64,000 nt of DNA, from the IMG/VR virus record IMGVR_UViG_3300017963_000190, positions 196,068 to 260,067 of that record; one strand, 5' to 3'. Under the pieces are notes generated by a model. The model saw only the letters and a program-made list of their open reading frames with translations. It did not search any database and was not told where the DNA came from. Positions 1 to 64,000 of this stretch are shown in pieces (positions within the stretch are counted from its first letter, which is position 1; each line of letters opens with the position of its first letter). The translations under genes were made by a program, and so were the position numbers.

Positions 1-24
1 CCCCCGAAGCGTTCCGGGCAGACT

Positions 25-735
25 GTGAAGATGTCCTCCGACGGGCGCCGCAACGTAATGCTGCTGCTTAGCATCGATAAGCTAGGCGCTCTAGAGAAGT
101 GGGCCAAGAAGCTGCATCGTGTGCTGGTGTTTGCCCGATTAGAAGATCTCGCAGATGTGGGCATCCCGGCACTCGACGCTGATACCGATGAAGATGGCAG
201 GGCAGTGCCAATGCGACGCCAGACCGTAGAGGAGCTAAATGGGCGCATCGAAGCCGAGGCCGTGCTTGTATCTGTGAAGCAATCAGTGCCTACTGTGAAG
301 CGTCGAGCTCGCAAAGCAAGGGACTCCGTTGCCTACGAGGGCCCAACCTTTCGGGAGCTCCTGCGAGGGATGCGGAAGCTCGTCACTGAATCAGACGAGT
401 TCTCTTTCCAGGAGGATGTGGGAATCCCTGCTATCTATCGTCTTATGCACGATACTTCCCAGGAAGATTTCAAGCTCGCGTGCAAAAGGATGATCTCTGT
501 TGGAGAGGCGCCTACGGAGAATGTGAAGGCGTTCTACCGTTGGATAGAGGGTATCGATGGTCAGGGACCAGAGCTATCGAAGGCTGTTGACGCGCACGCT
601 TATCCGGAAGATGAAGAGGAAGAGCTTTCTATAGAGGAAGCTGCAGAGAGATTTGGTGTGGATGCCAAAGATGTAGCAGCCGTTGCCAAAGTTTACTCTC
701 GCTTACAGGAAATAGGCAACGAAGAAGACGAGTAA
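25..735 (+). CDS. hypothetical protein (may be 5'-truncated)
   Basis: 236-aa ORF collinear with downstream genes; no motif recognised. Confidence 0.6.
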   Translation: MKMSSDGRRNVMLLLSIDKLGALEKWAKKLHRVLVFARLEDLADVGIPALDADTDEDGRAVPMRRQTVEELNGRIEAEAVLVSVKQSVPTVKRRARKARDSVAYEGPTFRELLRGMRKLVTESDEFSFQEDVGIPAIYRLMHDTSQEDFKLACKRMISVGEAPTENVKAFYRWIEGIDGQGPELSKAVDAHAYPEDEEEELSIEEAAERFGVDAKDVAAVAKVYSRLQEIGNEEDE

Positions 736-768
736 TTTCCAGCAATCCGACACACAGAAGGAGTTGTC

Positions 769-1680
769 ATGTCCAGCGATGACACTAAACCGACAGACGG
801 TAACAATGATCTCTTCGAGAGTGCTTTAGGGCTCGACGACGAAGACGATAACCCAGAAGAGGAGGCATCCCAAGAGGAAGAAGAATCCACCGAAACCTCG
901 CCAGAAGATACTGCCGATCCCAGCACTCCCACGGAGGAAGAGGCCTCTTCAGAGGATGAGGAAGAGGATGAGGGCTCAGAGGTCACTTACACCGTGCAAA
1001 AGGGATTCTCGGTGGAAGGGCGCACCTTCAAAAAGGGCGATGTCATCCCTGTGAAGTGCAAGTACTGTGCTCTGTGGAAAGCTGAATGGTTGGGGCGTGT
1101 TCGTTGTACTCCAACCAAGGTGATGAAGGACACCGGCCGCGCGATGAGCTCCAATCGGTTCTCCTGCCAGAGCTTTTTCATTTGCATGGAGATGAAGCCA
1201 GAGCTGGATGCCTTTTTGCGGATGAGCCTTCCTGAGGTGCAGACCGTGCGAAAGATGCTCCCTGGCATCAAAAAACTGCTTGTCGTTGATGAGTGGTTGT
1301 CTGGGTGGATCGAGAAGCATGATTACAAAGAGAACAGTGCCGAAGTTCTCGCTTCCGCCAAGAATTTCGTTACGGCGTTTAGCTCATCTGAGCAGCTGAG
1401 CTATATGGATCAGTACATCCGCTTCTACAGCACCGCCTTGGCCAGGCGGGAAAAGGAGAAGCGGCCCCGCAAACCCAAGTTCGAGGCAGGGGACTGGGTG
1501 GACTGGACGGATCTAGAGACCGGGCAATCGTTCTCTGGTATCATTTTGTCGATGGGTAGAGGCATCATCAACCTTGCTGGTGTGAACGCGCAGATTGGAC
1601 GTAAGTTTACGTTCAAGCTTGCCGAGTGGAAAAAGACGCGCAAGCCGAAAATCACGCGCAAGATCGCTGCCGCTGAGTAA
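769..1680 (+). CDS. hypothetical protein with acidic N-terminus, Cys motifs and possible C-terminal SH3-like domain
   Basis: GAAGGAG SD; CKYC...C...C; PKFEAGDWVDW. Confidence 0.7.
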   Translation: MSSDDTKPTDGNNDLFESALGLDDEDDNPEEEASQEEEESTETSPEDTADPSTPTEEEASSEDEEEDEGSEVTYTVQKGFSVEGRTFKKGDVIPVKCKYCALWKAEWLGRVRCTPTKVMKDTGRAMSSNRFSCQSFFICMEMKPELDAFLRMSLPEVQTVRKMLPGIKKLLVVDEWLSGWIEKHDYKENSAEVLASAKNFVTAFSSSEQLSYMDQYIRFYSTALARREKEKRPRKPKFEAGDWVDWTDLETGQSFSGIILSMGRGIINLAGVNAQIGRKFTFKLAEWKKTRKPKITRKIAAAE

Positions 1681-1725
1681 TGGGCACCGAATCAGTTCGT
1701 TCATGCTGTAAGATAGGAAAAAGCG

Positions 1726-3366
1726 ATGCCTCGTGAAGGAAACCATCTTGAAGATCTAGATACCGGCACGCTCAAATCTGCTATCCTTGTCCTGGAGGAT
1801 ATAGAAGCGGCTGACGGCAAAAACGCGCGAGAAGAGCTGCTCCGCGTCAATAAGGACAACCAAGCTCTGCAGGAGATCCTATACTGCTCCTTGGGAACAG
1901 AGAAGTACCATATTCGTCTTCCGGACAAGATCGATTCCGCGGATAAGCTGCTCAATCCGCTTCTGTCCTTCAAAAAGTTCTTGGTCGTGCTGCAGGTCCT
2001 GAATGCTCGAAAGATTAAAAGCACGAAGGAGGCGAAGGCCAAGGTAACGGGGTTTTTGCGCAAATGCCATCCCCGTTTGCGCAAGTGGTTTCAGCGTACC
2101 ATTAATCACAATCTCCGTATTGGGGTGAGCGGCACCACCGTCGAGAAGGTTTACGGGACAGGGTTCTGGACTGGAGCAAAGGAAGGAGAATTCCATTACC
2201 ATGGCTGCTCCTTAGCCAAGAAGATGGAAGACGCTTATCCTGGAGACAAAGAGCCGGAATTCCCTGTTGCTGTCGAGTTCAAGCTGGATGGCGAGCGCTC
2301 GATGCCGTTTGTTTTCTTTGACGACGGCGACAACTACCATGTGGAGATCTACACCCGCGGCAAGCTCCGTAAGGAGCAGGTGGAGTCTGTCGAGCCATTG
2401 ATGCTGCAGTTTCTGGGTGTTGCCGAGAAGCTGGCAGAAATTAGCGGCATCGAGGATTCCGGGGGCATGTTCCTCGATGGGGAGTTCTTGGCCACGGATT
2501 GGAACGAGACATCCAGCGCCGTAGGGAAGACCGTCAACTTTGACGAAGCCGCTTTCTTGGAGCAGATCAAAGTCATTTTGTTCGACTGGGCGCCCATCAG
2601 TGCGTATATGGCGAAGCAATTTGACATGCCATGGAAGAAGCGCAAGCAGCTGCTTATGCAGGCTGCCGGCGCCAAGCGTCCTTTCGAAAAAGTTATGCGT
2701 ATCGAGGACAACGTCTACGTGCTTGGGCATAAGATAGTCCATAACATGGACGAGCTGGAGGCGTTCCACGCTAGGTCACTTGACGGTGGTTTCGAGGGAA
2801 GCATGATCAAGGTGCTCAACGCGCCTCATGTATTCCACCGTAAGCATAAATGTATCCTTAAGCTCAAGCCGGAAGACGAGGAAACCGGTACCATTACCAG
2901 ATTGGTCTCTGGTGAGGGGATGCACTCTGCCGCTTCCAACGCAGACCGTCAGCGCGTACTGTCGCTCATGCACGATTGGCAGGGAGATGGAACCTGCGAT
3001 GGCATCGAGAATGATGGATCCTATTTTCATGCTATGGGGATAGAGCATCCGGACGAAGCCGTGAAGGAGCTGCGTTCCATAATCAAGGATTCCGTTGACA
3101 GGCGTGTGTCCGTGCACCTGGATGATGACACTGTTTCGTATCGCTACGGAGAGCGGCTAGGGTTTTTCGAGGTTGACTGGAACGGTGAAACCATTCATGT
3201 TGGAGGTGGCCTACGATTCAAAGCCGGGCAGGATGATCGGATGCGATTCTGGCAAGCTCGCGAAGATCTCGTCGGCACGAAAATAGATTTCAAGGTCCAG
3301 AAAGATCAAACAGACGTAGCGAAAGCAAGGTTCAACAAGTTCGTCAGGTTGAGAGAAGATCTCTAG
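1726..3366 (+). CDS. lig: ATP-dependent DNA ligase
   Basis: Nucleotidyltransferase motifs: EFKLDGER (I), FLDGEF (III), ILFD (IIIa), EGSMIK (IV), LKLK (V), RFNKFVRLRED (VI). Confidence 0.92.
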   Translation: MPREGNHLEDLDTGTLKSAILVLEDIEAADGKNAREELLRVNKDNQALQEILYCSLGTEKYHIRLPDKIDSADKLLNPLLSFKKFLVVLQVLNARKIKSTKEAKAKVTGFLRKCHPRLRKWFQRTINHNLRIGVSGTTVEKVYGTGFWTGAKEGEFHYHGCSLAKKMEDAYPGDKEPEFPVAVEFKLDGERSMPFVFFDDGDNYHVEIYTRGKLRKEQVESVEPLMLQFLGVAEKLAEISGIEDSGGMFLDGEFLATDWNETSSAVGKTVNFDEAAFLEQIKVILFDWAPISAYMAKQFDMPWKKRKQLLMQAAGAKRPFEKVMRIEDNVYVLGHKIVHNMDELEAFHARSLDGGFEGSMIKVLNAPHVFHRKHKCILKLKPEDEETGTITRLVSGEGMHSAASNADRQRVLSLMHDWQGDGTCDGIENDGSYFHAMGIEHPDEAVKELRSIIKDSVDRRVSVHLDDDTVSYRYGERLGFFEVDWNGETIHVGGGLRFKAGQDDRMRFWQAREDLVGTKIDFKVQKDQTDVAKARFNKFVRLREDL

Positions 3367-3396
3367 ACGACACAGATCCAGTAAAAGGAGGCAAGT

Positions 3397-3978
3397 ATGC
3401 CAAGGAAAGCAGCAAAAGAAGTGGTGATGATTCCGGTACGTGGTGCCAAGCTGGAAGTGACTGAGGGCACTCTTACGGGCGACTCCGGGGACATGTACGT
3501 GCTGGAGGCCATCACGAAGAGTGGTCGGGGGCGCGGGGTGAAGTATCACAAATCCACCTACTACATCCCGAAGCATCTCATTTCCTACTACAAGACGAAG
3601 CCAGAGGAGCTCGACTCCGACGACGTTCCAGAGGATGTCAAGGCTTCAACTACCACCGCAAAAAAGGCCACCAAAACCACCCCCACCGCCAAGCGCAAGC
3701 CTGGTCGTCCGAAGAAGACTGAAGAGGCGGAGGCAGCCCCAAAGAAGCGTGGTCGCCCACCGAAGAAGGATAAGGCGGAGGCCGCTCCCAAGAAGAAGCG
3801 CGGTCGCCCACCGAAGAAAGACAAGGCAGAAGCAGCTCCCAAGAAGCGGGGCCGTCCTCCTAAGAAGAAGACCGAAGCAGCTCCCAAGAAGAAGCGCGGT
3901 CGCCCACCGAAGAAAAAAGCGGCAGCTTCTAAGCCTAGATCGGGCCGCGCTGAAGCGCTCTTCGAGGACGATTTCTAG
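3397..3978 (+). CDS. histone-like / HMGA-type AT-hook repeat DNA-binding protein
   Basis: Five KKRGRPPKK repeats plus KPGRPKK; AGGAGG SD. Confidence 0.85.
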   Translation: MPRKAAKEVVMIPVRGAKLEVTEGTLTGDSGDMYVLEAITKSGRGRGVKYHKSTYYIPKHLISYYKTKPEELDSDDVPEDVKASTTTAKKATKTTPTAKRKPGRPKKTEEAEAAPKKRGRPPKKDKAEAAPKKKRGRPPKKDKAEAAPKKRGRPPKKKTEAAPKKKRGRPPKKKAAASKPRSGRAEALFEDDF

Positions 3979-4081
3979 GCCGCGTTATAGTAACATTACC
4001 CATTAATTACCCCCATATTACCTTCCTTTCTCACGTACCGGGTTTTTGTTAACCTTGGTTGTATGCCTGTGGGGGATTCGG

Positions 4082-4930
4082 ATGGCCCGACGAAGGATCC
4101 ATCGAAAATGTGTGTCCTACCCAGTTTGTAAGGACTTGCGTGCGCTCCTCAAAAAATTCGGTGTTCCAAGAGACACGGTACAAACCAACTGTGCTCCAGA
4201 GGAGGAATGGCCTTGTCATTTCTTGGTAGACAACGCACGGTTGCTTTATGAATCCATTTTGCCAGAAAACTCAGAGGAAGCCTTGGAATTTATTTCCAAG
4301 CTGTTCCTTAAGCAAGAGCACCTGATCGATGAGAACTTCAAGCGCACTGCGTCGGAGCCGCCTTTCTATTGCCCCGAGCTTGAGCTTGATGTTTACCAGC
4401 CATGCAAAGTGTCTTCATGTTCTTTTCATACACATAACCCTTGGACCCTGAACTGCATTCTTTTTTATCGCTTGCGCCAGGGGCGCGATGCGTTGAATCT
4501 GAATGAGCTGTCTTTTTTGCTGAGCCAGGATGTGAGCGTTTTGCGCTCGCAGCTAAACAAGTCATTTCGGCAGTTGAGTCAGGGAGCTTTAAAGGAGACT
4601 ATCGATCGTGAAACACGTGAGGAGCGTATTACCCGGTTGAACCCTCAGCATGTTTGCGTGGTGTGTGAGCGTCGCATAGAGAACAAGCGGAAGCTGGTCA
4701 AGAAATCTGGATTCCATTATTGCAGCCAAGAGTGCGCAAACCTTAAGCCCCCTCCGATAATAAAGCTTGAGCAGGAGTTCAAGCTACCCATCGACAAAAT
4801 TCTTCACTTGTGTGTAGAGAAGTTCTCCAACGTTAAGTATATGTGTAGTGCGTTGGGGGTTAGCGCTTCAGCCTTTGAGGCTTGGTGCCAGAAACACCAA
4901 GTGAAAATTCCCTCCGCCAAACAACGATAA
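4082..4930 (+). CDS. Cys-rich zinc-finger / HTH protein, putative regulator
   Basis: CVVC...YCSQEC motif; C-terminal HTH-like MCSALGVSASAFEAW; ATG at 4082 preferred over TTG at 4046. Confidence 0.6.
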   Translation: MARRRIHRKCVSYPVCKDLRALLKKFGVPRDTVQTNCAPEEEWPCHFLVDNARLLYESILPENSEEALEFISKLFLKQEHLIDENFKRTASEPPFYCPELELDVYQPCKVSSCSFHTHNPWTLNCILFYRLRQGRDALNLNELSFLLSQDVSVLRSQLNKSFRQLSQGALKETIDRETREERITRLNPQHVCVVCERRIENKRKLVKKSGFHYCSQECANLKPPPIIKLEQEFKLPIDKILHLCVEKFSNVKYMCSALGVSASAFEAWCQKHQVKIPSAKQR

Positions 4931-5077
4931 CCTCGTCGTCACATTCTGGCGAAATCAAGTTATCTCTAGGTGTAGTTGCGGCTCCGCCCAAGCTGGCTTC
5001 GCATGTGCTTTTTTCGCCAGCTGCAGGAACCCAAAACATCTTAGACGACCAACCATCTGAATTTGTAGGAGAAGGAA

Positions 5078-5893
5078 ATGTCCGGTTCTATCACAGGACG
5101 AATTGCTGCACGGTTCAGCGACAAAGTCAACCGTAGGGTCGCTAGCACTCGTAGCGGACGCTGGGATCTGAAGCTGGCCGACTACAAAGTGATCAGCGAA
5201 AAAGAGGCCCGTATTATGGTGGCCTACGCCCCTGAGATGGGCGCACCCAAGCGTAGCCAGGTGGATTCCTGGACCACGACTTCGCTCAATGGACATCTGC
5301 GGCTGTCTTTGGAGACGTTGCGTCATTACCCCGACCTGTGTGTCGTGACTGCGGTGGTGGCCCGAAACGAGCGCCTGCGCCCCTTTAACGCGAGCCCACA
5401 GAATCCCAGCGTTCCCAAGGGAATGATCGCCGTGGCTAGCACACGCTTCATGGATGAGGAAAAAGTCATTTGGGAAGTGATGAGCAACAAGAACGGCGAG
5501 CGTTACCTCAGCCGGGCCACCAAAGATGATCTGGATGAGATTCTGCGTGAGCGCCAGACCCGCGAGCGCACTGCTTCCATCCACCATCGTCTACGCCTGG
5601 CCGATCTGGTCACCGCCGGCATCCATAACCTGGAGCCAGGGGACAAGGTGCGCTTTTCCTACGAAGGCATCTTGCAGCAAGGCGAGGTTTCCAAGGTCGG
5701 CAAGGACAACGTTACCATCAAAGCCAACGGTACCTCCGTGACAGTGGATCGTCTGGCTGTTGTGGACGTGTACGAGAAATCTCCCAAATCGCAAGCCGAG
5801 CAGGACAAGTTCCTGAAGGATTTCTTTGAGCGCGCTTACGGTGACAAGGAGTTCGCCGACAAGCTCGTCGATACCGGCTCCGGCAAGAAATAG
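5078..5893 (+). CDS. hypothetical protein, probably virion-associated
   Basis: Strong SD; RVAS/RTAS motifs; SH3-like LEPGDKVRF. Confidence 0.65.
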   Translation: MSGSITGRIAARFSDKVNRRVASTRSGRWDLKLADYKVISEKEARIMVAYAPEMGAPKRSQVDSWTTTSLNGHLRLSLETLRHYPDLCVVTAVVARNERLRPFNASPQNPSVPKGMIAVASTRFMDEEKVIWEVMSNKNGERYLSRATKDDLDEILRERQTRERTASIHHRLRLADLVTAGIHNLEPGDKVRFSYEGILQQGEVSKVGKDNVTIKANGTSVTVDRLAVVDVYEKSPKSQAEQDKFLKDFFERAYGDKEFADKLVDTGSGKK

Positions 5894-5919
5894 CCTACCT
5901 TTAGCAAGGGGATCTAGCA

Positions 5920-6501
5920 ATGAAAAACCCGAAGTTTATTCGAGTGCATGGCACCCTATACCGTCGGCGTTCTGCTGAAGTTCCCACGGTCATTCGGGTG
6001 GGTGGTTACTTCTACAAGCTGTCGCAGCATAGTGAGGAGCGTGCCAAGGCTTTAGACATGATTGAGGACTTTCAGCAGGCTCTGCAGACCGCCGTCGAAT
6101 CGGTTCCAGAAGGGGATCAACAGGCGGATAAGGTACGTGAGCTCTTCAAGAAGATCAACGTTTCTATGGGCAACGTGGCCGCGCGTGTAGCCAATCACGA
6201 CGATGAGCAAGCCAAAGAGTTCTGGCGCCGCACCGGAAACGTCCTGCTGCAGGCGATGCCGCTTATGAAGAGGACATTCACCGACGTTGCCGCGCGGTGG
6301 TTTGGGAACCTGGCGATCCGCCTGGACGAGACGTTGGAAGAGCTTTTCCAAGCTGTCGAGTCTGCCGAGCTAGCCAAAGAAGAGGACGCTGAGCCGGAAC
6401 CGAAGAAGCAGATGCACGCCAACTTCGAGCGGCCGAAGCAACGGAAGCACCCGCCGTTCATTCAGGTTAGCGGCAACCTCTACCGACTCAAAGCTGAGTA
6501 G
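5920..6501 (+). CDS. PxxIxxxGxxY-motif protein (3 copies), putative virion internal protein
   Basis: PKFIRVHGTLY, PTVIRVGGYFY, PPFIQVSGNLY. Confidence 0.75.
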   Translation: MKNPKFIRVHGTLYRRRSAEVPTVIRVGGYFYKLSQHSEERAKALDMIEDFQQALQTAVESVPEGDQQADKVRELFKKINVSMGNVAARVANHDDEQAKEFWRRTGNVLLQAMPLMKRTFTDVAARWFGNLAIRLDETLEELFQAVESAELAKEEDAEPEPKKQMHANFERPKQRKHPPFIQVSGNLYRLKAE

Positions 6502-6504
6502 GTC

Positions 6505-7815
6505 ATGCCTGAGAAGCCGGCTGCATACCACGTGACGCTCACTGCGGTGCGTCACTATAAGCCTGGATCCGGGCCGCCAGAGAAGCCAGACATTTGGAAC
6601 TTCTCTCAGATGGTTTGGTCGACCAAAGGCTACTCTGGTGCCCTCGTGGAAATGCTCAACAAGTTCTTCGAGTGGTACCCGGATAATGGTGTTATCTTGC
6701 CCAACGGCAAGCGTGATAACGTCGTGCTCACTCCCGAAAACCGCGGACGTGCTTCTGGCTACTTAAAAGGTAAGCCGCAGCACGAGAGCGGAAACTACCG
6801 GCTGGAAAATGATGATGCGATCCTGCATGTCAACAAAATGCGTGCATTGTCAGGAGAAACTCCGCAACGGTTGACTCCAAAGAGCGATAAGGAGTACTCC
6901 GACGCTCTGCAGAAAAACATCCAGTCCATAGATCCCTACTACGAATCGGTGGTGCAGATGCCTTCTCCAATACGCGGAAGCAGCGAAGTCCCCAAATACA
7001 TCAAGTTGAACGGGTGTCTTTACCGGCAGGCAGCCGAGCTTTTCGAGGATGCAACTCTCGAAGACAGCATTGGGGTATTCAATGAGCAAATGGAGGAGGT
7101 GACCAAGGAATTGGTCCAAATCTCCGAGATGCTTATGGATGCTGGTGAGAAGCTGCGTGAGGGCGATACAACATTTCCAGAGGTGATCCAAGAGGCAGCT
7201 GTCCGCGTGTACAAGATTCTCATGGAAGAGGTGCTTGTTGCACGAGATATGGCTCGCTCTATTAGAGCCAAAATGCCGAAGAAGCAAATGGTGGCCAAGA
7301 CACTTCAGTACAAGGGCGCCACCTATGAGCTCGTTGCTCAACCTCACAAAGGAAAGCCTGATGTGAGAGAGGAGCAACAAGAAGAGTTGAGCACAGGTGA
7401 GCAGGTAGCCGATTCCCACCTTCGTGCGGTTATCTCAGATGCGCGTGCAGTGCAAAAAAGAGCACATGAGCTTATGCACTCACTGCACAACATGGGGAAG
7501 CAGGCGCGGATTTGTATGGAGCGTGATGGGGAAATTTCCCCTGAGCATGTTGACGTCATGCAGTCCGACAAGCGGATCGAAGAGCTGTACGCTCCGATGC
7601 GTTCCATGGAGAAATCCAACCGGCAGCTCAATTACACCGTAGACGCCGCGATCTCTTCTATGAAGGGCGTTGTTCACCAGCTGGACGCCATGGTAGATGA
7701 GTGGCATGCTGCGCGTGATACCATGAATGCTCCAAACACTTCCCGAGAGCTCACGGAGCCGATGCTCCTTTCCGACAACCCGTCCGCGGTGTTTGATGAG
7801 CTTGGTGGTCTGTAG
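6505..7815 (+). CDS. PxxIxxxGxxY-motif protein (2 copies), helical
   Basis: PKYIKLNGCLY, AKTLQYKGATY. Confidence 0.75.
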   Translation: MPEKPAAYHVTLTAVRHYKPGSGPPEKPDIWNFSQMVWSTKGYSGALVEMLNKFFEWYPDNGVILPNGKRDNVVLTPENRGRASGYLKGKPQHESGNYRLENDDAILHVNKMRALSGETPQRLTPKSDKEYSDALQKNIQSIDPYYESVVQMPSPIRGSSEVPKYIKLNGCLYRQAAELFEDATLEDSIGVFNEQMEEVTKELVQISEMLMDAGEKLREGDTTFPEVIQEAAVRVYKILMEEVLVARDMARSIRAKMPKKQMVAKTLQYKGATYELVAQPHKGKPDVREEQQEELSTGEQVADSHLRAVISDARAVQKRAHELMHSLHNMGKQARICMERDGEISPEHVDVMQSDKRIEELYAPMRSMEKSNRQLNYTVDAAISSMKGVVHQLDAMVDEWHAARDTMNAPNTSRELTEPMLLSDNPSAVFDELGGL

Positions 7816-7825
7816 GGTTACTGTG

Positions 7826-8008
7826 ATGCACAAACAATTCACCAATCCATTTAATAGGCGTATCGAGGGTGCGATGCGTCGACGCATGGCGAAGGGTACT
7901 GAGCGGACCACCAAAGAAGATGCCATCGCAAAGCGCATCCTTGGGGACGAAATCCGCCGAAGGATTGCTGAGTATAAGGAACGGTTTGGCGAGGACCCGG
8001 ATCTATAG
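7826..8008 (+). CDS. small hypothetical protein
   Basis: Fills the gap between collinear genes. Confidence 0.5.
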   Translation: MHKQFTNPFNRRIEGAMRRRMAKGTERTTKEDAIAKRILGDEIRRRIAEYKERFGEDPDL

Positions 8009-8016
8009 GAGGTTCC

Positions 8017-8229
8017 ATGCGCCGTGTCAGACTGAGTAGTCGTGGGGCAATACGTCACGTGAACTATGGTCCAGGGACCGCGGGTACCGGACTAGCCCCT
8101 TCTCCGGGTCGCGTAGTGCGCATCATTCCTGGTATTCCAGCAAACAATCGAGGCGTACGGCGCCCTTCGCATCCGGTTAACTATTTACCCTTCCATCCTT
8201 TCCGTACACATACCCCGGGCTATTACTAG
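8017..8229 (+). CDS. small hypothetical protein
   Basis: AGGAGG SD; collinear. Confidence 0.55.
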   Translation: MRRVRLSSRGAIRHVNYGPGTAGTGLAPSPGRVVRIIPGIPANNRGVRRPSHPVNYLPFHPFRTHTPGYY

Positions 8230-8231
8230 TC

Positions 8232-10454
8232 ATGCCCAAATATCTGTTCCATACGACCTCATTACCAGGGTTGCTCTCTATTATGGGCAGCCACTCTGTG
8301 CAATCAGAGGCGCCATTTGTATCTTTTTCTGAGATACCTCATGTGGGCGACATCAGCCACAATGATGTCGTCATTGTCTTCAAGCACTCCAAACTAGCTC
8401 CGCAGCTCCTGCAGGTGGACTACACAGAAGACTGGTACAACAAGCATCCCGAACAGGCAGCCTACGTTGCTGGTGAGGGGTGGTTGGAGCAGTTCATCTA
8501 TCCAGAAGAGTGCATCGACAAAGATGGGTTTGAGGACGAAGAGTGCATGGAGGAGGCGTACAAGGAGGGGGAGATTTCTTCCTTCCTATTTAAAAGCGAT
8601 GAGCGTGAGTGGGTGTCTAAGGAAGAAGACCATCCAGTAACCTTCGACCCAGAGGCGGTGGACCGGATCTTGGTGGTGGATGAACGTCAGGTGGACGCGG
8701 TGAAGGGCGCTCTGGAGGATGCCAACTTTGATCTTCCTGTGGATGTTCGGCAGGCGGGGGTACGCGTAGCATCGCCATCCCTTCCTTCTGGGGCAGGATT
8801 CCTCTTCACCGATGGTATTCGGATCCTACTCCTCAAACGCAGCATCGACAACGATGAAGCAGGCACGTGGGGTATTCCTGGCGGTGGTGTTTATAATGGC
8901 GAAACCCCACAGGATGGGGCCCTGCGTGAATGCATGGAGGAGATTGGTTCCGTACCACCGCACAGGATTCTGGATTGGTTTGTCTTCCAGTGCGATGATC
9001 CGCACTTCGGTACCTTCGAGTACACCACTTTTCTTGCGCAGGTAGAGCCAGCTTTTGTGGAGGGGTTCCTACCTGTGCTGGATCATGAGAGCACAGGGTG
9101 GGGTTGGTACGATGAAGAGGGGGTCAAAGCGCTCACTCTGCACCCCGGCCTTGACACGTTATTTGAGCACACCACCCCATTTTTCCAGCATATTGACAAC
9201 CGCACCGCGCAGACAGAAGAAGAGCTGCAGAAGCTGCCCATCGACGTGCTGGACCGCATGGCTTTTGGGGTAGTGGAGGGCGTCCAAGAACTTCCTGTAG
9301 GCGATATCAAGATCAAGTACGCTGACGACTACAACAACGCTGTGGCAGAGATTGAAGAGGGCTTGTGGGAAGGGAACGAGTCAGCGCTGGAGGAGCCGGT
9401 AGAGGTTTCTTTGGAGCGGGGCATCTATTGGCTGGAAGACGGTCACCATCGCTATGTAATGGCTAGAGGGTTGGGACGCGATACCATTTTGGCTGATCTG
9501 TCCATCAAGGACAATCCCGTGAGAGCGCTCATGCGACGGAATGCTATCGAGGAATCTGTGCAGTTACCACGTACCATTCGTTACCAGGGAGCAACGTATC
9601 AGGCTGTCACCGCAGGCCTTAGCACCGTATTATTGAACAGGGCTGTATCGGATGCTCAGAAGAAGCAGGAGCTGCGTCCGTACGTCGACCTGTTCATGAA
9701 GCAGTTAGGCCGAAAGGAATCCTACAAAAAGAATGCGGATAAAATCCTGTCTGCAGTAGAGGCCCTTTTAATGGCACCCTTCGCTCCGGCTGCAGAGTCT
9801 TCGGTGCATAGCGTGAAGGAATCAGTCAAGGCTTATGATCATCTGCAAAACCAAGTGAATGCCCTAGAGGCGTCCATGGGGGACGATCCCCAAGAGGCGA
9901 TCAGTAAGATACAGAAGCTATTCGACGACTTCTACGCTGAGACGCTCCCCAAAGTCCCAGCTTGGCATAAGGCATTTGGCGAGACCGCCAAGGATTTACT
10001 TATCGAACCAGGACTGCTCCCAGCCTCCGCTCGGATGTTGTACTACCTGAAAAAGGCTTTAAAGGAAGCAGAGCGGCTCAAGCTCCTGAGTGATGAGGGA
10101 GAAGAGGTCGACAAAGATGAAGTCCGCGAAGCCTTGGATGAGATTCTGCGTGAGCCTGTTTGGGTGAAGGAAAAGCAGAAAGAAGAAGCTCGGCGTAAAA
10201 AAGAGCAAGCTCCAGCGAAAGTGCAGCAGGAGCTGGAGGGGTTGTTCCCAACAAAGGAGAAGGGAAAAGAGGCCCCGGTACCGCTAACGAAGCGGAAAGA
10301 GGAAGCACCCGTCCCGCTTGTTCGCCGTAAGAAAACTCCTCCTGAGCCAGTTCCTGCTAAACAGGAGCGCGTGCCCGAACCACAACCGGTAGCAGAGGGT
10401 GGTGGTTTCCTTAAGCTCGACCCAGCAATTGTTAGGAGGCTGGTTAATGTCTAG
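8232..10454 (+). CDS. multidomain protein: NUDIX hydrolase + ParB/Srx-like domain + PxxIxxxGxxY motif
   Basis: Nudix box WGIPGGGVYNGETPQDGALRECMEEIG; ParB-like YWLEDGHHR; PRTIRYQGATY. Confidence 0.8.
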   Translation: MPKYLFHTTSLPGLLSIMGSHSVQSEAPFVSFSEIPHVGDISHNDVVIVFKHSKLAPQLLQVDYTEDWYNKHPEQAAYVAGEGWLEQFIYPEECIDKDGFEDEECMEEAYKEGEISSFLFKSDEREWVSKEEDHPVTFDPEAVDRILVVDERQVDAVKGALEDANFDLPVDVRQAGVRVASPSLPSGAGFLFTDGIRILLLKRSIDNDEAGTWGIPGGGVYNGETPQDGALRECMEEIGSVPPHRILDWFVFQCDDPHFGTFEYTTFLAQVEPAFVEGFLPVLDHESTGWGWYDEEGVKALTLHPGLDTLFEHTTPFFQHIDNRTAQTEEELQKLPIDVLDRMAFGVVEGVQELPVGDIKIKYADDYNNAVAEIEEGLWEGNESALEEPVEVSLERGIYWLEDGHHRYVMARGLGRDTILADLSIKDNPVRALMRRNAIEESVQLPRTIRYQGATYQAVTAGLSTVLLNRAVSDAQKKQELRPYVDLFMKQLGRKESYKKNADKILSAVEALLMAPFAPAAESSVHSVKESVKAYDHLQNQVNALEASMGDDPQEAISKIQKLFDDFYAETLPKVPAWHKAFGETAKDLLIEPGLLPASARMLYYLKKALKEAERLKLLSDEGEEVDKDEVREALDEILREPVWVKEKQKEEARRKKEQAPAKVQQELEGLFPTKEKGKEAPVPLTKRKEEAPVPLVRRKKTPPEPVPAKQERVPEPQPVAEGGGFLKLDPAIVRRLVNV

Positions 10455-10905
10455 CCCCAAGAAAATACGATTCCGCGGCGCCATTTATGAGGCAGTTGAA
10501 CTTCCCCTCGATCTCCTTCATGCTGAACTTGTTGAGGCAGCTGGTGCCGCTCCGAGAAGCAAAGAGGAATGGCAGGAATTTGCCAGCGACGTCTTCGATT
10601 TCTACAAGAATCAGCTAAGCGAAATGGGCGCCCTACGCGAGCTGGAAGATGGTATGGGTTCCTTGCGCGAGCTTCTTGCTTCTGCAAAGAAAGATTTCCG
10701 AAAAGCAAAGCACAGCAAGAACGTTCTGGACATCTTGCAGGCGCTTGTATCCGCGCGCTACCTAGCTGGAACAACTTCACAGTCATCGAGTTTGGTTAAA
10801 GGACTAAAGTCCATAAAGAAATGGGCCAAGCAGCACGAGAAGCTCAAGAAGAAGATGGAGAAGATGCGTCAGCCCAAGCAGAAAATCAAGAAGTGGTTCA
10901 AGTAG
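10447..10905 (+). CDS. PxxIxxxGxxY-motif protein
   Basis: AGGAGG SD before ATG 10447; PKKIRFRGAIY. Confidence 0.7.
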   Translation: MSSPKKIRFRGAIYEAVELPLDLLHAELVEAAGAAPRSKEEWQEFASDVFDFYKNQLSEMGALRELEDGMGSLRELLASAKKDFRKAKHSKNVLDILQALVSARYLAGTTSQSSSLVKGLKSIKKWAKQHEKLKKKMEKMRQPKQKIKKWFK

Positions 10906-10913
10906 GTGCCGCG

Positions 10914-11543
10914 ATGTCGATGAAGAACCCCACGAAACTGCGCTATATGGGTGCTACCTACGTGCGAGCGGATGCTTTGGACGTAGGGGAGCTGAGCTCG
11001 AAAATAGAAGAGACCAAGGATTATGGTGTGGGGGAGTCAACAATTTATCCTCCACCCGCTGCAGGTAAGAAAGAGCAGGACCGCATAGCAGCCGCGCTGG
11101 ATAAGTACCCAGACATCACCAAGATGACAAACCCGGTGGTGCAGCGTATGCGCCAAGAGCTCTCGGACATGCAGCGCCTGGCTGCTGAGTCCGCGTCAAT
11201 TTTGACGAAGCTGTCACGGTTTATAGCTACAGCAGAGGCCGAAGATGTGGACATGCCAAAGAATCCAGAGGAGTCCCCTTTTCGGACATTTGCTGCCTTC
11301 CCAGGGGTCATCGATGCTGTCACCTTGGGTGGGGAGCTCCCCGAATACCTGAGCGAGCTTGGGTTTGACATCAACACCCTAGCGTCCAAATCCAAGGCGC
11401 TACGTGAGCTCGGGCAGAAGGTGGCCGTAGACGCCCAGAACGCGATCACCGGCGCACTGAAGGAAACAAAGGAACCCAAAGACAAAGAGGAGACGGGTGG
11501 CCCAGAGCGCACACTTGAGATGCCGGAACCAGCAGCTGCTTGA
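10914..11543 (+). CDS. PxxIxxxGxxY-motif protein
   Basis: PTKLRYMGATY near the N-terminus. Confidence 0.7.
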   Translation: MSMKNPTKLRYMGATYVRADALDVGELSSKIEETKDYGVGESTIYPPPAAGKKEQDRIAAALDKYPDITKMTNPVVQRMRQELSDMQRLAAESASILTKLSRFIATAEAEDVDMPKNPEESPFRTFAAFPGVIDAVTLGGELPEYLSELGFDINTLASKSKALRELGQKVAVDAQNAITGALKETKEPKDKEETGGPERTLEMPEPAAA

Positions 11544-11567
11544 CATTTGGCTGCTGTGATGTACAAA
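11540..11567 (+). promoter_or_regulatory. sigma70-like promoter
   Basis: TTGACA-16 nt-TACAAA. Confidence 0.45.
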
Positions 11568-11759
11568 TACTCCCCGAGGTTAGAAACCATGCACGAGACA
11601 CGCGAACATAAGTGGATGCCGTTGGAGGCCCAAGGAGCCTCAACGCCCTCGTGTCTCCCAGGGATTGAGGTCTCCATGACCGCGAATCTGTTCAGTGGTT
11701 ATGCACTCGATCCCAAAGAGCCTGGCGGCTAACCTTGTAACCCGAGAGGATCACACGAG

Positions 11760-11796
11760 AAAGGCCGCCCGGCAACGAAGCTAGGCGGCCTTTTTT
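11760..11796 (+). terminator. intrinsic terminator (possible attenuator)
   Basis: AAGGCCGCC...GGCGGCC hairpin + TTTTTT; upstream CTGGCGGCT could form an alternative pairing. Confidence 0.8.
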
Positions 11797-11953
11797 ATTG
11801 CGCGAGCTCCCATAGACCGTAGGGACACAGGTTGGAGTTGGAGTAGCAGGTCCTACGGTTTGGGGTGAGACTAGACCCAGTTTCGGATCTCATCTGATTC
11901 TGCGGCTTTTCAATAGCAAGCTCCCGCATGCCATCGTGGGGCCGCTCCTTTCA

Positions 11954-11972
11954 GTCTTTGACAACTGAATAG
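11954..11972 (+). promoter_or_regulatory. rrn-type boxA-like antitermination site
   Basis: GTCTTTGACAACTGAATAG resembles the boxA of rRNA leaders and spacers. Confidence 0.5.
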
Positions 11973-12055
11973 CAAACGATGAAAACGCCTCCCAGGTGGG
12001 GGAGGGCAGACGTAGTCCGCGTCAATTATTACACGTCCTCCCCCACCTGATATTT

Positions 12056-12385
12056 TTACTTGTAGAGTCCTTGCCTGCGGAGATCGTTGGCGAAGTAAGT
12101 GACAAGAGTTTGGAAGTGTCTGTAGTTGGCTTCAAGCTCGGAATTGTTTTCTTTTGAGCTCAAAGCTTCGCGGGCCACATCCGCCGCGATCTGAAAGAGA
12201 TCGAAGAGCCTGATAAGCGGGGACTGGTCTATTTCTTCCTGCGGCACGTACTCAAGCAGGTCTTCTACTGCATCCTGCATGCGTTCCACACCAGCGGCCA
12301 TCTGGTCTCTATCAGACGCACACCTGTACAGGTGGCCTTGCACCCTGATGAACTTAGGTGGTTGTTTCTTCTTCATCACGCGCAC
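12056..12385 (-). CDS. PxxIxxxGxxY-motif protein
   Basis: PKFIRVQGHLY. Confidence 0.7.
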   Translation of the reverse strand: MRVMKKKQPPKFIRVQGHLYRCASDRDQMAAGVERMQDAVEDLLEYVPQEEIDQSPLIRLFDLFQIAADVAREALSSKENNSELEANYRHFQTLVTYFANDLRRQGLYK

Positions 12386-12390
12386 CTTTT

Positions 12391-12732
12391 CTATTCTGGG
12401 CCGCCGGGCTGCGGAATGTATTCATGGAGAGGGTATAGACGGTCGAGGAGAGCTATCCAGCCAGTACGCTCGGTACCATATTGGACGCCATAGTAAATCT
12501 TGTCGAGCATCTCTACAAAATCCCTGAAGCGCTTTTTGTCTTCAGGTTTCTCGTAACCATACTCTTCGAGCAGCTTCACTATTTCCTGTAGAGCAGTGTG
12601 GGCTTCTGTGAGATGCTTCTCGAAGCGCTCGCGCGGCTCATAAACCGCTTTTTGGAACGCTTTTGTTTTCTCATCGTACTGAGCTTGTACGTATATGCGA
12701 CCGCTGAAGCGGATCTTTTTTGGTGCGCCCAT
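12391..12732 (-). CDS. PxxIxxxGxxY-motif protein
   Basis: PKKIRFSGRIY. Confidence 0.7.
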   Translation of the reverse strand: MGAPKKIRFSGRIYVQAQYDEKTKAFQKAVYEPRERFEKHLTEAHTALQEIVKLLEEYGYEKPEDKKRFRDFVEMLDKIYYGVQYGTERTGWIALLDRLYPLHEYIPQPGGPE

Positions 12733-12753
12733 GTTATATACTCCGGTTTCTTA

Positions 12754-12838
12754 GGTAGCGTACCCAAGCGGCTTACGGGGCCCGCCTGCTAAGCGGGTGC
12801 ACGGAAACGTGCCGTGGGTTCGAATCCCACCGCTACCT
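12754..12838 (+). tRNA. tRNA-Ser(GCT)
   Basis: Cloverleaf with long V-arm; CCCGC-CT GCT AA-GCGGG. Confidence 0.93.
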
Positions 12839-13330
12839 CTACTTTGCAGCTTTAAGCATGCGATCTGCCATACCGTCAAAAGCCTTCGCCACACCCATAG
12901 CGTTCGCGTAGTCCTTCTCCAATCCAAGTCGCTTTAGGAATGGAGCAAGGGCTCTGATGTCCATAGCGATGTCTGCAGCAGCCTGCATCGCCTGCTCAGC
13001 ATTCATCTGTGCTTTTTTGTACACCTTTCCGGCGATACGTACTTCATCAGAATCGTCCAGGCGCTTGTACAGAACGCCTCCCACCTTGATCTGCTTCGGA
13101 GGAGCTTCTGGCTGCACGAGCTTGTACAAGTGACCACCCATCTTGATCTTCTTCGGAGGAGGCGTGGATGCCTTAGTTTCTTTTCCCTTGGTGGATAGAG
13201 CATCCATAGTCTTCTCGACGGTGCCCTCTGGATCTTTGGCGGTTTCAGGATCGTCCTTCTTTTGCTTGGCTTCCCACTCTTTGACTTCTTTGCCCACTTC
13301 AGATTTCTTGTTGTCTTTTTCCTTTGCCAT
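12839..13330 (-). CDS. PxxIxxxGxxY-motif protein (3 copies)
   Basis: PKKIKMGGHLY, PKQIKVGGVLY, EVRIAGKVY. Confidence 0.75.
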   Translation of the reverse strand: MAKEKDNKKSEVGKEVKEWEAKQKKDDPETAKDPEGTVEKTMDALSTKGKETKASTPPPKKIKMGGHLYKLVQPEAPPKQIKVGGVLYKRLDDSDEVRIAGKVYKKAQMNAEQAMQAAADIAMDIRALAPFLKRLGLEKDYANAMGVAKAFDGMADRMLKAAK

Positions 13331-13362
13331 GAGGTGCCTCGAATATTAGTTGTGGGTGAGAA

Positions 13363-13839
13363 CTACTCACCAGGGGTTTCTTCGGTCTCGCAGAGGGATT
13401 TCAAGCTGTCCGCGAGTGTGCAGATTTGGTCGACTGTGATTCCAGCGCCGCCCAAAACCATTTTGATTACTTCAGCAGCGTCGGGAGGTATATCGGTGGC
13501 AGCGAACTTTTCTTTCCACAGCTGCGGGTAGTCCACGCCAAACCGTGCGGCAAGCTCCTCCGCTTTTGCCCGCGTGTCTTTTAGAGGATCGCCGATAATC
13601 CCAGGCATTGGGGTTGTCTTGCTAGGCAGCGCGGACTTAGCCCTGTACACCCATTGAAGGTTTGCGTAGTCCTCTTTCTCCAGCTGCCCGTCGTCTCTTT
13701 TTCTTTCCATCGCACGGGCCAGGTTGTGCAATAGGACACCAAGCACACGCTTTTCGAGGTCGAATCTGCTAGGTTCTTGTGGATCCGCCTGTACATACAG
13801 CTGGCCTTTGTAGCGAATACGAGAAGGTGGTTTGGTCAT
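13363..13839 (-). CDS. PxxIxxxGxxY-motif protein
   Basis: MTKPPSRIRYKGQLY; GAGGG SD; the longer ORF call overlaps a tRNA. Confidence 0.7.
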   Translation of the reverse strand: MTKPPSRIRYKGQLYVQADPQEPSRFDLEKRVLGVLLHNLARAMERKRDDGQLEKEDYANLQWVYRAKSALPSKTTPMPGIIGDPLKDTRAKAEELAARFGVDYPQLWKEKFAATDIPPDAAEVIKMVLGGAGITVDQICTLADSLKSLCETEETPGE

Positions 13840-13901
13840 ACTGATCCCTCTTACACAGCTTTTGGGGGTTGCATAGGATTCAGTAATAGATAACTTGTTT
13901 C

Positions 13902-13987
13902 GGTGAGTTGGCCGAGATGGTTTAAGGCGGTGCACTCGAACTGCACTGTACCGAAAGGTACCAAGGGTTCGAATCCCTTACTCACCT
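13902..13987 (+). tRNA. tRNA-Ser(CGA)
   Basis: GTGCA-CT CGA AC-TGCAC; long V-arm. Confidence 0.93.
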
Positions 13988-14070
13988 TACCGGATAAGCG
14001 ACGGCCGGTAGGCTTGGCCAGCCAAATCACCTAACTGGGTCACAGAGATCTTTTGGTGGTACGTCGCGCA
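13988..14070 (+). ncRNA. pseudoknotted tRNA-trailer RNA motif, copy 1
   Basis: TACCGG/CCGGTA, GCGACG/CGTCGC, GGC/GCC, TCACC/GGTGG; repeated after tRNA-Tyr. Confidence 0.65.
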
Positions 14071-14075
14071 AATCT

Positions 14076-14163
14076 GGCGGGGTGTCCGAGTGGTTGAAGG
14101 AGCCGGGCTGTAAACTCGGTGCCGCAGTGCTAAACATCGTAGGTTCGAATCCTACCCCCGTCA
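14076..14163 (+). tRNA. tRNA-Tyr(GTA)
   Basis: CCGGG-CT GTA AA-CTCGG; long V-arm. Confidence 0.93.
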
Positions 14164-14234
14164 TACCGGACAGCGACGGCCGGGAGGCCCTTTACGCCAA
14201 ACCACCTACCTAGGCTATGGGTGGTACGTCGTGC
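14164..14234 (+). ncRNA. pseudoknotted tRNA-trailer RNA motif, copy 2
   Basis: Same helices as copy 1 with different loop sequences. Confidence 0.65.
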
Positions 14235-14322
14235 GCCATGGTAGCGTCGCTCCATAGACGTGACGGCGCGTGGTCGGCAGAGAGTAGAGGATCGCAACCT
14301 CGATTTCTGTCCGATCACGAAC

Positions 14323-14395
14323 GGAGCGATAGTACAAATGGCAAGTGCACCGGGTCGTAACCCCGCAAATCTAGGTTCGAATCCTAGTCGCTCCA
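14323..14395 (+). tRNA. atypical tRNA (loop TCGTAAC, nominal anticodon GTA, short V-loop)
   Basis: GGAGCGA/TCGCTCC acceptor; GTTCGAATC T-loop; C33 and a 4-bp anticodon stem. Confidence 0.6.
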
Positions 14396-14425
14396 TTTCC
14401 TACGCAGTCTTGTAAAATACAGGGG

Positions 14426-15472
14426 ATGCCTATTTACGCTGGAATAGGGAGCAGGAATCCGTCTAGCAGTGTTTCTGCTTTGGCCCGAAAAGTAGCCCGA
14501 TACCTCGCTGTTAGCGGGCATACCCTACGAACAGGCGCCGCAAAAGGAATCGACCAGATCATGGCCGAGGCAGCCTTGGAGGTAGGCGGCCCCGTAGATC
14601 TCTGCCTTCCATGGGATACTTTTTCGAGAGATTGGGTGCGGCGCATACGTGATCGGTTTGGATCGCTGGTCCAGCTGGAACCGTTGCTTAGTAGCGATGA
14701 AGAAGCATTCCACTCGGTACAAGCATTCCACCCAAATCCCGACGCACTGAAACGCAACGGTCTTCGGTTGCACGCCAGGAATTACCGAATTCTACATCCA
14801 ATCGGAGGAGGGCTTGTACGTTGCGTGGTAGCCGCACCTCGGAATAATAGTGGCGGTACCATGCAAGGCGTACGGATCGCCGAGACATTGCAGGTACCTG
14901 TTGTGCGGTTGGACCTAGTCCCAGCTATGGACGTCAAACGTTGGTTGGACAAACGCCTTGGAATGAAGAAGCCAAAAGGTGCAACTCTGCTACAGGCACA
15001 GCGCCATGTGCAAGAAGCACTAAAACCTGGCGCCGGGGCAATTGATTGTCCCTGCTGTAAACAGCGGGTCCAGCTCTACAGGCGGCGCTTAAACAGCGAG
15101 ATGGCGCGCTGGCTGATCCTTCTATCCAGGGTGTTCCTGTCTAATGGGCGTAGGTGGGTAAGCGTTAAGGATTCACCTCTTAAAGAGACCCGCGGAGGGG
15201 ACTACGCCAAGCTGCAGCACTGGGGTTTAATCGAGCAGCGCCCAAACACTGATGAGAAGAAACGTACCTCAGGGTATTGGCGCCCAACTACAAAAGGGGT
15301 CAATTTCGCGAAGAACCGTACCAGGGTTCCTTCTCATATCTACATCTTCAACAACACAGTTTACGGGCAATCAGAAGAAACCGTTTCCATAGTAGACGCG
15401 CTAGGCGTGAAGTTCGACTACCGGGATGTAGTGCGCACAGCATTGAAGAGTAATACAAAGGAAAAGAAATGA
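14426..15472 (+). CDS. SLOG/DprA-like Rossmann domain fused to a Zn-ribbon/winged-helix-like domain
   Basis: YAGIGSR, LRTGAAKGID, SGGTMQGVRIA; CPCC. Confidence 0.7.
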   Translation: MPIYAGIGSRNPSSSVSALARKVARYLAVSGHTLRTGAAKGIDQIMAEAALEVGGPVDLCLPWDTFSRDWVRRIRDRFGSLVQLEPLLSSDEEAFHSVQAFHPNPDALKRNGLRLHARNYRILHPIGGGLVRCVVAAPRNNSGGTMQGVRIAETLQVPVVRLDLVPAMDVKRWLDKRLGMKKPKGATLLQAQRHVQEALKPGAGAIDCPCCKQRVQLYRRRLNSEMARWLILLSRVFLSNGRRWVSVKDSPLKETRGGDYAKLQHWGLIEQRPNTDEKKRTSGYWRPTTKGVNFAKNRTRVPSHIYIFNNTVYGQSEETVSIVDALGVKFDYRDVVRTALKSNTKEKK

Positions 15473-15675
15473 ACATTCAGGAGCGGGTTTGGCCTCCACA
15501 GGAATTGGAAATCGGTCCGATCGAGACTAGTTGGTGGACCTCTTTTACTTCCTACGAGAAGGAAGACGCTGTACCTACTACAGGTATAACGTTATCCTTT
15601 CCTAAAGGGTGGAAACCTGCTTTGCAGCTCTATTTCTGGAGATGGTCCGTTCAGTTAGGCTGGTTTATTGAGTGA
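15469..15675 (+). CDS. small hypothetical protein
   Basis: ATGA overlap with the upstream stop. Confidence 0.55.
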   Translation: MNIQERVWPPQELEIGPIETSWWTSFTSYEKEDAVPTTGITLSFPKGWKPALQLYFWRWSVQLGWFIE

Positions 15676-15713
15676 GGCAGGTTGTCCGAGAGGTTTAAGG
15701 TGGTGGCCTTGAA
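15676..15713 (+). pseudogene. 5' half of a disrupted tRNA-Ser(TGA)
   Basis: GGCAGGT acceptor, D-arm, GTGGC-CTTGAA; pairs with the 3' half at 16626-16675. Confidence 0.85.
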
Positions 15714-15766
15714 CAACTGGTTTGTAGTTATGTTCTAATAACAAAATTATATACCAGGAGTTCAGC

Positions 15767-16549
15767 ATGGACGCAAAAAGCAAGGCTGAGTGGCTACGGA
15801 AGCACAGATACTGGTCATACAAAGAAATCTCTGTCCACCTTGGAGTTCCTAAGTCTACTGTTTGTTACTGGCTACGCGACATTCAGCTTACGGCGGTGGA
15901 GCAGGCAGAGATTGGCGCTAGAACTAAGGAGCTAGTTAAGCATGCTGCGATTGCATCAAACAAGCGCAGAAAGGGAGAGAAAAGGCGTTACGCGCGCAGA
16001 CGTTCTAGTGCTACTCGTGGGCCCAGCCACGCAGAGCGTGCTAGGGAGAACAGGCAGCATTTATTGACCAAAAGTAGGGAGCGTGTAAAGTTGCATGGAT
16101 TACAGATGACCCAAGATTCCTTGGCTTTAGTAGGAGCTGCTATTTACTGGGCTGAGGGGGAGAAAATCGGCAGTATGGCTTTATCCAACTCCGACCCTGC
16201 GCTCCTACAGTTGTATGTTCGTTGGTTGACTACTATTTTACGTGTTGATCCAAGAAGGTTATCTTTTAGGGTGTCCGCTCACTTAGATTGCTCCTTTTCT
16301 CACAGTGAGCTGGAAGAATACTGGCGTACTGTACTGTCTATGCCTAAGGCTGTATTTGAGAAGCCGTATTCGATTCCTATTAAAAATAAGAAGAGGAGAA
16401 AAAAGTTGAAGCATGGAATGCTTCGTGTGCGCGTTTCGCGCCCATTGCGTAGTCTTGCTAAGTATTACTCGGTAGCTGAGATCCTTGGTGTGGACGCCGA
16501 GTCCTTGTTTGTAAACCGTGTATCACCATTACACGTTTTGGAGGAGTGA
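15767..16549 (+). CDS. HTH + LAGLIDADG-like putative homing endonuclease
   Basis: SYKEISVHLGVPKSTVCYW HTH; VGAAIYWAEGEK...LSNSDP; paralog at 58129. Confidence 0.7.
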   Translation: MDAKSKAEWLRKHRYWSYKEISVHLGVPKSTVCYWLRDIQLTAVEQAEIGARTKELVKHAAIASNKRRKGEKRRYARRRSSATRGPSHAERARENRQHLLTKSRERVKLHGLQMTQDSLALVGAAIYWAEGEKIGSMALSNSDPALLQLYVRWLTTILRVDPRRLSFRVSAHLDCSFSHSELEEYWRTVLSMPKAVFEKPYSIPIKNKKRRKKLKHGMLRVRVSRPLRSLAKYYSVAEILGVDAESLFVNRVSPLHVLEE

Positions 16550-16624
16550 CCGAATTGGCGAAAGTGCTTGGCTTGAAACCAAGTGTACCGAAAGGTACTG
16601 GGGGTTCGAATCCCTCCTCCTCCG
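16540..16624 (+). tRNA. tRNA-Ser(TGA), intact copy inside the cassette
   Basis: CTTGG-CT TGA AA-CCAAG; long V-arm. Confidence 0.92.
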
Positions 16625-16625
16625 T

Positions 16626-16675
16626 TTGAAAGCCATTGGGCGAAAGCCCCGGGGGTTCGAATCCCTCACCTGCCG
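16626..16675 (+). pseudogene. 3' half of the disrupted tRNA-Ser(TGA)
   Basis: TTGAAA-GCCAT, V-arm GGGC-GAAA-GCCC, T-arm, ACCTGCC-G complementary to GGCAGGT. Confidence 0.85.
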
Positions 16676-16689
16676 TTAAGGAGGCGAAG

Positions 16690-17127
16690 ATGAAAAAGGT
16701 ATGGATCGCAATCATTGTGCTGTTTGCTCTCGTCATGGCTTGTGAGAGCGACTGGTGTCAGGGTACGAAGGTACACAAGCCGAAATCGTACACAGAGACC
16801 AAAGGTAAAACGGAGCCCTACTACGAGATGGGCAAAAAACCCTTCTATATCCCCATGGGCTGCAGCTCCTACGAGTGTAGCTTCAATGCTCAGGTTTACG
16901 TGAACCTGTTCAATCCTACGAAGCGTGAGGTGAAGGCCGACGTTGAGTGTGGATTCAAGCAGGGCGACTACTTGGCGGGAACCAGCAAAAAGGATAATAT
17001 CACTATCCCCGCTGCGACCGACTTGAAAGGTACTATGCGTCGGGTCGACATGACGCAGCAGTTGAGCGTGCAGAAAGGATCCGACCCAGAACACCTGGAG
17101 ATATCCTGCCATGCGACGTTCCATTAG
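16690..17127 (+). CDS. putative lipoprotein
   Basis: MKK + hydrophobic stretch + VMAC lipobox. Confidence 0.65.
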   Translation: MKKVWIAIIVLFALVMACESDWCQGTKVHKPKSYTETKGKTEPYYEMGKKPFYIPMGCSSYECSFNAQVYVNLFNPTKREVKADVECGFKQGDYLAGTSKKDNITIPAATDLKGTMRRVDMTQQLSVQKGSDPEHLEISCHATFH

Positions 17128-17674
17128 CCTCCTCGCAATCTTTGCGTTGCTTTTGGTTGGGTGCCCACGGAAGGGGTACCGCAGCTGGTTCTCCAACGTC
17201 ACCAACTATAAGTACGACGTAAAGAAGGCCAAAAAGACACCTGCTGGCGTGCGTTACTTTGCGCCGGCTAAGGACGACACACAAGCCTTTCGCGATAAGC
17301 TGGACGTGCTTACACACGAGCTCGCTGCTTGCCTCCCAAAGATCGACCCGAAGTGGCAGGTACGTCGAGACTGGTTCGTGGTTTTCGTTCCTCCCGACTG
17401 GTACGTGTCTACTTGTAGCAAGCAGCAGCTTGTTCCGTCTACTCCTCCTTGCAGGGGTTGCCGCAAGAAAGGGTTGGACATTCCAGACAAGTGCTGTGGT
17501 CTTAGGAAACCCACAGCTGAGTGTCCATGCGTCTGCAACATGAGAGCGGTGGTGCAGGACAACTACGTAATAGTCACTTCACCAAACCTGCTCCTTTACA
17601 AAGCAGAGCTCGCACGGTTGATTACGAATAACAATAACGTGTGGGGGCACGAGCAGATTCGAAAATGCCTGTAG
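17111..17674 (+). CDS. Cys-rich putative lipoprotein
   Basis: LLVGC lipobox. Confidence 0.65.
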   Translation: MRRSISLLAIFALLLVGCPRKGYRSWFSNVTNYKYDVKKAKKTPAGVRYFAPAKDDTQAFRDKLDVLTHELAACLPKIDPKWQVRRDWFVVFVPPDWYVSTCSKQQLVPSTPPCRGCRKKGLDIPDKCCGLRKPTAECPCVCNMRAVVQDNYVIVTSPNLLLYKAELARLITNNNNVWGHEQIRKCL

Positions 17675-17840
17675 CTCTATTTATTTCACCGGTGCCAAGG
17701 AGGTGCAACTATGCTCGACTTCCTGGTGATTATTATCCTCATGGGGATTCTACTTTGGATGACCCGTCCGTCTAAACAGGGAACGTACTACCTGAATAAA
17801 AGCATAGATACCCTACTGTTGCGCCAAAAGAAGAAACGTC

Positions 17841-18107
17841 GTGGAGAGGACAAAGATGAGCAATGAACCGTTCAATCCAGGTTGCCCGAAGTGCTTTGAC
17901 CAGCATCCTGTGGTGGTGAAGTCGGCAGATGGGAAAAAGACTTACGCTCGCTGTCGCTGCGGCAAGTCTGAGGTAGCCACCGATCATCCTCTAGCGTCCA
18001 TTAGAAAGGCGTGGAATGAGGAGCTCACGCGGGACGACAAAGAGAAGGAGTTCCTCCGGCGCAGTTGCAAGAAAACGCGAAGGAGTCGGTTCCTTTCTGG
18101 AGACTAG
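17841..18107 (+). CDS. Zn-ribbon hypothetical protein
   Basis: CPKC...CRC. Confidence 0.5.
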   Translation: MERTKMSNEPFNPGCPKCFDQHPVVVKSADGKKTYARCRCGKSEVATDHPLASIRKAWNEELTRDDKEKEFLRRSCKKTRRSRFLSGD

Positions 18108-18116
18108 GGGTGCAGA

Positions 18117-18410
18117 ATGATTTTCACCATCGGGCATACCATTTCTTACGCGACTGCATTCCGAGAGGAGCCAGAGCTTTTGAAGCTCGGTCGTACCGAT
18201 GAGCACCCCGGAGGCGGCGTTTGGGAAACTCGGCAAGCTGCGCAGGACTTTTTGGACAGCATGCCAAATGAATACTGCCCAAACTGGCAAGCCAAGGACT
18301 TCTCTGTTTATGGTGTAGACGCCGATTGGGAGGAGGACACCTACGAGGATTTCTTCACTCCTTGGCGACTGCTCAAAAGAGATGCCCAGTTAATAAAATT
18401 ATCAGATTAG
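18117..18410 (+). CDS. hypothetical protein
   Basis: Collinear ORF with SD. Confidence 0.6.
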   Translation: MIFTIGHTISYATAFREEPELLKLGRTDEHPGGGVWETRQAAQDFLDSMPNEYCPNWQAKDFSVYGVDADWEEDTYEDFFTPWRLLKRDAQLIKLSD

Positions 18411-18428
18411 GCAGCAGGAGGTTTACTT

Positions 18429-18692
18429 ATGCCTGTGACACGACGTGGATTTTTAGGCATTGGGGCAGCCATTCTTGGGAGTGCGTTGCTTCCCTCAGTG
18501 GAATCAGACTACGATCCGGAGCACGAGGTGCTCCTCACTCATCTGGAGAAGGAGGGCTTACGTGATGGTCCTCCGCAGTTCGAGAAGCTTGGGAAGTTGA
18601 TCGCTGAAGAGATTATGGCGACTATGGAACGTCCAAGTTTTACCGACCGAATTTTTGGGAAGCTTGACATCCCTGCCGAGATTCCCTGCTAG
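18429..18692 (+). CDS. Tat-signal-like small protein
   Basis: TRRGFLG twin-arginine motif; AGGAGG SD. Confidence 0.6.
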   Translation: MPVTRRGFLGIGAAILGSALLPSVESDYDPEHEVLLTHLEKEGLRDGPPQFEKLGKLIAEEIMATMERPSFTDRIFGKLDIPAEIPC

Positions 18693-18708
18693 TAAATTAT
18701 CAGATTGA

Positions 18709-18797
18709 GGTGGGTTGTCCGAGTCTGGCTTAAGGTGCTGTCTTGGAACGGCAGTGCACCCTAACTGGTGCCGGGGGTTCGAATCCCTCACCCACCG
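18709..18797 (+). tRNA. tRNA-Ser(GGA)
   Basis: CTGTC-TT GGA AC-GGCAG; long V-arm. Confidence 0.92.
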
Positions 18798-18827
18798 TAC
18801 AAGCCCAATTATGCTACGAGGCTTTTT

Positions 18828-19055
18828 ATGAACACTTTATACTTGGTCATGCAAAAAGAAGTGTACCACATTATTGTTTTGAATTCTGGGGAGCATGGTG
18901 ACCGTACCGCATGTGGAATTGAGACCTACACAAAAGACGGTAACACCAGCTATGGAACGCGCCCCTCCTACGTTTCGGAAGAGCTCCCCACCGAAAGTCG
19001 CTTTTGCAAAGCTTGCGCTAAAGCTTTGGTGAAGCACACCCCCGCGCCCCTGTAG
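18828..19055 (+). CDS. hypothetical Zn-binding protein
   Basis: H...CG...CKAC; stop overlaps tRNA-Thr. Confidence 0.5.
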   Translation: MNTLYLVMQKEVYHIIVLNSGEHGDRTACGIETYTKDGNTSYGTRPSYVSEELPTESRFCKACAKALVKHTPAPL

Positions 19056-19118
19056 CTCAGTCGGCAGAGCATCTCCTTGGTAGGGAGGAGGTCGCTGGTT
19101 CAATTCCAGTCGGGGGCT
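19046..19118 (+). tRNA. tRNA-Thr(GGT)
   Basis: Cloverleaf; TT GGT AG loop. Confidence 0.9.
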
Positions 19119-19121
19119 TCT

Positions 19122-19193
19122 GGTCCCGTAGTCTAGCGGTCAGGACACCGGCCTCTCACGTCGGAAGCCCGGGTTCAATTCCCGGCGGGATCA
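19122..19193 (+). tRNA. tRNA-Glu(CTC)
   Basis: Cloverleaf; CT CTC AC loop. Confidence 0.92.
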
Positions 19194-19224
19194 TTTCCAA
19201 TCACATATTGTAAAATAAGGCTAT

Positions 19225-19297
19225 GCGGGAGTAACTCAATTGGTAGAGTGTCAGCCTTCCAAGCTGAACGTTGCGGGTTCAAGTCCCGTTTCCCGCT
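19225..19297 (+). tRNA. tRNA-Gly(TCC)
   Basis: Cloverleaf; CT TCC AA loop. Confidence 0.93.
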
Positions 19298-19313
19298 CTA
19301 CGTTGGATGGGCC

Positions 19314-19568
19314 ATGTCAGAGGTATTCTCCAAAGAGGAATCCGATCGTTTCTTCTCGCTGAGAAAGAAGGGATGGCGGGAGTGTACCTACCGAGAACTA
19401 AGTTGGGCGCGTAAGCTGCTTTTACGTATAGTAGAGGCTAAAGCTGTCCATCGATTCTATGGCAGCGAGGAGGCACTGACGTGGGCTTTTCCTCTCGATT
19501 TCGCGTCCCTTGATAATCTTGTGCGCGACGCAAGGGAAACCTTCCAGCGGAAGGTGAAGCTTGTTTAA
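19314..19568 (+). CDS. hypothetical protein
   Basis: Start moved downstream of the tRNA. Confidence 0.5.
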   Translation: MSEVFSKEESDRFFSLRKKGWRECTYRELSWARKLLLRIVEAKAVHRFYGSEEALTWAFPLDFASLDNLVRDARETFQRKVKLV

Positions 19569-19588
19569 TTACGGAGGCAGCATTATCC

Positions 19589-19876
19589 ATGGCAACTGTC
19601 AAAATGATCACAGCTCCTGAGAACAAAATCTCCGTCAACGGCTACTACGACAAAGTTGTTGATGGTGGGTGGGTTACTTTTGAGCCAGAGGCAGCGATAG
19701 AGATCCGCCGGGATCCACATCTTCCGAAAGAAGTACCTACTGTGATCATACATGAGGGAAACGAAAAAATCGATTTGGTGCGACGTCTTAAACTCTACGA
19801 ACACGCGTTTATCGGGCTAGCGTTGTGGTGCACTGCACTCACAGCCGTGGCGGTAATTCTATTTTTGCGGGGGTAG
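19589..19876 (+). CDS. membrane-anchored hypothetical protein
   Basis: C-terminal hydrophobic helix; GGAGG SD. Confidence 0.55.
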   Translation: MATVKMITAPENKISVNGYYDKVVDGGWVTFEPEAAIEIRRDPHLPKEVPTVIIHEGNEKIDLVRRLKLYEHAFIGLALWCTALTAVAVILFLRG

Positions 19877-19939
19877 CTCAGTTGGCAGAGCGACGGCTTG
19901 CCAAGCCGTAGGTCGCGGGTCCGAATCCCGTTCCCCGCT
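19867..19939 (+). tRNA. tRNA-Gly(GCC)
   Basis: Cloverleaf; TT GCC AA loop. Confidence 0.9.
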
Positions 19940-20039
19940 CAACTTTTCCGGCAAAGCTGCGAAGTAACTTACTTTCTAAATAATAGGCTAAATCGTATGT
20001 TTGTGTTTAGTCACCTTTTATTCAGTTAGGGGACTCACG

Positions 20040-20447
20040 ATGAAAGCCGGGAATGGCGGTAATAATGGAACCCAATCAAAGGCAGTGACCGTGGACTTTG
20101 AGAGCAACCTCAAAGTCTTGCATAGACCGAGAAATTGTCCGTCGTCGCGTCCGTGCCGACGCCTGGAGTGTCGTTATCACTTGGCAATTGATGCGGTATC
20201 TAGGCGTAGGCGCCCAACGTTTCGACATAATTTTCCGGGGGTACCTCTTGAGGATCTCCAAGAAACCTGCGCATTAGAAGCAGCGGAGCGAAACGGTGGC
20301 TTAACTCACGCAGAGATTGCTGTTCTCATGAACACGTCCACGGAACAGATTAAACAGATAGAGCAAGTAGCGCTCAAAAAAGTGAGTATCAAACTCCGGG
20401 AGCTTAGGAGTACTGGTGATCTTTATCCCTCACTTTTGTTAGTGTAG
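20040..20447 (+). CDS. sigma-70 region-4-like HTH protein with Cys motif
   Basis: GLTHAEIAVLMNTSTEQIKQIEQVALKKV; RPCRRLECRYHL. Confidence 0.7.
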   Translation: MKAGNGGNNGTQSKAVTVDFESNLKVLHRPRNCPSSRPCRRLECRYHLAIDAVSRRRRPTFRHNFPGVPLEDLQETCALEAAERNGGLTHAEIAVLMNTSTEQIKQIEQVALKKVSIKLRELRSTGDLYPSLLLV

Positions 20448-20488
20448 CTCAGCAGGTAGAGCACCTCCTCGTGGTTATTGGTCTTGAT

Positions 20489-20573
20489 GCCCGGGTCGCC
20501 TAGTTGGTCGATGGCACCGGATTTGTAATCCGGAAGCTTTAAGCTCACGCAGGTTCGAATCCTGTCCCGGGCT
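20489..20573 (+). tRNA. tRNA-Thr(TGT) with a long variable arm
   Basis: CCGGA-TT TGT AA-TCCGG; V-arm AGCT-TT-AAGCT. Confidence 0.8.
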
Positions 20574-20590
20574 TTTCCTTGGAGGACGCT

Positions 20591-20866
20591 ATGGGATCAA
20601 AAACAGCAGAAGGTTACGTTTGCATAAAGAACGTGACAGACTTGCTGAAGATTGCAGAGGACCACCCAGGAATAAACACCGTGCGTTACTACGATAGTCT
20701 GGCTTTTGGGGATCTCATTCAAGTGTATCTGTGGGATTCAGGGAACCATCGAGGGCACGGTGGGTTGTGCTTAACGAAAGACCAGTTTGAGCTGTTTAAG
20801 AAAAAAGCACCTAATTTGCATTTTGTTAATTATGCCCATACGGGGGGTATTAAATGCAACCTTTAA
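20591..20866 (+). CDS. hypothetical protein
   Basis: GGAGG SD; similar to the next ORF. Confidence 0.55.
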   Translation: MGSKTAEGYVCIKNVTDLLKIAEDHPGINTVRYYDSLAFGDLIQVYLWDSGNHRGHGGLCLTKDQFELFKKKAPNLHFVNYAHTGGIKCNL

Positions 20867-21072
20867 CGTCCGATGATATAGTGAAGCTTATAGAAGCGAA
20901 CCCTGAGATCGAAGTCGTCCAATACGAGTCCCTGCATTTGAATGGTCAAATTCACGTGGAGCTTCTGGACAGCAATCGTCAATATATTATCGGCGGTGCC
21001 GTGCTTACTAGCCAGGATTTCTCTTCGATACAAACGCAACTTGGAGGACGGGTGAGATTTTTGCCAGCGTAG
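20854..21072 (+). CDS. hypothetical protein, paralog of the upstream ORF
   Basis: Shared P.I..V.Y.SL....I.V.L.DS....GG..LT pattern. Confidence 0.55.
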   Translation: MQPLTSDDIVKLIEANPEIEVVQYESLHLNGQIHVELLDSNRQYIIGGAVLTSQDFSSIQTQLGGRVRFLPA

Positions 21073-21134
21073 CTCAGGCGGCAGAGCAGTGGTTTCGTAC
21101 TCCACAGGTGCCGGTTCGACTCCGGTCGCTGGCT
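21063..21134 (+). tRNA. tRNA-Thr(CGT)
   Basis: Cloverleaf; TT CGT AC loop. Confidence 0.88.
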
Positions 21135-21137
21135 CTT

Positions 21138-21209
21138 GTCGGGGTAGTTCAGCAGGCCGAACAGCTGGCTCATATCCAGTAGACGCGGGTTCGAATCCCG
21201 CCCTCGACA
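21138..21209 (+). tRNA. tRNA-Met or Ile2 (CAT), elongator type
   Basis: CT CAT AT loop; paired 1:72. Confidence 0.85.
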
Positions 21210-21213
21210 TTTT

Positions 21214-21285
21214 GAGCGGGTAGTCAAGTGGTTTGGCGCGGCTCTGCAAAAGCCGTTTACGTGGGTTCAAATCCCATCCCGCTCT
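21214..21285 (+). tRNA. tRNA-Cys(GCA)
   Basis: CT GCA AA loop; U73. Confidence 0.9.
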
Positions 21286-21338
21286 TTTTGCCACGCGTCT
21301 TGTAAAATACGGGAGAGTTGTCAGCACAGGAGATTTCT

Positions 21339-21662
21339 ATGCCAGGCGCAGACGTAGTGGTGGACACATTCACATACCAGGATTTTCATGAAGTAAAGGA
21401 TCGTGGTTTGGTGGTGACGGGAACGCTCGATAATGATGCCAGGCTTATTGAGGCAGGTATGCACCTGAAGACGCGCTTCCGTGAGTTTGAGATCACGGGT
21501 GTTGAACGTCGAGCTACCATGCGACGCACTACGGTGGTCGGCTTCCTTCTCAAGGGCCTACGTGAGGAGCATCTAGCCCGTTTTCGCAAGGGGGACAGGT
21601 ACTCGGTCCTGTCTGATATGGATCACATGTCCACCGCGCATTTCTATGGCACATCGTTGTAG
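21339..21662 (+). CDS. stand-alone EF-Tu domain II-like beta-barrel protein
   Basis: DFHEVKDRGLVVTG...EITGVE...VGFLLKGL...KGD compared with EF-Tu DVFSISGRGTVVTG...TGVE...VGVLLRGI...RGQ. Confidence 0.6.
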   Translation: MPGADVVVDTFTYQDFHEVKDRGLVVTGTLDNDARLIEAGMHLKTRFREFEITGVERRATMRRTTVVGFLLKGLREEHLARFRKGDRYSVLSDMDHMSTAHFYGTSL

Positions 21663-21682
21663 GGATTTAGGGTACCACCGTA

Positions 21683-22138
21683 ATGGGCAAGCTGCTTTTC
21701 AAAGTGACGCGTAAGGACCTGAAGGTCGAATTTTTTCGTGCCGGCGGTAAAGGCGGTCAGCATCAAAACAAGACCTCGTCTGCGTGCCGCATCCGGCATC
21801 CTCCCTCTGGGGCTGTAGGGGAGTCCAGAGAGGAGCGTAGCCAGCATCAAAATAGACGCATCGCCTTTAAGCGGATGGCGCAGTCCAAAAAGTTCCAGAA
21901 TTGGGCCAGAGCTCAAGCTGCTGCTATTGAGCAGGGCTACCGAGACACGGAACAAAAAGTGTCTCAGATGATGGCGTCTGATAATGTAAAGATCGACTAC
22001 GTCACCACTTGGGAATGTGATGGTTGTGGGAAGACCGAGACCATCACAGCTTCCGATCCCAACAAGAAGCCCGAGTGGTTAGCTATAGGAGAGCTCCAAG
22101 AAGAGGAGCACTTGTGCACTAGATGCGCAGGCAAGTAA
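21683..22138 (+). CDS. RF-1 domain (GGQ) peptidyl-tRNA hydrolase, ArfB/PrfH-like, with C-terminal Zn ribbon
   Basis: [27 protein letters not shown]...[12 protein letters not shown]. Confidence 0.88.
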
Positions 22139-22142
22139 TTAA

Positions 22143-22216
22143 CGGGGATGTGGTGTAACCCGGTAACACGCGTGCTTTGGGAGCACGAGTTCGAAGTTCA
22201 AATCTTCCATCCCCGA
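22143..22216 (+). tRNA. tRNA-Pro(TGG)
   Basis: CGTGC-TT TGG GA-GCACG; slightly irregular T-stem. Confidence 0.85.
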
Positions 22217-22237
22217 TCGCACAGGAGGCATTAGACT

Positions 22238-22741
22238 ATGGCCCAGCAAGTGAAGAAATCAGACATCAGGATCACTCGTTTCCGTCTTCCAGATGAGGAC
22301 CTCCGTACGCAAGGGTCCGGCTGCTTGATCTACCACATCCCAACGAAGCAGAGCTTTGTAAAGGAGACAGAGCAACCATTCCCCTCTAACAAGAAAGACG
22401 CGATGAGCCAGTTGTGCTCCGCTCTTGGTACCACTGTGGAGGCCCTTGAGCAGCAAGAGGACCGCACAGTATTTCCTGAGTGGACTACCACGGAGCTGTA
22501 CACCCGGGACTACGGTTTGTTCATTATCACGGTCTTCTTCCTTAAGGGAGAGGAAGACCCCGAGCTCGAAGGGTGGACGTGGGGGCTAGAGAGTTCCAGG
22601 AACTGGGTGCACGATCCTGGCATCTACGAGACGTCAGAGGGAGCTATCCGCGCAGCGGAGAAGTGGGCGTCCGAAATGTTGGAAGAAGAAAACTCCGACG
22701 ACAAAAAGGATGAGAGCAAAGCAAAAAAGCCGAATGGGTGA
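22238..22741 (+). CDS. release-factor domain 3-like protein lacking GGQ
   Basis: SDIRITRFR...SGCLIYHIPT...SNKKDAMSQL. Confidence 0.5.
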   Translation: MAQQVKKSDIRITRFRLPDEDLRTQGSGCLIYHIPTKQSFVKETEQPFPSNKKDAMSQLCSALGTTVEALEQQEDRTVFPEWTTTELYTRDYGLFIITVFFLKGEEDPELEGWTWGLESSRNWVHDPGIYETSEGAIRAAEKWASEMLEEENSDDKKDESKAKKPNG

Positions 22742-22887
22742 TCCCAGAGATCACCCCGGAGATAGCTAAGCAGCTGGCACAGGAATGCCGCGAAATTCGT
22801 GCTGAGCATCATAAGATACTCAAGAGGATGTGGCACATCCCCCTTCATGAACGGCTTGCGGTGTCTAGGTAAAGGGAGGCAGAGATT

Positions 22888-23127
22888 ATGATGGACGATA
22901 AACTCATCGAGCGTTTGCAGGATCGCTTGGATGCTTACCACGATTTGTCCAAGTTCCGGGAAGCGGTAAATCAATCTCCTCAACTAGCTGCGCAAGTCGG
23001 AGGATTCCAACACGCAGACGCCGTCATGGATTTTATGAATAAGTGCCAAACGCATCTAGCAAAGCTCGTTTTTCTGCAGCTTCGTGAGCTAGATCGGGAG
23101 CTCTCCCCTAATGTCGATAGCGCGTGA
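22888..23127 (+). CDS. hypothetical protein
   Basis: GGAGG SD. Confidence 0.55.
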   Translation: MMDDKLIERLQDRLDAYHDLSKFREAVNQSPQLAAQVGGFQHADAVMDFMNKCQTHLAKLVFLQLRELDRELSPNVDSA

Positions 23128-23449
23128 AGAAGCAGAGCGCCTCGGCCTGCAGATAGAGCGACTGCTCACCTGGGATTTCGGAAAAGGTATGGCACGCCGT
23201 TTGGCAGAGGGTGAGCTCCCCGACCGTATTCTTTACGGCCTTGATGAGCTTGAGATCTCCAACAAACTCGTGGCGCGTGGGGACCAAGAATTCCCTGAAG
23301 ACATTGTTACTTGTGAGCAAACAGGGCTTCCTCTGCGTCCCCTTTATATTCACCTTCCCAGTGGGAGGATAAAACGCGCTGTACCTATTAGTTGGGGCGA
23401 GGGCGTCGATTACTATGATTACCGAGACCTCGCAGGAGCAAGCAAGTGA
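23111..23449 (+). CDS. hypothetical protein
   Basis: Collinear, overlapping ORF. Confidence 0.55.
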   Translation: MSIAREEAERLGLQIERLLTWDFGKGMARRLAEGELPDRILYGLDELEISNKLVARGDQEFPEDIVTCEQTGLPLRPLYIHLPSGRIKRAVPISWGEGVDYYDYRDLAGASK

Positions 23450-23850
23450 TCAAGCATGTAGATTTCTTTCCGGAAGACGTTCTTGTGAACATGCCAGGGG
23501 ACGAGTACACCGGTGTTATTTCCATCTGCGATATCGATCACAACGTTGATAGGCTTTTTGACCACCGGTGGGCACAAGTGCTTCGGTTGAAATTCGACGA
23601 CATCGATCACCCGCGTCCACACTATCACCTTTTTACGGAGACCCAAGCAAGGCATATTCTACAGTGGCTAGAAAAACATGCTGGCTCGTTGTTGGCCATT
23701 TACGTGCATTGCTGGGCAGGAGTTTCACGCTCCGCTGCTGTGGCACGATTCATTGCGCGTAAGTATGGATTACCATTTGACGAGGCGAAAGGAAAGTCGT
23801 ACAATCGCTACGTTTACTCGATGCTAGAGAGCGTAGACGCGCAGAGATAA
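23446..23850 (+). CDS. protein-tyrosine / dual-specificity phosphatase-like protein
   Basis: CX5R motif VHCWAGVSRS; FDD acid loop. Confidence 0.85.
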   Translation: MIKHVDFFPEDVLVNMPGDEYTGVISICDIDHNVDRLFDHRWAQVLRLKFDDIDHPRPHYHLFTETQARHILQWLEKHAGSLLAIYVHCWAGVSRSAAVARFIARKYGLPFDEAKGKSYNRYVYSMLESVDAQR

Positions 23851-23931
23851 AATATACGGCGGCAGTTGGGAAAGGCCAGCCTTTCCCCCTCCCCAGTCCC
23901 CCTTTGGTCTATTACCTCCTTGCCGCCATTT

Positions 23932-24005
23932 GGGGCCATAGCTCAGCTCGGGAGAGCGCTTGACTGGCAGTCAAGAGGTCGTGGGTTCGATCCCCACTGG
24001 CTCCA
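23932..24005 (+). tRNA. tRNA-Ala(GGC)
   Basis: G3-U70; CT GGC AG loop. Confidence 0.93.
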
Positions 24006-24025
24006 TCACACAGAGGAATTACACG

Positions 24026-24241
24026 ATGACTAATGAGCAAATCGATAAGCTCACCGACATTATCTGCACGATGATGCTAGACTTTCAAAGCCGTACACCC
24101 GACAATCCCATCACCCGCGAGGATATTCGAGGCTACGTCGTGAAGGTGAACGAGGTCGAAGAGCCAGAGAAAGAAGAGCTCCCCGACCGCGAGCCCACGT
24201 ACATCACCTTTCCTGTTGGGCACACCGCCAGCACTTGGTGA
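24026..24241 (+). CDS. hypothetical protein
   Basis: GAGG SD after the tRNA. Confidence 0.5.
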   Translation: MTNEQIDKLTDIICTMMLDFQSRTPDNPITREDIRGYVVKVNEVEEPEKEELPDREPTYITFPVGHTASTW

Positions 24242-24249
24242 AATTTTAA

Positions 24250-24323
24250 GGGGCCATAGCTCAGTTTGGGAGAGCACCGCCCTTGCAAGGCGGGTGTCGC
24301 CGGTTCGAGCCCGGCTGGCTCCA
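24250..24323 (+). tRNA. tRNA-Ala(TGC)
   Basis: G3-U70; CT TGC AA loop. Confidence 0.93.
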
Positions 24324-24372
24324 TTATTCACCTCCTCTGCGCAGCATTGGAGCTGCGAAGGAGGATATAGCC

Positions 24373-24618
24373 ATGAGGCTAAGCATTGGAAGTCACGTTG
24401 TGTTTATCGACACCCATTACCAGGAGCACGAAGCGCTGATCACCGCCATTCACGGTGACCCCGCATCCAAGCCGTGTGTGAACCTGCTCTACGTTTCTAA
24501 GCAGACGGGGAAGCAGGACCAATACGGCCAGCAGATCGAGCGCCCCTCTTCGGTGGTCCACATCAAGGACAACACCGCGGGTGGGTACTGCTGGAAGTTC
24601 CCTGGAGAGGAGAAGTAG
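24373..24618 (+). CDS. small SH3-like phage protein
   Basis: IGSHVVFID...ALITAIH...VNL; AGGAGG SD. Confidence 0.6.
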   Translation: MRLSIGSHVVFIDTHYQEHEALITAIHGDPASKPCVNLLYVSKQTGKQDQYGQQIERPSSVVHIKDNTAGGYCWKFPGEEK

Positions 24619-24813
24619 CGTGACAGCCGTGGCTGGGGCCGAGCAGGCGCCTGCCCCCACGGGTTCTAGTGCTGCGTAGAGGAGGCGTAATTGCCCTTAT
24701 CCATGAAACTTACCTTGGCACTATTCAGCGCGCTCGTATTCACCTACGGTTGCGTGCGCTTGCTTCTGCATTTGCTACTGACCCCGTTCTGTGGGCGATA
24801 AGGAATCGGAGCA

Positions 24814-25020
24814 ATGACACAAGTTCGCACAACTACCCTGTTTGCTGTGGTGGATGAAACAGGAGCAACTGCGCCTCTTTACCTGGGTGGTGACAATGAT
24901 GGCCTCAGCGTCTTTTTGACGCGGGAGCGCGCAGAGTACTTCAAGAATGAGTACCAACAGCTTTTTCCCGAAAAAGAGTTTGTGATACAGGAATTCGGAG
25001 TCCTTCCAGACGAAGAATAG
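24814..25020 (+). CDS. hypothetical protein
   Basis: GGAG SD. Confidence 0.5.
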   Translation: MTQVRTTTLFAVVDETGATAPLYLGGDNDGLSVFLTRERAEYFKNEYQQLFPEKEFVIQEFGVLPDEE

Positions 25021-25043
25021 CTCAGCAAAGGAGGCGAGCAAAA

Positions 25044-25703
25044 ATGAGGAACGTACAGAGAGCTGCAGTAGCAATTGTGGCGTTAGCCCTTGTGGCCGGA
25101 TGCCCACCACCTGATCCAAACAACCCAGCTAGCAAGTATCAGCCAGGCTACACGACTGTGACCATTGCTAAAGCGGTGCTCAACGCCGGTTACGCAACTT
25201 TCATGGGTGTGGAAGCCAATGTGCGCGAGGGATGCACCAAGAAGATCTGCGTTAAGCTGCATCCTGATCAAGGCAGCCAAGCATTCAAGGATTGCATGGG
25301 GAAGGATCACTCCGCTGCCCCAGAGTTCAAAACGTGTTATGGAAAGATGGCTCAAGCTAAGGCTATCATCGATAAGGTTCATCCTCTAGCAATATCGGTG
25401 ATCGACGAGGTGAAGGCAGCTTTAGATTTTGTAGTGCAATATGAAATTGCGAAACTGGCCAAGGAAAATGCGAAAGATCCAGCGAAACTCAAGGAATTCT
25501 GCGACAAGGTGTTCCCTGCAAAATCGGGCGAAGAGTATCAGAAGTGCATCGCTGGTCAGCCATTAAAAAAGGGAGATTGGGACGGCCTCTTGAAAAAGGG
25601 ATCCTGCTTGGTGTACAATGGTCTGGCCTTTTTCCCAGATCAGTACGCCAAGTACGTGATGCCTGTGCGTATCTGGTTCAAGGGTTACGGCGGATGTAAG
25701 TAG
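25044..25703 (+). CDS. Cys-rich putative lipoprotein
   Basis: LVAGC lipobox; internal CxxxxxPxxxxxxxxxC repeat. Confidence 0.7.
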   Translation: MRNVQRAAVAIVALALVAGCPPPDPNNPASKYQPGYTTVTIAKAVLNAGYATFMGVEANVREGCTKKICVKLHPDQGSQAFKDCMGKDHSAAPEFKTCYGKMAQAKAIIDKVHPLAISVIDEVKAALDFVVQYEIAKLAKENAKDPAKLKEFCDKVFPAKSGEEYQKCIAGQPLKKGDWDGLLKKGSCLVYNGLAFFPDQYAKYVMPVRIWFKGYGGCK

Positions 25704-25752
25704 CCACAACGCCTTCCCTCCGCGATCCAGCCTTTATGGAAAGAGCGCAACG

Positions 25753-26250
25753 ATGAGCAGTGGGAAAAACACGAGTTGGCACTTTGTGGATGGGGAGCCT
25801 CATAAGGGGACTCCAGAAGATTGCGCCAAGTGTGCTCGTATAAAAAAGCGCGGTGGCTTGACCAAGAGGCAGCTTTCCAAACGTAATGGGCGTCGTGGAG
25901 GGAAGGCAAACAATCGAAACGCTACTCGGCATTGTGCCTGTGGTGCTGTCATTAAAAGCACGAACAAGACAGGAAAATGTCGTAAATGCTGGAACCATTG
26001 GCGAAGCAAGCAGAGCCAGTCACAGGTATCCAAAAAATCTTCTGGCGAAAAATTCTGTGTGGAGTGCGGTAAAGGAGTGTCCGACCAAAATGTGAGCGGT
26101 TACTGTGTGAAGTGCTGGAGGAAATCGGCTGCTTGGAAGAAGACTCGCGATGAACACAGTCGGTGGTTAATTACTATGCGCCATCAGAAAGAGGAGGTAA
26201 GAGAAACCGAGATACTGGCTCCTCTTGACAAGAGTAGGCTGTTGGATTAG
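25753..26250 (+). CDS. basic Zn-finger protein
   Basis: Several CxxC pairs. Confidence 0.55.
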   Translation: MSSGKNTSWHFVDGEPHKGTPEDCAKCARIKKRGGLTKRQLSKRNGRRGGKANNRNATRHCACGAVIKSTNKTGKCRKCWNHWRSKQSQSQVSKKSSGEKFCVECGKGVSDQNVSGYCVKCWRKSAAWKKTRDEHSRWLITMRHQKEEVRETEILAPLDKSRLLD

Positions 26251-26253
26251 ACT
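26225..26253 (+). promoter_or_regulatory. sigma70 promoter for tRNA-fMet
   Basis: TTGACA-17 nt-TAGACT. Confidence 0.7.
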
Positions 26254-26266
26254 CCTTAACGTTTGT

Positions 26267-26342
26267 TGCGGAGTAGGGAAGTCAGGCCGTTCCCGCCGGG
26301 CCCATAACCCGGAGATCGCAAGTTCAAATCTTGCCTCCGCTA
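26267..26342 (+). tRNA. initiator tRNA-fMet(CAT)
   Basis: 1:72 mismatch; GGG/CCC in the anticodon stem. Confidence 0.88.
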
Positions 26343-26431
26343 TTTTTCCCGAGGAGAGTTTCTCGTGGATCCCAACTATAAAGCCGTCGCTAACGCCGGA
26401 TTTAATGCATGGTTAGAGTCGCTGCCAGCGG

Positions 26432-26761
26432 ATGATTGGGGAGACTCCTTCGATAATTGGGTACCTGTATATTGGGATGAAGAGAAAAGTGAGTGGGTGG
26501 AGGGAGAAAGGCCAGAAAGTGAAGAGTAGAGCTTACAGGCGAGCTCAGCGGCAGCGTTTATGGAAGAAGCGCCAAACGTACTACGGCGGCTGGGTGGCTA
26601 GGCATGCCTACGGTAAGATGTTCATCGATACGCCTAAGAGATGCTCCTGCTCAGGTTGTAGTCAGAACTGGGAGCGTAAGCACATGGGACGAGTAACACG
26701 GCAGGAAGAGATCTCAGAGCTACGCATGCAGGAGCAGCTCCTTGAAGAGGGGATCGGATGA
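26432..26761 (+). CDS. basic Arg-rich protein with CSCxxC motif (start uncertain)
   Basis: DTPKRCSCSGC...TRQE. Confidence 0.5.
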   Translation: MIGETPSIIGYLYIGMKRKVSGWREKGQKVKSRAYRRAQRQRLWKKRQTYYGGWVARHAYGKMFIDTPKRCSCSGCSQNWERKHMGRVTRQEEISELRMQEQLLEEGIG

Positions 26762-27324
26762 ACGTCTACTTGGTGATAGGTCACTTTGCCTGCTTCGGGG
26801 ATGACTGCTTATGGAATGTGGCAGTTTTTACGGACAAGGAACGGGCAGAGAGCTGGTGCGCTGAGGCCAAGAAGTTTGCTGATCGGATATATGCGTTGTG
26901 CGAGAAGAGTTGGGAGGGTCACGCGCATGCTACGTCTGTTCCGCAAGAGTTCGGTGATCTCTACCACAAAATGGACATGGATTGCATAGGGGATGAGAGT
27001 AGCACCGAAGAGGATCTCAAGGCCTCGATGACCGAGTGGGGTCGGTTGCAGGATATGTTCAGGTACAACCTGAACCCATTTGATCACAAGGATTCTGCTA
27101 TGCAATGGATACGCGAGCGCTGTCCCATCGAGTACCGTGTCCACGATTTTGAGCTCGATCCTCCTTTACCGCAAACCCTCCACCAAGAAATCACTCCAGA
27201 AAACACGCCGCTTCTGGCTAGACAAGTCGCCGAGGCCGACTATAAAAAGCTCCAGGAGTTGTGGGATCTTTCTCCGGAGCAACGCTTCGAGACGTACGAC
27301 CCGGAAAAAGACGACGACTTCTAG
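26758..27324 (+). CDS. hypothetical protein
   Basis: ATGA coupling; NVYLV...VAVFTDKERAE pattern. Confidence 0.6.
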   Translation: MNVYLVIGHFACFGDDCLWNVAVFTDKERAESWCAEAKKFADRIYALCEKSWEGHAHATSVPQEFGDLYHKMDMDCIGDESSTEEDLKASMTEWGRLQDMFRYNLNPFDHKDSAMQWIRERCPIEYRVHDFELDPPLPQTLHQEITPENTPLLARQVAEADYKKLQELWDLSPEQRFETYDPEKDDDF

Positions 27325-27326
27325 TT

Positions 27327-27401
27327 GGGGGTGTGGTGAAGCCTGGAGTTCACGCGGCGTTGTCAGCGCCGAGGCCGCGGGTTCGAATCCCGTCACCCCC
27401 G
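27327..27401 (+). tRNA. tRNA-Asp(GTC)
   Basis: TT GTC AG loop; G73. Confidence 0.92.
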
Positions 27402-27603
27402 TAGGGAAGCTTTCCGCCAATTCACAAGTAGTTACTTTAAACAAAGGCAACTACGTTAGCCTCAGCCACTTGTGAATTGGAGGCACCATGTTTATTGTTG
27501 GTCTCACGATTGTTGGTCTGTGTTTGCTGCTCACCATCGGAATGCTCTTCTACGCTATCAGAGACAGAAGAAATCCACCTCATATGTTGTAAAGTAAGAT
27601 TGT

Positions 27604-27677
27604 GGCGCGGTAGGCAAGCGGTTTAAGCCACCGGCCTTTCACGCCGGTCATCGCGGGTTCAAATCCCGTCCGCGTCT
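27604..27677 (+). tRNA. tRNA-Glu(TTC)
   Basis: CT TTC AC loop. Confidence 0.9.
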
Positions 27678-27693
27678 TCAGGAGGCGAAAGCA

Positions 27694-27900
27694 ATGTCTG
27701 ATGAATATGTAGAGGTTTACGTTGATGAGGTGGTGGCAGAGACCGACGAAGCCATCTTGATCAAACCTTTTATCGACGAGCCCTTTGAGGCATGGATCCC
27801 TAAAAGCTGTATCAGCAAGGATTCGGGGGTGCGCCATAAAGGCGAAGGCGGCGTCTTGGAGATCAAGGAATACATGGCTGAAAAGAAAGAGCTCATCTAG
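27694..27900 (+). CDS. small phage protein (ETxxAILI...WIPKS type)
   Basis: Recurrent phage motif; AGGAGG SD. Confidence 0.6.
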   Translation: MSDEYVEVYVDEVVAETDEAILIKPFIDEPFEAWIPKSCISKDSGVRHKGEGGVLEIKEYMAEKKELI

Positions 27901-27908
27901 GAGCGATC

Positions 27909-28259
27909 ATGTATTATTTGATCCATCCGGTCGCTCCTGAGGGCATCGAGACACCAGATTCCAATGTGGAATCGGCCCTCACCTACTTGGACTACTTGGT
28001 GCGCGAGCTCAGCCTTCCAGTAGCCGCTCCATGGGTACCTTACGTAATGCTCTACGGGAATAGTCCAGAGCACCGAGAGGCATGCTTAGAGAACTCCATC
28101 AAGATGCTTAAGCGCTTTGACGGAGTGATTATGGTGGGGCCACGGTTCTCAGCGGGCATGCGCGCAGAAGCGAGGGCAGCTATGGAAGCCGGCAAAGAAG
28201 TAATCGACGCCATCGGCACATGGGATCACTTCGTCGCGGTGTTTCGCGAATGGCTTTAG
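27909..28259 (+). CDS. nucleoside 2-deoxyribosyltransferase-like / DUF4406-like protein
   Basis: MLKRFDGVIMVG...SAGMRAEARAA...GKEV. Confidence 0.6.
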   Translation: MYYLIHPVAPEGIETPDSNVESALTYLDYLVRELSLPVAAPWVPYVMLYGNSPEHREACLENSIKMLKRFDGVIMVGPRFSAGMRAEARAAMEAGKEVIDAIGTWDHFVAVFREWL

Positions 28260-28448
28260 TCGATGGCCGTCCTCGCCTGCGTTACAAACTGGAGATGTCC
28301 TTCATGTGGGGAGGAGTCTCTGGACAATGATCCATGGGAAGGACCTGTGTACTGGGCAATGCCGGTCGATTTGCCTGTGTGGTGCTTCCTTTGCGGCTGG
28401 ATGGGTACCGTCGGTGATCTTTCTGGAAACACGGAATTCAAATTTTAA

Positions 28449-28521
28449 GGGGCTGTAGCTCAGCTGGGAGAGCGCTAGAATCGCACTCTAGAGGTCAGGG
28501 GTTCGATCCCCCTCAGCTCCA
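28449..28521 (+). tRNA. tRNA-Ala(CGC)
   Basis: G3-U70; AT CGC AC loop. Confidence 0.92.
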
Positions 28522-28823
28522 AATCGGATTACGCTATATGGTATTGTCAAGTAAGATGTATGAATCTTTGGCAGGTCGTACTGTTCGCCTTTTGCGCGCG
28601 TATACCGTCGAAGAAGATTGCCTACCTTCAGCTCCATTTAAATTCAGCATTTGTCTTCCCAAAGGATTACGGGGCACCGTGATCAAAGTGGTCATGATTC
28701 CAGAATCTAAGGTATTCGTGGACTTCTCTATCGGCGAGACAAAAATTCAATGCTGGATCCCCAAATTACTCACCGAACTTGTAAAATAGCTGGTAGTAGT
28801 TCTAGCTCACAGGAGAACCAGCT

Positions 28824-29135
28824 ATGCCAGAGGACAGAAAATCAGACTTAGTAGAAATCGGGGCACTGTGGATTGGGGAAACGAAGACGGGGGAGATGTA
28901 TCTCAACGGGAAAATGGGTAGAGCCAAACTGCTCGTGTTCCGCAACAAGTTCAAGGACACAGATAGGCATCCAGACTACAAGGTCTACGTCACCAATCCT
29001 GAGCGTCAAGATCAAGATCGAGCGCAGCCGCCAGCAGACAAGTTCCAGCAGTCTATGACATCCCCGCAGCAAGATAAGAAGTCCGATAGCCACGTTCCAC
29101 CAGACGAGGATCCCTACGACGAGATTCCATTCTGA
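28824..29135 (+). CDS. DUF736-like OB-fold / ssDNA-binding-like protein
   Basis: EIGALW...YLNG...HPDYKVY; SSB-like DEIPF tail. Confidence 0.65.
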   Translation: MPEDRKSDLVEIGALWIGETKTGEMYLNGKMGRAKLLVFRNKFKDTDRHPDYKVYVTNPERQDQDRAQPPADKFQQSMTSPQQDKKSDSHVPPDEDPYDEIPF

Positions 29136-29147
29136 GGTGCAATCATC

Positions 29148-30062
29148 ATGCTCGATCGTATTAGAAAAGCCTTTCGCGAGAACGTCTACACGCATCTTAT
29201 CAACGACGATCGTCTACCCAACAAAAAGAAGGGGTCGGTGTGGCGCCACGGACGTTTGTACATTCGCCCTCGCAAAGAAAAGAGGCTGAAGCTCACGAAC
29301 AGATCTCCAGAGGCACATGTCAGCTGGGCGCTTCTTGGGGCTGCTCATCATTTGTGCTTCCACATTCGCCTGGAGTCTCCAGGTGGAGAAGATGACATCA
29401 GCATTTCCGGTGGCATCCCGTACCTCTTCTACTTAGGAGGAAGTGTAGAGGGGCTAGTACCGCAGGAGGTCAAGCAGTGGATCGGTCTCTACAATCCAGG
29501 CGCCAAGACAGGGGACGTCTATATTGACAGGTCCATTGGCTGGTCGATTCACGACGGCACTGCTTGGATTTCCATCTGGGAAAACGATAACGGGTGGAGC
29601 AGTAGAGACCCGAAGTGGTGGAAGTTCAACTTTTCCATCAACCCTCTAGATCTTCTGGGCCGCAAGAAGTACACTAGCGAGGTCGTCGAGGAGAAGACGG
29701 TGGCCATCCCGATGCCTGAGGGAAGCTACCCAGCGAAGATTAAGTTGTGTGCAGATACATGGGCACGTCCGCGCTGGCCTCGTTGGCCGTTCTCGGAAAC
29801 CATTTTGCGCATGCACGCTGATATGGTCAAACCCATCCCCACTCCCGGTAAAGGCGAAAATTCTTGGGATTGTGGTGACGATGCGGTGTGCGGTTTAACA
29901 GCTCCCGCGCGCACAATGGAAGAGGCGGTAGGTAAGCTAGTAGCTACTGCTTTGCAGGACAGGCAGCGTTACGGTGGAAGCCACGAGTTCACACCGCGGG
30001 ATCCACCTCCTGATGAAGCCACAGAAAATGCGCCGGTAGAGATGAAGAACGCCGATGCCTAA
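29148..30062 (+). CDS. hypothetical phage protein
   Basis: 304-aa ORF; PGKGENSWDCGDD. Confidence 0.7.
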   Translation: MLDRIRKAFRENVYTHLINDDRLPNKKKGSVWRHGRLYIRPRKEKRLKLTNRSPEAHVSWALLGAAHHLCFHIRLESPGGEDDISISGGIPYLFYLGGSVEGLVPQEVKQWIGLYNPGAKTGDVYIDRSIGWSIHDGTAWISIWENDNGWSSRDPKWWKFNFSINPLDLLGRKKYTSEVVEEKTVAIPMPEGSYPAKIKLCADTWARPRWPRWPFSETILRMHADMVKPIPTPGKGENSWDCGDDAVCGLTAPARTMEEAVGKLVATALQDRQRYGGSHEFTPRDPPPDEATENAPVEMKNADA

Positions 30063-30754
30063 GACGATGCGCGATTTATTACTGGGCTTCACTGTAGGCG
30101 CGGTGATCTTCTCTGTTCTAGCGTTGACTCTAGGATACTGTTACCATGGCTGAAGAAAACGGACATGATTGGATCACCAACGGGCTCGAACAGGCAGTCC
30201 CATTCACAGGCCCACAGCCAGATGATGAACCACGGGTAGAGCATGTTCCAGAGGACCTGGCTAGCGTAGCGCGTGATGCGGGTATGCTCATTAATCCAGC
30301 AATTGCTAGGCACGGGAAGCTAGCTTGACCGTGGGGATAGGGTCTAAACGAAAACGCCTTAGGCGCTTAAAGGCAAAGTACGGTGGTCCAGGGCTGCTAC
30401 CAGCAGGAGAAACGAAAATGAAATTGAAGTATGGTGGTTCAGGTGTACCTCCTACAGGACCGCATCCCAATCCTCCTCGTCCGAAACCGCGCCCGGATTC
30501 TCACAAAGAAGACGCTTGCAAGTGCTCCAACGACTGCGGTGCTACAATAGCTGCCCTGAAGATGCTTGCGCAGTCCCTGGAACGAGAAAATGAATTTCTG
30601 CGCGACGAGCTCAAGCGGCTGCGCGAAGGAGCCCCAGAAAATTGGGTCCACCTAGGCCAAGGTGGGGAGTACGTCCGCAATTTGGGGGATCCTTTGTGGG
30701 AGCGCGGCGAGTTCGTGTGTGAGTATAAAGAACCAAAAGAACCAGGAGAATCCG

Positions 30755-31861
30755 ATGACAAGTGATAACGGGGGCCTGAATTTCAACGAGATAAAGCTCA
30801 CAGCAGAAATAGTTTTCAGAAAGAAAAGCGGAGCCATCATCGACCTCAGCGATCCGGATTTTTCGGGCTCCAATTTTTTCAAGGCGTGGCATGAAGGGGT
30901 TGTTTGGCGTGATATCGAGTTAGAGTTAACAGGCGCAACGTGGGAAGATCTTACTTCTTACGTTCGTAGTGTTTCCCTCTCGTCCAACCCCATAACGCTC
31001 TTTGAGCTGCTGGAGAATTTCTGCACCCCCATCCAGGAGTGCGTGCTCTCGCTCAACGAGCAGCTCAATCTCGTTCATCGCTTTCTAGACAATCAAAGTC
31101 TTCCGCCAGAAGGTATTCCTGTAATTAATCTTGAGGGCAAGGAACAGGTTGTGTGGACTACCAACGGCTTGTCCGATGGAACGGTGGTTGAAGGAACCCT
31201 TCCAGCCAATAAGCTGTATCCCTACGTATACCCTGTGGACAGCACCTTCATTATGGATCAGATGGAGCTCTTCAAAGAGGATATTTCTGTGAAGGAGCTC
31301 TTCCACAAGGTTGTTCTCTGCATGTTGAAGGTGGCTACCAAAGACAACGCTACCTTATGCTTCATGCTGGACCAGGCAGCAGAAGCGCAGGGGCATCGTT
31401 ATGCAGCCGAGCAGCTATCGCCAGCATCAGTGCAGTATCTTCGGCATGAGATTGAAAAGTGGCAGCTACCGGCCCCGCAGATGCTGGTCACCCCCAGAGC
31501 CGTGTCTGAGCTCCTGGGGGATCCAGACCATATCCGGTTCATGGATTTGGTAACAAAAATGGAGCTCTTCTCGCGAGGTATTGTTGGGCGATGGGGCGGC
31601 ATAGAGCTCATCTGCGTGGGGTCCAACTACGATAGTTTTGTGGAGTATGGCAGCCACTCAGAGGCGATGTTGTGCACTGCGCCCTCCTCTTTGGGGATTA
31701 GGCAGGTGCGTGTTCCGTTGCTGGTGCACCCAGTCATCTTGCCGCCACCTACCACGCAGAAGACACCACCCGAAAAAGTTGGGTGGTATGTGTATCAAAA
31801 GGTCACCACCAGCATCCTTCAGTCTCGTGGTGTGGCCACCTGTACGCGTTTGAAGAAGTAG
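30755..31861 (+). CDS. divergent major-capsid-protein (HK97-fold) paralog
   Basis: EIEKWQL...DLVTKMELFSRGIVGRWGG...LGIRQVR...KVGWYVYQ...RGVA resembles jumbo-phage MCP C-termini. Confidence 0.5.
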   Translation: MTSDNGGLNFNEIKLTAEIVFRKKSGAIIDLSDPDFSGSNFFKAWHEGVVWRDIELELTGATWEDLTSYVRSVSLSSNPITLFELLENFCTPIQECVLSLNEQLNLVHRFLDNQSLPPEGIPVINLEGKEQVVWTTNGLSDGTVVEGTLPANKLYPYVYPVDSTFIMDQMELFKEDISVKELFHKVVLCMLKVATKDNATLCFMLDQAAEAQGHRYAAEQLSPASVQYLRHEIEKWQLPAPQMLVTPRAVSELLGDPDHIRFMDLVTKMELFSRGIVGRWGGIELICVGSNYDSFVEYGSHSEAMLCTAPSSLGIRQVRVPLLVHPVILPPPTTQKTPPEKVGWYVYQKVTTSILQSRGVATCTRLKK

Positions 31862-32128
31862 GGCGGCACACACATGGAACACAAATACTACTGTGCAGTT
31901 ATCGTCAACGAGCATGACAGGAAGCCACGCAACTGCCTTTTCAAGAGCGTGTTCCCTCCTTTGTGGGTTGTTGGTTCTTATTCCAGTGGTATGTGGGCCA
32001 CGCAGCGCTTTATTCTTTTGAATTTCTGGGAAATTTCTGAAGAGCATTATCTCCAGTTTCCCTCAGAAATGAGAGATTTTGCGGAGAGCACGTGGCAGCG
32101 CAGGAACGAAGCTCTATAGGTCGTTACG

Positions 32129-32335
32129 ATGCCCCTTTACGAGTACCTTTGCAACAGCTGTGGTGAGCTCACCGAGCATGAGTGCAAGATGGCTGACCGT
32201 CCCAAGCAGGTGCGCTGCGAGCACTGCAGCTCGACGAACACGCAGCAGCTCATTTCCGGTACCAGCTTCATGCTAAAAGGCGGTGGCTGGGGTTCCTCTG
32301 GGTATTCATCCGGAGGAAAGAAAAAGAGGAAGTAG
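32129..32335 (+). CDS. FmdB-family zinc-ribbon protein
   Basis: MPLYEYLCNSCG...CEHC...FMLKGGGW. Confidence 0.85.
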   Translation: MPLYEYLCNSCGELTEHECKMADRPKQVRCEHCSSTNTQQLISGTSFMLKGGGWGSSGYSSGGKKKRK

Positions 32336-32561
32336 ATGTCCTACGATGTCAACGGTAAAGTGGGGTATGAAGTTAAGTACTGCTCCAATTGCCTGGCAGC
32401 TGGTATATTAAGTGAGGTGCGTGGTGAGATTACTCCGTCAGCCTTGCACAAGTGCGAAGCGTGTGGTTTCACGCATGGTGGGTTTAAGGCTGCCAGAGCT
32501 AAAGAGTTTCTGCAGAGGAAGATAGACATCCTCCAAAGCGCTATGGCCCAGCTAAATAAGA

Positions 32562-32762
32562 ATGACCTCGGATCATAAGAAAGCACCCGGACCTAATGGC
32601 CGCATTATGCTGCGCCTTCCTAAGTCTCTACACAAGAAGTGCGTGGAGCTTGCCAAGCGGGAAAATACGAGCCTCAATCAGTTTATCTTAGGTGCCGTTG
32701 CTGAGAGGGTGGGCGCTACTCAGATGTACCACGAGCTCGCAGATCGGTTAGAGCAGAAGTAA
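32562..32762 (+). CDS. HicB-like ribbon-helix-helix protein (orphan)
   Basis: GRIMLRLPKSLHKKCVELAKRENTSLNQFI. Confidence 0.8.
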   Translation: MTSDHKKAPGPNGRIMLRLPKSLHKKCVELAKRENTSLNQFILGAVAERVGATQMYHELADRLEQK

Positions 32763-32821
32763 GTCTTCTTGACATCTCGCCTTTTTCTGCCATTAGTCGT
32801 GAAGGTTTATACAAAATACGA

Positions 32822-32892
32822 GGGTTCATAGTTCAATGGCAGAACGAGTGGCTGTTAACCACTAAGTCCCAGTTCGACTCTGGGTGAGCCCG
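32822..32892 (+). tRNA. tRNA-Asn(GTT)
   Basis: CT GTT AA loop; G73. Confidence 0.9.
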
Positions 32893-32895
32893 CTA

Positions 32896-32965
32896 GGCCC
32901 TTCTTGTAGCTCAGCTGGTAGAGCATGGGACTCCGAGGTCGTGGGTTCGAGTCCCACCTGGCCCG
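32896..32965 (+). pseudogene. degenerate tRNA lacking an anticodon loop
   Basis: Canonical D-arm and T-arm; anticodon arm reduced to TGGGACTCCG; acceptor mispaired. Confidence 0.6.
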
Positions 32966-33000
32966 CTACTTATGTCGAGGCGACGCGCGAGGAGCCGTTG

Positions 33001-33255
33001 ATGAGTAGATCACGCAAACGAAGTCGGGTAGTAGTAATCGTTCGAGGCAGTCTTGGCAGGCTTTTCCGACGTAGGGCGAACAAGGCTATGCGTCGGCGCA
33101 CGAAGCTAGCGCTTGTTCGAGGTCGATATGAGCACGCTCCCAGGCGGCTTGAGGAGGTAAGCGATATCTACGATTACAAGGACTGGAGTCGTTACGTAAC
33201 CAGTGAGGACTCTGAGAGCTTGCACCGTGCGCTCAAGAAGCAGATGCGGAAGTAA
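33001..33255 (+). CDS. small Arg-rich basic protein (MSRSRK type)
   Basis: GAGGAG SD; very basic. Confidence 0.6.
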   Translation: MSRSRKRSRVVVIVRGSLGRLFRRRANKAMRRRTKLALVRGRYEHAPRRLEEVSDIYDYKDWSRYVTSEDSESLHRALKKQMRK

Positions 33256-33329
33256 CGGGCGGAGGGCTTGAAGGTAAGCCGCCTGACTGGGGGTCAGGAG
33301 TTGTGCGGGTTCGACTCCCGCTCGCCCGA
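33256..33329 (+). tRNA. tRNA-Pro(GGG)
   Basis: CCTGA-CT GGG GG-TCAGG. Confidence 0.82.
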
Positions 33330-33339
33330 TAGGTACTTT

Positions 33340-33412
33340 GGTGCCGTAGCTCAGCAGGTAGAGCAGTGGACTGAAAATCCACGTGTCGGTGATTCGACTT
33401 CACCCGGTACCA
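33340..33412 (+). tRNA. tRNA-Phe(GAA)
   Basis: CT GAA AA loop. Confidence 0.92.
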
Positions 33413-33417
33413 CTTCG

Positions 33418-33491
33418 CGGGGAGTAGCTCAGACTGGAAGAGTGCTCGGTTCGGATCCGAGAGGTCGCAGGTTCAAGTCCTGTCTCCCCGA
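33418..33491 (+). tRNA. tRNA-Pro(CGG)
   Basis: TT CGG AT loop; C1-G72. Confidence 0.88.
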
Positions 33492-33503
33492 TTTCTTCCT
33501 ACC

Positions 33504-33532
33504 TTGACATCGTCATCCATTCAGCTTATGCT
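33504..33532 (+). promoter_or_regulatory. sigma70 promoter
   Basis: TTGACA-17 nt-TATGCT. Confidence 0.65.
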
Positions 33533-33784
33533 CTTACCGATTCTGAAGAGGCAGGCGCAACAGCTCTTCGGAAGTTGGCAGCTGGGGGCGCCACTCCGCT
33601 GCCGCCCTCTTGTTTATGGGGTGCGTTATGTGGGACACCTTTGAGGATGGTTACCGCGACGCTTCGGGGGGTTGGCCTCCGAGGGGGTACAAAGAGGATT
33701 ACAAGCGCGGGCGCGCAGCGTGGCACAAGGAAGCCAGGAGACGGCTTCTTGCTTCTTTAGATCCTACTAAACCAAAGCACATAT

Positions 33785-34474
33785 CTATTTTGATCCGGCT
33801 TCCAGAAGAGTCACCAGAATAGTCGCCCCGCCACCTCCCATCGTAGGTCCTTGGTACTGGCACGGCACGTCTGGCTTGTACTGAGTGCCTCCCTTGCATC
33901 CATCCTTCCCCGGTTTCTGTCCACACGGTGGGCTCTTGCGTGCCACGCAGACATCACATCCTAGCGGGAATACGCCGTAGAGCTTCTCATTTCCCTTGGA
34001 GCTCATGACAGGTCCGAAGGTGAACGTTCCCTTGGCATTCTTGACCGACATCACGAGGGGCAAGTTGAAGCCGTCTACCAGGCTGATGTCCAGGATGTCG
34101 TACCATTTGGGGTTGTTGATGTTGAGCTCAGCTTTGGTGCTGCCGCAGCCCACAGGAGCTCCGAAGGCGATCGTCGCGTTCAGGTACTTCCCGCCGAGAG
34201 GGAGATTCTGAGATTTCTTTTTGGGCAGAGTGAAACCGCATTTCAAGGCTGCTGATGGTGTGCAGAATGTTTTCCAGTCGGCCGCCACTATTTTTGAGTC
34301 CGACCCAAACGACACGTACACTTTGGTATCGGCGCCTGTGCTGTTCAGCAGTGTTGCTGTAGTAGGCGTTCCAGATTTTACGGGGGCTTCCTTTTTCTGA
34401 GGCTTTTCCTTGCACGCTACCGCTAACGGTAGTAGCATAGCAAAGAGAAACGCGAGAAAGCGGTATTGCTTCAT
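33785..34474 (-). CDS. thaumatin-like lipoprotein
   Basis: DISLVDGFNLP thaumatin signature; LAVAC lipobox; Cys-rich. Confidence 0.7.
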   Translation of the reverse strand: MKQYRFLAFLFAMLLPLAVACKEKPQKKEAPVKSGTPTTATLLNSTGADTKVYVSFGSDSKIVAADWKTFCTPSAALKCGFTLPKKKSQNLPLGGKYLNATIAFGAPVGCGSTKAELNINNPKWYDILDISLVDGFNLPLVMSVKNAKGTFTFGPVMSSKGNEKLYGVFPLGCDVCVARKSPPCGQKPGKDGCKGGTQYKPDVPCQYQGPTMGGGGATILVTLLEAGSK

Positions 34475-34566
34475 TGTACTGTCCTTTTGTGGTGGATGTT
34501 TCAGTTGAGTAGATTTAATCAAGATCGGCGGCTGGAAAAGCGCCGCGCGTCTTGTAAAATTCACAG

Positions 34567-35130
34567 ATGGACAACGATTCGTGGTGGGAGCAGTGGTGGA
34601 AGACTGATGGAGGCAAAATGCTGACGCAACGAGAACTGCAGGACAAAATTCTTACTATGCTTCCTACCTACCGTAGGGAGCTACAGAAGATGGAGAATCG
34701 TTTAATTACTTGTGGAGCGGTCGACCGTCACTTTGTGAGCGAGAGCTTCACAAGGGTTGGCATCCACATTTTTGGAGAGGCTTCAGAAGGCCATAACGCT
34801 CCCATCGATTATCTTCCCCATGACCACCAGCTGTACATTATCCGAGCGGAGGTTTCTCCTGTATCAGATGGAGACGCTTTCATGATTAAGGGTAAAGGCA
34901 ACGAGAGCTGTCCGCTTTGTGGCAAACCTATTCCGGTGCAGCTCAAGGAAGCTCTGGTACCACAGGATCTAGTGCTTGTGGGATGTCCTGTGCTTAAGGA
35001 GGGGGAAATAGTTATCGACGTGTTACCTATTTTCTCTCCTACCTTGGTCAAGGACGCTATCAGCGTGTGTCTTAACCTTCCTCATCAGCGCAGTAAAAAT
35101 CCGATGACGCGAGTGTCTCGGCTGCTCTAG
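34567..35130 (+). CDS. hypothetical protein
   Basis: Follows a CTTGTAAAAT motif. Confidence 0.55.
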   Translation: MDNDSWWEQWWKTDGGKMLTQRELQDKILTMLPTYRRELQKMENRLITCGAVDRHFVSESFTRVGIHIFGEASEGHNAPIDYLPHDHQLYIIRAEVSPVSDGDAFMIKGKGNESCPLCGKPIPVQLKEALVPQDLVLVGCPVLKEGEIVIDVLPIFSPTLVKDAISVCLNLPHQRSKNPMTRVSRLL

Positions 35131-35133
35131 GAG

Positions 35134-35418
35134 ATGCGCATGGATTACCCTGAACGAAATATAACAGAAAAAGACTTAATCCGTTCTGCGGTGCTGGCCT
35201 GCAAAAGCTATTACAGCGGTGGCCCGGATCCAACCACCGGCACCTACCTTTTCACATCGGCCACTTTTTCCAACGCCTTCAACAAGGTGACCGGCATCAA
35301 GGGTCCTATAGACGGCCTCATCGTACAAGCGATGCTCTGCGGGCGCGATTGGGTAATAGAGCTGCCCAAGAATTACTGGCAGCTCACAGAAGCAATTCTC
35401 ATGGAGCACATTCTATGA
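35134..35418 (+). CDS. hypothetical protein
   Basis: Collinear ORF. Confidence 0.55.
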   Translation: MRMDYPERNITEKDLIRSAVLACKSYYSGGPDPTTGTYLFTSATFSNAFNKVTGIKGPIDGLIVQAMLCGRDWVIELPKNYWQLTEAILMEHIL

Positions 35419-35807
35419 CGATATCCAAGAAGATGCCAAAGCATAAAAAAGGCTGCGCGTTTCTGGAAGACCCTGATCAGCTGTGCACCTGCAACGCCAA
35501 GTATCTGGGAAAACCCTTTGCGCATTGGCAAACGCGGGCGCAGGAGCTCGTAATGGACACGCTTTTGCGTGGTGTGTACCAGTATCAAGATCCGGACGAG
35601 CTGTTCTGCCTGCCTCGGCATCTTGCTTCCCGGAAACTGTTCCAGCTGGCTTACTCCGTAGATCCCGCCATTCTGCGCAAAACTGCTGATGAACATACTC
35701 GTTGTGCGGCCGGGTTCGTGTCCATCATGGCGGAAATAACCGAGGGCAAGTGGCTTCCATACTTTGATCCTGCGACTTGTGGGCTGCCAGATAAGCGCAA
35801 AGCTTGA
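35415..35807 (+). CDS. hypothetical protein
   Basis: ATGA coupling; H...C...CTC. Confidence 0.5.
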   Translation: MTISKKMPKHKKGCAFLEDPDQLCTCNAKYLGKPFAHWQTRAQELVMDTLLRGVYQYQDPDELFCLPRHLASRKLFQLAYSVDPAILRKTADEHTRCAAGFVSIMAEITEGKWLPYFDPATCGLPDKRKA

Positions 35808-35832
35808 CAACGTCTTGCAGCTTGCTTAAACT
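35804..35832 (+). promoter_or_regulatory. sigma70 promoter
   Basis: TTGACA-17 nt-TAAACT. Confidence 0.65.
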
Positions 35833-36061
35833 GTTCGTGCTGTGGGTCTGAGACTAAAAATCTTCCTCGTGGTGAGGAGGTGAGTGGAGTCAAGGCGCAA
35901 GCGGGCAGCTTTAAGTAAGCCCCGGCCCACACAATTTTGAGCACAAAAATGCTGACCTGGCCATGTCCCAAATGTTATCTGCGTGACCTCGTTGAGCTCA
36001 GGGACGGTTATTGGTGCCGCCATTGCGGACACTATATTCCTTATGATTTCGAGGAAGAGAA

Positions 36062-36640
36062 ATGACTGTTTGGTTCACGAGCGATTGGCACCTCTTCCAC
36101 GATAATATCCTGAAGCTTGTCCCACGTCCGTTCAAGAACGTGCAGCAGATGCATAGTGTCATCTTGGCGAACTACCGGTCGTGTGTGCGCGAGGGCGATG
36201 TGGTGCATTTTCTTGGGGACCTGACTCTGCGCGGCCCCTCTGGCATCGAGGCAGTTCGCAGGCTCGTGGGGGGTTTACCTGGCACCAAGCATTTCGTCCT
36301 GGGTAATCACGATCGCTTAAAAGTGCAGAGCCTTTTGAAAATGGGCTTTGCCAGCGTGCACTCCTCATTGGTGTTACGCCATGGATCGTGTCAATATTTA
36401 CACGTGCACGATCCGGATGAGGATCTGAACACAGGTTGGTCGTACGCACCGCGTATCATCTGTGGGCATGTACACGAGAAATGGAGGTACCGTGCTGAGC
36501 CTCGACCAGCAGTGAACGTAGGTGTGGACGCCTGGGGCTTTCAGCCAGTGCGCAGGCATACCGTGATGACTCTATTCGACAACCCACCTGACAGCTTTCG
36601 CAGGATGCTTGTGGGCAACGCAGCTGACTTTGCGGCGTGA
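36062..36640 (+). CDS. calcineurin-like metallophosphoesterase
   Basis: SDWH, LGD, GNHD, GHVH, NVGVD. Confidence 0.9.
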   Translation: MTVWFTSDWHLFHDNILKLVPRPFKNVQQMHSVILANYRSCVREGDVVHFLGDLTLRGPSGIEAVRRLVGGLPGTKHFVLGNHDRLKVQSLLKMGFASVHSSLVLRHGSCQYLHVHDPDEDLNTGWSYAPRIICGHVHEKWRYRAEPRPAVNVGVDAWGFQPVRRHTVMTLFDNPPDSFRRMLVGNAADFAA

Positions 36641-36644
36641 TCTC

Positions 36645-37112
36645 ATGACCGACGATTGGAAAGAAAGGGCAGCTTCTATTTTGCTTCCTGGAGAAGTGAT
36701 CCAGGAGCCTGAGAAGCCTAAACCAAAGAAAATCAAGCGTAGTAAGAAGAAGCAAAGTTCTAAGCGGGTGCCTACAAAGGGTGTTTTTTCTTACGAGTAT
36801 AATGAGAGCGATGATGGTCTTCTTATTAAGGGCCTTCAGCGAGCGCTAGACGTACCAGCGGATGGTATAATCGGGCCTCGTACACTAACTGCCTGGAAGA
36901 ATGCCTATGATGCAGATGGCGTTTTTATGGTGAAGAACAACACAAATGCCGCAGTTATTTTGCCTGGCGTAGAGATTACGTTGGATCCTTTTGAGGAACG
37001 TATAATTGTAGTACCCAGTTCTGTGTGGCAGAACGATAATTTACTTGCAATGGTACGGAGAGCTTACATCAGCATTGCTCCAGTTCCTGTACCAGAAAAA
37101 TGGTGGCTATAG
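36645..37112 (+). CDS. peptidoglycan-binding domain protein
   Basis: LQRALDVPADGIIGPRT. Confidence 0.7.
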   Translation: MTDDWKERAASILLPGEVIQEPEKPKPKKIKRSKKKQSSKRVPTKGVFSYEYNESDDGLLIKGLQRALDVPADGIIGPRTLTAWKNAYDADGVFMVKNNTNAAVILPGVEITLDPFEERIIVVPSSVWQNDNLLAMVRRAYISIAPVPVPEKWWL

Positions 37113-37151
37113 CTCAGTTGGTTAGAGCGCTGGTTTGTGGCATCAGAGGTC
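37102..37151 (+). pseudogene. 5' part of a disrupted tRNA-His(GTG)
   Basis: G-1 GTGGCTA, D-arm, CTGGT-TTGTGGC-ATCAG, AGGTC, then no T-arm. Confidence 0.8.
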
Positions 37152-37181
37152 ATTAAAACTCTTGACGGCCACCCTTATTAT

Positions 37182-37254
37182 GGTACCATTGGTGTAGCGG
37201 TCTGCACGCTAGATTGTGGTCCTAGAAGCATCAGTTCGACTCTGATATGGTACC
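37182..37254 (+). tRNA. tRNA-His(GTG), intact copy inside the cassette
   Basis: G-1:C73; GTACCAT/ATGGTAC; TT GTG GT loop. Confidence 0.85.
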
Positions 37255-37259
37255 TTTAC

Positions 37260-37865
37260 CTGCCTTCAAAGAAAAACATCCCACGCGTTTGTGAGTTTTG
37301 TGGATCGGATTTTTTGGCGCGAATAACGGAAATTCGTCGAGGTAAAGCTCGTTTTTGTAGCCGATCTTGTGCGGCACGAAGCAAGCCACCTGTTTTGGCA
37401 GGAGCCACTGGTCCGGCAAACCCAAATTGGCGGGGTGGTGTAATATGCTCCAGTGCTGGGTACCACTATGTTCGTATGCATGAGCACCCACGGGCCACCA
37501 ATAATGGCTATGTAAAGCGGGCTGACTTGGTCATGGAAGAGGTTTTAGGGAGGGAGCTTCTTCCAGATGAAATTGTGCATCATAAAAATGAAGACAAAGG
37601 CGACGATTCGCCAGAAAATCTGGAGGTAATAACTTACTCCGCGCATTCTTCCCTGCACGGGAAAGCCCGTGGTAAAAAACCTGTTGAGCAAAAATCAGAT
37701 CACCCAACTAATCGCCGTTATGAATGGCCTGCGGATGAGATACTTTTGCAATGGCGACGTAACGCGTCTTTACGTGAAATAGCGGCGGAGATGGGATGTA
37801 GCCATAAGAGTGTAGATAGACGCATAAAGAAAATACAAAAACGGGGCAAAAGGCAGCTTTGGTAG
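37260..37865 (+). CDS. HNH homing endonuclease with Zn finger and HTH (start uncertain)
   Basis: CEFC...FCSRSC; NPNWRGG; VHHKNEDKGDDSPENL. Confidence 0.85.
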   Translation: MPSKKNIPRVCEFCGSDFLARITEIRRGKARFCSRSCAARSKPPVLAGATGPANPNWRGGVICSSAGYHYVRMHEHPRATNNGYVKRADLVMEEVLGRELLPDEIVHHKNEDKGDDSPENLEVITYSAHSSLHGKARGKKPVEQKSDHPTNRRYEWPADEILLQWRRNASLREIAAEMGCSHKSVDRRIKKIQKRGKRQLW

Positions 37866-37867
37866 CT

Positions 37868-37884
37868 AATCCGACTAGCCACCC
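37868..37884 (+). pseudogene. 3' remnant of the disrupted tRNA-His
   Basis: AAT-CCGAC-TAGCCAC-C is perfectly complementary to GTGGCTA at 37103. Confidence 0.7.
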
Positions 37885-37912
37885 TACCTTGTAAAATATT
37901 GAAGAGGAATTA

Positions 37913-38296
37913 ATGATGGAGAAACATATCCTGCGAAAATTTAAGCTCGATGCTAAGACGGCGGCGCACACTCCCGATGCGCGTGTGGGGGAATGGGTAG
38001 TGTGCATCCCAGACGAAGACTGGATATGCCCTGGGTGCGGTTGCGGTAATGAGGGCGGTGATGGTTTGTATTCTGATGACGATAGGGAATCCGTCGGGGA
38101 TATTGATAGTCTCATCTTCTACTACGATGAGCTTTTACTGTGTAGTAAGTGTGAGTGGGAAGGTGCCGCTGGAACTTTGTACAACTTAGCAATGAAAGCC
38201 AAGGACATGGTTCAGTGCCCGTGCTGCAAAGGTGATGGAAGTGTGCGCAGTAAAAAAGCAGCAGAGTACAAGAAGCTAAAGAAGAGGAAGTCATGA
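37913..38296 (+). CDS. Zn-finger protein (DnaJ-like CxxCxGxG at the C-terminus)
   Basis: CPGC, CSKC, CPCCKGDG. Confidence 0.6.
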   Translation: MMEKHILRKFKLDAKTAAHTPDARVGEWVVCIPDEDWICPGCGCGNEGGDGLYSDDDRESVGDIDSLIFYYDELLLCSKCEWEGAAGTLYNLAMKAKDMVQCPCCKGDGSVRSKKAAEYKKLKKRKS

Positions 38297-38799
38297 GCAA
38301 CGATGGAGACTTCGAGGGGAGGATCGTTCCTTTCCAAGCTTTGATGAAGGGGCGTGGTCCTGATACCGTTGTCCGTTTTCTCACCAAGGAGCTCTACACA
38401 GAAATCCAGTGCAGGGTGATGGAAGACAAGTACTGGCGTCAGGTGGAGCATGCTAGGGAAAAAGGCCACCAGCCTAGTCAGTTGCTGATACAGAAACTAG
38501 AAGCCCTCAACCGCTGCGAGACGCTGGACGAGTTTGCCTACTGGCTTCAGGACCAAAGCGGCCGGGCGATGCTGGTGTGCAACGCGTGTGGGAGGGTGGA
38601 TGTGGAGGAGGTGCTGGAGATCAAAGAAAACGGAGAGCGCCGCCGCCTTTGTACATCCTGCTGCCACAGCCTGGGGCTCCTGGAGATCTACTCTGGGGCA
38701 AAGGCTTTGATGCCAGTTGATCGCGTGGTTCGACAAAAGGACCCCAATATCATCGATGTTGAAGCAACGGTTATTGATGTTGAGGTAGACGAGGACTAG
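38293..38799 (+). CDS. hypothetical Zn-binding protein
   Basis: CNAC...CTSC. Confidence 0.55.
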   Translation: MSNDGDFEGRIVPFQALMKGRGPDTVVRFLTKELYTEIQCRVMEDKYWRQVEHAREKGHQPSQLLIQKLEALNRCETLDEFAYWLQDQSGRAMLVCNACGRVDVEEVLEIKENGERRRLCTSCCHSLGLLEIYSGAKALMPVDRVVRQKDPNIIDVEATVIDVEVDED

Positions 38800-38800
38800 T

Positions 38801-39160
38801 ATGCCTGAAGCTAAGAAAGAGGTCATCTGGGTTATGTGTCCCAGCTGTGGGGCAGTTGCATTATCTGACGATGGGCATATCCCAAACAACTGGCCAGCGC
38901 CGGAAATAGAATATACTTCCACAGGTAGGTTTAGGCGATTATTACGCAAGGGGCGTTATATTGCCGAGCAGCATTTCATGGCGTGTAATATCTGCATGGA
39001 GTTCGTTTGCCCCACATGCTTAACCGATCATGAAGGCAATCTGATGGAATGGTGCATTGCCTGCGAGACAAAAGAAAAAGGGTTGCGTGTAGACCACCCG
39101 GATCCACGGTTGCGCATCGACGCCGTTTCTTTGACCCTTTTACGGGAGAAGTATAAATGA
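38801..39160 (+). CDS. hypothetical Zn-binding protein
   Basis: Four CxxC pairs. Confidence 0.55.
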   Translation: MPEAKKEVIWVMCPSCGAVALSDDGHIPNNWPAPEIEYTSTGRFRRLLRKGRYIAEQHFMACNICMEFVCPTCLTDHEGNLMEWCIACETKEKGLRVDHPDPRLRIDAVSLTLLREKYK

Positions 39161-39574
39161 TGACAGCTGAAGAATTCGCAGCCTTATATATTCTTACGGT
39201 TGCTTCAAGCCTGCAGAAATATACCCAGCAGACTACTCCTGGCATGAAAGCGCAAAGTGTGGAGGAGACGTTCGACCGCATGCGCATAGAGGGCTACGTG
39301 GTTGTGCGCCAGGAAGACGCTGGTTCTCCCTGCTGAGGGATGCGTGCCTGTGCTCATACGGTTATTGAGAAAGAGTTGGGATTGCCGCCACCGGATGAGG
39401 TGTACCCACTAAAAGATATGGACCTCTCTGGCGTGTGGGAGCGTGTGCGCAAGCGAATAGCAGACGGCACCATCTAGACTTGACAACGACACCAATCTGG
39501 CTATAGTACCATTGTTATGTTGATGAACTTCCACAGAGTGCGCTTGAAACCCATGGCCCAGAACTCAATTTTCT

Positions 39575-39646
39575 GGGTCGGTGGTGTAAAGGTTGCACAA
39601 CGGACTTTTAATCCGTCCGGAGCAGGTTCGATTCCTGTCCGGCCCA
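39575..39646 (+). tRNA. tRNA-Lys(TTT)
   Basis: CT TTT AA loop. Confidence 0.9.
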
Positions 39647-39662
39647 TTTCTTGAGGTGACGT

Positions 39663-40274
39663 TTGTCCTCATTCAAGCCACACGATCTTGAACGTACGCC
39701 ACTCAAGGTGAGCAGTCAAGGGTTCGTGTTGGCTGAATGCCCCAAGCACCCGTATGCGTGGAAGCGAGATGGTTGCGTGCATTTTCACCGGTTGGTGATG
39801 GAGAACCATCTTGGACGGTACCTTCGCGAAGATGAGTTCGTATTCCACAAAGACGAGGACAGAAAAAATAACGATATAGAGAATCTGAGAATCGTTATCC
39901 GGTCTCCGGCAACACGGGTGTACAAACCAAGGAGCGCACCACCGAAGAGGATTTGTGGTGTGTGCAAGGAGGGGTTTCGTCCGGAGTGGCTGGAGTGCAA
40001 AGCGAACTACAGCGATTCTAAGTACTGCTCGGATTTTTGCCGAGCAGAAGCCAAAAGGAGCGCTAAGAAAAAGGCGCACGCGGTAGGAAGGGACTTCAAG
40101 AAAATCGAACCACCCAGTCGCGAAGAGCTGGCGGCTTTGATTTGGGAGTATCCATCAACCAAGCTTGCTGAAAAGTTTGGTGTGTCCGACCGCACCGTCG
40201 GCAACTGGTGCAAGAGGTATGGGATAGATAAACCACCACGAGGATACTGGGCCTCGATAAGGTCTAGGCAGTGA
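39663..40274 (+). CDS. HNH homing endonuclease
   Basis: HRLVMENHLGRYL...VFHKDEDRKNNDIENL; C-terminal HTH. Confidence 0.85.
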   Translation: MSSFKPHDLERTPLKVSSQGFVLAECPKHPYAWKRDGCVHFHRLVMENHLGRYLREDEFVFHKDEDRKNNDIENLRIVIRSPATRVYKPRSAPPKRICGVCKEGFRPEWLECKANYSDSKYCSDFCRAEAKRSAKKKAHAVGRDFKKIEPPSREELAALIWEYPSTKLAEKFGVSDRTVGNWCKRYGIDKPPRGYWASIRSRQ

Positions 40275-40283
40275 AAATTATCT

Positions 40284-40350
40284 GGGTCGCGATCTGGGAT
40301 CAGAGAGGGCTCCAACCCCTCCCAGCCGGGTTCAATTCCTGGGCGACCTG
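40284..40350 (+). tRNA. tRNA-Trp(CCA) with a minimal D-arm
   Basis: GAGGG-CT CCA AC-CCCTC; D-arm GATC-TGG-GATC; 67 nt. Confidence 0.7.
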
Positions 40351-40627
40351 TCTCGGTGCTTAAGGTAAACGCGTGACCTATCTATCGCAGCGGGCGCCAA
40401 AGCTGCTGTAGGAGCATCGTGAAATCGGTCCTTCGATAAGGGGAAAGAAGGATCGAGGGTGTGGGATACCGAGTCGGTGGGCCCCCTCGGTTAGTATCTG
40501 TTGCCGCTCTTGTGTGGCAGGTACTAGCCCATTGCAGCCGTTGGTACCCTGAAGATGGGCTACAGGGTCCGGTCCACTGCCCCGAGTATCTAAAACGATG
40601 CGTGGAGCCCTCTCCCACACCCACCTT

Positions 40628-40701
40628 GGGCGATTAGCTCAGCCTGGAAGAGCGCTGTCTTGACTCGGCAGATGTCACAGGTTCAAGTCCTGTATCGCCC
40701 A
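40628..40701 (+). tRNA. tRNA-Val(GAC)
   Basis: TT GAC TC loop. Confidence 0.88.
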
Positions 40702-40878
40702 GAGGGGCTAAGAGCCCCTACTCAGGACCTGGTCCAGTCTGAGGCTACCCAGGTGCCAGTGAGCCACGAGGCGGGTGCGCTGCGAGCTCGTGGATGACGC
40801 CTGGGATGTTGCAAGCGCACAGGCCGGTGCTCCGGTTGTCCGCCCGATATTTCTGGAGCACTCGACCACGGACCATTA

Positions 40879-40951
40879 GGGCTTGTAGCTTAGTGGCTAA
40901 AGCGCACGCCTGATAAGCGTGAGATCGACGGTTCGAGTCCGTCCAGGCCCA
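40879..40951 (+). tRNA. tRNA-Ile(GAT)
   Basis: CT GAT AA loop. Confidence 0.93.
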
Positions 40952-40957
40952 CTTTGC

Positions 40958-41032
40958 GCGCCCGTAGCTCAGTTGGATCAGAGCATCGGTCTACGGAACC
41001 GAGGGCCGCAGGTTCGAGTCCTGCCGGGCGTA
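40958..41032 (+). tRNA. tRNA-Arg(ACG)
   Basis: CT ACG GA loop; A20. Confidence 0.93.
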
Positions 41033-41204
41033 AAAGGAGGCTTACCAATGGCCGATGAAGATCCGTATGAGGATACCCTTCCAGAAGTCAAGGACATGAC
41101 AACGTTGGGGTTGCTTGACGAGCTCGCCACGTTCTATCCTGGGCTGGAAGATCAAGAAGCCTTTATTGAGCTCACACGCCGCATCAAATCCTCAGGGGCT
41201 GCCA

Positions 41205-41441
41205 ATGCGTAAACTATTACGACGTCTTTGGTGCCGCCTCCGCTTCCACGATCTGCAAATCGTTAAACACATTCACGGGGACATCAAGCACGGTACCCGT
41301 CTGCTGAAGTGCCGGAGGTGCGAGCGCCGCTTTGTGATGTCCGATCCCCACCGAGCCTTTTTCTGCTACTCCGACAATCCCATGTTCGCGCGAGACCTCA
41401 TGAAGTTGTATGGGCTGCCAGCGGATGACTTGTATGGATAA
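41205..41441 (+). CDS. DUF1660-like small Zn protein
   Basis: LWCRLRFH...CRRC. Confidence 0.5.
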   Translation: MRKLLRRLWCRLRFHDLQIVKHIHGDIKHGTRLLKCRRCERRFVMSDPHRAFFCYSDNPMFARDLMKLYGLPADDLYG

Positions 41442-41482
41442 TGCGGACCCGTTTCCACCTATCACTTTTCCTAAGTGTATTC

Positions 41483-41511
41483 TTGACACCAAGCCCCTCA
41501 CTGGTTATATA
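41483..41511 (+). promoter_or_regulatory. sigma70 promoter
   Basis: TTGACA-17 nt-TATATA. Confidence 0.65.
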
Positions 41512-41530
41512 CTAGTAAAGGAGGTGCAGC

Positions 41531-42337
41531 ATGCCCTTCCAACCCTTCCTGATTAGCAAACAGAAACAGTTCACCAACGGGATCGTCTATGGCCTACGCA
41601 CCGCGGATGGCTACCCTATCGAGGTCACCGATACCTTCCTCCCCTGCTACACCAAAGATGCTGTTGGGCGCCGGCAGAACAAGCTGACGGGGGTTGGCGT
41701 AGGAGATCGTTACGAGCGTTGGATGGTAGGCGTATCTGTGATGAGTGGCTGCCCCGTACGCTGCAAATTCTGCGCAACAGGTCAGCTTAAGAAGTGGCGT
41801 TCTCTCACCGCGCAGGAGATAGCTGCCCAGGTCCAGTTCATCCTGGAGCGCAACTTGCGCTACGATCCTGCTAAATCTTACGAGTTCAAAGTGAACTACA
41901 CCCGTATGGGGGAGCCATTTCTCAACATTGAGGAAGTGATTCAAGCCATCCATTTGATCGACGAGCTTCTGCCAAACGTTGACGTACACCACTACATCTC
42001 CACTATTGGAATCGTCGGCTCAGACTTCGACTGGATCGCAGACAACGTCACTCTGCAACTCTCCCTTCACTCTCTCGACCCTGAACGCCGCAATTGGTTG
42101 ATCCCCTACAAGAAGAAGCTCACCATCCCAGAGCTCGGCGACGTCAGAACGTACAGCGATCTGAAAACTACCCTCAACCTCACTCTGGTGGAAGAAGCCG
42201 ACTTCGACATCGTGCGGCTGCAGAAATTCTTCCCTCCAGAGCACTTCTTCGTCAAGCTCAGTCCCATCAATCCAAACGAAACCTCAGAGAGACACGGCTT
42301 AGGTACCGGTGTTATCGACGAGGTTAATTTGCATTAG
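41531..42337 (+). CDS. RlmN/Cfr-like radical SAM protein, N-terminal (main) part
   Basis: GCPVRCKFC; MGEP; ISTIG; LQLSLHS; lacks the C-terminal AACGQL. Confidence 0.85.
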   Translation: MPFQPFLISKQKQFTNGIVYGLRTADGYPIEVTDTFLPCYTKDAVGRRQNKLTGVGVGDRYERWMVGVSVMSGCPVRCKFCATGQLKKWRSLTAQEIAAQVQFILERNLRYDPAKSYEFKVNYTRMGEPFLNIEEVIQAIHLIDELLPNVDVHHYISTIGIVGSDFDWIADNVTLQLSLHSLDPERRNWLIPYKKKLTIPELGDVRTYSDLKTTLNLTLVEEADFDIVRLQKFFPPEHFFVKLSPINPNETSERHGLGTGVIDEVNLH

Positions 42338-42351
42338 CGAGGAGGCACGCT

Positions 42352-42495
42352 ATGGATACCGACAAGATCAAAGAAGAACTGGAAGCTGCTGGGTATGACC
42401 ACGCAGTAGCGATTGCGACCCAAGCTGAGGTGGAAGCGGGCGCTGCCTGTGGGCAGCTCAGCGTCATCACAGAGAGTGAGGAAGACCAGCAATAA
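42352..42495 (+). CDS. 47-aa peptide carrying the RlmN C-terminal AACGQL catalytic-Cys motif
   Basis: GGAGG SD; MDTDKIKEELEAAGYDHAVAIATQAEVEAGAACGQLSVITESEEDQQ; absent from the ORF track. Confidence 0.8.
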   Translation: MDTDKIKEELEAAGYDHAVAIATQAEVEAGAACGQLSVITESEEDQQ

Positions 42496-43005
42496 GTGCT
42501 TGACAACGTCAAAGGGGCGTGCTTAACTTGCTGGCATGCCAACCTACCTCATTGACGATCAAGCTGCCTTTGATGCTGCTCTCGCTCGTCTTAGAAAAGA
42601 GCGTGACGCAGAAGAGCGCTCTTTTTTCTCTTCAGACCCTCCTCCTGTTCACGTTATTTCTACACAGACGTTTGAGCGCCAATATCAGGAGACGAACGAG
42701 CGCTGCAGGCAAGAACTATTCAGTGTATTCAAGATCCCAAAGGGTCTGATGGAGAAATAAGGATGTCTGATGAGATTCAATACTTGACCATCGAATGCCC
42801 CCTATGTGGAGGCAAGTCCGCTATCCCTCATGCTTCCGAGCTCAGTGACATCGTCCACTGTGTTGTGGGTTGCCCAGGTTGTGGGAAGCATCTTCTGTGT
42901 TTGCCTCCTGGAAAGCTTGTCAAGTTTGACGACCAGGGAGAACACCGGGATTATCCTGTGCACGAGCTGCCAAAAGGGTAGCCCGTCTTGTAAAATACAA
43001 TTAAG

Positions 43006-43386
43006 ATGAGCGACTTTTTGATTTGCCGCAAGTGCGGCAGCCTCAAGCGGGCGCATACCCATATTGTCTTTCACGACTTTGGCTTCCAGCTAGGGGAGCC
43101 TGGCGTTCATTATTGCCCCACCTGCGATCCTGAGCCGGCGCCCCCGCAAGTGCATCCTATTACCGATCCCGAGGAAGTGTTTGGGAGCAATATCGCCGGA
43201 ATGATTTTTGCCTCCCTGAAAGAAAAAGAAGCCAGGATTAAAGCGCTCGAAGACGCTGTGCGGGAGATGCTCAAGTATGAATGCCCGCGCTGCGATCTGG
43301 ACGTGCAGGCAGCAGTAGACGTTTACGGCGTGCAGTTGACCATCACCGGAGTGTTCGATGACAACGAAGAAAAAGAGCCGCGTTGA
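43006..43386 (+). CDS. hypothetical Zn-binding protein
   Basis: CRKC, CPTC, CPRC. Confidence 0.55.
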   Translation: MSDFLICRKCGSLKRAHTHIVFHDFGFQLGEPGVHYCPTCDPEPAPPQVHPITDPEEVFGSNIAGMIFASLKEKEARIKALEDAVREMLKYECPRCDLDVQAAVDVYGVQLTITGVFDDNEEKEPR

Positions 43387-46150
43387 CCTCCTGAAGGAGA
43401 TGTTCAAGGAGTATGGGCTCGATACCGAGTTCTTTTCGCAGTATGCCACGTACGTTGGGACGCAGCTAGATGAGGTGGATCGGGATCTATGGCAAATATG
43501 CCAAAGCTACAGCTTGGATGTAGAATCGGATTTTGAGCGCGCGAAGTCCGATCCAAAAATCCAGGCCTTGGGGGCTGCCATGGCTGCCACCACAAAAGAG
43601 TTCCTGGGAATAGGAGCTCCACGCAGCCCAGAAGAAGCATTTGCGGCTCGTAATGTAGGGGTGCCCAATACTACACTCCGTCAAGCAGAAACCGCAGTCA
43701 TACTAGGTGCAACAGAGGTTACTCCGATGAGCGCAACAAAGTCCACAAAGAAACCGCAGGGTGCGGGAAGCAACCAAGAGGAAGTAATCGATCCGGCAAG
43801 GGAGCGGGCTATCACTTTATCCAATTGCTTGGAATTTCTGCAGTCAGGTGCAGCAGAGGACTTGCTTGTAGACGCGCGCATTCGCGTTTCGGAGCATCGA
43901 CATGCCCAATCCAAGTACCGGCACGATCTGAGTGTGAACAATACTGTCCTGATGCCAGTTGCTATCTTGCGGTTGCTTGCGCACTTTGACAGGTCCTCTG
44001 AAGGCTGGGCGCAACTGTGGCCTGCGTTGAAGAGGTGGCGCGTAGCTACCATTTTCCGAGATGCGCATCGAAAGGATCTACCAGAAAATATTCGTGTACC
44101 GGCGCAGCTGGCTGTCGATGTGTTAACGGTTATCTGCCCGCTTGCAAACGAGCGCAAGATCTCCGACCAGCTGATAAAAGAGAAGAAGAGCACCGCTTAT
44201 CATACGTCTGCGATAGATCCTTCACAACGCTCCAACATGCTGGACACGGAGCCGCTATTCGTTCAGTACGGAGAATTCCCTCAGGTGTTCATGCAGAAGG
44301 GCGGTACCGTTACTTGTGACGTGTCCAAGCCAAACATTATAGTTGACGTGCGGGCAGAAACCACCTCCCTTGTTGGGCATCTTCTGCCGTCAGAAGGATT
44401 CACTGCGCCGTCCGACGCGACGATGACCGTAGTAAACTTTCCGTATGAAAACACGGACAAGCTGGTTTGTGTACTTACTCATGGGGATCTGTACCTGGTT
44501 AAGCGAAAGTATATTCCAGAGAGCAAGTATTTAGATGTTGGGCCGCTCTTTAAAGACTGGGGAAACCTGTGCATGGCTTTTGCGCTCCCAGATGGTACGG
44601 TCACCTGTGATTTCGACAAGGGCGGGAAGGCCCTGGGGCGCGTGTGGTCGCCGAACATGTCTGTTCCTGCAGGGGAGCAGGTAGTCGAGGTTCAGTATGA
44701 AGACACCGGGAAGCTGATACGAATTTGCATGCGTGGCATGGCAATGGCACTAAAGATGCCGGAGAAACCACAATACATCAGGCCAGGCGTGTACAGTGCT
44801 TCTGTTGTCGATGGCAAGTATCCTTTGCTTAATTCAGAGACGGGCCGTTTTTCGTCTGAGAAGACTAATGAAGCCAACAAGCCAAGAGGCGCAGGAGACT
44901 ACAAGCTCACCACGAACCGGTATGTGCGTCCTCAGCTTAATACTAATAAGAGGTACGTAGCGTCCAAGGCATCCAAACCCCATTCGTCTGAGACTGGCCG
45001 GGTAGCGTCGGATAAGCCTAATATGAAAGAGGTTGGCAGTAAGAATGGCTACCACCGCAAAACGATATCCGCAAACTACAAAGACACAGAGCTCCGTGTG
45101 ATTCTGCCATTCCTCTTCACTACGGAATTCGAGCGGATGGCAGAGGATAGTCTCTATGGGTCTGCAGAGGCTAGGTGGCTCACAGAGGACCTCGGTATTC
45201 CCTACACCAAGCTTAATAATTGCGTGGACGCTTCGCAGGTACGCGAGCTTGTTTGTGAGAGACTGAGGCGCCTACCATGTACGCACACGCTGTTTCAAAT
45301 TCCAGGATATCTACGACCAATTTTGCACCTGCTTCATGCAGGGGGCGCCACGTTCGAGAAGGACGCGCACTGGACGCATGTCCATCAACGAGAAGAATTT
45401 TCTCTTACTATCAACGATGCCCCTTTGGAATTCCATCGGATTGGGTTCTGTCGAGATGGTCGTACTCTACGCCTGCAGATTCCTCGGCATACCAATTCGG
45501 TAGACTTTAGACCAGATCAAAACGTCCAGGACCTGAAGCGGTTCACGCTACGGTTACGCTGCCTTTCTGCATGGCATGAGATTATTTTTGCCGACTGCTT
45601 CGTTAAGCAATACGAAGAGGCCGGAGAGATCATTCATATTTGGTATACAGGTGGACGAAGGAGCTACGGTTGCCTGCCCAACCCGCATGGGGAGACGATG
45701 GATATGTTGGGCATCTCAGGTCCGTACCCACCTCTAATCGACAACACAAAGCTTCTTGCCCCAGTTGAGGACTACCTTATTTCATGGACCAAGGGAAAGC
45801 GGCGCCGCCAGGTAGCGGTGACTTGCATGGATCAGCTCACGGTCGAAGTGAACGGCGTGCCGATACAACCAGACTGCATCGAGTTTGAGGCATTCCCAGA
45901 AACAACTCCGCATCCGCGCGTCCATTTATTGATGAGCGGGAAGGATTGGGATGCGCATAAGGATTCGTACATCCCCTCGTTCATCAATGAGGAATTTCCA
46001 ATCAAGATCACCCTTAAGGATAAGGGGGTGGTGCTCAGGTCGGATAGGTGCGTTGGCAAAATGAAAAACGCGAGCCAGGATAAGAAGTTCCGGCTTCGCG
46101 TGACGATGCTTAATTTGGAGGCGGTTGGCCGTGAGCCAAAAGAAGATTAA
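43358..46150 (+). CDS. large mosaic protein with degenerate DNA polymerase A-like and tail-sheath-like segments
   Basis: YIRPGVY; SETGRFSS; SETGRVASDKPNM...ISANYKDTELRV; internal repeat GTVTCD. Confidence 0.7.
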   Translation: MTTKKKSRVDLLKEMFKEYGLDTEFFSQYATYVGTQLDEVDRDLWQICQSYSLDVESDFERAKSDPKIQALGAAMAATTKEFLGIGAPRSPEEAFAARNVGVPNTTLRQAETAVILGATEVTPMSATKSTKKPQGAGSNQEEVIDPARERAITLSNCLEFLQSGAAEDLLVDARIRVSEHRHAQSKYRHDLSVNNTVLMPVAILRLLAHFDRSSEGWAQLWPALKRWRVATIFRDAHRKDLPENIRVPAQLAVDVLTVICPLANERKISDQLIKEKKSTAYHTSAIDPSQRSNMLDTEPLFVQYGEFPQVFMQKGGTVTCDVSKPNIIVDVRAETTSLVGHLLPSEGFTAPSDATMTVVNFPYENTDKLVCVLTHGDLYLVKRKYIPESKYLDVGPLFKDWGNLCMAFALPDGTVTCDFDKGGKALGRVWSPNMSVPAGEQVVEVQYEDTGKLIRICMRGMAMALKMPEKPQYIRPGVYSASVVDGKYPLLNSETGRFSSEKTNEANKPRGAGDYKLTTNRYVRPQLNTNKRYVASKASKPHSSETGRVASDKPNMKEVGSKNGYHRKTISANYKDTELRVILPFLFTTEFERMAEDSLYGSAEARWLTEDLGIPYTKLNNCVDASQVRELVCERLRRLPCTHTLFQIPGYLRPILHLLHAGGATFEKDAHWTHVHQREEFSLTINDAPLEFHRIGFCRDGRTLRLQIPRHTNSVDFRPDQNVQDLKRFTLRLRCLSAWHEIIFADCFVKQYEEAGEIIHIWYTGGRRSYGCLPNPHGETMDMLGISGPYPPLIDNTKLLAPVEDYLISWTKGKRRRQVAVTCMDQLTVEVNGVPIQPDCIEFEAFPETTPHPRVHLLMSGKDWDAHKDSYIPSFINEEFPIKITLKDKGVVLRSDRCVGKMKNASQDKKFRLRVTMLNLEAVGREPKED

Positions 46151-46502
46151 GCGTAAGCAGCCGCGCATCAAATTCACTCCACACATCGAGAAGCGTGTAG
46201 AGGTGCCGCGGCCAGCGCACAGCGGAGTTGTCTGGGTTGACGAGGTCGAGTATGGGATCACTGTGCGCGACGGCGGTGTTGTGCTGACAGCCAGACCAAA
46301 TAATGGAGCTAGCAGCAATAATGATGAGAGCGGCACCGCGCACAACACTCCTTTGGAGGAGACTTCTAGCACGTCCAATCAGGTAACCCGTCCTGCGCCA
46401 ATAGCTATAGTGATGGACACCGCTGAAGCGAAAGCGGTCGGCCGCTATCTATTGGAAGCCTCGAAGCTTGCCAGCCGCATGAGGGGGACACGAAATGGCT
46501 AG
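46125..46502 (+). CDS. hypothetical protein
   Basis: Collinear, overlapping ORF. Confidence 0.5.
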   Translation: MAVSQKKIKRKQPRIKFTPHIEKRVEVPRPAHSGVVWVDEVEYGITVRDGGVVLTARPNNGASSNNDESGTAHNTPLEETSSTSNQVTRPAPIAIVMDTAEAKAVGRYLLEASKLASRMRGTRNG

Positions 46503-47121
46503 CTATGCAGCTACTGTGCATGAAAACCTTTTGTGTGCACCGACGGTTTACGGGTTTGATGGTTTGGAAGAGCTGCGCGTGGCGGATCATCTTTTCCTGA
46601 CCTCCGGTAACGGATACAAGTGGGAGGCTGGGGAGCTCGTTGACAAATTCCCAGAGGAGTCCCCTCGTCCTTACTGGGGTACGTACATTAGGGATGTTCT
46701 CTATTTGTACTATGCGTACCAGGGGGTCCTTGTCGGGGAACCTAAGATGACCGACTCACTGCAAACTTTAATCTGCGTTGGGGAGCTTAAACAGTTTTCA
46801 GAAGAAGCCGCATTGCAGCGCTTCTTAGAAGAGGAAAGGGAGAAGGGACTCTCTTTCGCTCAGGTCTCCCCACGTTACAGTAGAGCCTTTAACGTTCCAG
46901 ACGATGTGAAACCAGATTGGCTAGACGCCATGATAGGTTTCTTGGAGATAGTGGTAGAAGCCCGTGCGGACATATTTAGTGTGCAGATGGAAAGTGCTGC
47001 TCAGCAGCAGGAGACTTGTAGGGAGCAGCTACAGAAGCTCAAGGGATTTCGTAAAGAGCGGAGTGAGTCAACTGTACGTGGGGCTGTTTGGCACCACAAC
47101 CTTCGTTGCGGGAATTTGTAG
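46495..47121 (+). CDS. hypothetical protein
   Basis: GAGGGGG SD. Confidence 0.55.
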   Translation: MASYAATVHENLLCAPTVYGFDGLEELRVADHLFLTSGNGYKWEAGELVDKFPEESPRPYWGTYIRDVLYLYYAYQGVLVGEPKMTDSLQTLICVGELKQFSEEAALQRFLEEEREKGLSFAQVSPRYSRAFNVPDDVKPDWLDAMIGFLEIVVEARADIFSVQMESAAQQQETCREQLQKLKGFRKERSESTVRGAVWHHNLRCGNL

Positions 47122-47470
47122 TGGCCACTGATTTAGACAGGCTGCATGAGGTAGCCAAGTGGGATCGCGTTCCAGGGGTCAGACCGTTTGTTCCACGTGG
47201 GGGCGGGGTAACCTATTATGACTGCCACTTGGTAGCAGGGGTAGTAAGCTTGGGCGAGGAAGCTGTCGCTTGTGTGGTGCCTGAGTATCGGTGGTTAGCT
47301 CATGTTTTACCGATGATGCGCGAAGTTTTTCAGGAAGCCGGCTTACCTTTTAAACGGACCTCACAATTAAGATTTGAATCCGGAGAAACGCTCATTCGCT
47401 TTGCAATATGCGCAAACCCTGATTTTGCTTTGCGCTTCTGCGGGTACACAGAAGCTATGGTATATTTCCG

Positions 47471-47839
47471 ATGAGCCGCAAGATGCAGACACCAATCCCT
47501 ATCGAATCTTATGCGCGTGAGGGGCGTAAACTACTAGCGCAGCCAGGAGGAGCTCGTCTGGCCTTGGAGTTCCTGCTTGATTGTCTGGAGCGCCACAAGG
47601 ATGAGCTGCGAGAACTGAGAACCGCACCTGCTCCGAAGACGCCAGCCTTGGCTGATTTGGGCCTTAGATTCGGTCAGATGAAAGAGGTGGTGGGAGAGCA
47701 GGTGGCAATTATGGAGCGGGCTCTAATTGTGGAGGCTCTTTATCGTACCGATGGGAATGCGACTAAGGCAGCAGAGCTTCTTGGGATAAGTCGTAAGGGT
47801 ATCCAGCTGAAGATGCAGTCTTTGGGGATCAAGCGGTAG
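47471..47839 (+). CDS. Fis/NtrC-type HTH_8 DNA-binding protein
   Basis: ERALIVEALYRTDGNATKAAELLGISRKGIQLKM. Confidence 0.85.
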   Translation: MSRKMQTPIPIESYAREGRKLLAQPGGARLALEFLLDCLERHKDELRELRTAPAPKTPALADLGLRFGQMKEVVGEQVAIMERALIVEALYRTDGNATKAAELLGISRKGIQLKMQSLGIKR

Positions 47840-47841
47840 AA

Positions 47842-47910
47842 AGGGCACGACGGGATTTGAACCCGCGTTGTCGGGGGCCTTAATCCTCGACAACCATCCA
47901 AAGCGCGCCC
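47842..47910 (-). ncRNA. D-armless tRNA-like RNA
   Basis: GGGCGCG/CGTGCCC acceptor; GCGGG-TTCAAAT-CCCGT T-arm; TTGTCG/CGACAA stem. Confidence 0.6.
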
Positions 47911-47953
47911 AAGCGGCCCGAGTGGTTGTACCCTCACACCCGGACCTAGTATT

Positions 47954-48114
47954 GCCAGTATATTCGAATCACCGATGGCATTTAAGCTGCTGCGTAAGGC
48001 ATTAAGTCTTGCGTGCTGTCTTTACACTACAAACCCATAAAGAGAGGGTTTGGCGGGAATCAAACCCGCACTTCAAGATAGTTTGTCGGCAGCGTTCGAG
48101 CCGGTGAAACTGGC
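47954..48114 (-). ncRNA. circularly permuted tRNA-like RNA (YrlA-type Y RNA candidate) 1
   Basis: Order is T-arm, loop-closed acceptor CAAACCC/GGGTTTG, D-arm, inside a long terminal stem. Confidence 0.65.
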
Positions 48115-48144
48115 GAATGCTTAGTTTTGGAGAATAGCTTGACG

Positions 48145-48360
48145 TTCAGTTCGGGCATCTATAAAGCCTCGACAGCCGTCTGCATCAGACACGACGACCG
48201 CGTTTACCAGATTTCGCCACCCGTACGCAAAGTAATGGGGCTGGGAGGCGCATCGCGTCTCCACTGTTTAAGCGCATCGCGTCTAAACGCCCCGATTGTA
48301 CGGGGAAGGGTTCGAACCTCCAAGTCGAGTTTGGTGTGCTTCATAATCATCGCCCTTGAG
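48145..48360 (-). ncRNA. circularly permuted tRNA-like RNA (YrlA-type candidate) 2
   Basis: T-arm, CCCGTAC/GTACGGG acceptor with inserted hairpins, Leu-like D-arm TGGCGAAATCTGGTAAACGC. Confidence 0.65.
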
Positions 48361-48398
48361 ATTCCTGCTTAAGTTAAGCTTGTCTCCATCCTAAGCCG

Positions 48399-48632
48399 TT
48401 ATGTGTTTTTTACCACCTCTCTAGTCCAGCGAAGAGCTCCAAGCTCTAGTTGGTTTTCTGATTCCTTTACATCCGCTTGCTCCCCAGCAGCAATGCGCTG
48501 GGAATAGGACAGACCATCTTTGGCCATCTGCAGCTGGCTCTTCACTTCCACCTCCAGCTGCTTGATGCGCCGGTCGAGGAAAAAGAGAGCTCGCTCTTTG
48601 GACACTGTGGGATCGATGTTTTCTGCGGACAT
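48399..48632 (-). CDS. coiled-coil hypothetical protein
   Basis: Collinear operon; AGGAG SD. Confidence 0.55.
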   Translation of the reverse strand: MSAENIDPTVSKERALFFLDRRIKQLEVEVKSQLQMAKDGLSYSQRIAAGEQADVKESENQLELGALRWTREVVKNT

Positions 48633-48633
48633 G

Positions 48634-48825
48634 TTATCTCCTGGAACTTACTCTGCACTGCCCGGCTTGATGATAGGTACCACACTCACTGCAATAACTT
48701 ACTCTAAAGTCGCTTTGCTTTCGGCTTAACCGATCAAGCTCACGTTCAAGGCGTGATACCGTTGCCTCTAGTTCTGCTACCCTTTTCTCCAGCAGTGCGC
48801 TGTTCTCTTTTTGTTGATCCGCCAT
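48634..48825 (-). CDS. hypothetical protein
   Basis: Coiled coil + CSEC. Confidence 0.5.
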   Translation of the reverse strand: MADQQKENSALLEKRVAELEATVSRLERELDRLSRKQSDFRVSYCSECGTYHQAGQCRVSSRR

Positions 48826-48827
48826 AG

Positions 48828-49562
48828 CTAGCCTAGCAGATATCCGAAGACCGCTTCTCCCACCGATTTCGCTGGAGCCTCTACCGAGTTCGCTTCCTCC
48901 CTGGCGAATTTGATCGCCTTGAGCAAAGCCTGCACCCTTTTCTGGAGCTCCTTCTTTCGCGCGGCAGTTACCGCCCCAGAGTGTTTTACAGTGACCCAGT
49001 GTCCTACGACCTGATCCTCCGTGATCAACTGCGTCTGGGCTGGGTGGTTATCTGTGGCATCATAAAGCACGATTGGCTTTTGGACCTTCTTTGTACGCGT
49101 CGTACGCTGCGCTGTGGACTTGAACAAGCTTGTTGCAGGGTCTTCCGTCCAGTCGTAGGCTGGGTCCAGCACAGGCAAGTGCTCGATGGCCGTGTTGAGA
49201 TCGGTTACTTGCTTCTCCAGAAATAGCAGGTGCGTCGCCGGAACAGCCTTCAGAATGGTGACACCACCAACCACGACGTCGGCTTTGGCCTCGCAGTTTG
49301 CATGGTCCTTGGCTGCCACCACGTCGAAGTGTTCAGTCATGGATTCGGCGATATCTTGCAGAACTTGCTCAGCGTTTAGCTGGACAAGTTTCTTTTCGTC
49401 TGGCAGCTCCTCCCCTTCTTCATCGGTTTTCTCGAAGGTTTTTGCGAAGCCGTCAAAGAGCGCCGGTTTCTGGATGGACTTATAGAGCTCGGTGACGAGT
49501 TTGTACACCCGGCTCTTGATGCCTTTTTCTACTGCGATCACTTGGTGCAGCTTAGTTGCCAT
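48828..49562 (-). CDS. conserved hypothetical protein (KLxQxIAVEKG family)
   Basis: MATKLHQVIAVEKG...VPATHLLFLEKQ...HPAQ...AIKFAREEAN; recognised as a widespread bacterial family of unknown function. Confidence 0.75.
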   Translation of the reverse strand: MATKLHQVIAVEKGIKSRVYKLVTELYKSIQKPALFDGFAKTFEKTDEEGEELPDEKKLVQLNAEQVLQDIAESMTEHFDVVAAKDHANCEAKADVVVGGVTILKAVPATHLLFLEKQVTDLNTAIEHLPVLDPAYDWTEDPATSLFKSTAQRTTRTKKVQKPIVLYDATDNHPAQTQLITEDQVVGHWVTVKHSGAVTAARKKELQKRVQALLKAIKFAREEANSVEAPAKSVGEAVFGYLLG

Positions 49563-49607
49563 GATAATGTTTCTCCAATCAGTTTGAATTTGACATTGTC
49601 AAGCTCA

Positions 49608-49636
49608 TTTATAAGCCGACGTTTGCCTGCTGTCAA
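49608..49636 (-). promoter_or_regulatory. sigma70 promoter
   Basis: TTGACA-17 nt-TATAAA on the minus strand. Confidence 0.7.
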
Positions 49637-49665
49637 GCAACACATGCAATTATTTTACAAGTTGA

Positions 49666-49738
49666 CGCGGACAGAAGTAATCGAAACTTCAACTGCGTGA
49701 CCCTTAACCACACTGTGATACCTTTTCACCATGTCCGC
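49666..49738 (-). ncRNA. atypical tRNA-like RNA (loop TTAAGGG)
   Basis: GCGGACA/TGTCCGC acceptor, D-arm, T-arm GAAGT-TTCGATT-ACTTC. Confidence 0.6.
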
Positions 49739-49743
49739 AAAAT

Positions 49744-49837
49744 TGCCGGGGACAGGACTTGAACCTGTAGTCGTCTGCGCAAGGGAACGTCTTCCCCATT
49801 GCTCTGAAACGAGTTCTGCCAGTTGAACTACCCCGAC
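49744..49837 (-). ncRNA. tRNA-like RNA with an enlarged anticodon arm
   Basis: Canonical acceptor, D- and T-arms; ~40-nt extended anticodon-arm hairpin. Confidence 0.65.
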
Positions 49838-49840
49838 GAG

Positions 49841-49915
49841 TGGTCGGTGAGGAATCGAACCTCATACAAGGAAGGCACGTATTCGTACCAACACCTGCAG
49901 CTCCACAGCCCGACC
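49841..49915 (-). ncRNA. D-armless tRNA-like RNA
   Basis: GGTCGG/CCGACC-A acceptor; TGAGG-TTCGATT-CCTCA T-arm. Confidence 0.55.
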
Positions 49916-49921
49916 GAGTTA

Positions 49922-50453
49922 TCATGCGTTCACCTTCCTCCATTTCGTCCACACTTCGTGCAGCGTTTTCCAGATGGATGGGCGCACTGGGACGTACTTC
50001 TCCCGTACCTCCTTCTGGATCTTGTCTACACGCTGCTGATGGATCCGTCGCTTGTCTTTGATGAGCTCTTCTTGGCGTTGGGTAAACTCCAGGAAGCTCC
50101 CCATGCTGACCAACGGGATGTTGCTGAGGTACTTGCCGCGGACGCTCTTGGGCCCAGGCTCCAGGCCGATGGCCATGAGCTGGCCGCCATACTCACCATG
50201 GGACTCTTCCACACGATGGATGGGGACCTTCAGCGCTTCGAGGTTACGAGCTAGCCGGCGTAGGAGCCGCTCGTTCTCGATGCCTACGACGACAGCGTAG
50301 GTGCCTGGAGAGAGGTCTCCTGGCGACGATTCCCCGGCGGCGTGCACGAGCTGGGCACATGCTAGCCCTACTGGGATATCGGTTCTGACGACACAATAAT
50401 GGGTTGTGGGATCAAAGGGAGGGGGCTGACTGTCAAGGGTTACGGCGCATCAT
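49922..50453 (-). CDS. Pth2-like peptidyl-tRNA hydrolase, probably expressed by +1 frameshift
   Basis: THYCVVRTDIPVGLACAQLVHAA lies upstream of the called GTG with no in-frame start; the SD-ATG opens MMRRNP-TGA in another frame. Confidence 0.7.
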
Positions 50454-50490
50454 GCATTCCTTTGGTAGGTGTTCTTGTTCTGTAGCAGCC

Positions 50491-50519
50491 AGTCTAAGCA
50501 TCTGGCCCCAGGAAGTCAA
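50491..50519 (-). promoter_or_regulatory. sigma70 promoter of the Pth2-like operon
   Basis: TTGACT-17 nt-TAGACT. Confidence 0.65.
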
Positions 50520-50568
50520 GCATCTTTTTGAAGTTATTCTTAAGTAATGCAATTTGTGAGGAAATTTT

Positions 50569-51372
50569 ATGGTACCTACTATGATCGTGAGCGTCACTCT
50601 GTCTATTTTGACGCTCACACCCACACCAACATGGAACTTTGCAGTAATAGGCGACACGCAAGCTAACCCGCGGATCTTCGATCGAGCCATCGCCGACATT
50701 AAGAAAAGGAGGCCAGACTTTGCGGTCCACCTAGGGGACATGGGCTACTGCGGGAGCTACAACTTCTGGAACCGTCACCGCCGGCTCATGAAAGCGTCGG
50801 GCGTCCCCTGGAAGGTCGTGCTGGGCAACCATGAGCTTTACCAATGCGACCCCAATTTATCCAGATACTCGAAGGCGCGCTGGCTTCGCTACTGGTATAA
50901 TGACGGTGGGGCAGCTTACAGATCTTTCACACATAAGGGGATCAGGTTCCTGCTGCTTGACACAGCCAACGTATGGACGCCGCTGGCTCAGAACCTGTTC
51001 TTGCGCAAGTACCTGTCGAGCTCGAATACGGTATTCATGTTCGGCCACCGTCCCCTTCCGTACCCCCACAACCCCAAATTCACTTTCGCCGGAGGAAAGC
51101 GTTGGGTGTGGTACCGGTACATGGGACCCTCTCGACATGGCTGGGCCGGTATTCAAATGTGGAAATTAATCTACCGTTACCGCTCAAAGATCAAAGCCTA
51201 TTTTCATGGTCATCACCATAGCCGTATCGATTATAAATTGAACGGTGTCAATGTGCATTGTACAGCAGGTGGGGGAGGTAACCTAGAAACTAGCAAGGAC
51301 ATCTTCCATTATCTGATGGTGCATGTGAACGGCAGGCGGTACTCCGTAAAAACGATCCCACTGGGGAACTGA
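50569..51372 (+). CDS. secreted calcineurin-like metallophosphoesterase
   Basis: GDTQ, LGDM, GNHE, HGHHH; N-terminal hydrophobic segment. Confidence 0.88.
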   Translation: MVPTMIVSVTLSILTLTPTPTWNFAVIGDTQANPRIFDRAIADIKKRRPDFAVHLGDMGYCGSYNFWNRHRRLMKASGVPWKVVLGNHELYQCDPNLSRYSKARWLRYWYNDGGAAYRSFTHKGIRFLLLDTANVWTPLAQNLFLRKYLSSSNTVFMFGHRPLPYPHNPKFTFAGGKRWVWYRYMGPSRHGWAGIQMWKLIYRYRSKIKAYFHGHHHSRIDYKLNGVNVHCTAGGGGNLETSKDIFHYLMVHVNGRRYSVKTIPLGN

Positions 51373-51413
51373 TTTTGATGGTTAGTTTTTAGTAATTTAC
51401 CGGAGAAGCTGTA

Positions 51414-52973
51414 ATGTCAGTCAAGGTGACCAACAGAACACGTTCCGTTTTGTCTATTCCCAGCCCGATTGGGGACAACCTTCGGTCAGGAGAATCTAAA
51501 GTCTATCCGTACGTGGAATGGGATGCGGCTATTAATGATTCGCGTATACGTCGTTTGCTGGCCAAGCATCGTATCTCTGTGGATAATCTTGATTCTTGTC
51601 CGCAAACCGATGTTACCTCAGGCCCTCTCGATATTTACGTGGATGCAGCCCTGGGAAGTGATTCTGTGGGCGAGGGGACTTTAAACAGCCCGTACGCCAC
51701 ACCAACACGCGGGATGCTGGATGTTCCAGAGATTATACGACACAAAGTCCATGTCCATATTGCTGCGGGCACTTACACTGATTTTCCCGATCGTGTTCAG
51801 TACATGATCGAAAGTGATGGGCAGTTAACGATTGAAGGAACAGGGGCACCCACTACTGTGTACGGCCCATTTGCCATTACCAACTATTCCATGCATACCT
51901 CTTGGACGCATTCAATTATCCAAGTAGCTGCAGCCGGATGGGCGGTCGATCAGTTTTATGGGAAATGGGTATTCTTTACCAGCGGAACAGCTGCGGGTTT
52001 TGTCCTCCCCGTCCACTCCAATACAGCCGACACAATTATCACAAATCCAGCTTGGTCTTGGATTGTTGGCGCCATTGCTCCAGGAGATACCTTTGAGATA
52101 GTTGACCCCCCTGCGATTATCTCGGTTAATCATCCTATCGAATTTGAGCTGCTTAATCATTCATTCGCTGCTCTTCCTACAGCTCCCCATAGAGCCGCAA
52201 ACTCCAAGATGGGTATTGGATCTATTAAATTCGAGACTTCAGCCACGTACGCTAATACACCATTTTCGATTACAGGTGGCAGCAATGTCTGTGATTTCGT
52301 CACGTTCCAGGTTCCAGAGGTTCCTGATTGGTGGAATCCCGTACGCGCGTTCAATACACAAGATGCAGAAATCAATATGATTGGGTTGGCCGATCCCAGC
52401 GGATTCGATAATCCATTTCTCAATGTGGGGATGAGCCGCATTCAGGCAGCGGTGGGAACGACGCCAGTGGTGTCTGGTTTCGACTATATTGCTGTGTATA
52501 TAAATAATTCTCAGGTCTTGGGTTTGTGTACGCGCGTCATTGTACAGCTGAGAAAATTCTGCTACCTAGCGGAGGCATGCATTCCACGACTCGTTCTGTT
52601 CTGGAATGTCCGCGCACAAATGGCCACCGTCTATGTAAACAATCATGGGCTGGGGGCTGGGCCGGCTGTAACCTGTAACGACCATACTACATCCTCTTAC
52701 TACACGATGTACATCGAAGATATAGGAGGATCTAGTGCAATGGTGGGTGCTGCCTGCACACGCATGCTGCTGTACGCTGTGACTGGTAATACGGCCAACA
52801 TTCCCAACTACGCGTTGGAGCTACAGCATATTTGTCAGGTCAGTCGTTATTCCAGCACCACGATTAGCGGCACTACCAACGACGTTTATTTTGTTGTCAC
52901 CTCAACTGCTGCTGCATGGCCTGCGGTATCGACGACAGATAATGCTGGCTCTTTCGTTACCACGATTCCATAG
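51414..52973 (+). CDS. putative virion fibre / decoration protein
   Basis: IYVDAALGSD...PYAT; beta-rich composition; lower GC. Confidence 0.6.
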   Translation: MSVKVTNRTRSVLSIPSPIGDNLRSGESKVYPYVEWDAAINDSRIRRLLAKHRISVDNLDSCPQTDVTSGPLDIYVDAALGSDSVGEGTLNSPYATPTRGMLDVPEIIRHKVHVHIAAGTYTDFPDRVQYMIESDGQLTIEGTGAPTTVYGPFAITNYSMHTSWTHSIIQVAAAGWAVDQFYGKWVFFTSGTAAGFVLPVHSNTADTIITNPAWSWIVGAIAPGDTFEIVDPPAIISVNHPIEFELLNHSFAALPTAPHRAANSKMGIGSIKFETSATYANTPFSITGGSNVCDFVTFQVPEVPDWWNPVRAFNTQDAEINMIGLADPSGFDNPFLNVGMSRIQAAVGTTPVVSGFDYIAVYINNSQVLGLCTRVIVQLRKFCYLAEACIPRLVLFWNVRAQMATVYVNNHGLGAGPAVTCNDHTTSSYYTMYIEDIGGSSAMVGAACTRMLLYAVTGNTANIPNYALELQHICQVSRYSSTTISGTTNDVYFVVTSTAAAWPAVSTTDNAGSFVTTIP

Positions 52974-52983
52974 GGGATAAGAC

Positions 52984-53163
52984 ATGACTACTAGAGAAGA
53001 GGTTATAGAGCACATTCGTGAAAGGCTTTTGGTCGAGTTCGGTCCTTATGAAGCTGATATCGTTGCAGAATTTGGGCAAGATATGTACGATGCTTTAGTC
53101 GCAGATGAGCTGCCCAAGGCGGAAGAGATTTTGGTAGTCCGCTTCGTTCGAGCTCTTCCTTAA
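52984..53163 (+). CDS. small acidic protein (possible fibre chaperone)
   Basis: 59-aa ORF with AGGGGG SD directly after the fibre-like gene. Confidence 0.45.
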   Translation: MTTREEVIEHIRERLLVEFGPYEADIVAEFGQDMYDALVADELPKAEEILVVRFVRALP

Positions 53164-53171
53164 TATTTTCC

Positions 53172-53200
53172 TTGACAGCAGCATCCTTGCTGCTTATCCT
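53172..53200 (+). promoter_or_regulatory. sigma70 promoter for tRNA-Arg
   Basis: TTGACA-17 nt-TATCCT. Confidence 0.65.
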
Positions 53201-53211
53201 ACCAACACTAC

Positions 53212-53284
53212 ACCCTCGTAGTCTAATTGGAGAGACATCGGATTTCTACTCCGGTTCATGCGGGTTCGAGTCCCGCCGAGGGTT
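53212..53284 (+). tRNA. tRNA-Arg(TCT)
   Basis: TT TCT AC loop. Confidence 0.88.
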
Positions 53285-53376
53285 CGTTAGCAACCATTAA
53301 CTTGGAGCTCTACCATGCTTCGCCTTACTAGATCTGAGCAGCAAAGTACTATCGTGATTCTCGATGGTCGAATAGG

Positions 53377-54327
53377 ATGCTCAACGAAAAGGAGATCAGC
53401 ATGGGCAACGAGACCAACGTCAACGTCGACAACCTGAAGAGGGCTTTCGAGCGCATCGGCGCTCGCCTCGAAGTCACTGAGCTCGCCGCGGAGCGCCACA
53501 ACCGTCCGGTCAAGGACTGGCGCACCAAGAAGCTTTTCCACTGGCGGAAGGTTGATCCATTCTCCGCAAACGTGCGAAATGATGAGCTCGGTGAGCACTT
53601 CACCATGCGCATTGGGGACAATTCCATGGTTCCCGATGGCGCTTCCTCCACCGAGACCCCGGACCTGACGAAGATCCAGGTGCTCGATGTGCAACCCAAA
53701 GACAGGCATCTCCTCCTGCAGGTGGTTCTCGGCGAAGGCCGTGACATGCAGGTGGACAAGCTGCTCATGGGGCACGACGAGCGCCACTGGTTCATCGCCC
53801 GGTCCAACGGGTCCACCGTTCAAGAGGCCAAGGAAAACCTCAAGCCCGAGCTCGTACGCGAGCGTCAGAAGCGCAAGAAGGTCAAGCGGTCCAAGCGCAA
53901 CAAGCGCAAGAACGCTGCCTTCATCCGCCAGGGTGAGTGGTTCTTCATGCCGGAGCCGGATTTCTACCCGGACAAACGTGCCATCGTTACCAAGAATGAG
54001 CCACTGCGGCGGGGAGCTGGCAAGCCGCACATGGCCGAGGAGTGCTGCCGCATCGGTGGCCAGACGGTCATGTTCAACCGCAAGCATGCTCCCAACGGGA
54101 TCTCCATGGACGCGTACAACAAGCTGCGCAACGAAAAGGACCCCGGTGAGCTCAACAAAGACGGCCCGTGGCAACAGATGACGCGGGACGCGATGGTGTA
54201 TGTGCGCGGCAAGGTGCGCCACCCCGACCACAAGACCTTGAAGCTCAAGGGCTGGCATCAGGTGGTGCCCAACACCGAGCAGGTGCGTGTGCGCGGGCGT
54301 CTGCAAACCGTGGCTTTCTTGGACTAG
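53377..54327 (+). CDS. conserved hypothetical protein, GC-rich codon usage
   Basis: GHDERHWF...RQGEWFF...HPDHKTL. Confidence 0.75.
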   Translation: MLNEKEISMGNETNVNVDNLKRAFERIGARLEVTELAAERHNRPVKDWRTKKLFHWRKVDPFSANVRNDELGEHFTMRIGDNSMVPDGASSTETPDLTKIQVLDVQPKDRHLLLQVVLGEGRDMQVDKLLMGHDERHWFIARSNGSTVQEAKENLKPELVRERQKRKKVKRSKRNKRKNAAFIRQGEWFFMPEPDFYPDKRAIVTKNEPLRRGAGKPHMAEECCRIGGQTVMFNRKHAPNGISMDAYNKLRNEKDPGELNKDGPWQQMTRDAMVYVRGKVRHPDHKTLKLKGWHQVVPNTEQVRVRGRLQTVAFLD

Positions 54328-54384
54328 TTCATTTTTTCCATGCCCCAACTTGACAGCGTCAAAGCAGGCGTTTAGAGTTGGGGC

Positions 54385-54795
54385 ATGGAACCTACAGTCC
54401 CAGATTTAACTGTCGAGGTTTTTCTTTCGGCTGCTACCAGCATGCCTAACGCGTATTTGGATGAGAAGGAGTTCAGTCACATTTACGTGCGCAAGGGGCC
54501 GCGGGCGGTCATTTTTCCAGACGGTGCCCAAACTTTCGATGTAGTGTTTCAGGTGGCGCGCGTTGAAGCAAAGAAACCTGGTGACGGAGCACTGCGAAGA
54601 ATTATCGAACGCGTTGATCGTTTCAGCAGTTCTTCGTTACCTATTTACGTGGAGAACCTTTTCAACGAGGACGCCGTGCAGGGACTGCTGGCTTCGGATT
54701 TAGGCTTCGAGTTAGTTGATGTACCCATCAGTCCAGCTCCTTGTCTTTTTCGCGCGGCACCTTGTAAAATACAGGAGAGCGGCGAGCAACCTTGA
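54385..54795 (+). CDS. hypothetical protein (GNAT-like remnant?)
   Basis: Follows promoter TTGACA-17-TAGAGT (54350-54378). Confidence 0.5.
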   Translation: MEPTVPDLTVEVFLSAATSMPNAYLDEKEFSHIYVRKGPRAVIFPDGAQTFDVVFQVARVEAKKPGDGALRRIIERVDRFSSSSLPIYVENLFNEDAVQGLLASDLGFELVDVPISPAPCLFRAAPCKIQESGEQP

Positions 54796-54820
54796 CAAAC
54801 GCAGGTGTGCTGGCTACAGT
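54792..54820 (+). promoter_or_regulatory. sigma70 promoter of the ncRNA cluster
   Basis: TTGACA-17 nt-TACAGT. Confidence 0.7.
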
Positions 54821-54828
54821 TAAAGCAT

Positions 54829-55082
54829 TCCGCCTCCCTCTGGGATCCTGGCGGCGCGCTTACGCTACCGGATGAGCGAGGAGCCAAAAACGTGGGCCGA
54901 TCCTTGGCTGGTAGTTCGCGTGAAAATTAAAGTAAAGATCCCAGCGGCGCCTACGTCGAGAAGTGGGTCCTTGCTTGGAGGAGTCAAGGGTCACTTAAAG
55001 CCTCCCACGTGGTCCCGCCTGCTGGGCCTTAATTGACGGCAGGTAGTCCCGCTACAGCAGCGTGCACCTGCTTTGGTGGGGC
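54829..55082 (+). ncRNA. structured ncRNA candidate
   Basis: CTGGGATC/GATCCCAG stem; ACGTGGG/CCCACGT long-range pair; no credible ORF. Confidence 0.5.
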
Positions 55083-55086
55083 GCTT

Positions 55087-55157
55087 TCCGGCGTCGTCTA
55101 ACGGCAGGACGGCGGGTTCTGGCCCCGCAAATCGAGGTTCGAGTCCTCGCGTCGGAA
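55087..55157 (+). tRNA. tRNA-Gln(CTG)
   Basis: TT CTG GC loop; U1-A72. Confidence 0.9.
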
Positions 55158-55161
55158 TTGA

Positions 55162-55770
55162 CACCCAGCTCATTTTTCCATGATTTATTGAGCTGGGCAA
55201 CTGACAAAATCATGGTGAGGAAATGCAGGAACGGGTGAGGTTGCTGGTACGTAGCCTGTAAACCGAGTTTCCAATATTCGAGGCACTGGACAACCAGCAA
55301 ATCTGCCAACGTTCGGGTGGGCGCCCACGGCGTGGCGGAGATACTTAAAAGGCGTCCAGGCGGCAGGTGGGGCTACAGTGCAAGCCTGTCGTGGAGGGAG
55401 AGAGCGGACACGCATGCCCCACCTCTCTTCCGGACCCTCGTGTCTAGCTGCCTTCGTCTCGGCAGCGGGGGCGCGATGTAAGAGGGTGGAGGCGACTTCG
55501 TGAGCGCATTAGAAACCCTCCCTCCTAGGCAAGAGGGTAAAACTGCTAGACCCTGCTCACATGGTCTGAGCTGGCTGTAGAAGCTACGGTGGAGGTCAGT
55601 GTTTGAGGATCGAGCAGAAACAGGATGGCCCCTCGCGCCCTGTTGTAGGCTAGACGTGGGGTGTCGGTAGCGGCGAGCATTGGTGGCCCGCTTTGCTGTT
55701 CTGGCGCTCTCTTGGGTAACTGGGAGGTTTGACGAGTGGCTGCCTTATTGATGTTTCCTGAGCAGGAAGT
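55162..55770 (+). ncRNA. large (~600 nt) highly structured ncRNA candidate
   Basis: 5' pseudoknot, many helices, no ORF; embedded among tRNAs. Confidence 0.55.
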
Positions 55771-55782
55771 AAAAAGGTTTGT

Positions 55783-55923
55783 GCATGAGTGGCGAAACGG
55801 AGAAGCATTGCTTCTATGAAACGCTTTATCGGTAATTGAGACGTGGCCGATACATACCGACAAGGCTGCGGTGCAAACATCGCGGCGCTTCCGGATGCAG
55901 GGTTCGAGTCCCTGCCTCGTGCA
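55783..55923 (+). ncRNA. tRNA-Leu-like RNA A (7/6 fold, anticodon arm replaced)
   Basis: GCATGAG/CTCGTGC-A; GCAGGG-TTCGAGT-CCCTGC. Confidence 0.7.
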
Positions 55924-55955
55924 AAATCCTGGGCATGATAGCAAAAACTGCCCGT

Positions 55956-56100
55956 GCGTGTGATTGCGGAAAATTGGTCCGCTACAGCAAGTTGCAGCCA
56001 CCCTTAAAAGTGCTGCACAGACACGGCTTGCTACACCAGTACAGCTTGCGTAGTGCGCTACGTATTGTTGTGCGCAGGGTTCGAGTCCCTGCCGCGCGCA
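55956..56100 (+). ncRNA. tRNA-Leu-like RNA B
   Basis: GCGTGTG/CGCGCGC-A; same T-arm. Confidence 0.7.
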
Positions 56101-56160
56101 ACACTGTAAAGTACGAGGCCTGGTTGCGCACCCGATTAAGTTCAGGGGAAAGTCCAGGGT

Positions 56161-56306
56161 GCATGCGTGGTGGAAGAGGTAGACACTAACGAGTAAATCG
56201 TTGAGGGTAACACCAAAGGGATGAGGTTCGAGCCGGTGGCGTAACCGCTGCCGGTAAATAAGCCCCAGAGTCGAACCATGCAGGGTGCAAATCCCTGCCG
56301 CATGCA
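56161..56306 (+). ncRNA. tRNA-Leu-like RNA C
   Basis: GCATGCG/CGCATGC-A; D-arm TGGTGGAAGAGGTAGACAC; GCAGGG-TGCAAAT-CCCTGC. Confidence 0.75.
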
Positions 56307-56437
56307 GATTGGTTGCAACGCAGCGCGGGACTTCCCTGCTCTCGCGTGCTGTGACTTGCAGCTAACTGGGAGTGGATGCGTCTTTCAGGGAGGCTTTACT
56401 CACTCACAGCGACCTGGGATTGTCGTAAAAAGCACCA

Positions 56438-56559
56438 GCGTGGATGGCGGAAAAGGTAGACGCTACTGAATGGGTATGTCGAACTGCTGGCAAAGCCGAT
56501 AAATTTCACCCATGAATGTGCAGGACGACACTGCAGGGTGCAAATCCCTGCTCCACGCA
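56438..56559 (+). ncRNA. tRNA-Leu-like RNA D
   Basis: GCGTGGA/TCCACGC-A; D-arm TGGCGGAAAAGGTAGACGC; same T-arm as C. Confidence 0.75.
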
Positions 56560-56751
56560 AAGGTAGCACGACTATTTTTCAGTTGTGGTCGTAGCAGTAG
56601 CCAAACGAAAACGCCCGGTAACTGAACGCGAGTGAGAGTAGCCTTGGCCCAGCTCCTCCGGCGATCGGGATTAAATATGGGCCACTTTTAATCATGGTTC
56701 ACATTTTTCTGAGCAACGGTCTCCTGTTTTTAAATATTACAGGAGGTCAGT

Positions 56752-57111
56752 ATGAGCAGAACGAGGAGAAAACTGCCAGGCAGGTTCTTCAAAAAGGATC
56801 CCTGGTGCGGTGAACCAGATAGGGAGTGGTACGACAACTACCTGCTTGCGATGCAGCGAGGCCACTTGGTGGCTGGTTACGTGCACTGCTACCCGCGGAG
56901 AGATGGTGGGTACCGTTGGTACGAGACCGCAGAAGGCCCAGTATCCAAGCGGTACTACAAGAGGCTCGTGCGGAGATTTCGGCGCCGGGTGGCGAAGGAA
57001 AAAATAAGACAGCTCTCACAGGAGATAGAAAAAGATGCCGAAGAAAAAGAAACAGGCCAAAACAGAGGGCAGGCTTCGGAGGGCACGCAGATTAAAAGTA
57101 CCTGGCAATGA
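56752..57111 (+). CDS. Arg-rich basic protein (MSRTRRK type)
   Basis: AGGAGG SD. Confidence 0.6.
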   Translation: MSRTRRKLPGRFFKKDPWCGEPDREWYDNYLLAMQRGHLVAGYVHCYPRRDGGYRWYETAEGPVSKRYYKRLVRRFRRRVAKEKIRQLSQEIEKDAEEKETGQNRGQASEGTQIKSTWQ

Positions 57112-57719
57112 CCGCGAGTATGTCCTATGGGGCATTTATGATAAAGGTGTTTCCTTGTTAGCGTCGGACGTAAGCCTTTTTATGGGACCGGACCCTGATG
57201 ACAAGACCGCTTGTCTGGAAGGGGTCGATCCCGAGAGCATCATCATTGTGCGGTAGCATCGGAATGCCGACAGTAGATCTGAAAGACACGGTAATCAACG
57301 TTCCCAAGAATGCGCTCACCGCACGTGTGTTCTACAACATCGGCGAGGAGCGCGTGGAAATCGCCACCGTGGTGTCTAAGCCTCCGGCTTGGGTGACAAT
57401 TCTTCGGTACGCTGCTTGCGTGTTGATTGGAGCTCTTGCAGGAGGAGCTTTTATCTGGTACACGAGATAAGCGGTTTGGGCGACGCAGGCCGCGAAACAA
57501 CGTAGCCAAGAGGGCAGTTCATATTGAACATCCATGGTGCGCTTGAAGCTGGGTTGTTGGGACAGTCGCTGCGTTGGGCGAAGCGCGCATTAAACTGCAA
57601 GCCCCGGTTTATGGGTGTTGGCCTCAGATTCCCGGCAGGACGTTACAAGCTGCCGAAACGGGCAAGTGAGCTCTTGCATTTATTGGTGGTCCCAGCTAGG
57701 ATGTAATGAGCTCGCGTCT

Positions 57720-57792
57720 TGGGGCGTCGACAAGTGGAAAGTCACCGGCTTTTGATGCCGGCATTTCGTAGGTTCGAATCCTACCGCCCCAG
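57720..57792 (+). tRNA. tRNA-Gln(TTG)
   Basis: TT TTG AT loop; U1-A72. Confidence 0.9.
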
Positions 57793-58007
57793 TAGGTGAG
57801 GGATGCAGCATTACCTCACTGTGGCAGTGTTTGAGCTAAGCGATCGTAGGTTTAAGCATTGCTGGTTGCTGTGCACAGGACCCCGCTGTGGTTAAGAAAG
57901 TGTGGGCGTTTCCGGGTACCGTGATACTCGGCGCGGACTAGTGCCTGATAACCGTGATGTAAATGCAGGCACACGGAGCTCACGGTTAGCCGCTGTGGGT
58001 TCCAAAT

Positions 58008-58083
58008 GGGCGATTAGCGAAGTGGCTTTACGCGGCGGTCCTACAAACCGCGACCTACGCTGGTTCGAACCCAGCATCGCCCA
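58008..58083 (+). tRNA. tRNA-Val(TAC), atypical (C33)
   Basis: GCGGT-CC TAC AA-ACCGC; GGGCGAT/ATCGCCC-A. Confidence 0.75.
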
Positions 58084-58128
58084 TCGAACTCCTGAGTATA
58101 GTTACCTGTAGGTAATGATCAGGAGTTC

Positions 58129-58833
58129 ATGATGAGCAAAAAGACCGAAGCAATTAAATTAAGAATGCGTGGCCATACCTATAAGGAGATAAGCGGCGCT
58201 TTAGGTGGAGTGCCAAAGAGCACTTTATCTAGCTGGCTTTCTGACGTTCCGGTTTCTGGTAGGGCGAAAAAACGGCTAGCTCGCATCAGGCGTACCCGTC
58301 AGGCTGAATGGGCCAGAAAAGGTTCGCAGGCTATGGCTAGAAAATCCCGAGAGCATAGAGCATCTTTGCTTAAAGGAGCACAAAACCAGATTGACGGACT
58401 GCGTTTGACTGTTGGCACAGCCGCTTTGGTGGGAGCGGCGTTGTACTGGGCGGAGGGAGACAAAGCACGCAATATGTTACGATTCACGAACTCCGATGTT
58501 GTTATGATGAAATTCATGCGTCGCTGGTTCGTAGAGATACTGAACGTTCCTCCATCTGACTTGCGCTGCGCTGTGCATGTGTATTTGAACAATGGTTTGA
58601 CGTATGATGAAATCGAGTCTTGGTGGTCTAAAGCGTTGGGCATCCCAAGAGTGTATTTTTACGCTCCTCAGTTAAATAAGGCTCCTAAATCAAAGAAAAA
58701 TAAAAGGACGCGCAAGCTTCTTTACGGCACTATTACATTATCGATTTTGTGTCCGCAGAAATATAGGGCACGGTATTTTGCCTTGTTAAGCAAGCTAGGG
58801 GCAGACGATAGTATCTTTGTGGAAGTAGGGTGA
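58129..58833 (+). CDS. HTH + LAGLIDADG-like putative homing endonuclease
   Basis: TYKEISGALGGVPKSTLSSWL; VGAALYWAEGDK...FTNSD; paralog of 15767. Confidence 0.7.
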   Translation: MMSKKTEAIKLRMRGHTYKEISGALGGVPKSTLSSWLSDVPVSGRAKKRLARIRRTRQAEWARKGSQAMARKSREHRASLLKGAQNQIDGLRLTVGTAALVGAALYWAEGDKARNMLRFTNSDVVMMKFMRRWFVEILNVPPSDLRCAVHVYLNNGLTYDEIESWWSKALGIPRVYFYAPQLNKAPKSKKNKRTRKLLYGTITLSILCPQKYRARYFALLSKLGADDSIFVEVG

Positions 58834-59102
58834 AGAGTGTTATGTTCCGGTGCAGCGAGACTGAAGAGAAGGCTTTCGTGGAGCGCATGCGCGAAAAGTA
58901 CCTAAGCGGCACGGACATGCTCACCGAAAAAGAGCTCGTCAAGGAGTTCAACAAGTTTTTGGGAGACGGTCTGGTCGCTTTGAGACGAGTCAAGTGCGAT
59001 GAGGAAGGGAACGTCACTGGTGGGGTTTTCTCCTTCGGTCCTCCTAGTGAAAGACCTATCGCTGTGCGTGTGTTCAAGAAGATCTTTTTGACCGAGTCTT
59101 AG
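58830..59102 (+). CDS. hypothetical protein
   Basis: GTGA coupling. Confidence 0.5.
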   Translation: MKSVMFRCSETEEKAFVERMREKYLSGTDMLTEKELVKEFNKFLGDGLVALRRVKCDEEGNVTGGVFSFGPPSERPIAVRVFKKIFLTES

Positions 59103-59104
59103 CC

Positions 59105-59353
59105 ATGAGCAAAAAAGATCCATTCTACCGTCAATGTCGATTCCAGACCATTACCGGCTCACCTGTAAAAGTAGACACCGCGTGGATTCCCGAGAAGTTC
59201 GCGCAGGTGGGTAAGAAGATCTACATCGGTGAGAAGCGTCCAAACCCTGAGGAGATCTGGGAAGTAACGCACGTGTTCGACCGGCGCCCCGAAAGCTGGG
59301 TGGTGGAACACCGAATGGATCACAAGCATCAAAGGAAAATGTCCGACGTCTAG
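59105..59353 (+). CDS. hypothetical protein
   Basis: YRQC...TAWIPEKFA.VGK phage motif. Confidence 0.55.
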   Translation: MSKKDPFYRQCRFQTITGSPVKVDTAWIPEKFAQVGKKIYIGEKRPNPEEIWEVTHVFDRRPESWVVEHRMDHKHQRKMSDV

Positions 59354-59572
59354 GAGAATCCATGGCCAGTAGCTACCTCCCAAAGTGGAAACGGTTTTTG
59401 ATCCAGTATACTCCTTTCCTTTTCAAGAAGTGCCCAGGCGGCAACAACCACTGGTTCTGGGACAGGCTGTGCTTTTGCCAATGTGGTGAGCACCACTCAG
59501 ATTGGCACGGAGGCATTTACGATTTTCAAACGAAGCGTGAGTACCAGCATTGCTCGCGTTGCAAATAATTTT

Positions 59573-59856
59573 TGTGCACGGTAGTTGGCTTAAAGGCAGC
59601 CATCTTAAGAGTGAGGCGAAGACCTGCTGCCAGGATTCTGGATAGCGGACTTGAATACGGTTACTGCGGTGAATTACAAGTAGCCCAAACGCTATCGTCC
59701 GGTCGAGCCGAAAGTGCGAGCTCGCTACTCGCACGAAGAGGTTCGGGGGTAGCTCCCCCTAGACCGCCGAGGCAGGAGTATTCTCGGTTAAGTGTGAAGG
59801 CACCCCGGAGACGGTAAGGCCTGATCCCTCTTTGGCGTAATAGCACGCCGTGCACA
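59573..59856 (+). ncRNA. 23S rRNA L11-binding domain (H43/H44) mimic with a ~210-nt insertion
   Basis: GTTGGCTTAAAGGCAGCCATCTTAA...GCGTAATAGC closed by TGTGCACGG/CCGTGCACA. Confidence 0.75.
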
Positions 59857-59887
59857 TTTTTCTTTTTGTGGTAAGGAGTAATAGATC

Positions 59888-60148
59888 ATGGCTAACAATC
59901 AACCACAACCTTCCATGCTTTTTGTAGTCCTCGATGAAAGCGAGGCGATCCAAGTACAAAAGCACGGTTTGGGTACCGGAGTTATGTGCCATAAGACCCC
60001 TCCAAAGCGCTGGCCTTTGCATAAAGTGGGCGCTGTGATCCGCTTGGACCAATCCCACGCGTGGGCGAAGAAAGTGAACAGCCATGTTTGGGCACTCCAG
60101 GGGCAGGTGCACCCCGACCATATCAGTCTTTACGTACAGGAAAAATAG
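59888..60148 (+). CDS. hypothetical protein
   Basis: AAGGAG SD. Confidence 0.5.
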   Translation: MANNQPQPSMLFVVLDESEAIQVQKHGLGTGVMCHKTPPKRWPLHKVGAVIRLDQSHAWAKKVNSHVWALQGQVHPDHISLYVQEK

Positions 60149-60150
60149 TG

Positions 60151-60486
60151 ATGGCTGTTTACATGAAGGTGTTAGTCGGCTCCCAAGTGAGCGATAAAGC
60201 TTTGGTGGCCGCTGGTGTTGATCTCGAAACAACAGACGAGATAGACCGTTGCCCAGCTCTCGGTAATTGTGCTGTAGTGCGCGATCCCCATGGTGATGGT
60301 TGGTCCTACGTGACTTGCTACTTACGTACATTCCTTCCTAGCGCTGGGTCGGAATTTCAGGTTCCAACGCTTATCTACGGCAGCTTGATCGAGGACGTCG
60401 AGCAAACCATACAGCCTATCCTTACGGAGATAGGTTTGTGGAACCCGAACCAATTTGGGGTGTGGATGTTTGGAGGCGATGGGTGA
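60151..60486 (+). CDS. hypothetical protein
   Basis: Collinear ORF. Confidence 0.5.
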   Translation: MAVYMKVLVGSQVSDKALVAAGVDLETTDEIDRCPALGNCAVVRDPHGDGWSYVTCYLRTFLPSAGSEFQVPTLIYGSLIEDVEQTIQPILTEIGLWNPNQFGVWMFGGDG

Positions 60487-60754
60487 CAGACAAAGAAGCA
60501 CCGCTTTCCGCTGTGTACGAGGCACACGTTTTGGACATGGCCGAAGAAGCCGAAGCCGAGGCAGATTCTTTTCAGATCCTGGTGGAAGACGATGATACAG
60601 GAAAAGACGCCTGGATGGTAATAGTTCCTGCCGCGAAAGGGTTTATGTTTTTGTCGCGTCCGATTAAGGGCCTGCGTACCATCCCGCCAGATGCAGACGT
60701 GAGCAGCGCCGTTGACTTTGAGGATGCGGAAAAATTCGTCGTGGAGGAGTAACC

Positions 60755-61009
60755 ATGGCTAGACGATCAAGTAACGAATCGATCGTGGACCCCTATGTGG
60801 GGACCAGCATCAGTCGCACGTTCCCGCTATTTTTCTGGCGCCGGTGTGACAAATGCAAGCAGGAGTTCCGTCGTGAGTGGGGTTGGTACTTCGTGACTGG
60901 CCCGTACTACAATGGTCGAGGACACGGACGATTCTTATGCGGATCCTGTGCTAAGAGCTGGGACGACGTGGCAGCTTACACCAACTGGAACTGTAATTAC
61001 ATCAGCTGA
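60755..61009 (+). CDS. Zn-binding hypothetical protein
   Basis: CDKC...CGSC. Confidence 0.5.
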   Translation: MARRSSNESIVDPYVGTSISRTFPLFFWRRCDKCKQEFRREWGWYFVTGPYYNGRGHGRFLCGSCAKSWDDVAAYTNWNCNYIS

Positions 61010-61235
61010 TTGTTATGGGCACCATCAGAAAAATACCCAAGTTTCTAGGCGACGGCGTGTGCATCTTCCCCGCGTTGGAGTCGGAAAAGACGGCCTACGC
61101 CAACGCTGCTCCTCTTGCTGATCAATGCGCTGTCTGCGACGGACGCGGTCAAATAATCGTGAGCAAGCCTAAGCGTCACCTGGCGTACATGACTTGCCAC
61201 GGATGTCGCGGAAAAGGCGTCAAAAAAGAATCCAC

Positions 61236-61847
61236 ATGAAGACGTACCCAAGCATTCCTTATCCAGGACGTAAAGGTGTCGGTGAACGCCTGCATACCTT
61301 TGCCAAGCTGGATGGGTCCAACCTCCGTTTCGAGTGGAGCAAGAAGCGGGGTTGGCATCGTTTTGGTACGCGCAAGCGGCTCATCGATGCCAGCACTGAG
61401 CTATTCGGGGAAGCCATTCCTCTTTTTATGGGAACGCTAGCAGATCCCATCGGGCGCATTGCCACCGACAAAAAATGGCAGAGTGTCATCGTCTTCTGCG
61501 AGTTCTGGGGAGCTGAGACCCTGGGTGGCTGGCATGTGGAAGGTGATCCAAAGCATCTTACTGTAATCGACGTCAATACCTACAAGAAAGGTTTTCTGCT
61601 GCCCACTGAGTTCTTGAAGCTCTTTGGCAGGTATGGACCGAACTATCTGGGCTACTTTACGTGGTCTCCTGGGTTTCTCCAGCAACTGCAAGACGGGGAG
61701 ATAGAAGACGCGGGTTTTGAAGGCGTCGTGGGAAAAGGCACGAAGGGCAAGAAAATAATCCGCTATAAGTATAAGACACAAGCCTGGAAAGACGCGGTCC
61801 TCGCTCGGCATGGAGAAGAGCTCGGGCGCAGGATCATCAATAGTTGA
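61236..61847 (+). CDS. putative ATP-dependent RNA ligase
   Basis: YPSI, AKLDGSN (motif I), FCEFWG, FEGVVGK, YKYKT. Confidence 0.75.
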   Translation: MKTYPSIPYPGRKGVGERLHTFAKLDGSNLRFEWSKKRGWHRFGTRKRLIDASTELFGEAIPLFMGTLADPIGRIATDKKWQSVIVFCEFWGAETLGGWHVEGDPKHLTVIDVNTYKKGFLLPTEFLKLFGRYGPNYLGYFTWSPGFLQQLQDGEIEDAGFEGVVGKGTKGKKIIRYKYKTQAWKDAVLARHGEELGRRIINS

Positions 61848-62067
61848 TGCCATGAAGGGTCGCTGGCTGCTAGCCACCAACGGACGTCGGCACTACTTTC
61901 GCACAGAGAAAGCGAAAATCAGTGTCTGTGGTTGTATGCCGATAGACCGCTGCTATCCAGAAGAAGTAAAGCCAACCCGAAGGGCGCACGATTGGCCTTG
62001 CAGCACGTGCACGCGGTATGCTAAGAAAATAGAGCAAGAGAAATCACAGTGCTGTAAATGCTGTGGC

Positions 62068-62139
62068 GCCCCTATAGTTCAACGGAAAGAGCGGCGCCCT
62101 CCTAAGGCGTAAATCCAGGTTCGATCCCTGGTAGGGGCA
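62068..62139 (+). tRNA. tRNA-Arg(CCT)
   Basis: CT CCT AA loop. Confidence 0.9.
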
Positions 62140-62142
62140 AAT

Positions 62143-62787
62143 ATGAAATTCTCAATCCAGTCGAATAGAAAGGCCAAGGAGCTCGCAACCAGCCGCCTTG
62201 ACCTGCTGGACATTGCAGGAACCCCGCTGCCGTGTATAGTGTCTTTCGACACGTCTACAATGATGGGTAAGCGCGCAGATGGCTCTGAGGTGAAGGTTGC
62301 CTCTTTTCGTTTCGTGCCAGCGAACGAAGAGGAAGAGGAAATACTGCGCGATTTTTTACCTAAGAAACTGCAGGCGCACCTTCTTCCTGTAGACAAACGA
62401 ATACTTACCCATCTATTGGATCGCAAGCTGCTTTCTGAAGCAGCCTACATTGTAGGTCGGGGAGCTCGCCCCATCGCTTTACTGGGTTGCATAGACGCTT
62501 CTGAGGAAGAGGAGCGTGAAGTCTGGCGAGCTCTGCTTGAGTCCTGTAGCTTTGAGGATGCGACCATCCGTGCCTTCGTCCTGCACCATACTATGGATGG
62601 GGATAAGGTGGTAACGTTTGGTTACGCCCAGCATCAGTGGGCCGTCGACTTGCTTAAGCATGCGTACACCAACACGATGCCTGAATGCCTCACAGATATC
62701 CTCGAAGGAGTTTTACTGGGCTACAGCTCGGAAGCTATCCAAAAACACTACGAGCGCTGTAAAATACGAGAAGAGCACAACCGTTGA
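62143..62787 (+). CDS. hypothetical protein
   Basis: C-terminal GVLLGYS..AI motif. Confidence 0.6.
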   Translation: MKFSIQSNRKAKELATSRLDLLDIAGTPLPCIVSFDTSTMMGKRADGSEVKVASFRFVPANEEEEEILRDFLPKKLQAHLLPVDKRILTHLLDRKLLSEAAYIVGRGARPIALLGCIDASEEEEREVWRALLESCSFEDATIRAFVLHHTMDGDKVVTFGYAQHQWAVDLLKHAYTNTMPECLTDILEGVLLGYSSEAIQKHYERCKIREEHNR

Positions 62788-63674
62788 GGAACCCGATGAC
62801 GCGTTACACAACCAGAGACGTGAACAAATACTACCGGGACCTAGTGACACACAACTCAGCGGCGGGTGCTCTTATTGACATGTGGGTGGAGCTGGCGTTT
62901 GAGGGGAAGCGTCTTGTCTTTCATCATCCGCAGGGAGAACGGGAGGCGGCTAGGTTCGCGGAGGCTCTCCCTGGAATGATCGGGTCTGATCTATACATAC
63001 TCCTGACTGAATACCTGGTCTTCGGCCGCTTCGTGGCGCACGCTATTTTAGATGTCACGACGTACAACTATGAAGATCTCATCGTTGAAGACCTGGATTA
63101 CTGCCACATAACCATCAGCCCTTTAAATACCTTCGAACCGAAGGTGGAATTGTGCTGTAGCGAAGAGCAGCAAAAGTGGGCGTCTTCGCTCGATCCGCGT
63201 GTGGCGGAGCAGAGAAAAAACATCGATCCGAAAATAGTGGAGCTCTTACGTGCAGGGAAGCCAATTACTTTAAAGAATCCGCTTTTCTTGCCGCGTATGG
63301 CGCACGCGCATGATTATTTTGGTACATCCTACTTGGCAGGTGTCAAACCTGACATGTCTCCAGATGAAACGTTTACTGCGGTTGGCTTAATGCTTCCTTA
63401 CTGCGTGACAAACGAGAGGTTATTTCAAGAGCAGTTCTTGAACTATGCTGCCGAGCTACGCAGTCGCATCACGAACTACATTCTTCGGGAACAGCTTCTC
63501 CCGAGGATTGCCGAGGCCGCCGGCTACTCGGAAATCCCGTCGTACGCTTGGCTTGAAGACTCCGTGATGCCTCGTGATCCGAAGGCTATTGTTGTTCAAG
63601 CTTTGAAGGCAGCGGGGATAAATTGTTTCGGATACGCAGGAGAAAATCGCGAATCTGTAGAGCAATCTTGTTAA
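62784..63674 (+). CDS. truncated portal-protein-like paralog
   Basis: GALIDMWVEL...EYLVFG...DLDYC...EPKVEL...GKPI...HDYFGTS resembles jumbo-phage portal N-terminal halves. Confidence 0.5.
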   Translation: MRNPMTRYTTRDVNKYYRDLVTHNSAAGALIDMWVELAFEGKRLVFHHPQGEREAARFAEALPGMIGSDLYILLTEYLVFGRFVAHAILDVTTYNYEDLIVEDLDYCHITISPLNTFEPKVELCCSEEQQKWASSLDPRVAEQRKNIDPKIVELLRAGKPITLKNPLFLPRMAHAHDYFGTSYLAGVKPDMSPDETFTAVGLMLPYCVTNERLFQEQFLNYAAELRSRITNYILREQLLPRIAEAAGYSEIPSYAWLEDSVMPRDPKAIVVQALKAAGINCFGYAGENRESVEQSC

Positions 63675-63759
63675 ATACATATAGGCATTGAATCGAAAAC
63701 CTGCGGAGCGCAGGTGTAACCCCAAGAAGGCCAGCGGAGAGCTGGCAGGAGGAAAGCAG

Positions 63760-64000
63760 ATGCCGAATTATGATTTTGATGTACTGGTGCATGGAAAATC
63801 CGTCACCAAATACGTCCACGAGGGCCACGTGTACATCGAGGGTCGCAAAGGCTCAGAGTTCACGATCCTGGTCCGCAACCGCACAGGCAGTCGCGTCTTG
63901 GCGGTGATCACCGTCGACGGTCTCTCCATCATGGATGGTAAGCCGGGGAGCATCGAAGGAACAGGCTACGTGCTAGATCCCTTTGAGACCCTCAAGATTC
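63760..64000 (+). CDS. conserved hypothetical protein (runs off the window)
   Basis: AGGAGG SD; YIEGRKGSEF...RVLAVITVDGLSIMDG. Confidence 0.65.
   Translation, partial: MPNYDFDVLVHGKSVTKYVHEGHVYIEGRKGSEFTILVRNRTGSRVLAVITVDGLSIMDGKPGSIEGTGYVLDPFETLKI

What the first reader, a model, noticed from the sequence alone, without database searches (positions are those of the whole stretch)
54829..55770. About 0.9 kb of ornate non-coding RNA around tRNA-Gln
After a strong promoter come a ~250-nt structured RNA, tRNA-Gln, an H-type pseudoknot (CCCAGCTCA/TGAGCTGGG with loop CCATGATTT pairing to AAATCATGG), and a ~550-nt multihelix domain (AGGAAAT/GTTTCCT closure; TTGCTGGT/ACCAGCAA; AGGTGGGG/CCCCACCT; GAGGGT/ACCCTC; CTGCTC/GAGCAG). 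Large phage ncRNAs near tRNAs are known (GOLLD, ROOL), but I cannot assign this one.
Basis: partly seen in the sequence, partly recalled or inferred. Interest (0 to 1): 0.6.

Follow-up and report, generated by a model that had tools for sequence, protein, structure and literature searches.

The report
New pseudoknotted RNA in phage tRNA-island
The 0.9-kb stretch is not one giant RNA but a row of separate non-coding RNA genes in the tRNA island of an uncultured jumbo phage, and one of them, about 275 nt long with two pseudoknots, is a conserved structured RNA that matches no described family and has no known function.

Summary
The window is the last 64 kb of a 260-kb phiKZ-like jumbo phage contig, and it holds all 37 of the contig's tRNAs. 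The promoter, tRNA-Gln(CUG) and H-type pseudoknot are all in the sequence as described. The pseudoknot is the 5' end of a ~275-nt module, M2 (55160-55432). M2 recurs in two other, much diverged phage lineages. Across nine helices and 60 pairs, 97% of cells are canonical and 27 pairs changed on both sides. This includes the pseudoknot and a second loop-loop pairing. No Rfam family matches (GOLLD, ROOL, tmRNA, RNase P), and no ORF is conserved.

The proposed "~550-nt domain" is not one unit. Its last 350 nt (55433-55782) occur in no relative and fold no better than shuffled sequence. The 5' ~200 nt (M1) is conserved, with weaker structural support.

Just beyond the finding lie four conserved 121-145-nt tRNA-like RNAs. 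In a related phage the slot that holds M2 here holds a genuine tmRNA.

My best reading is a mosaic operon of stable RNAs cut apart by tRNA-processing enzymes, with M2 a new trans-acting RNA. No RNA-seq data hold the locus, so transcription and function are inferred, not shown.

The parts
54792..54820 (+). Sigma-70-like promoter (perfect -35 hexamer, 17-nt spacer, -10-like hexamer). The expected start is near 54827.
   Evidence: scores it 10 of 12. One search shows a family of similar intergenic + strand sites. Equivalent promoters head the homologous islands in G001 (L020 ~595), L053 (~3122) and L054 (~12576), seen.
54822..55085 (+). Module M1, a leader-like non-coding RNA. The conserved core runs about 54822-55015. 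The last ~70 nt before the tRNA are specific to this phage.
   Evidence: Collinear conserved blocks are shared with G001, L054 and L144. G001 vs L054 is 72.7% over 172 nt (E 4e-21). G001 vs L144 is 81% (E 5e-39). The window copy is the most diverged: 69.7% over 76 nt to G001. The consensus fold is weak (-19.6 kcal/mol; 9 of 31 pairs with compensatory change). The single-sequence z-score is -0.92.
55086..55158 (+). tRNA-Gln, anticodon CUG
   Evidence: ARAGORN; Rfam tRNA model, 55.6 bits.
55160..55432 (+). Module M2, a conserved ~275-nt structured RNA with nine helices including two pseudoknots.
- H1: 55164-72 / 55189-97
- PK: 55178-86 / 55207-15
- H2: 55241-48 / 55293-300, with an inner hairpin 55264-68 / 55276-80
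- H3: 55301-08 / 55333-42, with an inner hairpin H3b 55317-20 / 55325-28
- H4: 55360-67 / 55385-92
- H5: 55396-404 / 55423-31
- Loop-loop pairing: 55369-73 / 55416-20
   Evidence: Homologues are L020 1300-1574 (G001) and L054 13239-13514. My coordinate-based count gives 168 of 173 cells canonical and 27 of 60 pairs changed on both sides. The tool count on the CM alignment of the 3' half gives 94.3% of cells paired against 44-49% when partners are slid. It gives 9 pairs with double changes against 1-2, and 0 of 500 shuffles reach the observed value. No Rfam match. No conserved ORF.
55433..55782 (+). Lineage-specific 350-nt tail between M2 and the first tRNA-like RNA. There is no evidence that it is a structured domain.
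   Evidence: No similarity to any of six related islands. Fold z-score -0.20. In G001 a tRNA-like RNA follows M2 directly, and in L054 the downstream gene's leader follows it directly. Only the last ~22 nt (about 55761-55782) resemble the sequence before the matching tRNA-like RNA in L053.
55783..55922 (+). tRNA-like RNA A (140 nt). It has a 7-bp acceptor stem, a D-arm with an inserted hairpin, two long central arms, a 6-bp T stem with a canonical T loop, an A after the acceptor, and no encoded CCA.
   Evidence: Fold z-score -3.98. Motif scan. Not called by ARAGORN or the Rfam tRNA model.
55956..56099 (+). tRNA-like RNA B (144 nt)
   Evidence: Fold z-score -3.01. Motif scan.
56161..56305 (+). 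tRNA-like RNA C (145 nt), with a variant T loop
   Evidence: Motif scan. Its orthologue in L142 (5266-5419) is 72.7% identical (E 3e-24). Nine of 40 pairs show compensatory change, including three in the acceptor stem.
56438..56558 (+). tRNA-like RNA D (121 nt), with a variant T loop
   Evidence: Motif scan. Orthologues occur in L142 and L144 at 75-78% identity (E 1e-25 to 7e-27). Acceptor and T stems are kept with compensatory changes.
56694..57111 (+). Conserved mini-ORF/hairpin that buries the ribosome-binding site (56694-56750), followed by a small basic protein gene (56752-57111, 119 aa). This marks the downstream end of the RNA island.
   Evidence: The leader is conserved with L054, G001 and L053. 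The protein family is shown.

Best explanation
The finding is part of a ~1.8-kb operon of stable, non-coding RNA genes (54792 to about 56600) in the tRNA island of an uncultured phiKZ-like jumbo phage. It is not one large RNA.

Shown:
- A promoter of the phage's common sigma-70-like type precedes the island.
- Behind it lie a conserved leader-like module M1, tRNA-Gln(CUG), and a conserved ~275-nt module M2. M2 starts with an H-type pseudoknot, continues through five further helices, and ends in two hairpins whose loops pair with each other.
- A non-conserved 350-nt tail follows, and then four conserved tRNA-shaped RNAs that lack an anticodon loop.
- M2's secondary and tertiary pairings are maintained by compensatory substitutions in three phage lineages. 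Their flanking proteins are only about 34-60% identical.
- The modules assort independently among related phages, so each is its own unit.

Inferred:
- The row is transcribed as one precursor and cut apart by the host's tRNA-processing enzymes. RNase P would cut at the 5' ends of the tRNA and the tRNA-like RNAs, and 3' trimming would act behind the tRNA.
- M2 would then begin a few bases before its pseudoknot. That matches G001, where a promoter sits there instead of a tRNA.
- M2 would end either at the short U-run after H5 (G001, L054) or, in this phage, at the first tRNA-like RNA.
- M2 then acts in trans as a compact, nuclease-resistant RNA that binds a protein or another RNA during infection.
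- The target is most plausibly in the translation or tRNA system. The neighbourhood in this clade is tRNAs, tRNA mimics, a tmRNA, a CCA-adding enzyme and a peptidyl-tRNA-hydrolase-like gene.
For: Context:
- The contig is a jumbo phage with a phiKZ-type tail sheath.
- All 37 tRNAs lie in the window.
- The promoter and its family are shown.

M2 conservation:
- A 73-nt core is 84% identical to G001.
- Covariance model R1 finds single copies in G000 (156.5 bits), G001 (162 bits) and L054 (77.6 bits, E 8e-21).

M2 structure:
- 60 pairs, 97.1% canonical, 27 with double-sided change.
- The 3' half is 94.3% paired against 44-49% with slid partners, has 9 against 1-2 double changes, and 0 of 500 shuffles reach it.
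- The pseudoknot's second stem has three compensatory positions, and the loop-loop pairing has one (G-C to A-U).
- G-U pairs on the + strand fit an RNA read from this strand.

Non-coding status and identity:
- No conserved ORF.
- No Rfam family.

Ends of M2:
- M2 follows a tRNA directly in two lineages (tRNA-Gln here, tRNA-Ala in L054) and a promoter in the third.

Modularity and neighbours:
- The mosaic pattern of modules is shown.
- The tRNA-like RNAs are conserved, with covarying stems.
- A tmRNA occupies the same slot in L142.
- Relatives carry a CCA-adding enzyme and a PTH2-like gene nearby.
Against: - There is no transcript evidence. The only public runs that hold the locus are DNA.
- Only three lineages carry M2. 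Close relatives (L053, L135, L144, L051, L142) lack it, so it is dispensable or replaceable.
- The alignment of the 5' half of M2 was made by hand from coordinates. The register within H1 and H2 is arbitrary, so their 'double changes' mainly show that a stem exists at the same place in each phage.
- Single-sequence folding energy is not significant (z -1.44 for M2).
- RNase P cleavage at the tRNA-like RNAs is untested.
- The function is pure inference from neighbourhood.
- A -35-like hexamer overlaps the start of M2 (55158-55163). If it were an active promoter, transcription would start inside stem 1. It lacks a convincing -10 hexamer.
Confidence: 0.6

Rival explanations
1. One reading: one ~0.9-kb ornate RNA of the GOLLD/ROOL kind with tRNA-Gln embedded in a linker. 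M1 would be the variable 5' domain and M2 plus the tail the 3' domain. It might assemble into an RNA-only multimer.
For: GOLLD and ROOL sit near phage tRNA islands, and tRNAs are sometimes inside the GOLLD linker. M1 and M2 co-occur, in the same order, in all three lineages that have M2.
Against: - There is no match to the GOLLD or ROOL models even at E<=10.
- M1 occurs without M2 in L144.
- What lies between M1 and M2 differs in every lineage: a tRNA here; about 360 nt plus a promoter in G001; two tRNAs plus 264 nt in L054.
- The tail and the proposed closing helix are not conserved.
- I did not look for pairing between M1 and M2, and none was evident.
Confidence: 0.1
2. M2 is a cis-acting 5' leader, either a ligand-sensing or a protein-binding control element. 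It would regulate the conserved small basic protein gene downstream, whose ribosome-binding site is buried in a conserved hairpin.
For: M2 is always upstream of that gene and on the same strand. In L054 it ends 16 nt before the gene's leader mini-ORF. The gene and its leader hairpin are conserved in all lineages.
Against: - In G001 about 640 nt with two tRNA-like RNAs separate M2 from the gene. In this window the gap is about 1260 nt with four. Cleavage at those RNAs would unlink M2 from the gene.
- L053, L142 and L144 have the gene and its leader but no M2.
Confidence: 0.12
3. M2 is a diverged functional stand-in for tmRNA, or its coding piece. A pseudoknot is followed by a short reading frame, and a neighbouring tRNA-like RNA would supply the acceptor function.
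For: L142 has a true tmRNA in the same slot, right after tRNA-Gln(CUG). G000 and the complete G001 have no tmRNA above threshold. In all three M2 copies a short open frame (6-15 codons) begins right after the pseudoknot (read).
Against: - There is no match to the tmRNA or permuted-tmRNA models.
- M2's ends do not pair into an acceptor stem.
- The short frames differ in length and sequence and lack the usual tag ending. Frames that short are expected by chance.
- The tRNA-like RNAs are self-contained and lack the G3-U70 pair.
- L144 and L053 have neither M2 nor a tmRNA within the loci fetched (12 to 13 kb).
Confidence: 0.06
4. The region is functionless spacer made of decayed tRNA and RNA genes, or the conserved blocks act at the DNA level, for example as a protein-binding or recombination site.
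For: The 350-nt tail looks like drift. The island is highly mosaic. Fold energies are not significant.
Against: Compensatory base changes that preserve nine helices, including long-range and loop-loop pairs, are not expected for DNA sites or decaying sequence. The 73-nt core is 84% identical, while the small basic proteins encoded just downstream are about 34% identical.
Confidence: 0.07

Closest known systems
GOLLD (RF01998) and ROOL (RF03087) large ornate RNAs
   Same: They are phage-encoded, non-coding and multi-pseudoknotted, have no known function, and typically lie in or beside tRNA islands. GOLLD sometimes has tRNAs between its domains (bioRxiv 10.1101/2024.12.08.627333).
   Different: M2 matches neither covariance model. 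It is only about 275 nt, against about 580 nt for ROOL (from my own knowledge) and over 800 nt for GOLLD. Its helix plan is different. It is known from three lineages only. Multimer formation is untested.
Phage T4 RNAC and RNAD (species 1 and 2 RNAs)
   Same: They are small stable phage RNAs of still unknown function (PMC9697503). From my own knowledge, they are encoded inside the T4 tRNA gene cluster and processed together with the tRNAs. That is the same logic I propose here.
   Different: I know of no sequence relation, and did not test for one. The T4 RNAs are shorter, and no double pseudoknot is described for them. The phage family and host are different.
tmRNA (RF00023)
   Same: A genuine tmRNA occupies the equivalent slot after tRNA-Gln(CUG) in the related contig L142. 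Both are pseudoknot-rich stable RNAs released by tRNA-type processing.
   Different: M2 has no tRNA-like domain made by its two ends, no recognisable tag frame, and no model match.
tRNA-like processing signals: the MALAT1/mascRNA system and plant mitochondrial t-elements
   Same: A tRNA-shaped element placed behind a long non-coding or messenger RNA lets RNase P define that RNA's 3' end (PMC8457004 and PMC1920247, listed). This is how I propose the tRNA-like RNAs delimit M2 and its tail. The only weak Rfam hits on these elements are to the mascRNA model.
   Different: Those systems are eukaryotic or organellar. Here the tRNA-like RNAs are themselves conserved, 121-145 nt long, and have conserved central arms. 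They are probably functional RNAs in their own right and not mere punctuation.
YrlA (bacterial Y RNA-like, RF02553)
   Same: YrlA is a modular RNA with a tRNA-mimicking domain (T arm, D arm, acceptor-like stem). Weak sub-threshold YrlA hits occur elsewhere in this phage clade.
   Different: There is no YrlA hit on 54000-57000. In the tRNA-like RNAs here the two ends form the acceptor stem. From my own knowledge, in YrlA the ends form the protein-binding stem.

Membership tests
GOLLD RNA (RF01998) | Match to the family covariance model (conserved 3' domain) | tested here: not met
   cmscan of 54000-57000 at E<=10 with permissive filters lists no GOLLD hit. The whole-window scan at gathering threshold finds none either.
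GOLLD RNA (RF01998) | Phage or prophage location next to tRNA genes | tested here: met
   The contig is a jumbo phage. M2 lies directly after tRNA-Gln, in an island of 37 tRNAs.
ROOL RNA (RF03087) | Match to the family covariance model | tested here: not met
   No hit at E<=10.
GOLLD/ROOL kind | Assembly into RNA-only multimeric cages | not testable with these tools
   This needs native gels or cryo-EM of the transcribed RNA.
tmRNA (RF00023, RF04321) | tRNA-like domain formed by the 5' and 3' ends with a G3-U70 pair, a tag reading frame, and a model match | tested here: not met
   ARAGORN finds no tmRNA. Rfam gives no hit in the region. In G000 and G001 only tRNA genes and short T-arm-like pieces score, all below the cut-off. 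As a positive control, L142's tmRNA scores 112.3 bits.
Bacterial RNase P RNA | Model match, and conserved P4 strands kept among homologues | tested here: not met
   No Rfam RNase P hit. A motif resembling the 5' P4 strand at about 55218-55230 is absent from the G001 and L054 copies. The candidate 3' strand is paired in H4 instead, with covariation.
H-type pseudoknot (structural class) | A hairpin whose loop pairs with sequence downstream, with both stems supported | tested here: met
   Stem 1 is present in all three phages with unrelated sequences. Stem 2 is 7-9 bp, with three positions changed on both sides and no mismatch (sequences).
Canonical tRNA (for the four tRNA-like RNAs) | Cloverleaf with a 5-bp anticodon stem and 7-nt anticodon loop, a 12-bp acceptor/T stack, and detection by ARAGORN or the Rfam tRNA model | tested here: not met
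   They are not called even with introns allowed. They are 121-145 nt long with a 7-bp acceptor plus a 6-bp T stem. The central arms carry no standard anticodon loop. The acceptor stem, the D arm with GG, and the T arm are present.
Riboswitch or cis-regulatory leader | Fixed position directly upstream of the regulated gene across homologues | tested here: not met
   The distance from M2 to the next gene is 16 nt in L054, about 640 nt in G001 and about 1260 nt here, with tRNA-like RNAs in between.

The most novel reading that the evidence does not exclude
M2, together with the conserved anticodon-less tRNA-shaped RNAs beside it, would be a new class of phage RNA aimed at the host translation or tRNA-surveillance machinery. 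It might act as a decoy or scaffold, possibly as a particle with the adjacent small basic zinc-ribbon-like protein. In this phage clade it would be interchangeable with a phage tmRNA at one genomic slot.
Probability: 0.12. Interest if true: 0.8.

Novelty: new variant of a known kind. Interest (0 to 1): 0.55.

Why it matters
Large structured phage RNAs next to tRNA islands (GOLLD, ROOL) are among the best-known orphan RNAs. Their structures are solved, but their function is not. This locus adds a compact member of that kind, about 275 nt with two covariation-supported pseudoknots. It sits among unusually informative neighbours. The same slot holds a tmRNA in a sister phage. The flanks hold conserved tRNA mimics without anticodon loops. 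Relatives also carry a CCA-adding enzyme gene and a peptidyl-tRNA-hydrolase-like gene nearby. That points experiments towards translation and tRNA biology, and M2 is small enough for probing and structure work. It also shows that jumbo-phage tRNA islands can be mosaics of several exchangeable non-coding RNA genes, which gene callers leave blank.

Tried and rejected
1. RNase P RNA. A motif resembling the 5' P4 strand after the pseudoknot, and a second one at about 56146, made me consider a phage RNase P RNA. I rejected it because there is no model hit. The motifs are also not conserved, and the would-be 3' strand pairs in H4.

2. tmRNA or two-piece tmRNA: no model or ARAGORN hit.

3. A protein gene on the minus strand over M2. 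The ORFs in the window and in G001 resemble each other only across the conserved nucleotide core, with a gap. L054 has no spanning ORF.

4. A covariance model of the 5' half of M2 built from the window sequence alone (R2). It did not find the G001 copy and found only part of L054. I therefore counted that half by coordinates in a script.

5. L053 as a fourth M1 copy. BLAST shows its leader matches a different G001 module (M3, L020 981-1257). The apparent compensatory change seen is therefore not valid.

6. Pattern scans for more M2 copies.
- IMG/VR scans were.
- The JGI metagenome scan was.
- The GTDB genome scans were.
- They returned only the known contigs plus chance hits (L044, L059-L067), which fail the model.

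7. The model R1 search of 65 loci around homologues of the neighbouring 316-aa protein, and of 30 whole jumbo-phage records, found nothing.

8. Expression evidence. No RNA run holds the locus. Two DNA runs hold contigs identical to the window, so they give no variants.

9. Cultured phages. There is no DNA match beyond tRNAs, and the two neighbouring proteins have no tblastn match.

10. Complex prediction and protein structure prediction were not used, because no protein-binding claim is made.

Full report
**Context**

The window is bases 196068-260067 of a 260,067-bp IMG/VR virus contig that is estimated to be 74% complete.
- Its tail sheath matches the phiKZ-type sheath family. It is 35-40% identical to PhiPA3, Noxifer and phiKZ.
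- All 37 tRNA genes of the contig lie in the window.
- A near-identical contig exists in IMG/VR.
- Two public DNA runs hold identical sequence. No RNA run holds it.

**Checking the observation**

- A sigma-70-like promoter lies at 54792-54820, with a perfect -35 hexamer, a 17-nt spacer and 10 of 12 matches. About a dozen similar sites lie between genes on the + strand.
- tRNA-Gln(CUG) is at 55086-55158.
- The pseudoknot is exact. Stem 1 is 55164-72 / 55189-97, and loop bases 55178-86 pair with 55207-15.
- No ORF longer than 85 aa lies within 54830-55780.
- Rfam 15 gives nothing but the tRNA, even at E<=10. The only other rows are chance-level microRNA, mascRNA and HBV-epsilon hits. There is no GOLLD, ROOL, tmRNA, RNase P or YrlA hit.
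- Folding energies are not distinctive. The z-score is -1.57 for 55159-55780 and -0.92 for 54822-55085.

Everything therefore depends on comparison with relatives.

**Relatives**

- A sheath-based scan found a complete 349,793-bp relative, G001, with 72% sheath identity. A DNA search of G001 gave one hit, 84% identical over window 55360-55432.
- The G001 locus (L020) is syntenic. It has a promoter, about 1.6 kb without genes, two tRNA-like elements, a small ORF, tRNA-Gln(UUG) and tRNA-Val(UAC), as in the window.
- The neighbouring 316-aa protein (53377-54327) has many relatives. The small basic protein downstream (56752-57111) has a few.
- Their contigs gave five more related islands:
  - L053;
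  - L054, with L055-L057 from the same phage;
  - L135 and L136;
  - L142 and L143;
  - L144-L146.

**The conserved module M2 (55160-55432)**

- Window 55159-55440 aligns collinearly with L020 1296-1582.
- A covariance model of the 3' half (R1, from alignment A3) finds one copy in each of three records. These are G000 at 156.5 bits, G001 at 162 bits, and L054 13376-13514 at 77.6 bits (E 8e-21).
- From the rulers I mapped nine helices in all three sequences and counted them by coordinates. Of 173 cells, 168 are canonical (97.1%). Of 60 pairs, 27 changed on both sides, 4 changed on one side only, and 25 are invariant.
- Stem 1 of the pseudoknot has a different sequence in each phage.
- Stem 2 keeps six identical pairs. 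Three positions change A-T to G-C or T-A to C-G on both strands, with no mismatch.
- The tool count on the CM-made alignment of the 3' half includes the loop-loop pairing. It gives 94.3% of cells paired against 44-49% with slid partners. It gives 9 pairs with double changes against 1-2, and 0 of 500 shuffles reach the observed value. The two-sequence count agrees.
- The loop-loop pairing 55369-73 / 55416-20 has a G-C to A-U change in L054.
In G001 and L054 its outer pairs are broken. H4 and H5, which use those flanking bases, are 100% and 96% paired.
- No ORF is conserved over M2 on either strand.

M2 is thus a real, conserved, doubly pseudoknotted RNA element.

**The ends of M2**

- In the window M2 starts 2-6 nt after tRNA-Gln.
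- In L054 it starts 1 nt after a tRNA-Ala.
- In G001 a promoter of the usual type lies about 33 nt upstream instead.
- In G001 and L054, H5 is followed by a short U-run. After that comes a tRNA-like RNA in G001, or the leader of the small ORF in L054.
- The window lacks the U-run and continues into 350 more bases.

**What is not conserved**

- Window 55433-55782 matches nothing in six related islands. It also folds like shuffled sequence, with a z-score of -0.20.
They have no support.

**M1 (54822 to about 55015)**

- Conserved blocks are shared with G001, L054 and L144.
- The window copy is the most diverged.
- The consensus fold is weak.
- An apparent fourth copy in L053 turned out to match a different G001 module, M3.

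**A mosaic of modules**

| Module | Lineages that carry it |
|---|---|
| M1 | window, G001, L054, L144 |
| M2 | window, G001, L054 |
| M3 | G001, L053 |
| A further shared module | L053 and L135 (seen by eye; BLAST did not compare this pair) |
| tmRNA in the slot directly behind tRNA-Gln(CUG) | L142 |

- L142's tmRNA scores 112.3 bits in Rfam. ARAGORN reads the tag as ANDNNVPMEVALAA.
- Neither G000 nor the complete G001 has a tmRNA above threshold.
- R1 finds no further copy in 65 loci around homologues of the 316-aa protein or in 30 whole jumbo-phage records. Pattern scans of IMG/VR, the JGI metagenomes and the GTDB genomes also find none.

**Beyond the reported end: four tRNA-like RNAs**

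- A scan looked for three things together: a 6-bp T stem, a T loop, and a 7-bp acceptor stem. It finds exactly four such elements on the + strand of the whole 260-kb contig (one weak candidate on the minus strand looks like chance). They lie at 55783-55922, 55956-56099, 56161-56305 and 56438-56558.
- They are 121-145 nt long. Each has a D arm with GG, an A after the acceptor stem and no encoded CCA. None has a standard anticodon loop.
- ARAGORN and the Rfam tRNA model do not call them.
- A and B fold better than shuffles, with z-scores of -3.98 and -3.01.
- C and D have orthologues in L142 and L144 at 73-78% identity, with compensatory changes in the acceptor, D and T stems.
- The spacer after L142's tmRNA matches the spacer after element A of the window.

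**Mechanism**

The map, the conservation and the base-pairing are shown. The rest is inferred.
- The row would be transcribed from 54792 and cut by tRNA-processing enzymes into M1, tRNA-Gln, M2 (with its tail in this phage) and the tRNA-like RNAs. T4 releases its RNAC and RNAD from its tRNA cluster in a similar way (function still unknown, PMC9697503; their location is from my own knowledge).
- tRNA-like elements define RNA ends in the same manner in MALAT1 and in plant mitochondria (PMC8457004 and PMC1920247).
- A terminal pseudoknot would suit a stable trans-acting RNA.
- The neighbourhood in this clade points towards translation or tRNA surveillance. It holds tRNAs, tRNA mimics, a tmRNA, a CCA-adding enzyme and a PTH2-like gene. 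That link remains a guess.

**Rivals**

The rivals are weighed in their own section of this report. They are:
- a single GOLLD-like RNA;
- a cis-acting leader of the small basic gene;
- a tmRNA analogue;
- functionless spacer.

**Comparison and novelty**

- M2 works like the GOLLD/ROOL kind of RNA in three respects. It is a phage RNA, it lies beside tRNAs, and it is rich in pseudoknots.
- It fails the membership test for both families, and for tmRNA and RNase P RNA.
- It is a new, narrowly distributed family within a known kind.

**Limits**

- There are no expression data.
- Only three lineages carry M2.
- The 5' half of M2 was aligned by hand.
- Function is unknown.

Noticed in passing
window 55783-55922, 55956-56099, 56161-56305, 56438-56558: Four tandem 121-145-nt tRNA-shaped RNAs. 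Each has a 7-bp acceptor stem, a D arm, a 6-bp T stem and an A after the acceptor, but no anticodon loop. They are the only such + strand elements in the 260-kb contig. C and D have conserved orthologues with covarying stems in other phages. Their function is unknown.
   Followed up: partly
L142 4874-5237: A related jumbo-phage contig carries a genuine tmRNA (Rfam 112.3 bits; tag ANDNNVPMEVALAA). It lies directly after tRNA-Gln(CUG), in the slot that holds M2 in this window. G000 and the complete relative G001 have no tmRNA above threshold.
   Followed up: partly
window 56694-57111: A small basic protein (119 aa here, 79-87 aa in relatives, starting MSRT) is conserved. In some copies it has a CxxC-like motif. 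A conserved mini-ORF precedes it, together with a hairpin that buries the ribosome-binding site. This looks like translational coupling or control.
   Followed up: partly
window 53377-54327: This 316-aa protein has no Pfam family. It has 50-77% identical copies in related phage contigs and about 43% identical chromosomal copies in Planctomycetota (Gimesia, Paludisphaera). That hints at the host phylum.
   Followed up: no
window, + strand: 11540, 26225, 32769, 33504, 35804, 39480, 41483, 42500, 53172, 54350, 54792: A family of near-consensus sigma-70-like promoters, each with a perfect -35 hexamer and a -10-like hexamer at 17-18 nt, lies in front of genes and tRNA clusters. The -35 hexamer occurs 25 times on the + strand of the window and 12 times on the minus strand, against about 16 expected.
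   Followed up: partly
window about 16655, 32945, 40330, 48310: Orphan T-arm-like motifs lie outside any called tRNA. The one near 32945 falls in a partial tRNA-model hit at 32906-32958. They may be degenerate or unusual tRNA-like elements.
   Followed up: no
window 49813-49868(-) and 48013-48070(-); L054 2308-2416(-): Sub-threshold matches to the Y RNA-like YrlA model (21-38 bits against a cut-off of 69) lie near minus-strand odd tRNAs and a DUF7873 gene. This is a possible further tRNA-mimic RNA in the clade.
   Followed up: no
L135 3112-3375: A ~265-nt non-coding element closed by a ~12-bp helix lies just upstream of tRNA-Val in a relative with lower G+C. It contains a short motif resembling the RNase P P4 strand but has no Rfam match. 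It is another unassigned module of these islands.
   Followed up: no
L054 10455-11966; L144 3127-4644; L053 205-657; L051 12024-12878: Next to the same tRNA/RNA island, relatives encode a CCA-adding enzyme (PolyA_pol plus HD), a PTH2-like peptidyl-tRNA hydrolase, a PARG-like protein, NAD synthase and NAPRTase.
   Followed up: no
window 55158-55163: A perfect -35-like hexamer sits directly after tRNA-Gln(CUG) and overlaps the start of M2. The same hexamer follows tRNA-Gln in L142, 30 nt before its tmRNA. In the window it lacks a convincing -10 hexamer, so its role is unclear.
   Followed up: partly

Follow-up and report, generated by a model that had tools for sequence, protein, structure and literature searches.

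An apparently undescribed and widespread phage RNA family mimicking the L11-binding domain of 23S ribosomal RNA

Introduction

The L11-binding domain of bacterial 23S rRNA consists of the end of H42 together with H43 and H44 (E. coli 1051-1108), which adopt the compact fold of the GTPase-associated center (GAC). Ribosomal protein L11 (uL11) binds an isolated 58-nt fragment of this domain tightly, rplK (relC) mutants lack RelA activation, and A1067 on the ribosome contacts thiostrepton, EF-G and the tRNA elbow. Both the GAC fold and the U1060-A1088 pair are recognized by the C-terminal domain of L11, in which Gly130-Thr131 are hydrogen-bonded to that pair (PMC2175356). Within the fold, the H43 loop touches the H44 stem at two pairs: C1072 contacts C1092-G1099, and G1071 contacts G1091-C1100 (PMC2952862).

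That rRNA binding sites can be mimicked outside the ribosome is known from the leaders of ribosomal-protein operons, such as the L1 site in the L11 operon mRNA and the L10(L12)4 leader; the L11 operon is controlled by L1, and an L11-specific leader is not described in the review (PMC10931766). The phage element reported here is likewise an extra-ribosomal RNA that copies the site of a ribosomal protein. The leaders are, however, cis-acting 5' UTRs of cellular operons, whereas the phage element stands alone among tRNA genes. In phages and prophages, the large structured RNAs GOLLD and ROOL are found near tRNA clusters (PMC12990946). Our family has in common with them the tRNA-cluster site, the association with phages and a presumed co-processing as stable RNAs, but GOLLD and ROOL are not rRNA mimics and have no sequence or structure match with the family.

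The tRNA region of phage T4 also encodes small stable RNAs. Among sponge and decoy RNAs, 6S RNA acts on RNA polymerase and CsrB on CsrA, and phage RNA anti-CRISPRs imitate crRNA repeats. The logic of these systems, in which a host protein is titrated by an abundant RNA that imitates its natural binding site, is the one that we propose for the phage family. It would differ from them in that the putative target is a ribosomal protein or another ligand of the GTPase center, and in that the family copies a three-dimensional rRNA fold instead of a simple sequence or duplex.

Here, we have followed up an earlier sequence-only reading, which took a short segment of an uncultivated phage genome for a stand-alone mimic of the GAC. 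We show that the segment belongs to a family of phage RNAs in which compensatory change has kept the helices and two tertiary features of the GAC, and we argue for a function in which the RNA may capture host uL11.

Materials and methods

The window, by which we mean the whole 64,000-nt stretch of IMG/VR record IMGVR_UViG_3300017963_000190 that was analysed (positions 196,068 to 260,067 of the record), was compared with an E. coli reference taken from the RefSeq 23S gene (L137:1300-1360). Family members were collected by pattern scans of IMG/VR and GTDB genomes, with a filter that kept an H43 motif having an H44 motif no more than 600 nt downstream. A covariance model was built from 22 short members and provided a model-based alignment of 115 hits; a second, anchored alignment holds 100 canonical members. 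The search pattern itself prescribed the 3' half of the core (1091-1104; CUUUGG..GCRCAY), so that part of its invariance is built in, and the unbiased read-out of conservation is that of the 5' half only.

Results

The element occupies positions 59573-59856 of the + strand, is about 285 bases long and non-coding, and lies in a 319-nt gap between two small + strand ORFs (59362-59568 and 59888-60148). It is closed by the helix P1, equivalent to the end of 23S H42, in which 59573-59581 and their complement 59848-59856 form the nine pairs described in the sequence-only reading, all of them Watson-Crick. The H43-like hairpin that follows (59582-59606) agrees with E. coli 23S at 19 of 21 bases. Its lower stem is made of A59583-U59605 and G59584-C59604, its internal loop of U59585 (equivalent to U1060) and U59586, and its upper stem of 59587-59589 paired with 59599-59601; the nine-base loop UUAAAGGCA spans 59590-59598, with A59592 in the place of A1067. 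The joining strand and the 5' strand of lower H44, AAGAGU, lie at 59607-59612, where A59610 corresponds to A1088.

At this point an insert domain of 218 nt (59613-59830) interrupts the rRNA-like sequence. Its base helix (59613-59616 with 59827-59830) covaries across the family, a long-range helix would join 59623-59628 to 59771-59776, and the structure of the interior in the window copy is predicted only (z = -1.6). Near its 3' end is a conserved hairpin (59799-59821) with a GAGA loop (59808-59811) and a UAA bulge (59815-59817). The linker UUUG (59831-59834) leads from the insert to the H44-like hairpin GC-GUAAUA-GC (59835-59844), which is identical to E. coli 1091-1100 and in which A59839 corresponds to A1095; the loop reads GCGUAAUAGC. 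The 3' strand of lower H44 and the junction (59845-59847) consist of A1101, C1102 and a G replacing A1103. Two earlier descriptions need to be refined accordingly. Both loops had been called preserved, which is so for the H44 loop, while the H43 loop carries the substitutions G1068A and A1070G. The insertion of about 210 nt had been placed at the junction; it exists but sits in the 5' strand of H44, between the equivalents of 1090 and 1091.

The window copy has the H43 hairpin, with a nine-nucleotide loop (UUAGAAGCA in the family) on a GGC/GCC stem and the lower stem 1057-1059/1079-1081, as well as the H44 hairpin GC-GUAAUA-GC closed by G1087-C1102, the helix of which is interrupted by the insert. 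The bases for the contacts between the H43 loop and the H44 stem are also in place (59596-59597, 59835-59836 and 59843-59844). The H43 part, at 59584-59604, differs from the E. coli 21-mer by two mismatches, and nowhere else in the window does such a match occur, where chance would predict 0.01; an H43 motif followed by GCGUAAUAGC 200-230 nt on occurs once in the window and in none of 100 shuffles. No other rRNA-like sequence was found in the window, either by Rfam (at gathering thresholds and at E<=0.5) or by blastn against 23S rRNA, in agreement with the earlier remark that no further rRNA is nearby. That the element could be a real LSU rRNA gene or fragment was considered and rejected: the insert junction is foreign to rRNA, the closing helix is arbitrary, and the rest of the window holds no rRNA.

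The window copy is too diverged to match the Rfam LSU model by itself (no match at E<=10). Its significance comes from the family model, which matches it as a single copy with 54.8 bits (E 2.5e-16) and spans the whole element at 59571-59861. A canonical member (L125) provides the link to rRNA. It is identical over 36 nt (100%) to the 23S rRNA of all 5,426 E. coli genomes, and it matches Rfam LSU_rRNA_bacteria at model positions 1082-1155, which are H42-H44, with 33 bits and E 1.4e-8. In Rfam 15, no family matches the window element at the gathering threshold, and none accounts for it at E<=10 around the site. GOLLD, ROOL, tmRNA, RNase P, group I and II introns and IMES-2 gave no match at the Rfam gathering threshold, and ARAGORN found no tmRNA. 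The best match below threshold, a weak one to IMES-2 in the insert, is far from sufficient (14.8 bits against the 54.7 needed, E 0.26) and was taken as chance.

The window is part of the genome of a large uncultivated phage with 37-39 tRNA genes across 12.7-62.1 kb, nearly all on the + strand. We found no close cultured relative by DNA match, and no match for its 930-aa protein; its ligase is only ~25% identical to those of cultured phages. The window also encodes a DNA ligase, a NUDIX protein, an RNA-ligase-like ORF and portal- and tail-like ORFs. An identical element is present in two further IMG/VR contigs of 73 and 260 kb (L006 and L007).

The family comprises at least 124 distinct sequences, with inserts of 57-377 nt and genes of 115-430 nt, and its members occur in IMG/VR phage contigs and in MAG contigs with phage genes. 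In the scan of genome contigs with a 19-mer, the number of hits was about that expected by chance, and 22 of 110 passed the two-motif filter. These 22 members from 'genomes' are mostly on MAG contigs; those that we checked, which lack tRNAs, have a portal, major-head, helicase or exonuclease gene beside them, and all members thus seem to be carried by phages. Sensitive blastn with the element found pieces in the cultured Pseudomonas phages UNO-G1W1, Astolliot and pf16 and in Aeromonas phage 4_4572, and in all four phages the pieces sit in unannotated gaps of tRNA regions. Further blastn searches revealed unannotated copies in Rak2-like jumbo phages (GAP32, CBB, BF, fHe-Yen9-03/04 and those of Erwinia), in the Xanthomonas phages XacN1, XbC2 and XaC1, and in Paenibacillus phage Pd_22F. 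At the element site, the GenBank records of the carrier phages show either nothing or a spurious small ORF. The family model detects second copies in some phages (L185, where they are in tandem, L199 and L022), and two different copies are kept in L003, L185 and L199.

All members follow one design. A closing helix of about nine pairs, the sequence of which is arbitrary, leads into G-G-(A/G)-A-N-G-U-N, followed by GGC-UUAGAAGCA-GCC and then by AUCNUUUAAAGAGU. Next comes the insert helix, which invariably opens with G and closes with C and carries the 57-377 nt, and after it UUUG, GC-GUAAYA-GC, ACAC and the second strand of the closing helix. Without the insert, the core of the family is the bacterial 23S consensus for H42-H44, and the consensus of its H43 loop is identical to E. 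coli. The insert at 1090/1091 is present in every member and measures at least 57 nt; about 10 members have a second hairpin insert between A1077 and U1078. A subfamily of inserts (28 of 122 members, the window copy included) shares the hairpin module at the 3' end, whose flanking pairs covary. The GAGA hairpin of the window, together with an AGUA..GAGAGG-like stretch in pf16, had suggested a mimic of the sarcin-ricin loop within the insert. This was ruled out, for the loop that is GAGA in the window is UAAC, GAAA or UAAA in relatives and the flanks form no bulged-G motif.

The family thus resembles the 23S GAC in the order of its helices, in its loop sequences, in the lone pair 1082:1086 and the G1087-C1102 pair, in the contacts of 1071/1072 with 1091-1092/1099-1100, and in U1060 and A1088. 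It departs from the 23S GAC in being a free-standing phage gene with no other rRNA, in having an insert always at 1090/1091 and sometimes at 1077/1078, in having a closing helix of arbitrary sequence where rRNA continues with the rest of H42 past the terminal stem (Kt-42, the L10 site), and in leaving A1067, 1096 and 1097 free to vary. In phages of gammaproteobacteria, members have GAGUG where E. coli rRNA has GAAAG, which argues that they are not recent host copies. Taken with the common insert junction that is foreign to rRNA, this difference suggests that the family probably has a single old origin rather than having been captured repeatedly from hosts.

Homolog covariation, one of the checks proposed by the sequence-only reading, upholds the structure. 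In the model-based alignment, 94.3% of cells are paired against 71.3% in shuffles, and the covariation score is 0.494 against 0.125, a value reached by none of 500 shuffles; when partners were slid, the score was only 0.04-0.14. Double changes were found at 16 of 20 pairs. Each position of P1 shows 4-6 Watson-Crick pair types across the family. Pairing in the H43 stems ranges from 91 to 100%, with compensatory changes: at 1058-1080 it is 98% and involves four pair types, 1057-1081 alternates between A-U and C-G, and 1062-1076 alternates between G-C and A-U. In the insert helix, the first three pairs covary.

Compensatory change extends to two tertiary features of the GAC. The lone pair 1082:1086, which is also marked in the structure line of the Rfam LSU model, is U-A in 49 members, C-G in 33 and A-U in 10, giving 92% paired. 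In all canonical members, C1072 goes with C1092-G1099; U1092-A1099 is found only in three divergent copies (L003 at ~1046-1362, copy 1; L185 at 4094-4338; L199 at 2172-2367), and all three have U1072. The same alternation of C(C-G) and U(U-A) was reportedly used by Conn, Gutell and Draper in 1998 to infer the 1072 triple in rRNAs. The family helices and these two features are conserved through compensatory change. Near H44, RNAalifold offers an alternative pairing (U239-A253 and G240-C252) to the rRNA-like G1087-C1102 and U1090-A1101, and the columns involved are invariant; two members in which A replaces the linker G (L134 and L136) fit the rRNA-like pairing better.

Near-invariant bases of the family are U1060, G1071, C1072, A1073, A1077, A1084, A1085, G1087, A1088, G1089 and U1090. 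Among the 100 canonical members, G1087, A1088, G1089 and U1090 are invariant. U1060 is conserved in 99% and A1088 in 100%, and G1087 and C1102 occur in 100 of 100, C1102 being set by the search pattern. The UUUG linker is invariant in the members found, which is partly by construction as it belongs to the search pattern. Variable positions are 1061, 1068, 1070, 1096 and 1097, and A1067 varies as well (A in 78, G in 17, C in 3 and U in 2).

Against this background the window copy is atypical, with the lowest score among full-length hits of the family model. Aligned with five other members (L009, L124, L005, L002 and L060), its joining strand is 3 nt shorter than the family consensus UUUAAAGAGU; the deletion removes the 1082:1086 triloop, and the lone pair cannot form as such in this copy. 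It also has U at 1057 and G at 1103, which it shares with one other member (L032), and its closing helix is one register off.

In position and orientation, the element resembles the tRNA genes of the arrays in which it sits. Member loci contain 684 tRNAs, all of them on the strand of the element; 85 of 123 loci bear tRNAs, and for 48 of the 123 members a tRNA lies within 30 nt. The gaps between element and tRNA, 0-20 nt on either side, are like those between tRNAs. For the window copy, the nearest tRNAs are 1.5 and 2.2 kb off. Member loci show no preferred neighbouring tRNA, such as initiator Met, and no conserved protein gene on the same strand within 2.5 kb, the largest cluster being found in 4 loci. 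The neighbours are tRNAs and small phage ORFs, and the latter had no Pfam or PHROG match to a ribosomal protein; the element is therefore not the leader of a ribosomal-protein operon. A link to stop-codon recoding was also dismissed, with suppressor-type anticodons in only 10 loci and none in the window. No promoter or intrinsic terminator adjoining the window element rose above background.

Several observations are those of a non-coding RNA. G-U pairs in the helices fit the strand of the element only. Of 124 members, 98 have stops in every one of the six frames along the element, and when lengths are taken modulo 3, the members fall evenly into the three classes; a coding reading of the overlapping ORFs was rejected.

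Discussion

We have shown that a short segment of an uncultivated phage genome belongs to a phage RNA family which is, apparently, both widespread and undescribed. It is almost certain, in our view, that the element is a free-standing mimic of the H42-H44 L11-binding domain of 23S rRNA, as the sequence-only reading had proposed. The family itself, its compensatory helices, the two tertiary interactions and the match of a canonical member to the Rfam LSU model at H42-H44 all bear this out. The same reading had left room for a motif that was already catalogued, and none turned up in Rfam 15 or in the literature searched. The full-text literature searched, in which few subscription journals are covered, gave no description of a phage GAC, L11 or rRNA-mimic RNA. 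In a survey of candidate structured RNAs in viruses, there was no overlap with rRNA predictions (PMC10690425).

What could be the role of such an RNA in the infected cell? An rRNA-consensus fold in phages of many phyla, kept with no protein partner of its own, suggests that the fold is read by a universal host component. The fold-defining bases and the U1060-A1088 pair are near invariant while A1067, the base that contacts factors, is variable; for this reason uL11 is our favoured candidate. The variable bases are the ones on which other ligands rely. This pattern of conservation favours recognition of L11 or of the fold, and the variation of A1067 is an argument against the binding of factors or thiostrepton.

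We therefore favour a function in which the RNA mimic captures uL11, and we would put its probability at roughly 45%. The window segment 59573-59856 would be the gene for a stable non-coding RNA on a + strand transcript shared with the phage tRNA genes. We infer from its placement that the RNA is co-transcribed with the tRNAs and released by tRNA-processing enzymes, so that it would be excised from the tRNA-gene transcript. It would then adopt the compact L11-binding fold, with an extra domain that varies between lineages grafted into H44 at 1090/1091. The mimic may bind host uL11, drawing exchangeable or newly made uL11 off ribosomes, and signalling that depends on uL11 would be dampened at the very time when phage tRNAs are made in large numbers. 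The most evident case would be the activation of RelA by uncharged tRNA, with which the stringent response starts. Dozens of phage tRNAs may carry the risk of more uncharged tRNA, and an RNA that comes from these very transcripts and soaks up L11 could prevent the stringent response from setting in. The binding of uL11, and any effect on RelA or on translation, is what we infer from sequence.

Several considerations weigh against uL11 capture. Both insertion sites are near in sequence to U1060-A1088, where the C-terminal domain of L11 binds, and the extra helices could block L11. The window copy, which lacks 3 nt and the 1082:1086 pair, may bind less well or differently. To strip tens of thousands of ribosomes of uL11 in the course of a single infection cycle would need a high RNA copy number and fast exchange, and ribosomes poor in uL11 would translate worse, at a cost to the phage. 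A wider version of uL11 capture is conceivable, to which we give serious but tentative credit, short of even odds. In phages of many phyla, the ancient, single-origin GAC copy would form, with uL11 and possibly with stalk or factor ligands, a particle that mimics the ribosome in the infected cell, and this particle would either rewire signalling linked to the ribosome, be it the stringent response, the recruitment of factors or the balance of release factors, or disarm immunity that is aimed at ribosomes.

Other explanations make the RNA a lure for something other than uL11. It is possible, if unlikely, that the element is a decoy for a GAC-directed toxin (an ADP-ribosyltransferase, nuclease or methylase) or for a defence effector, and that it spares the ribosomes. 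A toxin of this kind exists in Tre23, which ADP-ribosylates H44 of 23S rRNA at 1095-1098 (PMC8661411). Tre23 is, however, inactive on purified 23S rRNA and on ribosomes without tRNAs and factors, so that a naked mimic may not be a substrate, and 1096 and 1097, which are within its target, vary freely in the family. Defence RNases that cut rRNA and tRNA during infection are known in Retron-Kva2 and RAZR, but these are not specific for the GAC, and the literature searched yielded no GAC-specific defence system. The idea has a parallel in the proposal that phage tRNA arrays offset defences that target tRNA. The tRNA-array site and the RNA-ligase-like gene adjoining the element in the window suggest a theme of translation protection, a 2'-5' RNA ligase gene adjoins the element in XacN1, and a decoy is in keeping with a phage protein partner being conserved nowhere. 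With a large molar deficit relative to ribosomes, the decoy would nevertheless give little protection unless the effector prefers it. Somewhat less likely still is a GTPase-center mimic that works independently of protein: the insert would take over from L11 the task of locking the fold, the 1067 and 1095 loops, being exposed, would bind a translational GTPase such as EF-G, IF2 or RF3 or the elbow of tRNA in the A/T or A/R state, and the ligand of the factor site would be titrated or relocated. Weak binding of EF-G to isolated GAC fragments has been reported, the element shares its loci with tRNAs, and the insert of at least 57 nt is found at one point in all members with an invariant G-C base pair and the UUUG linker; moreover, the two insertion sites flank the place where L11 binds. 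Yet A1067, which is central to the contacts with factors, the tRNA elbow and thiostrepton, is replaced in 22% of members, and a sarcin-ricin-loop mimic does not accompany the element. The inserts are of unrelated classes, with the hairpin module in 28 of 122 only, and a common role of packing like L11 is hence hard to see.

The remaining explanations move the function away from the rRNA-like core or deny it. We think it improbable that the variable insert is the working part, with lineage-specific functions, and the GAC-like core, with or without uL11, only a stable, nuclease-resistant scaffold or handle. The inserts are indeed large, variable and, inside subfamilies, partly conserved with covariation, and the phages that keep two different copies (L003, L185 and L199) would suit this idea. 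But the GAC core and the insert junction are the only features common to all members, and the core is held to the bacterial rRNA consensus, tertiary contacts included, beyond what a generic scaffold needs. That the element is non-functional as such, being a decaying fragment of host rDNA, a cis-regulatory leader or a coding region, is very improbable and has been largely refuted. The window copy taken by itself might give this impression, with a deletion in a conserved strand, an 81-codon ORF that overlaps it and a gene with a Shine-Dalgarno sequence beginning 31 nt downstream. Across the family, however, compensatory changes are found, the derived insert junction is common to members and present in no rRNA, and GAGUG in place of the E. 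coli GAAAG speaks against recent host copies; what follows the element downstream is often a tRNA and not a conserved gene, and the 98 of 124 members with no open frame, together with lengths even modulo 3, are not those of a coding region.

Many large phage genomes have, in their tRNA regions, gaps of 200-400 nt without annotation that the family accounts for. With more than 100 natural variants of the GAC fold and expansion helices at two defined points, it is also a resource for the study of RNA folding. The carriers include cultured and tractable phages, namely pf16 (of Pseudomonas putida), UNO-G1W1, Aeromonas phage 4_4572 and GAP32, and the function is directly testable in them. As L11 and the GAC are among the best-characterized RNA-protein systems, filter binding, thiostrepton, Mg2+/K+-dependent melting and crystallography are all at hand.

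If the element indeed works as a mimic of the L11 center, we would have in it the first trans-acting copy of a functional rRNA domain to be encoded by a virus, and the family would represent a new phage handle on host translation, beside tRNAs, tmRNAs and phage-borne ribosomal proteins. Should the wider version with a ribosome-mimicking particle be true, viral RNAs would have a new class, one that acts by copying a three-dimensional rRNA domain. A link to RelA, if true, would join the tRNA arrays of phages to the control of the stringent response.

Variation and location of the element

Beyond the insert in H44 that is universal in the family, some members have an additional expansion hairpin within the H43-like hairpin, where it separates the equivalents of A1077 and U1078 in the internal loop. 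These members, found at loci L140, L186/L200, L169, L176, L222, L197, L203, L184, L102 and L238, also keep the H44 insert. In three phages, a divergent extra copy lies alongside the canonical one (L003, at about 1046-1362; L185, at 4094-4338; L199, at 2172-2367), and all three divergent copies show the same joint change, in which C1072 is replaced by U and the C1092-G1099 pair by U-A.

On the MAG contig L268 (194-387 and 466-2577), the element is followed directly by a portal gene and then by a major head protein gene, and it has no tRNA neighbours on that contig. Location within a tRNA array is therefore not universal among the copies.

tRNA genes and tRNA-like signals

Rfam reported tRNA-like fragments or weak tRNA matches that are absent from the ARAGORN output at three sites of the window: a truncated match of 53 nt adjoining tRNA-Asn (32906-32958), a match of 29.5 bits immediately ahead of tRNA-His (37103-37173), and an extra signal after tRNA-Ser (16628-16689), the last of which accounts for a below-threshold sX4 match at 16525-16689. 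The pair formed by tRNA-Leu-AAG and the 94-nt tRNA-Ser-AGA (49664-49837) comprises the sole minus-strand tRNA genes, the rest of the tRNA region of the window being on the plus strand.

tRNAs with stop-codon-reading anticodons, nine CUA and one UUA, occur in 10 member loci (L130, L160, L161, L166 of phage GAP32, L167, L185, L187, L217, L274 and L311). The activity of release factor 1 is affected by uL11. A link between the element and these tRNAs was considered and set aside, as 10 loci are too few.

Neighbouring protein genes

Upstream of or inside the tRNA-rich region, the plus strand encodes a 740-residue protein with a central NUDIX domain (8232-10454) and a 348-residue protein with an N-terminal DprA/SLOG-like region (14426-15472). 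A 68-codon plus-strand ORF (59362-59568) ends 4 nt 5' of the element; it has no match in Pfam or PHROG, and its richness in Cys and His suggests that the product is possibly zinc-binding.

On the downstream side, 1.3 kb from the element, lies an RNA-ligase-like ORF (61194-61847, plus strand), which matches phrog_548 at E = 3.5e-8 and the Pfam family RNA_ligase at E = 1e-3. In Xanthomonas phage XacN1 (L321, 534-1184), the element comes immediately after an annotated 2'-5' RNA ligase gene. The RNA ligase neighbours in the window and in XacN1 may reflect an RNA-repair or translation-protection neighbourhood.
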